A stretch of DNA of 32,000 nt, from contig JAJRZD010000125.1 of the NCBI GenBank assembly GCA_024275415.1, forward strand, positions 9,914 through 41,913. Direction: 5' to 3'. Shown in pieces: positions 1 to 32,000 of this stretch. The position numbers were made by a program, and so were the translations under genes. How positions within the stretch are numbered: the stretch's first letter is position 1; every line of letters starts with the position of its first letter. The notes below the pieces were generated by a model, which saw nothing but the letters and a program-made list of their open reading frames with translations, was not told where the DNA came from and did no database searches. This stretch comes from an archaeon. Lineage in GTDB: Archaea; Asgardarchaeota; Thorarchaeia; Thorarchaeales; Thorarchaeaceae.

Positions 1-742
1 GTCGGTCCATCTCCACCTCGACCAGACCATCTTTGATTTTCGCAATGATGCCTTTCGTTTCCCCAATCCTTAGCGAAAGCCACCATGCGATGTCCTTGAT
101 GGTGACAGGACCAAAGTGGTCAATATACCTGCGAGTCACTTCAGCAAGGGCAGTTTCCTCGCTCATTGAGGATCTCTCGAATCCTTTGAGCCAGCGTTCT
201 GCAAGATCATAGGTCAATCGAGTGCTTCGTGCATGTTTCCCTCTGGCTCTTATGATCTTCCCCATCCCGATGCCGACAAGCAGAAGCCACCTCATCTGAT
301 TGCCAAGGTGTGGCAGTCGTTTCTTCAGCTCTCCTATACTCAACTGCCCCTCTTGCAATGCAAGCTCGATTTCCCTGATTTTCTCATCAATCTCAGATTG
401 CGTGAGGTTCTTGATTGGAGGTGCTTGTCGCATCGTCCTGACCAATCTAGGACCAAGGGCGTTCTGTACAATCGCATAGTTGTCTTTGTGGATGATGTGC
501 TGAGTGTTGCGAAATGCAGGCATTCGCACGAATTCTTTTCCTGAGTTCAGGGTGTCGAAGATATCGCTTGAAGCGTAATCACCGATGCGCGCCCACGCTG
601 AGAGATATGGTGTCCAATAGTCCGTGGAGTGTAGTCCCAATGAAGCCCTAGCGACATCGGAGAACGTTTTGTAACTGTTTCCCACCAGACCTTGTTTGTA
701 CAATTGGTAAGTCCTGACCTGCTCAGAATCACAATCCGCCAT
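1..742 (-). CDS. AlkZ/YcaQ-like (HTH_42 winged-helix) DNA glycosylase family protein, truncated by window edge
   Basis: Not in the ORF track; translated manually. ATG at 742 opens MADCDSEQVRTYQLYKQGL...ASLGLHSTDYWTPYLSAWAR...RRYIDHFGPVTIKDIAWWLSL, with no stop to the edge. PYLSAWAR and YIDHFGPVT..DIAWW are typical of this family. Confidence 0.8.
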   Translation of the reverse strand, partial: MADCDSEQVRTYQLYKQGLVGNSYKTFSDVARASLGLHSTDYWTPYLSAWARIGDYASSDIFDTLNSGKEFVRMPAFRNTQHIIHKDNYAIVQNALGPRLVRTMRQAPPIKNLTQSEIDEKIREIELALQEGQLSIGELKKRLPHLGNQMRWLLLVGIGMGKIIRARGKHARSTRLTYDLAERWLKGFERSSMSEETALAEVTRRYIDHFGPVTIKDIAWWLSLRIGETKGIIAKIKDGLVEVEMDR

Positions 743-785
743 CGAATCTCAGTCATCCCATTTGCTCTATCAATCTAACGGAAAC

Positions 786-1586
786 CTAGTCAGTCTGCTT
801 CTGAAGCATGTATCTCGCAATTGGTTCGCCTTCAGGAAACTCCCAAGTGCCTTTTACACCTGCCTTTAGAGCGCCAATCTCAAGATGGAGCATCGCTATC
901 CCACAATCGAGTCGTGGGGAGATGCTCTTTGAGGCGAAGGCATTCTTGAAGAATATCTCTATCGAGTCACCAACGATCCTGAACCTCCAAGGCTGCCTGT
1001 TCACGGCAGAGGGTGCAAGCCTGGCCGCCTCCAACGCGTGACGTGTCCACCCCGTTGGCTGCTCGCTTCCTAGATAGAGAAGCTTCTGTATCTCTTTTCT
1101 CCTTCGAGACCCAATGATTCCCGACATGACTTTCTCTGTCCTGCTCTTGCCAGTGGATGCAAATCCTACCGCTATGACTCCAAGTATCTTCTCATACTCT
1201 CCAAGGTCAATCTCACTGCTGATGCTCTCCTCTCTGAAAAAGCCCCCGACCCAACATGTATCCACTCCATTGGCTGTCGCCTCTAGCACCAGTCCTTCAC
1301 CATGGAATCCTACCGCTTCCTGAACCTGCTGCTGGATCATGTCCCCAATTAGGACAATGCAATGAGGCGAATCAGTAATCGCTCCGTATGAGCCAATAAC
1401 ACCTTTGAATAGGTCGCTGGGTGGCTCTGCTACGATGATGGAGCGTGCCCCAGGAATAGGATGGAATGAACTTGATATATCATCGAGTCTATCAAGAATC
1501 TCATCAGGCACCGGTTCTCCGGTGTATCGTCTCCGAGAATGTCTCGTTCTTATTGCCCCAAACCATCTATCGACTGGTATCTTCAT
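786..1586 (-). CDS. Nitroreductase family protein (two nitroreductase-fold domains)
   Basis: N-terminal RHSRRRY FMN-binding motif, GLVLEATANGVDTCWVGG, and ARLAPSAVNRQPWRF. Confidence 0.9.
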   Translation of the reverse strand: MKIPVDRWFGAIRTRHSRRRYTGEPVPDEILDRLDDISSSFHPIPGARSIIVAEPPSDLFKGVIGSYGAITDSPHCIVLIGDMIQQQVQEAVGFHGEGLVLEATANGVDTCWVGGFFREESISSEIDLGEYEKILGVIAVGFASTGKSRTEKVMSGIIGSRRRKEIQKLLYLGSEQPTGWTRHALEAARLAPSAVNRQPWRFRIVGDSIEIFFKNAFASKSISPRLDCGIAMLHLEIGALKAGVKGTWEFPEGEPIARYMLQKQTD

Positions 1587-1698
1587 GAGCTATCATCCTG
1601 AGATTGAGTCAAATTAAGAAAAGCATTGAGATAGAGTTCATTTCACAAACCACAAACAATAACTCACCAGCTCCCTTGCTCTCTACGAGGCGAACGAA

Positions 1699-1953
1699 TT
1701 GTCGTCACCCGAGGATATCATAGTCAGGAATCTGACAATCTACTTTGGTCTGGGGCTGCTACTCCGAATCGTACTTTACGGATTTCCTTCGTTGGAGTTA
1801 GTTTGGCTATACGTTACTCTATCTTTTTCGGTAGGTGTTGGTGGGGCCGCATTGACCATCGGTCGTGATTATGGGAAACGGAACTATCTTGCTGTTGGCA
1901 TTCTATTTGTCATTCTCGGACTGCTTCCGATCCATTACCTCTTTGTCGTCTAG
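1699..1953 (+). CDS. Small hypothetical membrane protein (about 3 TM)
   Basis: 84 aa, strongly hydrophobic, fills the intergenic gap. TTG start with GAGG 8 nt upstream. Confidence 0.5.
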   Translation: MSSPEDIIVRNLTIYFGLGLLLRIVLYGFPSLELVWLYVTLSFSVGVGGAALTIGRDYGKRNYLAVGILFVILGLLPIHYLFVV

Positions 1954-2545
1954 GGATGAACATGGGCACATTCTCAAAATACGCAATATATTCGCTGCCG
2001 AACTCTCGCACAAGTTCCTTCTCTTCCTTCTTGCACACTACATAATCTCGCGCTATGATGATTGGTGTGACCAGTAGGGAATAGAGTTGTGAGAGAAGCA
2101 ACGACATTCCAACATGTGACAGGATGGCTCCAAGATACTGAGGATGTCTTACCTTTGAGTATAGACCGCCGATGACCACTTTTTCGGCACGATGGGTTTC
2201 TGAAGCCTGCAATCCCAAGTCCCTGACACCACCAATACCAAGCCAGACTCCTAATGCGATGAACATCCCTCCAAAGATGATGTCAGCGGTCGAGAAGACG
2301 AAGGTGTTCTCTACGATCAGAATTGGTATATCAATGAATGGTAGTGCGAACTGTGGTTGTGGTGATAGCCAGATGCCGAAGAGGAAGATGAAATATCCCC
2401 AGCCAGATACCATACCGAGAGCACTACCAATCTTCTTACCTTTCTTCATACCATATCTGGCATCGAGTCTGGTATGCTCCACTGATAGGAAGTGAAGTGG
2501 AAGTAGTAACAGGATCCCGACCAGTGAAATTAGAAACCACACCAT
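1910..2545 (-). CDS. Isoprenylcysteine carboxyl methyltransferase / PEMT family membrane methyltransferase
   Basis: GGLYSKVRHPQYLG and KEEKELVREFGSEYIAYFENVPMFIPR motifs. Start moved to ATG 2545 (MVWFL) because the longer ORF overlaps the upstream gene. Confidence 0.85.
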   Translation of the reverse strand: MVWFLISLVGILLLLPLHFLSVEHTRLDARYGMKKGKKIGSALGMVSGWGYFIFLFGIWLSPQPQFALPFIDIPILIVENTFVFSTADIIFGGMFIALGVWLGIGGVRDLGLQASETHRAEKVVIGGLYSKVRHPQYLGAILSHVGMSLLLSQLYSLLVTPIIIARDYVVCKKEEKELVREFGSEYIAYFENVPMFIPRRQRGNGSEAVRE

Positions 2546-2613
2546 TACAAGCACCTTGCCCGTAATGATTTGTATCTCTTTGAGATGAGCTTTCCGATTC
2601 CGGGGATGCACAT

Positions 2614-3081
2614 CTACTCGTATCCCGCGATAGTGATATTCCCTATAGAGTTCATCTGTCGGACTTCGATGATCCTTGCTCCGAAGCCTCCGACAATTCC
2701 GGCGTAGAACCACGCCTGATATAAGAGGTCCGAAAAGACTGGTAACTCCAATGCGCTCCATCCAAGTGATGACTTCAGTGTGCTCCACACCATTGGATCC
2801 ACTGCTATCGCAATGAGCATGAAGATAAGTCCTACTAATGCACCTTTCACGAGAGCACATATCTGGTATTTCAGGCTACAACCTCCACCGACAAGATGCT
2901 TGTAAGTCACAGGGGCTGCAAGGAGAAAAATGGTCGGGATCGACACGACCCAGTAAAGACTCGGAGATGCCAATACGCTCGCTGTGATTCCGGCTCCTAA
3001 CATCAGGATATATACGATGGCCCAGTATTGTACCACCCAGAGCCAGCTTTTGATATCATCAGTGACGCTCATATCACTCAT
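2614..3081 (-). CDS. Hypothetical multi-pass membrane protein (about 4 TM)
   Basis: Four hydrophobic segments. Start MSDMSV at 3081 lies just after the stop of the upstream gene, giving operon-like spacing. Confidence 0.7.
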   Translation of the reverse strand: MSDMSVTDDIKSWLWVVQYWAIVYILMLGAGITASVLASPSLYWVVSIPTIFLLAAPVTYKHLVGGGCSLKYQICALVKGALVGLIFMLIAIAVDPMVWSTLKSSLGWSALELPVFSDLLYQAWFYAGIVGGFGARIIEVRQMNSIGNITIAGYE

Positions 3082-3094
3082 CCTGTTTGTGTTT

Positions 3095-3892
3095 TCAGAT
3101 TCCCTGATTATTCCTTCGATATGACTTATTGGTCGAGAGCCCGTGATGCGCAAACTCCATCTCTTCGCCCCCCAAAAAGATACGGGCTTCTCCATCTGAT
3201 AACCTGATCCCTATTCCCCCAAGGAATGGCTCTCTGTCTTGAGCGCCGATTTCCCTTTGAAGGAACATCCTCTTCGCTGCCATCAATGCAAGGTCATGTG
3301 TCACATGGATATGCATTGACCCGGCATCGTCGGCAGCAAGTCTGTCAAACAACTCTGCCTTTAGTCGGGATTCGTAGTCTTGAAACCGCTCTATCTTATC
3401 GTCAAACTCTCCATCCGCCCACCTGTTGATGAACACATCGATGTTCATTCCGTCAGGCTGGAGTTCATGCCAAACGCTCTGATCCCTGATCTCAGGTGTG
3501 GCTAGGATGGATAACGTTTCGAATTCCTCAACGCTCCCGCCTCTACTGCTGAACCCCTTCACAATCTCGTCCGCGGTCTGATAGCAGCGGGATACGAAGC
3601 TGAAGAAGATTCTTGTCTTCCGGTTCGTTGGCAACTTACTTCCAAACTCGGTGGACATCCTACATCCTGTAGGAGTGAGCCCTGTGCTCAGTTGGGCAGC
3701 ATGATTGTTGATGACCTCTCTATGAGAATGACGGATCATTAACAGAACATTGGTACTTGGAGAGAGTGCAACAACCCACTCTATCAGACGTTTCGCGCTT
3801 TTTAACCAGTCCAAGGAGTCCCATTCAGTTTCGTTTTTCACAGTGGACGTTCTACTCCTTCCATTGAGTGTTTTTTGGCTTACGACATCCAT
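3095..3892 (-). CDS. Histidine phosphatase (phosphoglycerate mutase-like) family protein
   Basis: LLMIRHSHR catalytic RH motif, SRCYQTA, and C-terminal HVTHD. Start position uncertain. Confidence 0.8.
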   Translation of the reverse strand: MDVVSQKTLNGRSRTSTVKNETEWDSLDWLKSAKRLIEWVVALSPSTNVLLMIRHSHREVINNHAAQLSTGLTPTGCRMSTEFGSKLPTNRKTRIFFSFVSRCYQTADEIVKGFSSRGGSVEEFETLSILATPEIRDQSVWHELQPDGMNIDVFINRWADGEFDDKIERFQDYESRLKAELFDRLAADDAGSMHIHVTHDLALMAAKRMFLQREIGAQDREPFLGGIGIRLSDGEARIFLGGEEMEFAHHGLSTNKSYRRNNQGI

Positions 3893-3920
3893 GATAAAAT
3901 AGTATGTTCGTACCTAGTTC

Positions 3921-5180
3921 CTATCCTGTGCGCTTCAAGAATTCTCTAATTGCGATTGCAGCAGACGCTCCCTCTCCAGCAGCTGATATGGCTTGGTTCG
4001 TGGCACCTGCCCTACAATCCCCGGCAGCAAAGACACCCATGACACTCGTCTGCATTCCAATGTTAGTTGTTATGAATCCCCGGTCGTCGGTCTTGATGGT
4101 GCCTGCAACGAATTTCGTGTTAGGCTTCAAACCAATGAAAACAAAAAGCCCGTCTGGCGAGTACTCCTTCAGCTCCCCGGTATCAATGTGCCTTACCATC
4201 ACGGACTTGAGCTGGTTCTCACCCTTGAGTTCTACCACCTCTGCATGTGTGATTATCTCAATTCCTTCTTTATCCCCAACCTTCTCCTGAAGGATTGGCG
4301 ATGCAGACGGTTTCTCTCCCCGCACGATGATAGTCACTTTCGTGGCGAATTTCTCCTTCAGGTACAACGATTCTTCGAAAGCCGAGTCACCTCCACCAAT
4401 GACGAAGAGTTCCTTCCCCTTGTAGAACGCGCCATCACAGGTGGCACAATAGTGGATACTGATTCCTGCTAGATCATCAGAGCCAGGGACTACTAATTCC
4501 CTGTAGTTGCTCCCTGTTGCCACAAGGACTGCATTGCAGAAGAGTTCCGTTCCGTCTGAGGTCACCACTTTCTTGTGGGCACATCTGTCGAATGACCCCC
4601 CGTCTTTCACATCGTGACAAGGAGAGATATCTACTACATCATATGGGAAGAGTATCTCGACACCGAACTTCTTGACTTGCTTCTTCAGATTCTCTGCGAA
4701 CACCTCTCCTGTGATGCCTTCAGGAAAGCCAGGGTAATTGTCTAATCTGTTCGTGATGAATGCCTGCCCACCAATCGTCGAACGTTCGATTACTAGAACC
4801 TCATAATCATCTCGTGCAAGATAGAGTGCTGCAGTGAGGCCCGCTGGTCCTCCTCCAATGATGATCACATCATAGAATGTGCTAGCAGCCTCGGTGGCAA
4901 GTCCTAGTGCCTTTGCCAGTTCAACATTGCTAGGCTCGATCAAAAGATGCTCTGACTGCCCCTCCACTATCTGAATCACAGGGATTTTTTTCATCGGTTT
5001 TCCATACATCTTCTCATTCGCAGCAAGAACAAAGTCATAGGCTTCTTTTGATTCAGAGGTTTCAAGCTCGATATCTCTCCATTCATAATGGATTCTTTGC
5101 TCACCTAGGTATTTTTTTGATCTTCTACAATCCGAACACCAATTGGCGCCGTAAACAACAACCTTCCTCTTTTCACTCAT
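3921..5180 (-). CDS. trxB: Glutaredoxin-domain / thioredoxin reductase fusion
   Basis: N-terminal YGANWCSDC Grx domain, then GGGPAG (FAD), CATCD redox motif, GGGDSA, and GVFAAGD. Confidence 0.9.
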   Translation of the reverse strand: MSEKRKVVVYGANWCSDCRRSKKYLGEQRIHYEWRDIELETSESKEAYDFVLAANEKMYGKPMKKIPVIQIVEGQSEHLLIEPSNVELAKALGLATEAASTFYDVIIIGGGPAGLTAALYLARDDYEVLVIERSTIGGQAFITNRLDNYPGFPEGITGEVFAENLKKQVKKFGVEILFPYDVVDISPCHDVKDGGSFDRCAHKKVVTSDGTELFCNAVLVATGSNYRELVVPGSDDLAGISIHYCATCDGAFYKGKELFVIGGGDSAFEESLYLKEKFATKVTIIVRGEKPSASPILQEKVGDKEGIEIITHAEVVELKGENQLKSVMVRHIDTGELKEYSPDGLFVFIGLKPNTKFVAGTIKTDDRGFITTNIGMQTSVMGVFAAGDCRAGATNQAISAAGEGASAAIAIREFLKRTG

Positions 5181-5252
5181 CTGTATCCCTTACAAACAGA
5201 CATATTGTTATGGAAAAGATTTGCTGTATAACCAGAAATGAAAACAAGTATT

Positions 5253-5273
5253 GAGGGGAATTGAATTCCCCTC
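5253..5273 (-). terminator. Inverted repeat GAGGGGAATT-n-AATTCCCCTC, likely terminator of the Gfo/Idh/MocA gene (or an operator for trxB)
   Basis: Perfect 10-bp inverted repeat about 16 nt after the stop at 5290, followed on the minus strand by T-rich CTTGTTTTCATTT. Confidence 0.6.
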
Positions 5274-5289
5274 TTTGCATCACAATGAA

Positions 5290-6324
5290 CTAGATGAGGT
5301 CAGTGACAATCTTATCTGACCACTTCTGTGCTGCAATCGCGTCCGTATAGTCGAACTCTGGCTTTTCATTCCCAAGGCATGCTTGGACAAAGTGTGCTAT
5401 CAGCTGTCGGTGACCCCATATTCGTGGACCCTTGCCTTCTACTTTCCAGTTCTGCGTTTCAGCACCTAGAAGGGACACATCGAATATGGACGGATCCTTA
5501 CTTGGAACCCAATCGACAACGATTGTTTTGCCATTGTTCCCGAATATCTCAAACCTACTGGTGTCCAATCCCTTTTCCACTGTTGAGCCGTACATCAGTT
5601 TTCCAACGACGCCATTTTCAAGCCGGATGACCCCTACTGTCTGGTATCCTTTGAAGTCATCAATGCCTTCGATTGGCATATAGTTTGCAGCCCATTTGAC
5701 ATTCTCAATATCCGTGCCGAAGAACCAGCGGAACATATCAAGTGACCAGACTGACAATGTATAATCTGGATAACCACCACTCTTTTCGATGTCCCATGCC
5801 CACGATGAAAGTGGCCACTGATCAGCCAGGTCTTTTGCAGCAATGAACTCCCTGAATGTTATTGCGATAGGCTTTCCGATGGCCCCACTCTCATAGAGCT
5901 CTTTTGCCTTGACATAGCCGGGACATCTTCTAAAGTTAAGTATCGGCATGAGCACGACGCCTTGTTTCTCTGCAAGCTTGCCCAACTCCTCGGCCTGCTC
6001 GAGTTTTGGTGCGATAGGCATTTCCAGATAGACATGCTTACCACCCTCGAGTGCTTCTTTGGCCATTGGATAATGGAACGGGGTGGGTGTCGCTACACAT
6101 ACCGCGTCAACCTCTGGATCCTTGCATACCTCGCTCCAGTCGTAGTAGATATTGATACCGTACTTCTCTTTCAGTTTGGTTGCGATTTCCTCGCTTTTTC
6201 GCCCCTTTCTCGCAATTACTCCCAAGAGCTTTGAGTTAGGTACTTTCCGAAATGATGGTACATGTGCCTGTCCACCAACAAACCCGAGACCTGCACAGAC
6301 CGTTTTAAGTTCCTTATCTGCCAT
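5290..6324 (-). CDS. Gfo/Idh/MocA family NAD(P)-dependent oxidoreductase
   Basis: AGLGFVG Rossmann motif, VDAVCVATPTPFHY, HVYLEMPIA (EKP-like motif), and NFRR. Start MADK at 6324 has an AAGGAG RBS. Confidence 0.9.
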   Translation of the reverse strand: MADKELKTVCAGLGFVGGQAHVPSFRKVPNSKLLGVIARKGRKSEEIATKLKEKYGINIYYDWSEVCKDPEVDAVCVATPTPFHYPMAKEALEGGKHVYLEMPIAPKLEQAEELGKLAEKQGVVLMPILNFRRCPGYVKAKELYESGAIGKPIAITFREFIAAKDLADQWPLSSWAWDIEKSGGYPDYTLSVWSLDMFRWFFGTDIENVKWAANYMPIEGIDDFKGYQTVGVIRLENGVVGKLMYGSTVEKGLDTSRFEIFGNNGKTIVVDWVPSKDPSIFDVSLLGAETQNWKVEGKGPRIWGHRQLIAHFVQACLGNEKPEFDYTDAIAAQKWSDKIVTDLI

Positions 6325-6559
6325 TCCATTCTCGCTCCTTTTCATCATATGAGTCAGATAGTCATGTTATGGTTGGGAGAACATAGTTCACTCATTCCGT
6401 TCACAACTATTGACTCTTGTTTTTGATTGCAGTATGAACGACCTCTGCCTTTTAAGGAATAGGGCTTATTGTAAAGGTGCAAGAATTTCTTTGTCTTGTT
6501 ACAAAACGTAAACGACCTGCTATCTTCCTATCGAAATACTGCTGGATTACCTCGGTCTA

Positions 6560-7204
6560 TCATCTTATCGCTTTCAGAGCTCTACTTGCAACGAACCAGC
6601 TTATGTTTCCGAGCATCTCGTGTGGGAGATAGAATATCGAATTTCTGTCAAAGAGCATACGGGCACTTGCTGGGAACTCCTCGTCAGCCTCTTCAAAGAT
6701 TATGAGCACTTTTACCATGGGGAGAAAGGACAGCTCAAACCCTACATCTCCGTAGTCTACTCTCTTCGCACCTAACCGCTCGAATGCTGTATAGAGCTTC
6801 TCCCTATTCTCAATAAAAGCAGCAAGGAGTGCTTTGATGTCTTCTTCGTCAAATGAATACCTGCAAGCCCACGACCCTCTCAATGTGTTGAACTTCACCC
6901 ATTCGTTCCCGATGCCCTTGTCCTTTGCCTTGCTGTAATAGAAGAGATATGGAATCAACCGGCTGGGTGATGTTTCTGTATTTGTAAACGTATCGACAGT
7001 CCTTCCTGTTTCAAAATATAATCGGATACCAAGAATGTCCACATATTCGCTTCCCAGTCCAAAATGGTTCCTGATGGACTGGATGTCATCCTTGAAATTC
7101 TCCCAGCTCCACATTGCTGAACTCGTATCGAACTGCTCGATGTCGTGCTTATGCGCTATCTCTCGCGCGACACCCATCCAATACTCTAGAATATCGTCCG
7201 GCAT
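6560..7204 (-). CDS. DUF3786-like protein
   Basis: C-terminal FLPMVKVLIIFEEADEEFPASARMLFD..SIFYLPHE matches the DUF3786 signature as recalled. Confidence 0.75.
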   Translation of the reverse strand: MPDDILEYWMGVAREIAHKHDIEQFDTSSAMWSWENFKDDIQSIRNHFGLGSEYVDILGIRLYFETGRTVDTFTNTETSPSRLIPYLFYYSKAKDKGIGNEWVKFNTLRGSWACRYSFDEEDIKALLAAFIENREKLYTAFERLGAKRVDYGDVGFELSFLPMVKVLIIFEEADEEFPASARMLFDRNSIFYLPHEMLGNISWFVASRALKAIR

Positions 7205-7259
7205 AGAAAATCACCTACTCTGATACATCCGTTCCTATCAGTTTTTACAAACGCCATGC

Positions 7260-8060
7260 CTATTCCTTCTTGGCTTTCTCAGGTGCCGACCTGCAATCCT
7301 CAATTCCTGCAGCCTCGCATACAGCATAGCGTGCCTGATACCCTGCAACATGGAGGAGCGCATCACCGACTTCTCTATCCTTAGCCATTGACGCCGTGCA
7401 CGGGTATGCGTGATGGGCTTTAGAGATCACATCGAATAGGTCATCTGTATCTGCTATCGACCGTCCTCTGACCTTCTGGCTGACATACCATGTACATCCG
7501 CAAGGAGCAGAACGTTTTGGCCCGATCTCGGCAATGATGTCGCCTTTCATGTCCACATAATGGATTGGTCGCCCTAGTCTGTACTGCTCGATGAACTCGT
7601 CAATCAAAGCACCTTCTCCTGGTTCGAGAGTACAGAATGGCTTTGGAAACGCGGATTCAATACCTATCTCATCAAGGGTTTCCTTGACTTGCGCGCGCAA
7701 ACCTGGGGGTATCCATGTTGGATCCTCGATTGGCGCCAAGACGGCTCTCGCACCTGTTATCTTGATCATGTGATCGACCGAAGCAATGATGTCGTGGTGG
7801 ATTGCGACAATCAATAGGAGGTCGCACTTTTCTAGCCCGATTTCGTTGATGTATTGCTCAGGGTCTTCGATAATGGTGGGTGAGGGGGGGTCAATGGGAT
7901 AGATTCCCACAATATCGCCCACATAAGATCCATAGGTAGATCTGCATTCTGAGCAGCTAGGCTCACATGCCTGACAGAATGTCCGGAAGTTGATTAGGTT
8001 CCCTATAACTCGCTCAGCGAAGACATCGCCGTAAATGGTCGCTATTCGCATAGTCGCCAC
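7260..8060 (-). CDS. DUF166-like Cys-rich protein
   Basis: FPKPFCTL, SAPCGCT, HHAYPCTASM and GDALLHVAGY motifs, plus N-terminal CxxCxxxCxxC. Start is GTG 8060 or ATG 8051. Confidence 0.75.
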   Translation of the reverse strand: MATMRIATIYGDVFAERVIGNLINFRTFCQACEPSCSECRSTYGSYVGDIVGIYPIDPPSPTIIEDPEQYINEIGLEKCDLLLIVAIHHDIIASVDHMIKITGARAVLAPIEDPTWIPPGLRAQVKETLDEIGIESAFPKPFCTLEPGEGALIDEFIEQYRLGRPIHYVDMKGDIIAEIGPKRSAPCGCTWYVSQKVRGRSIADTDDLFDVISKAHHAYPCTASMAKDREVGDALLHVAGYQARYAVCEAAGIEDCRSAPEKAKKE

Positions 8061-8213
8061 CTAGAAGTGTAAAACGTATCTTAGCATGTTACATAAGGAT
8101 GTTGTTTGCGGCTCTTTCCATCTCCCTAACGGAAATATAATAACTTACAGATGCGCTGACGAATCTGGTGATGCAACATGGTTCTAGGTGACCTGCTCTT
8201 CCCGAATATCGAA

Positions 8214-8585
8214 ATGAAGCTCGTTATCACACATGATTTTATGAGCGATGTGGAAGCCGCACAGAACAGGATGTCCAATGAGTACCGGAATGCGACTGCC
8301 CTCGTTCGGTTGAGCAAAGGGGATATGCAGAAGCTGGGTCTGAAAGGTGAATCGAATGTGAGCATCCAATCAAAGGCTGGTTCAGTTGTTGTACATGCGG
8401 TAATGGACGAGAACGCTAAGGATGGCCTCGCCGTCGTCCCCTATGGTCCTTGGGCACTTGCACTTGTAGATGTCCCACCTGATGGATCTCCGCCACAGTA
8501 CCACGGGATTCCTGTGACCGTGAAACGGAGCGATGAACAGATTACTCCTCTTCTTGACCTTTTTCAGGACTCTTCATCGTCTTGA
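8214..8585 (+). CDS. fwdD: FwdD/FmdD-like molybdopterin-dinucleotide-binding-fold subunit (degenerate)
   Basis: DMQKLGL..NVSIQSKAGSVVV and PYGPWA pattern of FwdD, but the TGRT/QG motif is missing. Start 8214 preferred; 8178 is possible. Confidence 0.75.
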   Translation: MKLVITHDFMSDVEAAQNRMSNEYRNATALVRLSKGDMQKLGLKGESNVSIQSKAGSVVVHAVMDENAKDGLAVVPYGPWALALVDVPPDGSPPQYHGIPVTVKRSDEQITPLLDLFQDSSSS

Positions 8586-9903
8586 TTAGTTTGTCCACAC
8601 GACCTCGTTCGACCTGCAGATGGTGTCTTGGCTTCTTCTTGAGGAGGTTTCTCAGATCCTGAGCAGCCCGCATTGCTGCTTTCCTTTCACCATCTACAGA
8701 GTCCCATGCTTCATGTTGTTTGATTTGCTGGGATTCTTTCCTTGCGATATCGACCACGATATCTCTTTCGAACAACCCACTCGATGGTGGTGATATCCCT
8801 ACAATGGATTCGAAGGCCCGTTTTCTTGCCGCTTCCCATTCTTTTGCTCTTTCAATCTGGTCTACGTTGTACCCTTCTCGTTTGATGTCCAACACATCAT
8901 ATGGACATGCTATGACACATGCACCACAATACATGCAATGCTCCAAGATCTCTATCTTGTCTGCCGTTCCTGTGGGGTATATTGCCTTGATAGGGCAGAT
9001 GTTGAAGCAATTATGGCACCCTGTCGGATCACATTTATCAAGCTGCTTGATAATGACCTCGCCTGAGAATGGTTTTGTCACTTCAAGTGCTTCGTATGGG
9101 CATACCTCTGCACAGAGTCCACATTTTACGCAAGTTGTGTTATCATGCTTGAGTTCTCCTGTTATTTCAGGCTGTTTGATAGTACGCGGTCCCGATTCTA
9201 TGCATTCTACAGAAATCGCATCATCCGGACATATATCTGCACAGAGACCACAATAGTCACAGTGATCCTCATTGACTCTTATCCCGACAGCAGGGCGGAA
9301 ATCTGGAGGCTCCACGGCTTCTGACCAATAGATGGAGATTGCATCAGGACATAGAATCTCACACAGTCCGCAGAAGGAGCATTTCTTCTCATCGATGTTG
9401 ATGGTGCCCTTTGCGTATTCTTCACCTTGATACGTGACCAAAGATTCCTTCCGGTTCACTTTCACATCCACTTCAAGGGAGTCTGTCGGACAAACCTTCG
9501 TGCAAAGCACACACGGGGCACATTTCTCTTCATCAATGCGATGGATTCCATCAATCCGCTCATACTCGTTGATGGCTCCCTCTCCCTCATAACGTGCTTC
9601 GAAAGCTCTGAATATACATGCTGAGTCACAGAGGCCACAAAAGGTGCATAGGTCTGGATCCACATTCACAAGGGGTGCTCCCTCAATCAGTCCTGAAGCA
9701 GTTTCCTTTACGGGTCCCATGGTTATGGCATCCCATGGGCAGATCAAACAGACTCCACATCCCACACATTTTGCTATCTTGTGATCAAGCACTCTTGTCA
9801 GGATTGAGGTCTTCCAGATATAGATTACAGTGCCGTTTGTAACATCCATCGTGACGGTAGGCTTCTCTCCTACTGAAATCCCAGTTCGCTTTCCCTTATC
9901 CAC
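8542..9903 (-). CDS. fwdF: FwdF-like polyferredoxin with 8 [4Fe-4S] motifs
   Basis: Eight CxxCxxCxxxC-type motifs, including the FwdF-type CDPTGCHNCFNICP. Probable GTG start at 9903 overlaps the hdrA stop, with a GGTG RBS. The ORF is open to 9969. Confidence 0.85.
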   Translation of the reverse strand: MDKGKRTGISVGEKPTVTMDVTNGTVIYIWKTSILTRVLDHKIAKCVGCGVCLICPWDAITMGPVKETASGLIEGAPLVNVDPDLCTFCGLCDSACIFRAFEARYEGEGAINEYERIDGIHRIDEEKCAPCVLCTKVCPTDSLEVDVKVNRKESLVTYQGEEYAKGTINIDEKKCSFCGLCEILCPDAISIYWSEAVEPPDFRPAVGIRVNEDHCDYCGLCADICPDDAISVECIESGPRTIKQPEITGELKHDNTTCVKCGLCAEVCPYEALEVTKPFSGEVIIKQLDKCDPTGCHNCFNICPIKAIYPTGTADKIEILEHCMYCGACVIACPYDVLDIKREGYNVDQIERAKEWEAARKRAFESIVGISPPSSGLFERDIVVDIARKESQQIKQHEAWDSVDGERKAAMRAAQDLRNLLKKKPRHHLQVERGRVDKLIKTMKSPEKGQEEE

Positions 9904-12334
9904 GGCCGGCCACCTTCTTGGTTTTAGTACGATGTGAGGCTTTGGCATTCTTGGAGTTTTCACTTCCAAGCGGCCCTAGCTCCGTGATAGTATTCACAAA
10001 GTCCTCAATCTGTTCGGCGAAAAGATCTGCTTCTGCTGCTGACACACTGCCAAAGTATAGCCGCCGCCCATCTATCCCGATCGCCTCCAACACTTCACGG
10101 AGATTGTCTGTCCTGTCCTTAGCGTATCTAGCTCCTGTCCTGTAGTGACAATCTTGGACATGGCAACCCATCACCGCGACCCCATCCGCCCCTTCTGAGA
10201 ATGCAGTGAGGATGTTGTCGATATTAAGCCTTCCAGTACATGGCACTTGGATGTTGATTATATTTGGCGGATAGCGAATCCTTGAGGTCCCAGCTCTGTC
10301 TGCTGCGCCATAGGCACACCACCTGCACAGAAAACCAACAATCGCCGGCCTAAGTGGATTGTAATTCACAGCAGCCCGTGTTGCATTATCAAGTTGGTCG
10401 TTGTTCAGACATGGAAGATCCATCGCACTAGACGGACACGCACCTACGCATCCACCACACCCTCGACAGGCCGCAATATCGATAATAGGAACCTTTCCAT
10501 CATTGAACTTTATCGCATTTGGCGCACACACCTGTTCGCAGAGCCTACATCCGATACAAAGACTCTCATCACAAGATGGCGCACAGACTTCCGAAATGAT
10601 ATGCCCTGCAACGAAGAGGGTCTTTACCTTCGAAGCCGCCAGTCCTGCGTGTGCGACCGAATCGGCAATGTCTTTCGGCCCCTGAGCGACCCCTGCAAGG
10701 AATACCCCTTTAGAGTGTGTACTACTCGGGCCAAGTTTTGGATGTTGTTCCAAGAAGAAACCATTCTCATCCAGCGGTGTCTTGAGCATCTTTGACAGTT
10801 CCACGTTAGTAGGGCTCGCATCCATCCCGACCATCAATACCACGAGATCGACTTCCATCTCTACCAGTCTATGGAGCAGAGTATCCTCTCCTCTCACGAC
10901 AGTCTTCCCAGATATAGGGTCCTGAGCAATCTCACCTACCGCCCCGCGCACAAAGACTGCTTTGAACTCCTTTGCCGCACGCAGATAGAGCTCTTCTTGT
11001 CCTTTCCCAAAAGTGCGAATATCATTATAGAACACGTATGATTCAACATCTGGCAATTGCTGTTTGAGTTGGATGACCTCTTTCACTGCCGCAGCACAGC
11101 ATACCCTGCTACAATAAGGTCTATTGAATCTGATTGACCTGCTTCCAACACATAGCACAAAGACGACTCGTTTCGGCGGCTTTCCGTCTGAAGGTCTGAC
11201 CACTTTTCCACATGTGGGTCCTGCGGGATTGATCAATCGCTCGAACTCTAACGATGTTACTACATCAGGGTTCACCCCATATCCGAGCTCCTCCACGACC
11301 GTCGGGTCGAAAGTTTCGTATCCAGTAGCAGCCACAATCGCTCCGACATTGATGATTTCGGTTTCTTCCACCTCGTCATAACGGAGTGATTTTGGCTCAC
11401 AAACGCCTGCACATGACTGACACCCGATGCAATTATCGATATCGATGTAGGGTGCGATTGGCACAGTATCCATTGAGGGTCTGACCATCGCCTTTCTCTT
11501 GCCAATTCCACTGTTGTACTCATCAGGCACCTCCACTGGACATACCTCAATGCACCGGTTGCACCCCGTGCAAGTGTCTATATCCACATATCGTGCTTTT
11601 TGTTCGACCGTCACTTTGTATTGTCCTACGCTGCCTCGAATCCGCTTTACTTGAGCAAGAGTCATTATCCGTATCTTCTCGTGTCTTGACGCTCTTGCCA
11701 TCATCGGGCCAAGAATACAGATGCCGCAATCGAATGTCGGGAAAAGTTTATCCCACTTTGCCATATGCCCGCCAATGAAACCCTCTTTCTCTATGATTAC
11801 TACTTCTATCCCTGAATCAGCCAATTCTAACGCTGCAGTCAATCCTGCGACTCCTCCACCAATTATCAACGCGCGTTGTGAGATAGGTGTCTTATACAAT
11901 GACACAGGTTCAGAGTCACGGATCTTGGCTATGCTCGTATCAATGATTGCTCCTGCTTTCAGCGTTGCTGTTTCTGGGTCATCATAGTGTACCCAACTGC
12001 AATGTTCTCTAATGTTTGCCATCTGCAAATGCCCAGCGTCGAGACCTGCCTCTCTGACAGCATCAGAGAACAATTCCTTGTGGAGCAGAGGTGAGCATCC
12101 AGCAATGACCACTTTTTCAACATCGCTCTGTTTTATTTTCTTGATGAGATCATGCACTCCCTGTTCTGAACAGAGATGGTCATCCACCTCCACTAATGGG
12201 ATGCCCTCTTTCTCATATTTCTCCCTAAGCATTTCCACATCGATGACATCGGCAATGTTGGTTCCACAACGACAAAGGAACACACCTATGTTCTTTTTCT
12301 GCTTATCCTTGCTTTTTCGTTTCTTACGACTCAG
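9896..12334 (-). CDS. hdrA: HdrA-MvhD fusion (electron-bifurcating heterodisulfide reductase subunit A plus [2Fe-2S] MvhD domain)
   Basis: IGVFLCRCGTNI, AGCSP, ANIREHCSWVH, GGGVAG, DKLFPTFDC, two inserted ferredoxin motifs, SLEFERL, CVGSR..YCSRVCC...K and two C-terminal ferredoxin motifs. MvhD follows: FLCRWCAYGAAD, PCTGR, GCHVQDCHY. Start proposed at CTG 12334; the first GTG (12283) would cut off the conserved IG. Confidence 0.95.
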   Translation of the reverse strand: MSRKKRKSKDKQKKNIGVFLCRCGTNIADVIDVEMLREKYEKEGIPLVEVDDHLCSEQGVHDLIKKIKQSDVEKVVIAGCSPLLHKELFSDAVREAGLDAGHLQMANIREHCSWVHYDDPETATLKAGAIIDTSIAKIRDSEPVSLYKTPISQRALIIGGGVAGLTAALELADSGIEVVIIEKEGFIGGHMAKWDKLFPTFDCGICILGPMMARASRHEKIRIMTLAQVKRIRGSVGQYKVTVEQKARYVDIDTCTGCNRCIEVCPVEVPDEYNSGIGKRKAMVRPSMDTVPIAPYIDIDNCIGCQSCAGVCEPKSLRYDEVEETEIINVGAIVAATGYETFDPTVVEELGYGVNPDVVTSLEFERLINPAGPTCGKVVRPSDGKPPKRVVFVLCVGSRSIRFNRPYCSRVCCAAAVKEVIQLKQQLPDVESYVFYNDIRTFGKGQEELYLRAAKEFKAVFVRGAVGEIAQDPISGKTVVRGEDTLLHRLVEMEVDLVVLMVGMDASPTNVELSKMLKTPLDENGFFLEQHPKLGPSSTHSKGVFLAGVAQGPKDIADSVAHAGLAASKVKTLFVAGHIISEVCAPSCDESLCIGCRLCEQVCAPNAIKFNDGKVPIIDIAACRGCGGCVGACPSSAMDLPCLNNDQLDNATRAAVNYNPLRPAIVGFLCRWCAYGAADRAGTSRIRYPPNIINIQVPCTGRLNIDNILTAFSEGADGVAVMGCHVQDCHYRTGARYAKDRTDNLREVLEAIGIDGRRLYFGSVSAAEADLFAEQIEDFVNTITELGPLGSENSKNAKASHRTKTKKVAGRG

Positions 12335-12395
12335 GGGAACCGCCTCGTGTTCATGGATTACTTGTACTCGACCAGTGACGTTTCCATTTTCTAAG

Positions 12396-12403
12396 TATAA
12401 ATA
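12396..12403. promoter_or_regulatory. Candidate TATA box in the divergent hdrA / fwdG promoter region
   Basis: TATAAATA on the plus strand (TATTTATA on minus), about 60 nt before the proposed hdrA start. Confidence 0.45.
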
Positions 12404-12510
12404 TGAGCATTAGGGACACCGCCTCCATTTATGCAACTACCATATGATTCATGTACCGTTGATTGTAACCTCTGAAGGAGCTTTCCAAAGACACTCTCTG
12501 AACCTATGAC

Positions 12511-12984
12511 ATGGAGACCTCAAAAGTGAAACTTAATCCCATGGAGATGTATAATCTCCTTCCCAAGACCAACTGTAGACAATGTGAGCCGAAGACTTGC
12601 ATGGCATTCGCCACCAAGCTTGCTCTTGGCGACGTGAACCCTGACGATTGCCCTCCGCTGCTTGAAGAAGGATTCGAGGCGAATCTACAAAAGATTCGTG
12701 ACTTGGTTGCCCCAATGCAGTCCGCTGCAGAAACAGGTATCAAGCTTGATGAGTCTAAATGCACAGGTTGTAGCAACTGTGTCGTAGCATGTCCGGTAGA
12801 TGTCGCTGCTGAACCTCCTACAAGTGAGGGAAAAGCCGCCCAAGTAGGAACCACAGTGTTCTGGGTGGAGAATGGGATTTCAAAGATTATCAACTTGGAG
12901 AAATGCAGACGCTTTCCCCCTAATCGTCTGAACTGCAGAGTTTGCGAGCAATACTGCTGCACTAATGCGATCGAAATATGGTAG
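12511..12984 (+). CDS. fwdG: FwdG-like ferredoxin fused to an N-terminal CdhE/AcsC-type [4Fe-4S] domain
   Basis: N-terminal LPKTNCRQCEPKTCMAFATKL...DCPPL (C-x2-C-x4-C-x16-C). C-terminal CTGCSNCVVACPV...VENG...C-x9-CRVCEQYCC is FwdG-like. Confidence 0.8.
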   Translation: METSKVKLNPMEMYNLLPKTNCRQCEPKTCMAFATKLALGDVNPDDCPPLLEEGFEANLQKIRDLVAPMQSAAETGIKLDESKCTGCSNCVVACPVDVAAEPPTSEGKAAQVGTTVFWVENGISKIINLEKCRRFPPNRLNCRVCEQYCCTNAIEIW

Positions 12985-14286
12985 GTGGCACTGATGGAAG
13001 AGATAGTTTGTACAGGATGTTATTTGCTCTGTGATGATTCCACAATTGAAGTCAAAGATGGCTCTTTGAGGTCTCTAGGACTCTGCAGGCTGGGACATGC
13101 ACATCTTGAGTCTGCTATTGAACATGCAACACCCAAGGCATTTGTCCGGACGGATGGCAAAAGTAATGAAATTGCGATTGACGATGCAATTCAACAAGCG
13201 GCAGACATCCTTCTTGAGGGTGGTTCACCTCTTCTTATCGGGTGGTCTCAGACCTCCGACGAAGTGATTAAAGAGGGCTTGGATATGGCTGCTAGAGTGA
13301 AGGGCTTCTTTGATTCCATGTCCAGTTTGGGAACATCACAAGCAATGCGCCATGAGATGCACTCATTGAAGCTAGAAGCCGACCTAGAATATGTTAGGAA
13401 CCACGGTGAGTTCATCATTTACTGGGGGACTGACCCTAGTGAGAGCCTGCACAGACACCCGAGCAGGTTCGCAGTCCTACCTCGTGGAGAGAAAATCCCC
13501 GAGGGTGTAGAGAGCAGGACTCTTGGCGTGGTCGATGTGCGACAAACAGAAACGATGAAAATAGCCAACCATCGTTTCATCATTCCCATAGGGAGCGATG
13601 CTGAGCTTCTTGAAACATTGGCAGCAGATATCACTGGTACCTCGAAGATTGATAGTGATGTTCTTGGGATACCAGCGACTGAGGTCATAGGCTTCTCCCA
13701 GCGGTTCCAGAAATCAGACTGTACTGCGATTTTCTATGGGAGTGGGATTTTGAATTCGGGGAAGCATGCAGATAATCTCGCTGGAATACAGAAGCTTGTT
13801 GAGGCAATCAGGTCTATAGGCAAGGAAGCGTTTGCCTTCCCGATGTTCACCGAACCCAACTCGATGGGTGTGATAAAGCATGTGGCCGATGTCACCTCAG
13901 TTCCATGCTCTATTGACTATTCCTCTGGAACTGGTGTTCATAATTCCGATGTGACAGCACTTCAGAAGCTGGTACAAGGCGAGCATTCAACATCGCTTGT
14001 TGTGGGGGATGATGTTCTGGCAGCACTCCCAAGACCCGCCGCAATGGCACTGGCAAAGACACGGATTATTTACATCGGTACCCCGAATGCTATCTGCGAT
14101 AGGTTTGCAGAGATTTCCATCCATACCCCTGATCAGATGCTCGAATCTGGTACAACGATGGAACGGATTGACATGGTCACAGTGACCTTGAAGGGACTTA
14201 CACCCCCTGTAGGTTCTAAGCCCACTATACTGGAGGTCATTACGAAGCTCAATGCAGCAATCCATGACCGAGGTGGCGTAAAGTGA
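12985..14286 (+). CDS. fwdB: FwdB/FmdB-like protein lacking active-site residues
   Basis: IVCTGCYLLCDD...LCRLG [4Fe-4S] motif, YWGTDP..HRHPSRF, VVDVRQTET and FYGSG are collinear with FwdB, but SVCHGP reads SLGTSQ and MRGHYN reads MFTEPN. Confidence 0.85.
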   Translation: MALMEEIVCTGCYLLCDDSTIEVKDGSLRSLGLCRLGHAHLESAIEHATPKAFVRTDGKSNEIAIDDAIQQAADILLEGGSPLLIGWSQTSDEVIKEGLDMAARVKGFFDSMSSLGTSQAMRHEMHSLKLEADLEYVRNHGEFIIYWGTDPSESLHRHPSRFAVLPRGEKIPEGVESRTLGVVDVRQTETMKIANHRFIIPIGSDAELLETLAADITGTSKIDSDVLGIPATEVIGFSQRFQKSDCTAIFYGSGILNSGKHADNLAGIQKLVEAIRSIGKEAFAFPMFTEPNSMGVIKHVADVTSVPCSIDYSSGTGVHNSDVTALQKLVQGEHSTSLVVGDDVLAALPRPAAMALAKTRIIYIGTPNAICDRFAEISIHTPDQMLESGTTMERIDMVTVTLKGLTPPVGSKPTILEVITKLNAAIHDRGGVK

Positions 14287-15089
14287 AGGTCGCAGTCGCA
14301 GGAAAGGGCGGAGTAGGAAAAACGACCGTCGCAGGAACCATTGCCCGCTTGCTTGGTCGTGATGGACTGAAGATACTTGCCGTGGATGCTGATCCCAGCT
14401 ACACGCTCTGGTCGGCGATAGGCATCCCTCAAGAGGTCGCAGACACAATTGTTCCCCTGACCGAGAACGAGGAGCTCGTGGAAGAACGGTTGCAGATCAA
14501 GGAGGTTGGACCTACCTCGACAGGCGTGTTCAAGCTGAACCCACGAGTCGATGACCTCGCCATAAAATTCGCGGTTCCTGGTCCTGACAATGTGCATCTC
14601 CTTGTGGCCGGTACTGTTGATACTGGAGGTTCCGGATGCATGTGTCCTTCAGCCACATTGCTGAAGTCGTTGATGCGTTATCTTGTTATTGGAACCGACG
14701 AAGCTTTTGTGATGGACATGGATGCTGGTGTTGAGAATCTTGGACGTGGCACGACCCGAGGGATGGACGCGTTGATTGTCGTTGTCGAGCCGGGACGGAG
14801 GTCTCTTGACATCATGGGGAAAATAAAGAAGCTTGCAGCAGACATTGAGGTCGGACTAATTCTTGCCGTCGGGAACAAGGTAGTCACTCCAGAAGACTCG
14901 GAGATGATCCGTGAGCGCGTTTCAGCCGAAGGGATCCCTCTCCTAGGGCTTGTCCCTCTAGATGAATCGATTCGAAAGGCTGACCGAAAGGGAATTGCAC
15001 CTATCGATTTGAACGACCAATCTCCCGCCATGCTGGAGATTAGGGACATAAAAGAAAGACTTGTCGAGAGAATCGCCCAAGTTTCATAA
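14283..15089 (+). CDS. cooC: CooC/AcsF-type nickel-insertion ATPase (CODH maturation)
   Basis: GKGGVGKT, DADP, GSGCMCP (CxC), and DMDAGVENLGRGT. GTGA overlap with fwdB. Confidence 0.9.
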   Translation: MKVAVAGKGGVGKTTVAGTIARLLGRDGLKILAVDADPSYTLWSAIGIPQEVADTIVPLTENEELVEERLQIKEVGPTSTGVFKLNPRVDDLAIKFAVPGPDNVHLLVAGTVDTGGSGCMCPSATLLKSLMRYLVIGTDEAFVMDMDAGVENLGRGTTRGMDALIVVVEPGRRSLDIMGKIKKLAADIEVGLILAVGNKVVTPEDSEMIRERVSAEGIPLLGLVPLDESIRKADRKGIAPIDLNDQSPAMLEIRDIKERLVERIAQVS

Positions 15090-15275
15090 TGAAACCCGCT
15101 CGTTTTCTTTTCAAAAACATATCTCTCCTCAGAAGGGTTTTCGTAATCGAACTTCTCTTTCCGCTTAATTAATGAAATCGAACATCATTTTTTACTTTCA
15201 GCCGTCCATTCATAACTTTCTTATGGTCGAATGTTTCAATTCAAAAGCACCACGCACACAGGAACTGAGCTAAAC

Positions 15276-17621
15276 ATGAAGAAAAAAGCGTACATCAAAG
15301 CCGATGAAGCCGAAACCAGTATGGGCGTCTTCAAAGGGCTTGAAGTCAGGATCGGACAGATCATTGACGACGAATGGGATGAACCCATGGGTCCGACACC
15401 GATGCCCGGTCCTACCACGTTACGTTCATGGGATCATAAGTTGTTGACGAAATACACCGCCTCATACATGCCTTATTGTCAGGTCTGTTGCCTCTGTACA
15501 ATGGGGAAATGTGACCTTTCCGGTGACAAAAGAGGGGCATGCGGTCTGGACATGAGAGGTCAGCAAGGAAGGATAGTCCTTGCCGCAGCCAATATCGGCT
15601 GTTCGGCCCACTTGGCCCATTCACGACATCTTATTGATTACCTGATCGAGGAATATGGGCCAAGGACGCGTTTGATCCAAGGTCCAGGTACTGAGATACA
15701 TGCACCTGTATCACGACTAGTGACAGGGATGCGTCCACGCACTCTGGAGGACGCAAGCATTATCCTTGACTATTGCGAAACCCAGCTTGCTCATACTCTC
15801 TCAGCGACATCCACCGGACAGGAAGGTAGTTGGATGGACTTTGAGAGCAAGGTATTCCATGTCGGGATGATTGACCAGCTGTCTATGGAGATTGCTGATT
15901 TAGCCCAAGTTTCAACATTGGGAATGCCACAGGCTGACCCTGATGCTCCCCTTGTGGAATCGGGAATTGGCATGATTGACACAAACAAAGCGGTCATCCT
16001 GACGATTGGTCATAATATTATACCTGCAGCTTCAATCACTGATTACGTCACTGAGAAAGGATTGTACGATCAGGTCGAAGTCGGCGGGATGTGTTGTACT
16101 GCATGGGACATGACCAGACGCGACCAAAAAGCTAAGGTCATCGGACCGATATCATGGCAGCTCCGATATGTCCGAAGCGGACAAGCTGATGTCGTAGTCG
16201 TTGACGAGCAATGCGTACGAACCGACATTGTTTCTGAAGCAAAGAAGGTGAGTACTCCAGTCATATCGACGAGTGACAAGGCTGTAATGGGATTGCCTGA
16301 CAGATCAGATGACCCAGTGGACTCTATTATTGAGGAGCTTGTATCTGGGAAAATCCCTGGTGCTTACATCTCAGACCATCATAAAGTTGGTATCATCGCC
16401 ACGAGAGTCGCGCTTGCTGTCAAACCGGCGCGCAGGAGAAAGCGGTTCTTCCCGAGTGCGAAGAAAATCCAGCAACTTGCTCAGGATTGCAAGAAATGTA
16501 TGGAGTGTGTACGTGCCTGTCCGAATGACCAGAACGTCCAAGAGGCTGTACTTGCTGCTCAGACCGGCAATATGGAACTCCTTCGCGAGGTCTACAATAA
16601 CTGCATCGGATGTGTCAGATGCGAGTCTGCCTGTCCAAATGACTATGCCCTCCACAGCTGGATGGCCGCCGTATCCCAGGATAGTTTCAAGAACGAAACG
16701 CATGTCGTCCGGACTGGGCGAGGTGCAGTTCAAGACACAGAAATCCGCCGAGTGGGACAACCCATTGTTTTTGGGGAGATTCCTGGCATCGTCGCCCATG
16801 TGGGGTGTGCCAATTATCCGGGCGGAGGAAAAGACGTACATGACATGGCTGAGGAGTTTGCTAAGCGCCGTTTCATCATTGTCACATCTGGATGTGCCGC
16901 GATTTCTGCGGGGCATGTAAAGGACGAGAACGGCCAATCTATCTACGAGCGTCGAAGCGGGGAATTCGATGCTGGCTGTGTCGTCAATATGGGCTCTTGC
17001 GTTGCCAACTCGCATATTGCCGGAGCCGCTATCAAGATTGCAGCTATCTTTGCAAAGAGGAACTTGCGTGGTAACTATGCCGAGATTGCTGATTACATCC
17101 ATAATCGTGTCGGCGCGGTAGGGATCTCTTGGGGTGCTATGTCCCAGAAAGCAGTTGCCATTGCAGCAGGATTCTGGCGACTTGGAGTCCCTGTGATTGT
17201 CGGTCCTCATGGCTCGAAATACAGGAGGATGTTCCTCGGACGAGCCGACCGTGACCGTGACTGGATAGTCTACGATGCACGTACAGGTGAACGAATGTAC
17301 ACTGCCCCTGGACCTGAACATCTGTTCTATGCCGCAGAAACCGTGGCGGAGGCAAACGTTCTTACAGCCAAGCTCTGCATAAGGCCCAATGACACAGCCA
17401 AAGGACGTTCAATCAAATTGAGCCATTACGTAGACTTGCATGAGCGATATATGGGCTTCTTCCCAGAGGATGTCTGGAAGTATATTAGGCGTAACAATGA
17501 CATACCCATCACGTTGAAAGACAAGATATTGGCTCAGATGAAAGAGAACAAATGGAAGGAACGTCCCATTCCGGATCCGACGATGCTCAAAGAGCAGATA
17601 TTCACTGGAGGTGAGAAGTAA
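15276..17621 (+). CDS. cdhA: ACDS complex alpha subunit (CO dehydrogenase)
   Basis: B/D-cluster CQVCCLCTMGKC..CG, and HLAHSRH. C-cluster ligands GHN, MCCT, DEQC, VGC, SGC and GSCV are all present. E/F clusters CKKCMECVRACP and CIGCVRCESACP. Start is 15276 or 15231. Confidence 0.97.
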   Translation: MKKKAYIKADEAETSMGVFKGLEVRIGQIIDDEWDEPMGPTPMPGPTTLRSWDHKLLTKYTASYMPYCQVCCLCTMGKCDLSGDKRGACGLDMRGQQGRIVLAAANIGCSAHLAHSRHLIDYLIEEYGPRTRLIQGPGTEIHAPVSRLVTGMRPRTLEDASIILDYCETQLAHTLSATSTGQEGSWMDFESKVFHVGMIDQLSMEIADLAQVSTLGMPQADPDAPLVESGIGMIDTNKAVILTIGHNIIPAASITDYVTEKGLYDQVEVGGMCCTAWDMTRRDQKAKVIGPISWQLRYVRSGQADVVVVDEQCVRTDIVSEAKKVSTPVISTSDKAVMGLPDRSDDPVDSIIEELVSGKIPGAYISDHHKVGIIATRVALAVKPARRRKRFFPSAKKIQQLAQDCKKCMECVRACPNDQNVQEAVLAAQTGNMELLREVYNNCIGCVRCESACPNDYALHSWMAAVSQDSFKNETHVVRTGRGAVQDTEIRRVGQPIVFGEIPGIVAHVGCANYPGGGKDVHDMAEEFAKRRFIIVTSGCAAISAGHVKDENGQSIYERRSGEFDAGCVVNMGSCVANSHIAGAAIKIAAIFAKRNLRGNYAEIADYIHNRVGAVGISWGAMSQKAVAIAAGFWRLGVPVIVGPHGSKYRRMFLGRADRDRDWIVYDARTGERMYTAPGPEHLFYAAETVAEANVLTAKLCIRPNDTAKGRSIKLSHYVDLHERYMGFFPEDVWKYIRRNNDIPITLKDKILAQMKENKWKERPIPDPTMLKEQIFTGGEK

Positions 17622-17623
17622 CA

Positions 17624-26022: not shown

Positions 26023-26139
26023 CTAATGACACTCGGAGCGGATGCCAATTGGAAGGATCCCGGCCCGGACATAGTGCCAGGCAAGGAATGTTAGGAGAGC
26101 AACAAGCACTAGCACAATTGCTCCAGCGTATCTCACCAT
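26023..26139 (-). CDS. Putative 38-aa single-TM small protein
   Basis: Manual translation MVRYAGAIVLVLVALLTFLAWHYVRAGILPIGIRSECH. Starts 11 nt after the upstream stop, with AAGGT directly before the ATG. Confidence 0.4.
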   Translation of the reverse strand: MVRYAGAIVLVLVALLTFLAWHYVRAGILPIGIRSECH

Positions 26140-26150
26140 TACCTTATTGC

Positions 26151-27074
26151 TCAACTTTGTCCTCCTTCCGGTAACTCGCTTTCCGCAGATGAAGTCGTGG
26201 ATCTTTGCTCTCTTGCTCGAATCATCCTGTCTGAATCAACGAATCCCTTGTACAGCAAGAAAACACCAATTACCTCTCCAATGTATAACACATTTCCAAA
26301 TGCCGCACCACTCCTAGCGATGGCACCTGCAATAGCAATGGCCAGACCTCCTAACGCTATCCAGAGGTTGAACTTGAACCCGGTTTTAAGGTATGAAAAG
26401 AACGCCACCCCGATAAGAAGGAACCCTCCAGAAACCGTCATCAATGGCGAGAAGTTCCGTACATGCTGTGCCATCGCATGACCTGCCACTGCGATACCTG
26501 CTACGAAATTCTCCTCATAGACCTCAGCGACCATGGCATAGGCTCCCATCCATATCGTAGCAATCACTGCAAAGATCAGATAGATGTGACCATGGAGCAT
26601 TTTCTTCTCTTTGCCAGTTCTGCCCTTGCCATAGAGCAATGCTGCTACCACCAGTATCGAATACACGCCAATGCCCGCGACGGGATATTCCATGGCACCG
26701 AACACCAATACTGAGTAGTCTGTGATGGAGCTAAGGGTCATCATCCATGAGAACAGCGCAATGATTGCGAGCAGAACCGCATCTATAGCAATCAGCCCCT
26801 TTGTTGAGAAGACGTTCTTGCTGAGAACAAGATAGAGTGCTCCGGCTCCCATGATTGCGACCTGAGATGCAGATAGTACGAGATAGAACCTATATATCAA
26901 CACGTTCCATCCTATAAACTCTGAGAGTGCCTCAAATGCTGCTGTCAGAGCGAAAAGCACCAATGAGATGAACCATACGAATTGATAGATTCTTTTCCGC
27001 CTCTGCCATTGTTTGAAAAGAAGATACGTGAAAAGAATCGCAACTGTTGTTGTGATCAATGGGAATATTGACAT
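26151..27074 (-). CDS. Hypothetical polytopic membrane protein (about 9 TM)
   Basis: About nine hydrophobic segments, GW...YRFY and VRNFSPL motifs. Start MSIFP at 27074 chosen because the longer ORF overlaps the TrmB region. Confidence 0.8.
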   Translation of the reverse strand: MSIFPLITTTVAILFTYLLFKQWQRRKRIYQFVWFISLVLFALTAAFEALSEFIGWNVLIYRFYLVLSASQVAIMGAGALYLVLSKNVFSTKGLIAIDAVLLAIIALFSWMMTLSSITDYSVLVFGAMEYPVAGIGVYSILVVAALLYGKGRTGKEKKMLHGHIYLIFAVIATIWMGAYAMVAEVYEENFVAGIAVAGHAMAQHVRNFSPLMTVSGGFLLIGVAFFSYLKTGFKFNLWIALGGLAIAIAGAIARSGAAFGNVLYIGEVIGVFLLYKGFVDSDRMIRAREQRSTTSSAESELPEGGQS

Positions 27075-27143
27075 TATTGTCTGCAATTTCTCACCTTCTT
27101 GATTATGCGAGCTGTTAAGAGAGATTAATAAGACCACATCACT

Positions 27144-27950
27144 TTGTTGTTGCAACGTGGTGCAACAGCATTGGCCGGCTTCGACTTTCATCGTACAGTT
27201 CTGAAAGACTCCTCCATTGAAAGACATGATATTGTCTTTGAGGTTTCTCGGGTGTTCGGTCTTACTACCAATGAGGCCCGAATCTATCTAGTACTGATGA
27301 GGGGTTCTTCTTTCACAGCAAGCCAACTGAGTGATTTGACTGGTGTTCATAGGTCAAGAGTCTATGACAATCTGAAAGGGCTCGAAGGCAAAGGTCTCAT
27401 TACGTTGCTAGACGATGAACCACGACGCTACAGGGCATTACCCATTCAGAAAGGAGTAGACCACCTCATTTGCATGCTTGAGAGCGATTTCGTGAGGCGC
27501 AAAAAGGAAATAATGGATCTAGGATTGACCCTTGAAAGGATGTTTCACTCAGACTCACCCCCTATGAATTCTGCGTATACTATTTTGCCTCATCAGATCC
27601 TCGATGAACTCCTGAATCATCTCAAATCTGCAACGGAACGGGTCTGGGTGTGCAAGAAGACTGCCGGAGGTGTCTTGGACTGGTTCTCTCTGAAGAACGA
27701 ACTGGTTCGTCTTTCTTCACTGGGCGTTGACATACGTCTGCTGGGCAACACGCCAATCGAGATTGGCTTTCCCGTCCGGTACTGTCCCGAGCTTACGGTT
27801 TCATTCGCAGTCATCGATTCTCTCGTGATGTGCTTCCTTCTGGAACATGACTCGGACAAGCATGGTACGGCTGTTGTTTCTCGCCATAAGGAGTATGTTG
27901 AATTCCTCTCTGACACTTTTGTCAATTGGTGGGGCAGAGCAACAAGATGA
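27144..27950 (+). CDS. TrmB family transcriptional regulator
   Basis: FGLTTNEARIYLVL...ASQLSDLTGVHRSRVYDNLKGLEGKGLI wHTH, a coiled-coil, and a PLD-like effector domain. The true start is likely downstream of 27167. Confidence 0.88.
   Translation: MLLQRGATALAGFDFHRTVLKDSSIERHDIVFEVSRVFGLTTNEARIYLVLMRGSSFTASQLSDLTGVHRSRVYDNLKGLEGKGLITLLDDEPRRYRALPIQKGVDHLICMLESDFVRRKKEIMDLGLTLERMFHSDSPPMNSAYTILPHQILDELLNHLKSATERVWVCKKTAGGVLDWFSLKNELVRLSSLGVDIRLLGNTPIEIGFPVRYCPELTVSFAVIDSLVMCFLLEHDSDKHGTAVVSRHKEYVEFLSDTFVNWWGRATR
27148..27167. promoter_or_regulatory. Palindrome TGTTGCA-N6-TGCAACA, candidate operator for the adjacent TrmB-family regulator
   Basis: Perfect 7-6-7 inverted repeat between divergent genes, about 17 nt from TATA-like TTAATAA (27125-27131). 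Confidence 0.55.
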
Positions 27951-27986
27951 TATGAGATAAGACTCATCTTTTCGGCGTGAGATACT

Positions 27987-28448
27987 ATGTCCCAAGAACC
28001 GATCCAGGACAAATGGCCCGAGGAAGCCGCCTTTTGCTGGGGATGTGGCCAGAGGAATGAGCATGGGCTGCAATTGAGAAGCTATTGGGAGGACAACGAA
28101 ACAGTCGCTACGTGGATGCCGAAAGAGCATCATCTTGCTTTTCCAGGAATCCTTAATGGGGGAATCATCTCAACGATAATAGACTGCCATGGAACTGGAA
28201 CTGCAAATGCATACCATCACGAGGTTGGGGAACTGGAAACCCACTCTATGCATGTGACCGCGAGCCTGACCATACGATTCTTGAAGCCCACTCCGCTTGA
28301 TCACCCTGTCACGCTTCGTGCAAGGATCCGCGAAACCGACGGACGGAAGACGATAGTCGATTGTGATCTCTATGCCGGTGACGAGAAATGTGTCGTCGGG
28401 CAGATTGTGACAGTGAAAGTGGATGTTCGGGCATTCCTCGACCGATGA
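27987..28448 (+). CDS. PaaI-family hotdog-fold thioesterase
   Basis: CWGCGQRNEHGLQL, FPGILNGGIISTIIDCH, and VTASLTIRFLKPTPL. Confidence 0.88.
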   Translation: MSQEPIQDKWPEEAAFCWGCGQRNEHGLQLRSYWEDNETVATWMPKEHHLAFPGILNGGIISTIIDCHGTGTANAYHHEVGELETHSMHVTASLTIRFLKPTPLDHPVTLRARIRETDGRKTIVDCDLYAGDEKCVVGQIVTVKVDVRAFLDR

Positions 28449-28524
28449 GTGGATGGCACTATGACTGTTCCTTTTGGATGGAAGTCGTCCACAATGGAAA
28501 CACTTGATAGTCTACTTATTGCAG

Positions 28525-29139
28525 ATGATAGAGCAGGAGATTCTGTTGCACGATGAAGGGATTGTGTCTGGCATGTGGACAACTTGTCGAGGCAGAGGAG
28601 GTCGCCGGCGCTGGTCATGTGGTTCTTGTCAAGAGGTGCCCCGAGTACGGCGAGTCATGTGTCCTCTTATCTACTGATGCGACATACTGGAACTGATCCT
28701 TTAGGTACGATTGACCCGGCACATCCCTCTTCAAGTGAGGTGAAGGATGTTTGTCCTAACGACTGCGGCATCTGTCCATCCCATAAGCAATATTCTTGCG
28801 TCGGCATTATTGAAATTACTGAATCCTGTAATTTATGTTGTCCGATTTGTTTTGCAGACACCTTGTGTCGTAGTACTGTCCGGTCGTATATAAGCACCTT
28901 TTCCAAACTGTCTAGATTGTCAAGGCTATTTGTAGCTGCTAGCACCCCTCGTGAGAAGACCGAATGACCATGAGATTGGGCAACTCATAGAATACGGCGT
29001 CCGTCAACAAAGAGTGTTCGGGGTCAACTTCCAACCTCTCTCAATGACTGGCAGAGTTGGACTTCCGGATGCTGAGTCGCTGACAAGCGATGAGGTTCTG
29101 CGGAAGATTGAGGAACAGACCTCTTCACCTATTTCATGA
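28525..29139 (+). pseudogene. Decayed radical SAM gene (MJ0619/Tes-like family)
   Basis: Fragments lie in different frames: KGLCLACGQ...KRCPEYG...STDATYWN* (stop 28694), then CPNDCGICPSHKQYSC..IEITESCNLCCPICFAD, then NDHEIG...GVNFQP..GR...IEEQT. The barrel core is missing. Confidence 0.8.
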
Positions 29140-29173
29140 AAAACAAAAAGAACTCAGGCAATATGCCCGAGTT
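29140..29173 (-). terminator. Hairpin plus U-tract terminator downstream of the 73-aa gene
   Basis: Minus strand AACTCGGGCA-TAT-TGCCTGAGTT (one G-U pair), followed by CTTTTTGTTTTT. Confidence 0.6.
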
Positions 29174-29194
29174 TGTGGGACTAGTGGCACTGTA

Positions 29195-29416
29195 CTAAGT
29201 GACAGCACCAATGATTAATAGAAGAACTCCAATCCCTACCAATGCGAGCATGACCTCAGTGAAAACGTATCCTGCTAGACTGATTGAATAGATGCCTTGA
29301 TCGAAATATCCCAAGATCATACTAAGATCAACAATTCCAACAAGAAACGTTGCTAGGATTGGAAGAAGTCCAACGATTAACAAGATTATACCAAGGAGGG
29401 CTGCGCCTTTTCCCAT
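29195..29416 (-). CDS. Small 2-TM hypothetical membrane protein
   Basis: 73 aa with two hydrophobic helices, a GGATGTGA-like RBS, and its own terminator. Confidence 0.65.
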   Translation of the reverse strand: MGKGAALLGIILLIVGLLPILATFLVGIVDLSMILGYFDQGIYSISLAGYVFTEVMLALVGIGVLLLIIGAVT

Positions 29417-29521
29417 ATTATATCACATCCTCTCCGTTTTAGTATGACATACGCCTATTTCAATCTCACGACTCTTTGAAACTTCAAGTCTCTATCAAAA
29501 AAACTTGAAGGACTGTTAGGG

Positions 29522-30577
29522 CTATGGTTCATTGAAAAACCTTGTCAGGTACATATCCATCCACTTGTAAAAATCCGAAAAGAGAAGTCTGACCAATTCA
29601 AGGTCTACACGCTCCCGAAGGATGATGTCCACTACTGACTTCCTGAGGAATGGATAATAGTGTGGGAGCGGGAGGACATTCAATGGGAACTTTTTGGTCT
29701 GTGTCAGAAAGATGTTGATGCGCTCGATCCAGCGTGCATTCAGGATATCCTCTGAATAGTCCCAAGGGCTCTCCATTACCAATGAATCGATTTCAGCAAG
29801 GATTGGCGAGAACACCTTCAATTGGATGTGGTCAAAGGAGTACCCCTCTGAATCTACTTTCTCGTCTTCAGCAATTTTCCTGTAGAGATCTGCGAGGTCA
29901 TCTGACCCTGGCACCGTGTAGATGCCTCTTCGACGACTGATCATCTTCATCATCTCAGATGTGAGGGTTCTGTCTTTCTCCAAGATCGAGAACACATGGA
30001 TGAAGTGTTTCTTGTCCCAGTCTGGATCGTTATACAGAGTCTTGAAGGAGTTTATTGTCATGCGATATTCTTTTGGTAGCCTGAGCTCATGAGGGCTAGT
30101 TATACTCCAGACATTCATGAAGGTCAATGGGTCAAGGTCAAGTTTCATATCCACATCTACACGGAATATCGGGAAACAGTAGTTGCTATCAACGACAATC
30201 AAATCAGGTTCAAATGGAGTGCTTTCCTGTTCATCGGCAAACGCGCTTGCTGATTCGGTCACAATTCTAAGCATCTGCTCCGATGTCAGAGGCTTGAAGA
30301 TCTGTGGGCGAACCAGATGAAGTGTGTCACTAAGTGGGATGTAATGAGCGGTTCCAACACCCTCAAGGCTAAATGTAGTTTCATATTTCCTCTCATCTGT
30401 GAATCTAAGATGACGCATCGCTTGGAACAGGTCTTGGTTGGTGTGATTAATATCGATGGCTAACACCTTGAGAGGTGGGTCTTGTGATAGTCCCCAAGCG
30501 GCGATGTTGATCGTGATAGGGGTCTTCCCGCTACCTCCTTTGTTACTTGTCACAACAATCGTCTTTGGTCTTTTCAT
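29522..30577 (-). CDS. Divergent ParA/MinD-superfamily P-loop ATPase
   Basis: TSNKGGSGKT deviant Walker A, LAIDIN, and IVVDS Walker B. ATG 30577 lies 8 nt after GAGGTGA; GTG 30589 is an alternative start. Confidence 0.75.
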   Translation of the reverse strand: MKRPKTIVVTSNKGGSGKTPITINIAAWGLSQDPPLKVLAIDINHTNQDLFQAMRHLRFTDERKYETTFSLEGVGTAHYIPLSDTLHLVRPQIFKPLTSEQMLRIVTESASAFADEQESTPFEPDLIVVDSNYCFPIFRVDVDMKLDLDPLTFMNVWSITSPHELRLPKEYRMTINSFKTLYNDPDWDKKHFIHVFSILEKDRTLTSEMMKMISRRRGIYTVPGSDDLADLYRKIAEDEKVDSEGYSFDHIQLKVFSPILAEIDSLVMESPWDYSEDILNARWIERINIFLTQTKKFPLNVLPLPHYYPFLRKSVVDIILRERVDLELVRLLFSDFYKWMDMYLTRFFNEP

Positions 30578-30585
30578 TATCAGTA

Positions 30586-31524
30586 TCACCTCAATCTGAA
30601 GTATCCGAAGAGCAGGTCAAGCAGTGTTCCCCATCCAATGTAAAAGATGATGTCCGTGGCTATCTGGATAAGGATGACCCCAATGAATGCGATAAGGACC
30701 TTCCGGATGATGACATTCGGGGAGGAGAGCCTTCTTAGGTCGTGATATGACCTCTCCACAAGCCGCCGGTTTGAACTCATGTTCCTTGTAGCATCCTCAA
30801 GTTTGGCTTTTACATAGCCATTTTCATTATGAGAGAACATTGCTTCGTTCAGGAGAATCATATCATTGTCGAATCTGTGCAGGTATTCTTTGAGTGCATC
30901 AGACACCCGCATCCTATTCGCTTCTACCAGTGCTTCATACTTGGAGGTTTCATAGACAACGACCTTGATGACGCCCATAAGCACAATGAGTGTCCCAAGG
31001 CTCAGCGCGCTGTTAAGGAAGAAACCGACGTTCAAAACTGGGTTGTTCGGAAAGAACTCCTGAACGATTTGGAATCCTTGCACGCCGCTCAATTTGTAGA
31101 GGGCAATAAAGAAGAGTAGCCTTAGCGACAGCCATATCTTTGACAGGCTCAATCGCCACCATCGAGTCGTTGGTGTACCCCCAGCACTGAAAGGCCTGTG
31201 AATGAAGACCGAGAACACTATTCCTCCAGTGTTCACGATGAAGAAGAATGATATCATGATAAGCCCCAGCCCGATGGCCAGTCGGATCCAGCCCGTCACG
31301 CTGAGCACTCCTTGGGTCACCGTTTCAATCGCTTGCTGTAATTCTATGAAATCACCTTGTGCGATGGCACGTTGAATAGAAACCAGAAACGACTCATGGG
31401 TAAGAAGATACCCGATATAGAACACACTGAATAGGAGGACTGCTACGATAGACGCAACATTTGCTGCGAGAAAGAAATTCTCCAGCCGGCTACCCCTTCC
31501 AGTCGAATGCGCAGCAGAATTCAT
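30586..31524 (-). CDS. Hypothetical membrane protein (about 4 N-terminal TM, soluble helical segment, C-terminal TM)
   Basis: Hydropathy pattern by eye. Its stop is part of the RBS of the downstream ATPase. Confidence 0.75.
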   Translation of the reverse strand: MNSAAHSTGRGSRLENFFLAANVASIVAVLLFSVFYIGYLLTHESFLVSIQRAIAQGDFIELQQAIETVTQGVLSVTGWIRLAIGLGLIMISFFFIVNTGGIVFSVFIHRPFSAGGTPTTRWWRLSLSKIWLSLRLLFFIALYKLSGVQGFQIVQEFFPNNPVLNVGFFLNSALSLGTLIVLMGVIKVVVYETSKYEALVEANRMRVSDALKEYLHRFDNDMILLNEAMFSHNENGYVKAKLEDATRNMSSNRRLVERSYHDLRRLSSPNVIIRKVLIAFIGVILIQIATDIIFYIGWGTLLDLLFGYFRLR

Positions 31525-31636
31525 AGATCATGCGTTCCTGTGCATGTTGATGATGGCACATCATATCTTCTTTCACATTCAATATAATCATTATTTGTAA
31601 GAACCTCCCGAGAAGGATGCGAATCGCACAATTCCT

Positions 31637-32000
31637 CTATTCTGCAATCTTGTATCTTCCAGAACAGTCCCTCTCAACAAGATTCTCTGAGATGAGGTGC
31701 TGCAGAACAGATTCAAAGTCCTTCATGGTGCATGGGGCGTGTTCAAGCCTTGCGAACAGAGTCTGCATAGTCAATGACTCAGAACTAGTCAGAACTCGAA
31801 CGATTTCTCCGCGCATCTGTCTAATAGAGCCGTGGTATTTGGTTTGCTTTGATGTCGGTTGGATGCCTGTTTTGGATGATGTAAGGACTGTAGCCCCATA
31901 ATCCATCAAGGCATTGTGCCAGTCACTTGCTCGTCCTCTCGGCAGGATGTCCTCAGCTATCCGCTGCAACTTGAGGGCACTCGAGCGCTCATCTGCGAAA
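31637..32000 (-). CDS. mutY: MutY-like A/G-specific adenine glycosylase, C-terminal part (5' end outside window)
   Basis: AEDILPRGRASDWHNALMDYGATV and YHGSIRQMRGEIVRVL. Frame is open to the window edge. Confidence 0.75.
   Translation of the reverse strand, partial: FADERSSALKLQRIAEDILPRGRASDWHNALMDYGATVLTSSKTGIQPTSKQTKYHGSIRQMRGEIVRVLTSSESLTMQTLFARLEHAPCTMKDFESVLQHLISENLVERDCSGRYKIAE

Follow-up and report, generated by a model that had tools for sequence, protein, structure and literature searches.

A FwdG-type ferredoxin carrying an additional CdhE-type Fe-S domain: a predicted three-cluster FwdG variant at a Thorarchaeota ACDS locus

In the solved Fwd complexes the FwdG core sits on FwdB and electrons pass between the FwdF polyferredoxin and the FwdB cluster, and recent structures have revealed that methanogens hard-wire Hdr bifurcation to CO2 fixation by Fwd via polyferredoxin and FwdG. 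In both CFeSP and RnfB the PF04060 domain serves to exchange electrons with external partners. Methanosarcina acetivorans possesses a second, ‘tungsten-type’ set, fwdG2B2D2, which was reported as poorly expressed and of unknown role (Rohlin and Gunsalus, 2010; PMC2838876), and its hdrA2-polyferredoxin genes form a known operon that is up-regulated on acetate (PMC5296606). A literature search for an extra FeS domain on FwdG, or for such a fusion, returned no paper, and a search for the Fwd2 module gave nothing beyond gene naming and transcript measurements.

Here, within a window of 32,000 nucleotides of Thorarchaeota DNA (the whole stretch analysed), the ORF at 12511-12984 encodes a FwdG-type ferredoxin with an extra CdhE-type Fe-S domain, referred to below as FeS-FwdG. 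The features of the gene and its surroundings are as follows.

8178-8585, forward strand: FwdD-like gene (PF01568, E 2.7e-10; NCBIfam FwdD 60 bits, below the cut-off)
8542-9969, reverse strand: FwdF-like polyferredoxin (multiple Fer4; NCBIfam FwdF 225 bits, covering 7-331 of 336)
9896-12283, reverse strand: HdrA2-type HdrA-MvhD fusion (FlpD/MvhD domain and HdrA features)
12511-12984, forward strand: FeS-FwdG (‘FwdG2’) gene, 157 aa (ORF list; Pfam PF04060 and Fer4)
12559-12657, forward strand: CdhE-type [4Fe-4S] domain, residues 17-49, predicted ligands C22, C25, C30 and C47
12676-12720, forward strand: linker helix, residues 56-70 (helix in the AlphaFold2 model, block pLDDT 86-94)
12736-12981, forward strand: FwdG-type 2x[4Fe-4S] ferredoxin core, residues 76-157 (phmmer, Foldseek)
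12904-12960, forward strand: variant second cluster motif, C132-x9-C142-x2-C145-x3-C149(-C150), from the translation
12985-14286, forward strand: FwdB2-type paralogue with a degenerate active site (TIGR03129; alignment to 5t5i_B; tree)
14283-15089, forward strand: CooC-type ATPase (CbiA/NifH-type P-loop), its start overlapping the FwdB2 stop
15231-22177, forward strand: cdhABCDE (ACDS; NCBIfam cdhA, cdhB, cdhC, cdhD and gamma all above cut-off)
20762-22177, forward strand: CdhE, with an N-terminal FeS domain at residues 14-46 (PF04060, E 7e-12)

FeS-FwdG is twice the length of an ordinary FwdG and is predicted to bind three [4Fe-4S] clusters. Its identity as a three-cluster variant of FwdG and a member of the FwdG2 family is secure at the level of sequence, with cluster binding predicted, and the fusion observed far exceeds chance. 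Most orthologues are 152 aa long and start at the position equivalent to V6; a GTG at 12526, 8 nt past a GGAG, may be the true start and would give this 152-aa form. An AlphaFold2 model built with 74 homologues (mean pLDDT 87, pTM 0.65) has as its best overall structural match the FwdG of M. wolfeii (TM 0.86, rmsd 1.5 Å).

The N-terminal domain resembles that of the CdhE encoded in the same window, as the first-pass annotation of this DNA had noted, and the resemblance is borne out by domain and alignment searches. Pfam places PF04060 ‘FeS’ on residues 17-49 (E 3.1e-12, 46.4 bits against a cut-off of 23) together with Fer4 further on, the pair of domains that had been expected, while the Cys spacing read from the translation, C22-x2-C25-x4-C30-x16-C47, is the same as in CdhE and the signature Y-x-LLP-x-TNC-x2-CG-x2-TCMAFA is common to the two N-termini. 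In BLASTP, residues 9-68 align with residues 6-66 of the CdhE of the window at 46% identity over 61 residues (E 2e-13), and as this span runs through residue 68 the homology takes in the helix behind the cluster domain as well as that domain itself; the linker helix at residues 56-70 is accordingly homologous to the one behind the FeS domain in CdhE. Scored alone, the N-terminal 75 residues reach 66 bits on the NCBIfam CdhE-gamma model against 33 bits for RsxB. The fold of the N-terminal half of the model matches the N-domain of CFeSP in Foldseek, with 9fzy_F (rmsd 1.7 Å over 59 columns), 4c1n_G and 4djd_C aligning over 53-59 columns at 1.7-2.3 Å.

A tree of PF04060 domains drawn from six genomes and related loci, and based on 55 columns only, unites the FwdG2 and CdhE domains with two C-terminal copies from Methanothrix in one clade (100/99), with the RnfB-like and other PF04060 domains branching outside. 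The proposed comparison of this domain with CdhE thus separates the two from the RnfB type, while inside the clade the 55 columns neither support nor reject monophyly of the G2 domains (AU p 0.34). By these sequence and fold comparisons the FeS domain is classed with the CdhE type and not with the RnfB type. PF04060 is a mobile module, being found fused also to MobB and to an HTH protein. A search of homologues for longer fused forms returned only CdhE proteins, matched through the N-domain, which weakly suggests that larger FwdG2 fusions are absent. The possibility that the two Methanothrix proteins, whose CdhE-type FeS domain is C-terminal, were DUF3786 fusions was considered and set aside, as Pfam finds HTH in one and nothing in the other; DUF3786, which the first-pass annotation had entertained as a partner, shows no link to the fused protein beyond gene proximity in Thorarchaeota.

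Two other families invite comparison through this domain. FeS-FwdG shares with the N-domains of CdhE and AcsC (2ycl, 4djd, 9fzy) the Cys spacing, signature, clade and fold, but here the domain is joined to a ferredoxin and not to the corrinoid-binding TIM barrel; no match to PF03599 was found in FeS-FwdG, and the CdhE model covers residues 7-76 only (63 bits against a cut-off of 306). With a ferredoxin in place of the corrinoid-binding barrel, FeS-FwdG is not a CFeSP. With RnfB/RsxB it has in common a PF04060 domain with Fer4 motifs after it at comparable intervals (NCBIfam RsxB covers residues 14-98), and from that family it differs in the CdhE type of its FeS domain and in a FwdG-like ferredoxin half. 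By inspection of the sequence the N-terminal membrane helix of RnfB is absent, the domain beginning at residue 17 after a polar N-terminus. An assignment to RnfB/RsxB was rejected on the scores (TIGR01944 47 bits against a cut-off of 68.7; RsxB 51 against 281).

The C-terminal 82 residues share with FwdG the two-cluster fold and its insert. In phmmer the core matches the solved chains 9sfi_U of M. maripaludis (E 6.4e-9) and 5t5i_G of M. wolfeii (E 1.3e-7), these matches extending over the insert, specific to FwdG, that parts the two Cys motifs and agreeing with the Foldseek match to FwdG; the 9sfi entry is of the Hdr-Vhu-Fwd assembly from M. maripaludis (PMC13518236). Like that of a known FwdG, the gene lies directly upstream of a FwdB homologue. 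It departs from FwdG in the third-cluster N-domain with its helix, in a 7-residue insertion in a cluster motif, in having FwdB2 as partner and in the lack of FwdA and FwdC at the locus, where FwdB2 and a FwdD-like gene are the only counterparts of the FwdA, B, C and D that form formyl-MFR. Of the two canonical CxxCxxCxxxCP motifs of FwdG, the first is present (C84xxC87xxC90xxxC94P) and the second is not. C132 occupies the position of the first Cys in the second motif of canonical FwdG, so the change amounts to an insertion of seven residues after C132 (C-x9-C in place of C-x2-C), and with four Cys present it is plausible that the second cluster is still bound. Alignments of 19 and of 74 family members show no change at any of the 12 cluster Cys, and C132 is followed by CRR(F/Y), with R134 invariant and R133 kept in at least 90% of the 74. 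The altered motif had been read correctly as C-x9-CxxCxxxCC in the first-pass annotation but is no local peculiarity: the x9 insertion, invariant in the 74 members, is a family trait, and only the second Cys of the ‘CC’ (C150) is confined to Thorarchaeota, other lineages having CP, CY, CA, CN or CF.

The start of FwdB2 directly abuts the FeS-FwdG stop codon. Alignment to 5t5i_B places G116-T117 where canonical FwdB has the Cys-His of its ...SVCHG... site and F288 in place of the Arg of PMRGHYN, confirming from the active-site columns that the adjoining FwdB lacks its active site, as had been claimed; the N-terminal CxxCxxxC...C is kept. The protein scores 249 bits on TIGR03129 (cut-off 327.8), compared with 457 for the FwdB2 of Methanolobus, 427 for Methanothrix, 362 for Archaeoglobus and 550 for Borrarchaeum. 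A scan of one genome per species gave at least 531 relatives of FeS-FwdG, the loci of the best 80 of which were analysed. In 71 of these 80 loci a FwdB follows the fused gene directly, and in 70 of the 71 it is the FwdB2 paralogue; the remaining nine comprise four at a contig edge and five of ANME-2 type in which the fused gene stands alone amid unrelated genes. FwdB2 forms a clade (SH-aLRT 99) apart from the canonical FwdB of the same genomes, and the catalytic Arg is lost in all 70 FwdB2 proteins. The Cys-His site is mostly C-Q or C-L, with C-H in Borr/Sif and two other Asgard families, and in Thor, Hermod, Hecatellales, Sigyn and Methanocrinis the Cys has gone as well. Such a loss does not prove FwdB2 to be free of cofactor, since the Mo of arsenite oxidase is bound without any ligand from the protein. 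The exception is an Altiarchaeota locus (L074), in which cdhABCDE is immediately followed by the fused FwdG together with FwdA, a canonical FwdB (C-H-R) and FwdD. The first-pass annotation had named as its own counter-case a fusion equally common beside fully catalytic fwd operons with no ACDS link; this is realized only in part, given 70 FwdB2 partners among 71 and a lone canonical case that itself follows cdhABCDE.

Around this pair the remaining genes point to a paralogous Fwd-like system, of which the fused protein is predicted to be the G subunit. The HdrA-MvhD gene is divergent from FeS-FwdG and scores 899.6 bits over its full length on the NCBIfam HdrA2 model (cut-off 1100). This set of five genes is found again in Thor, Hermod, Loki, Hecatellales, Culexarchaeota and Borr/Sif; the FwdD-like gene, which is conserved in the cluster in 45 loci, HdrA-MvhD and polyferredoxin recur near the fusion in Asgard, Bathyarchaeota and Methanosarcinaceae, in the last of which 1-6 kb separate hdrA2-pfd from fwdG2B2D2. 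FwdB is succeeded by a FwdD (PF01568) in Methanosarcinales and Archaeoglobi, giving the order G-B-D, while in Borrarchaeum D2 and a FwdA paralogue lie across pfd-hdrA and other Asgard orders are D2-A2-G2-B2 or G2-B2-A2. FwdA paralogues are found in the cluster in Borrarchaeum and in loci L124 and L123; neither FwdA nor FwdC was found at the window locus, and the canonical fwdDBAC of the same genome is on a separate contig (C113). From this gene content some lineages are judged to keep a fairly complete Fwd2, and Thorarchaeota to retain only its iron-sulfur parts.

The near-length search yielded 157 homologues, those from Thorarchaeota being 76-87% identical over the full length and any names given being ‘(Fe-S)-binding protein’ or ‘4Fe-4S ferredoxin’ and nothing more specific. 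Their sources are Thor-, Hermod-, Hod-, Hel- and Promethearchaeota together with Methanosalsum, Methanolobus, Methanohalobium, Methanoperedens and Methermicoccaceae, to which the best 80 relatives add Borr-, Sif- and Sigynarchaeota, Bathyarchaeota/Culexarchaeota, Archaeoglobi, Methanotrichaceae, ANME-2 and Altiarchaeota. As far as its sequences can tell, the fusion defines a single-copy, widespread archaeal family, to which it is ancestral, and is no peculiarity of one locus. Homologues of 127/128 aa appear without PF04060; they were considered as unfused forms, a view given up as their lengths would better fit a start miscalled at the Met of CMAFA. A tie of the fusion to a dead FwdB or to ACDS adjacency, as had been supposed, does not hold, since it is found family-wide, including in Methanosarcinaceae with no cdh within 10 kb, and is carried also by Asgard families with a Cys-His FwdB2 beside a FwdA paralogue; its presence throughout the family means that its origin was no adaptation to either.

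The family most likely corresponds to the Methanosarcina ‘fwdG2’ of fwdG2B2D2. Compared with the Methanosarcinales members, which are 42-48% identical over the full length and include one from a Methanosarcina sp. MAG in G-B-D order (L078), the gene shows full-length orthology, a FwdB2-clade gene next to it and a FwdD2 in the cluster. With fwdG2B2D2 the locus shares a FwdB2 of the same clade and the association with hdrA2-polyferredoxin seen in Methanosarcinaceae; unlike fwdG2B2D2, the window has its FwdD on the far side of hdrA-pfd, a FwdB2 without the Cys, and a course that leads into cooC-cdhABCDE.

The bearing of ACDS on this module is suggestive. In the window FeS-FwdG, FwdB2, cooC and cdhABCDE form one co-directional string; FwdB2 also adjoins CooC in three Hermod loci (L009-L011), and in a further locus (L014) FeS-FwdG has CooC upstream. 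A cdh gene is found within 10 kb in six lineages (Thor, Hermod, Loki, Culexarchaeota, some Archaeoglobi and Altiarchaeota), in four Methanotrichaceae loci the 3′ end of CdhE lies 9 kb upstream, and in Methanosarcinaceae no cdh gene was found within 10 kb of the fusion. Among 201 Asgard genomes at least 70% complete, which are related and so not independent observations and many of which are incomplete, fused FwdG is present in 95 (single copy), CdhC in 96 and FwdA in 125; FwdG2 and CdhC occur together in 85, FwdG2 alone in 10, CdhC alone in 11 and neither in 95. FwdA is present in every FwdG2-positive genome, and within the 125 FwdA-positive genomes the corresponding counts are 85, 10, 8 and 22, eleven of the 22 with neither being from the window's own family. 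The presence of FwdG2 in Asgard thus tracks CdhC rather than FwdA. In the closed or near-closed genomes G043, G017 and G028 the FwdG2 and CdhC loci are 150-830 kb apart, which argues that the co-occurrence does not reflect linkage alone; it may stem from a shared lifestyle, and in Thor and Hermod it may be mere physical linkage, as one deletion would remove both loci.

The reading that we consider probable is that FeS-FwdG is the G-type relay subunit of an Hdr-associated, Fwd-like module, ‘Fwd2’ (G2-B2-D2, plus A2 in some lineages), which in Thorarchaeota would serve purely as an electron conduit with CODH/ACS as the best candidate partner. As in the solved Fwd complexes, the FwdG core would sit on FwdB2 and connect to the polyferredoxin, consistent with the adjacency of FwdG and FwdB genes in 71 of 80 loci. 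A third cluster, held in an N-domain apparently copied from the N-terminus of CdhE and joined by a helix, would extend the wire sideways as an extra port of entry or exit, and on its helical tether the CdhE-type domain could reach another partner. In Thorarchaeota FwdA2 is gone and FwdB2 is without Cys, His and Arg, with the ligands of the fused FwdG all kept, and this loss of catalysis with retention of ligands, together with the co-directional string that includes cooC-cdhABCDE, makes a pure conduit the most likely present role, leading from HdrA-MvhD and polyferredoxin to a partner for which CODH/ACS would be the best candidate. Since the parts of the wire are kept and catalysis lost, cooC-cdh is joined on and CdhC is tracked, ACDS is the most attractive partner for Hdr; electron delivery to ACDS is plausible on the gene context, although even within the preferred reading the specific Hdr-to-ACDS conduit would account for well under half of the probability. 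The domain identities, their conservation across the family, the gene neighbourhoods and the shared distribution with CdhC are observed; that the clusters bind, which way and to which partner electrons would flow, and whether the domain docks or swings as the first-pass annotation proposed are matters of inference. Methanosarcinaceae without a near cdh, the ANME-2-type orphans and the poor expression of fwd2 in M. acetivorans (PMC2838876) were counted against this explanation.

A bolder extension, which we hold unlikely yet worth stating, is that the CdhE-type domain is a shared ‘plug’ docking at one low-potential site, on CODH or on the Hdr/polyferredoxin wire, so that the dead Fwd scaffold would hard-wire HdrA-MvhD to CODH/ACS; the scaffold G2-B2*-D2*-F would then link flavin-based bifurcation to CO2 reduction without free ferredoxin. 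The family would add to FwdG a third cluster borrowed from the gamma subunit of acetyl-CoA synthase. In Asgard the module appears to have lost its catalytic site, with the partner FwdG keeping its ligands and heading the ACS operon in some lineages, and the module is also carried by Methanosarcinales amenable to cultivation and genetic engineering. A true direct wire to CODH/ACS would revise the supply of low-potential electrons to the Wood-Ljungdahl pathway in the closest archaeal relatives of eukaryotes; if there is no such wire, the family still defines a testable three-cluster variant of FwdG.

Other explanations of the same locus have to be weighed against the relay subunit. The fused FwdG might feed an active FwdB2/D2 of altered chemistry acting on an unknown substrate, its N-domain being a docking port for ferredoxin with no special relation to ACDS. 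Retention of the Cys ligand in most FwdB2 proteins (as CQ, CL or CH), the conservation of FwdD2, the FwdA paralogue of several Asgard families and the general role of PF04060 with external electron partners in CFeSP and RnfB speak for such an enzyme, which we nevertheless regard as unlikely: none of Cys, His and Arg survives in the window, whose proteins fall well short of the cut-offs of the FwdB and FwdD models, the catalytic Arg is absent from 70 of 70 FwdB2 proteins, and the tracking of CdhC and not FwdA would be left unexplained. A part in maturing or reductively activating CODH/ACS together with CooC, the CdhE-like domain mimicking the port of CdhE, would fit the overlap of the FwdB2 stop with the cooC start, the recurrence of FwdB2-CooC or CooC-FwdG in Hermod and Culexarchaeota, and the fact that the cluster domain of CFeSP performs reductive activation of the corrinoid and not catalysis. 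It is made improbable by the lack of CooC adjacency in Methanosarcinales, Borrarchaeum and most other lineages, and the conserved partners Hdr and polyferredoxin fit bulk electron flow better.

That the fused protein is simply the missing G subunit of the canonical FwdDBAC is an idea drawn from the absence of a FwdG beside the fwdDBAC operon and of any other FwdG-type gene found in this 92.9%-complete genome, and from Altiarchaeota, where the fused FwdG sits with the only Fwd, a canonical one. Yet eleven genomes of the Thor family have FwdA and neither fused FwdG nor CdhC, from which it follows that canonical Fwd does not need the fusion; moreover the gene abuts FwdB2 and not canonical FwdB in 70 of 71 loci, and the Mo-type fmd operons of Methanosarcina are likewise without a G gene (PMC2838876), so that we give this account very little weight. 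Hardly credible is the view that the gene is a functionless, decaying remnant of an Fwd2 enzyme since lost, a view to which the degenerate state of the adjoining FwdB2 and FwdD-like genes lends itself; the Thorarchaeota orthologues stay 76-87% identical throughout with the 12 Cys invariant, and the gene persists as a single copy in 95 of 201 Asgard genomes, free of internal stops.

A FwdA-like paralog shares a cluster with the fused FwdG gene, which joins a CdhE-type PF04060 domain to an FwdG-type ferredoxin, and with the FwdB paralog FwdB2 in Borrarchaeum and two further Asgard families, at the following loci from related genomes:

L017, 4040-6348: Borrarchaeum
L124, 8380-12104: one of the two further Asgard families
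L123, 8737-12475: the other of the two further families

The paralog scores about 579 bits in Borrarchaeum and about 300 bits, below the cut-off, in most of these genomes. These clusters suggest a second, fairly complete Fwd-like isoenzyme, and the Thorarchaeota version would have degenerated from it. The metal-ligand cysteine of FwdB2 is replaced by serine (SSYSQG) in Methanocrinis and a relative (L057 and L059), a kind of replacement that differs from the glycine or glutamate found in the Thor and Hermod proteins. The window's own genome also carries a canonical operon on another contig, where neither an FwdG nor an FwdF gene adjoins it:

Contig C113 (L088), 6629-10850: canonical fwdDBAC operon

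Orphan fused FwdG genes, which lack FwdB2, occur in ANME-2-type and Methanosarcinales MAGs, and in four of the five loci a TrkA-N/DHH-DHHA1 gene lies upstream:

L036, L044, L053, L056 and L064, around 10001-10450: orphan fused FwdG

Within the window, the FwdD-like and polyferredoxin genes are convergent and overlap by 44 nt (8542-8585). The longest polyferredoxin ORF also overlaps the 3' end of hdrA-mvhD by 74 nt (9896-9969), and its true start may therefore lie further downstream. The cluster and the ACDS genes are flanked by:

6560-8060, minus strand: DUF3786 and DUF166 gene pair flanking the cluster
23343-23837, minus strand: 164-aa protein with a weak longin-domain match (PF19036, Fuz_longin_1; E 2.9e-5, just below the cut-off)
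24059-25948, plus strand, downstream of the ACDS genes: 629-aa fusion protein in which an acetyl-CoA hydrolase/CoA-transferase carries a GNAT acetyltransferase domain at its C-terminus

DUF3786 is found in four further Thorarchaeota loci, two of which also contain DUF166, while DUF166 recurs without DUF3786 in a lokiarchaeal locus (L073). The weakly matched longin-type protein, an Asgard-type eukaryotic signature protein, is positioned just past the ACDS cluster.

The PF04060 domain is also borne by other proteins. It is fused to MobB in Borrarchaeum (L106, 1342-2121), and a C-terminal CdhE-type copy is present in two Methanothrix proteins, one with no further Pfam match (L116, 874-1662) and the other an HTH protein (L108, 844-1659) that could be a redox-sensing regulator.

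What the first reader, a model, noticed from the sequence alone, without database searches (positions are those of the whole stretch)
12985..14286. FwdB paralog that keeps its [4Fe-4S] cluster but has lost the catalytic Cys, His and Arg
Seen: aligned without gaps to the recalled methanogen consensus IDNTASVCHGPS, this protein reads FDSMSSLGTSQA. The W/Mo-ligating Cys is Gly (codon GGA, no TGA/Sec) and the next His is Thr. The PMRGHYN motif with the conserved Arg reads PMFTEPN. The N-terminal CxxCxxxC...C is intact, and the ORF is full-length with no frameshifts, so it looks selected. Established: methylotroph FhcB is also a pterin-less FwdB, but it is described as lacking the Fe-S cluster too. 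This looks like a different, wire-retaining pseudo-enzyme (inference).
Basis: partly seen in the sequence, partly recalled or inferred. Interest (0 to 1): 0.8.

Follow-up and report, generated by a model that had tools for sequence, protein, structure and literature searches.

The report
Dead FwdB wired to HdrA
An Asgard (Thorarchaeota-type) archaeon carries a second, conserved copy of the CO2-reducing subunit FwdB that has lost its metal-site residues but kept its iron-sulfur motif, and it sits in a fixed gene module with an electron-bifurcating HdrA flavoprotein next to the acetyl-CoA synthase operon, so it is most likely a scaffold or electron relay rather than an enzyme.

Summary
ORF 12985-14286 (likely start ATG 12994) is a full-length FwdB homologue. 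It reads Gly-Thr at the Cys-His site and Phe at the Arg site, and all four [4Fe-4S] cysteines are present. It is not a decaying gene: more than 100 Asgard orthologues exist, Gly116 is invariant, and dN/dS is 0.08-0.16. The same genome also has a canonical fwdDBA operon.

The protein belongs to a conserved module: a PF04060-FwdG fusion, FwdB*, FwdD*, an FwdF-like polyferredoxin and an HdrA-MvhD fusion. These match the Hdr-Fwd supercomplex subunits minus FwdA and FwdC. The module also occurs in other Asgard classes, Thermoprotei and Bathyarchaeia. Its FwdB decays stepwise: Arg is lost first, then Cys at least twice within the module. The Thor-type copy keeps only 42 of 84 canonical-conserved columns, and FwdD* has lost its TGRTxxQG motif.

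In Thor-type genomes the module is fused to cooC-cdhABCDE and co-occurs with cdhA.

My best reading is a non-catalytic, cluster-bearing scaffold or relay of an HdrA complex. Wiring to CODH/ACS is unproven.

Precedents exist: FhcB, NuoG, and an FdhA-like pseudo-subunit in Hdr clusters. This scan noted the same thing earlier on this window and in another Thor genome.

The parts
12985..14286 (+). FwdB* : FwdB paralogue without the Cys/His/Arg active-site residues but with the four-Cys [4Fe-4S] motif. The likely start is ATG 12994.
   Evidence: (TIGR03129 scores 249 bits, below the 327.8 cut-off)
12511..12984 (+). Small Fe-S protein. It fuses a PF04060 (CdhE/RnfB-type) N-terminal [4Fe-4S] domain to an FwdG-like 2x[4Fe-4S] ferredoxin. 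All 12 cluster cysteines are invariant in 14 orthologues. Its stop codon abuts the fwdB* ORF.
   Evidence: (matches 5t5i_G, 9sfi_U and CFeSP N-termini)
8178..8585 (+). FwdD* : FwdD-like (MopB domain IV) protein. The canonical TGRTxxQG motif reads ITHDFMSD, and MPSFKG reads PPQYHG.
   Evidence: (NF042908, 60 bits against a cut-off of 175)
8542..9969 (-). FwdF-like polyferredoxin. It is the only FwdF-like protein found in this genome.
   Evidence: NF042909, 225 bits; 5t5i_F, 9sw6_H, 9sfi_T, 7bkb_K
9896..12283 (-). HdrA fused to MvhD (HdrA2 / type Ia architecture). It is transcribed divergently from the FeS-fwdB* operon.
   Evidence: (NF040770 HdrA2, 900 bits over its full length)
14283..15089 (+). 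CooC-type P-loop ATPase. Its GTG start overlaps the fwdB* stop codon (GTGA).
   Evidence: It follows fwdB* in 27 of 30 orthologous loci.
15231..22177 (+). cdhA, cdhB, cdhC, cdhD and cdhE, the archaeal CODH/acetyl-CoA synthase genes
22330..23145 (+). Second CooC/AcsF-type ATPase
   Evidence: the synteny is seen
6560..8060 (-). DUF3786 (6560-7204) and DUF166 (7260-8060), conserved neighbours of the module in Thor-type loci

Best explanation
FwdB* is a non-catalytic descendant of the tungsten/molybdenum subunit of formylmethanofuran dehydrogenase. It has lost the metal ligand and most probably the bis-pterin cofactor. It keeps its N-terminal [4Fe-4S] cluster and its fold. It works as a structural and electron-relay subunit of a complex made of the PF04060-FwdG fusion protein, FwdD*, an FwdF-like polyferredoxin and an HdrA-MvhD flavoprotein. 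This would be an Hdr-Fwd-type electron-bifurcating or confurcating assembly whose CO2-reducing end has been disabled.

What is shown: the residue losses, retention of the cluster motif, purifying selection, the conserved module, and the stepwise, repeated decay of the active site inside that module.

What is inferred: that the subunits assemble as in the solved methanogen supercomplexes, that no pterin is bound, and that the cluster carries electrons.

A further inference applies to Thor-type and f12 Asgard genomes. There the module is fused to cooC-cdhABCDE, so the low-potential electrons may be exchanged with CODH/ACS instead of a Fwd active site.
For: Active-site loss: Cys118 is Gly, His119 is Thr and Arg288 is Phe. 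Gly116 is invariant in the family.

Cofactor-site decay: of 84 columns at least 85% conserved in canonical FwdB, the Thor-type consensus keeps 42. The Cys-His/no-Arg module class keeps 74. The lost columns include the domain-III motifs SDP, IP, D369, P384 and G389. The loop at 305-325 is deleted in 86% of family members. FwdD* has lost TGRTxxQG.

Cluster kept: C9, C12, C16 and C34 are invariant.

Selection: dN/dS is 0.083-0.162 in 19 pairs, against 0.011-0.08 for FwdG* and 0.043-0.077 for CooC. FwdB* and FwdD* are the fastest-evolving genes of the cluster, at 46-56% identity against 60-84% for the others. This fits a scaffold rather than an enzyme.

Module: the same gene set occurs in loci labelled Odin and Sif, in f12, f15, f21, f16, f7 and Ranarchaeia, in an unnamed archaeon, in Thermoprotei (with HdrB/C-like genes) and in Bathyarchaeia.

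Solved homologues: every neighbour matches a subunit of a solved Hdr and/or Fwd complex, namely HdrA, MvhD, FwdF and FwdG. The electron path in those complexes is described in PMC13518236.

Phylogeny: the Thor and f12 sequences (96*) plus Bathy (91) nest inside a 99* clade whose other members keep Cys-His but lack Arg. The Cys state changes at least 6 times on the tree.

The genome also has a canonical FwdB scoring 552 bits, encoded with FwdD and FwdA.

CODH link: fwdB* overlaps cooC. Within family f1, cdhA was found in 35 of 36 genomes with FwdB* and in 5 of 40 without it. Four of those five cdhA hits lie at contig ends.
Against: No experiment or ligand-aware structure was available, so loss of the pterin is inferred from motifs only. 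Several domain-II motifs survive (WGxDP, RHxSR, VDVRxT, GxG), and an FwdD-like cap is retained. A nucleotide or pterin-type ligand therefore cannot be excluded.

The most conserved family-specific segments are ESxHRHPSRFAVLPRGEKIPEGIESR and TETMKMANHR. They are unexplained and were modelled at low confidence. They could form a new site.

The module has no adjacent HdrBC or hydrogenase, so the donor and the high-potential acceptor are unknown.

In other phyla the module is not next to cdh. One g13 genome has a cdh cluster without the module upstream. Co-occurrence with cdhA may therefore reflect only physical linkage.
Confidence: 0.6

Rival explanations
1. FwdB*/FwdD* still binds a pterin-type or other cofactor and catalyses a different reaction. 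The metal would have no protein ligand, as in arsenite oxidase, or a ligand supplied from elsewhere. In that case it is a new enzyme, not a pseudo-enzyme.
For: An FwdD-like capping subunit is retained. Domain-II MGD-type motifs are kept. Very strongly conserved family-specific polar segments at 153-178 and 188-197 could form a site. dN/dS is low.
Against: Half of the canonical-conserved columns are changed, including domain-III nucleotide motifs and the FwdD TGRTxxQG motif. FwdB* and FwdD* evolve faster than every other gene in the cluster. The ligand position is an invariant Gly with variable neighbours. Cys was lost independently in the same module in Ranarchaeia, with different residues at the site.
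Confidence: 0.13
2. The module is the electron-input platform of the genome's canonical Fwd. FwdB*/D* would pair with, or stand beside, the catalytic FwdABCD and bring FwdF, FwdG and HdrA to it.
For: The canonical fwdDBA operon has no fwdC, fwdF or fwdG next to it. fwdC lies on another contig. The only FwdF-like and the only FwdG-like proteins found in this 93%-complete genome are the module's own. In solved Fwd complexes FwdF mediates oligomerisation.
Against: Within family f1, seven genera have canonical FwdB but no FwdB*, so canonical Fwd does not need it. FwdB* tracks cdhA, not canonical FwdB. FwdG* is encoded next to FwdB* (its stop abuts the fwdB* ORF), not next to canonical FwdB.
Confidence: 0.1
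3. FwdB* is a recently inactivated gene on its way to loss.
For: The catalytic residues are lost, and the gene evolves faster than its neighbours.
Against: More than 100 intact orthologues exist across several Asgard lineages. There are 35 full-score hits in 301 sampled Asgard genomes, and 30 of 30 fetched orthologous loci carry an open reading frame matching FwdB*. dN/dS is 0.08-0.16. There are 80 invariant columns.
Confidence: 0.01

Closest known systems
FwdB/FmdB, catalytic subunit of formylmethanofuran dehydrogenase (M. wolfeii 5T5I; Ca. Ethanoperedens 8RJA)
   Same: It shares full-length homology (E 1e-37) and fold (TM 0.79-0.80). It has the N-terminal four-Cys [4Fe-4S] motif and partner genes homologous to FwdD, FwdG and FwdF. 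Its neighbourhood includes HdrA, as in the Hdr-Fwd supercomplexes.
   Different: It lacks Cys118, His119 and Arg288, and half of the canonical-conserved columns are changed. No fwdA or fwdC lies in the module. It scores below the TIGR03129 cut-off (249 against 327.8 bits). It coexists with a canonical FwdB in the same genome.
FhcB, scaffold subunit of the methylotroph formyltransferase/hydrolase complex (6S6Y; PMC6926001)
   Same: It is an FwdB-derived protein that has lost the Cys/His/Arg site and serves as a scaffold. The model matches it structurally with TM 0.59-0.71.
   Different: FhcB lacks the N-terminal [4Fe-4S] domain and has no FwdD partner. It is encoded with fhcA, fhcC and fhcD in aerobic bacteria. 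FwdB* keeps the cluster motif and an FwdD-like gene, and sits with HdrA and a polyferredoxin in anaerobic archaea. On the tree the Thor-type clade is far from the bacterial-type Cys-less clade.
Cys-less FdhA-like 'Molybdop' protein in type II HdrA-FdhB-MvhD clusters of ANME-2/3 and Methanosarcinales (PMC12054007)
   Same: It is a MopB-family protein without the metal-ligand Cys, encoded beside HdrA. The authors propose it as a non-catalytic structural component of an electron-bifurcating Hdr complex.
   Different: That protein belongs to a different MopB lineage, nearer FdhG and FhcB than FwdB. It is paired with FdhB and type II HdrA. It has no FwdG, FwdF or FwdD partners and no link to CODH/ACS. 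It occurs in methane-metabolising Euryarchaeota, not in Asgard, Thermoprotei or Bathyarchaeia.
NuoG/Nqo3 C-terminal domain of respiratory complex I
   Same: It is a pterin-less MopB fold kept inside a redox complex together with Fe-S clusters. The model matches it structurally with TM about 0.5-0.56.
   Different: It derives from cytoplasmic formate dehydrogenases, not FwdB. It is fused to other Fe-S domains and belongs to a membrane complex.

Membership tests
FwdB/FmdB (TIGR03129, formylmethanofuran dehydrogenase subunit B) | Full-length sequence and fold homology to FwdB | tested here: met
   TIGR03129 aligns over positions 2-417 of 421. 5t5i_B matches at E 1e-37. Foldseek gives TM 0.79-0.80 to 8rja_B and 5t5i_B.
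FwdB/FmdB (TIGR03129, formylmethanofuran dehydrogenase subunit B) | Score above the curated equivalog cut-off | tested here: not met
   It scores 249.4 bits against a cut-off of 327.8. The genome's other copy scores 552 bits.
FwdB/FmdB (TIGR03129, formylmethanofuran dehydrogenase subunit B) | Cys or Sec ligand to W/Mo (Cys118), with catalytic His119 and Arg288 | tested here: not met
   The positions read Gly116, Thr117 and Phe288. Gly is invariant in the family.
FwdB/FmdB (TIGR03129, formylmethanofuran dehydrogenase subunit B) | N-terminal CxxCxxxC...C [4Fe-4S] motif | tested here: met
   C9, C12, C16 and C34 are invariant. Actual cluster binding was not tested.
FwdB/FmdB (TIGR03129, formylmethanofuran dehydrogenase subunit B) | Encoded and assembled with FwdA and FwdC | tested here: not met
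   No fwdA or fwdC lies in the window or in the Thor-type loci. fwdA sits with the canonical copy on C113 and fwdC on C118.
FwdB/FmdB (TIGR03129, formylmethanofuran dehydrogenase subunit B) | Binds bis-MGD tungsto- or molybdopterin | not testable with these tools
   Only motif decay could be scored: 42 of 84 canonical-conserved columns are kept, and the FwdD motif is lost.
FhcB (formyltransferase/hydrolase scaffold subunit) | Loss of the Cys/His/Arg active site | tested here: met
FhcB (formyltransferase/hydrolase scaffold subunit) | Absence of the N-terminal [4Fe-4S] domain and of an FwdD partner | tested here: not met
   The four-Cys motif is present and an FwdD-like gene lies at 8178-8585. 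FhcB lacks both (PMC6926001).
FhcB (formyltransferase/hydrolase scaffold subunit) | Encoded with fhcA, fhcC and fhcD | tested here: not met
   The neighbours are HdrA-MvhD, a polyferredoxin, an FwdG-like protein, CooC and Cdh.
Non-catalytic MopB subunit of Hdr complexes (PMC12054007 'Molybdop') | Lacks the Cys ligand and is encoded beside hdrA | tested here: met
Non-catalytic MopB subunit of Hdr complexes (PMC12054007 'Molybdop') | FdhA-related lineage paired with FdhB and type II HdrA | tested here: not met
   The nearest families are FwdB. No FdhB lies in the locus. The HdrA is the MvhD-fused type Ia/HdrA2.

The most novel reading that the evidence does not exclude
In Thorarchaeia-type Asgard archaea the disabled Fwd end-piece (FwdB*/D*/G*) would act as an adaptor. 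It would dock an HdrA-MvhD/polyferredoxin bifurcation unit directly onto CODH/ACS, forming an 'Hdr-ACDS' supercomplex. That complex would pass low-potential electrons to or from the CO2/CO couple without free ferredoxin. It would be a rewiring of the methanogen Hdr-Fwd supercomplex to the other low-potential step of the Wood-Ljungdahl pathway.
Probability: 0.2. Interest if true: 0.75.

Novelty: new variant of a known kind. Interest (0 to 1): 0.55.

Why it matters
Flavin-based electron bifurcation by Hdr has so far been structurally tied to Fwd only in methanogens. How non-methanogenic archaea that use the Wood-Ljungdahl pathway, such as Asgard archaea and Bathyarchaeia, obtain or dispose of electrons near -500 mV is an open question.

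This module gives a concrete complex to purify. It also offers a natural series of one subunit: canonical, then Arg-less, then Cys-less. That series shows how a catalytic molybdo/tungsto-enzyme is converted step by step into a wiring or scaffold part.

There is a practical point as well. Automatic annotation as 'formylmethanofuran dehydrogenase subunit B' overstates the CO2-reducing capacity of these genomes.

Tried and rejected
- **Complex prediction**, PF04060-FwdG protein with CdhA: no verdict, score 0.00. This is no evidence either way.
- **The look-up of sequencing runs** for 12400-15300: none was listed and no RNA holder was listed. Expression and co-transcription could not be examined.
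- **dN/dS against the window's own gene**: synonymous sites are saturated even within the genus. Closer orthologue pairs were used instead.
- **An apparently truncated FwdB* and HdrA in G243**, a genome without a cdhA hit: this looked like a relic but is caused by 100-N scaffold gaps.
- **A '1 TGA' flag on the f21 homologue**: this suggested selenocysteine, but the site reads Cys-His and the TGA is not at the active site.
- **AlphaFold2 model**: mean pLDDT was only 73, with low confidence at 1-36, 154-176 and 187-193. No coordinates or ligands were available, so pterin-pocket occlusion could not be measured.
- **Literature searches** for FwdB-like or paralogue terms, Thorarchaeota with Hdr, Fwd or polyferredoxin, and DUF166/DUF3786 found no description of this module.
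- **Pfam** gives no hit for the protein.

Full report
**Observation**

The ORF at 12985-14286 (+) is open for 433 codons. HMMER aligns it end to end with the solved FwdB of M. wolfeii (5t5i_B, E 1e-37). FDSMSSLGTSQA lies opposite IDNTASVCHGPS, and PMFTEPN lies opposite PMRGHYN. BLASTP against the genome's own canonical FwdB gives the same register. So the W/Mo ligand Cys118 is Gly116, His119 is Thr117 and Arg288 is Phe288. The CxxCxxxC...C motif (C9, C12, C16, C34) is intact.

The protein scores 249 bits on TIGR03129, below the 327.8-bit cut-off, and has no Pfam hit. Its AlphaFold2 model (pLDDT 73) matches FwdB best (TM 0.79-0.80), then FhcB, then NuoG and formate dehydrogenases.

The probable start is ATG 12994, behind an AGGTGG box. 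The stop of the upstream gene abuts the ORF, and the stop of fwdB* overlaps the GTG start of the next gene.

**It is a conserved paralogue, not a wreck**

A word-indexed search found 168 relatives. The best 120 are 45-63% identical, and those that carry a source name are mostly labelled Thorarchaeota, with others labelled Promethearchaeota, Sifarchaeia or Odinarchaeota. In a 16-sequence alignment Gly116 and the four cysteines are invariant, along with 75 other columns.

The same genome has a canonical FwdB (552 bits) in a fwdD-fwdB-fwdA operon on another contig.

Among 301 sampled Asgard genomes, 35 have an orthologue scoring about 500 bits or more. All 35 are in the window's family f1, in genera g1, g2, g9, g13 and g15. 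All 19 genomes of a second family, f12, have a 338-391-bit relative.

Synonymous sites are saturated against the window's gene. Nineteen closer orthologue pairs give Nei-Gojobori dN/dS of 0.083-0.162. In the same pairs the FwdG-like gene gives 0.011-0.08 and cooC gives 0.043-0.077. These pairs share ancestry and are not independent, but none comes near 1.

FwdB* and FwdD* are the fastest-evolving genes of the cluster, at 46-56% identity against 60-84% for the others. This is purifying selection under a looser constraint than on the neighbouring enzymes.

**Context**

The neighbours are as follows.
- On the + strand: a 157-aa protein, fwdB*, cooC, cdhABCDE, and a second cooC. The 157-aa protein joins a PF04060 [4Fe-4S] domain, as found at the N-terminus of CdhE/AcsC and RnfB, to an FwdG-like two-cluster ferredoxin.
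- Divergently on the - strand: an HdrA-MvhD fusion (HdrA2 type, 900 bits over its full length) and an FwdF-like polyferredoxin.
- An FwdD-like gene, then DUF166 and DUF3786.

Each of these matches a chain of a solved Hdr and/or Fwd complex.
- HdrA and MvhD match 8RVU, 5ODC, 9SFI and 7BKB.
- The polyferredoxin matches FwdF/FmdF of 5T5I, 9SW6, 9SFI and 7BKB.
- The small protein matches FwdG of 5T5I and 9SFI_U.

In those complexes electrons leave the bifurcating FAD of HdrA, pass through polyferredoxins, and reach the tungstopterin of FwdB (PMC13518236). The module here is therefore an Hdr-Fwd gene set without FwdA and FwdC and with a disabled FwdB.

The whole arrangement, from GFO/IDH through DUF3786, DUF166, fwdD*, polyFd, hdrA-mvhD, FeS-fwdG*, fwdB*, cooC, cdhABCDE and cooC to a CoA-transferase, is colinear in loci labelled Odin and Sif. 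In 30 orthologous loci, 29 have the FwdG-like gene and 27 have cooC beside fwdB*.

**The module is older and wider than the Thor-type protein**

An exhaustive profile-free search gave 667 relatives. Context look-ups and genome searches show the core module beyond Thor-type genomes. The core is the PF04060-FwdG fusion, an FwdB-like gene, HdrA-MvhD and a polyferredoxin, with an FwdD-like gene also found in many of these loci.
- Asgard f12: with cooC, and cdhAB in one of the two loci.
- Asgard f15 and f21.
- Asgard f16 and f7: with fwdA.
- Ranarchaeia.
- An unnamed 1.7-Mb archaeon.
- Thermoprotei: colinear with HdrC- and HdrB-like genes.
- Bathyarchaeia.

The active site shows a graded series.
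- Canonical copies read C-H ... PMRGHYN.
- Most module copies keep C-H but have Ala, Ile or Ser for the Arg.
- f12 reads E-Y, Bathyarchaeia G-Y, Ranarchaeia S-Y, and Thor-type G-x.

On a 75-row maximum-likelihood tree (quick search, SH-aLRT support) the Thor-type and f12 sequences form a clade (96*). Bathyarchaeia is sister to it (91). Both nest in a 99* clade whose other members keep Cys-His but lack Arg. So Arg was lost first and Cys later. The Cys state needs at least 6 changes on this tree and Arg needs 3.

Among 134 full-length representatives, 130 keep the four cysteines but only 16 have the full Cys-His-Arg triad. Cluster-retaining FwdB relatives without a complete active site are therefore common in sequence space, although they are almost undescribed.

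**Is the pterin gone?**

This could be judged from sequence only. Of 84 columns at least 85% conserved in 20 canonical FwdBs, the Thor-type consensus (118 sequences) keeps 42. The Cys-His/no-Arg class keeps 74 and f12 keeps 55.

Columns kept:
- the cluster motif
- WGxDP
- RHxSR
- VDVRxT
- GxG
- R394 and D396

Columns lost:
- C-H-G-P
- R-G of PMRGH
- N280 and T283
- the SDP, IP, D369, P384 and G389 positions

From general knowledge of MopB enzymes, the lost SDP-to-G389 positions belong to the domain-III dinucleotide-binding segments. That is recall, not a test.

A loop at 305-325 is deleted in 86% of the family.

FwdD* has replaced the domain-IV signature TGRTxxQG by ITHDFMSD, and MPSFKG by PPQYHG. 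The intermediate classes keep R-T-x-x-Q-G.

This pattern parallels FhcB, where loss of the site, of FwdD and of the cluster domain accompanies loss of the cofactor (PMC6926001). Here, however, the cluster domain and a degenerate FwdD are retained. I rate cofactor loss as likely, not shown.

**Link to CODH/ACS**

Beyond the operon fusion and the GTGA overlap with cooC, FwdB* tracks cdhA within family f1. cdhA was found in 35 of 36 genomes with FwdB*. The exception is a gapped scaffold at 77% completeness. cdhA was found in 5 of 40 genomes without FwdB*. Four of those hits lie at contig ends. The fifth is a cdh cluster without the module upstream, in a genus where some genomes carry two cdhA copies.

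Seven f1 genera have canonical FwdB but neither FwdB* nor cdhA.

This is compatible with functional coupling, but equally with gain and loss of one physically linked block. In other phyla the module stands apart from cdh. A complex prediction of the FwdG-like protein with CdhA gave no verdict and counts for nothing.

**An alternative worth keeping**

The genome's canonical fwdDBA operon has no fwdC, fwdF or fwdG beside it. The only FwdF-like and FwdG-like proteins found in the genome are the module's. The module could therefore serve the canonical Fwd. Against this, canonical Fwd occurs without the module in several sister genera.

**Comparison with what is known**

- FhcB is the textbook dead FwdB, but it lacks the cluster domain and FwdD.
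- NuoG is a pterin-less MopB domain inside complex I.
- A 2025 paper proposes a Cys-less FdhA-like 'Molybdop' protein as a non-catalytic structural part of type II HdrA-FdhB complexes in ANME and Methanosarcinales (PMC12054007).
- A survey of the MopB superfamily counted 83 FwdB homologues in Asgard MAGs and remarked that some FwdB hits lack the Cys, without following it up (PMC10100899).

I found no description of this module. Notes from this scan had already proposed a 'dead Fwd module beside Hdr and CODH/ACS' for this window and for another Thor genome. I reached the same reading from my own tests and add four things: the wider distribution, the stepwise and repeated decay, the selection measurements, and the cdhA co-occurrence.

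**Verdict**

It is a new variant of a known kind, a catalytic MopB subunit turned into a scaffold or wire. It is of moderate interest in itself. It would be of higher interest if the module proves to be hard-wired to CODH/ACS.

Noticed in passing
L044:7001-8290 and L045:6992-8272 (Asgard family f12): The f12 version of the module's FwdB has Glu-Tyr at the Cys-His position. It keeps more pterin-type columns than the Thor type (55 of 84, including N155, H160, N280, P364, P384 and G389). A carboxylate ligand cannot be excluded for this clade.
   Followed up: partly
L047, L048, L049, L051, L007, L008, L046 (FwdB-like genes at about 7000-8300 or 10001-11290): A widespread class of HdrA-module FwdB proteins keeps Cys-His but has Ala, Ile or Ser in place of the catalytic Arg. 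Two of these loci also carry fwdA. Whether they still reduce CO2 is unknown.
   Followed up: partly
representative proteins P0124-P0272: Only 16 of 134 full-length FwdB-like cluster representatives have the Cys-His-Arg triad, while 130 keep the four-Cys motif. One Cys-less clade (P0158, P0164, P0170, P0172, P0176) nests among canonical sequences. One of its members lies beside FdhD and a 2Fe-2S ferredoxin gene.
   Followed up: partly
G000 contig C113 (L055:7405-10850) and C118 (L056:1471-2325): The canonical fwdD-fwdB-fwdA operon has no fwdC, fwdF or fwdG next to it. fwdC lies alone on another contig.
   Followed up: partly
window 6560-8060: The DUF3786 and DUF166 genes are colinear with the module in Thor-type loci and are well conserved (62-64% and 76-78% identity). 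Their roles are unknown. DUF166 matches an NCBIfam '(seleno)protein DfsP' model only weakly.
   Followed up: no
window 8542-8585: The 3' ends of the convergent fwdD* and polyferredoxin ORFs overlap by 44 bases. The same convergent overlap is seen in L004 and L005.
   Followed up: no
window 24059-25948: A 629-aa fusion of an acetyl-CoA hydrolase/CoA-transferase with a GNAT acetyltransferase domain follows the cdh cluster. It is conserved at that position in L004 and L005.
   Followed up: no
whole genome G000: CCG (HdrB/HdrD-type) domains gave 40 hits, mostly two per ORF, and MvhD (FlpD) domains gave nine hits, four of them within long ORFs. This indicates many Hdr-like complexes. None of the CCG hits lies on the window's contig (C112).
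   Followed up: no
window 154-176 and 187-193 of the protein (DNA about 13444-13563): The two most conserved family-specific segments are ESxHRHPSRFAVLPRGEKIPEGIESR and TETMKMANHR. They are also the regions the AlphaFold2 model predicts with the lowest confidence. They may be a partner interface or a ligand site.
   Followed up: no
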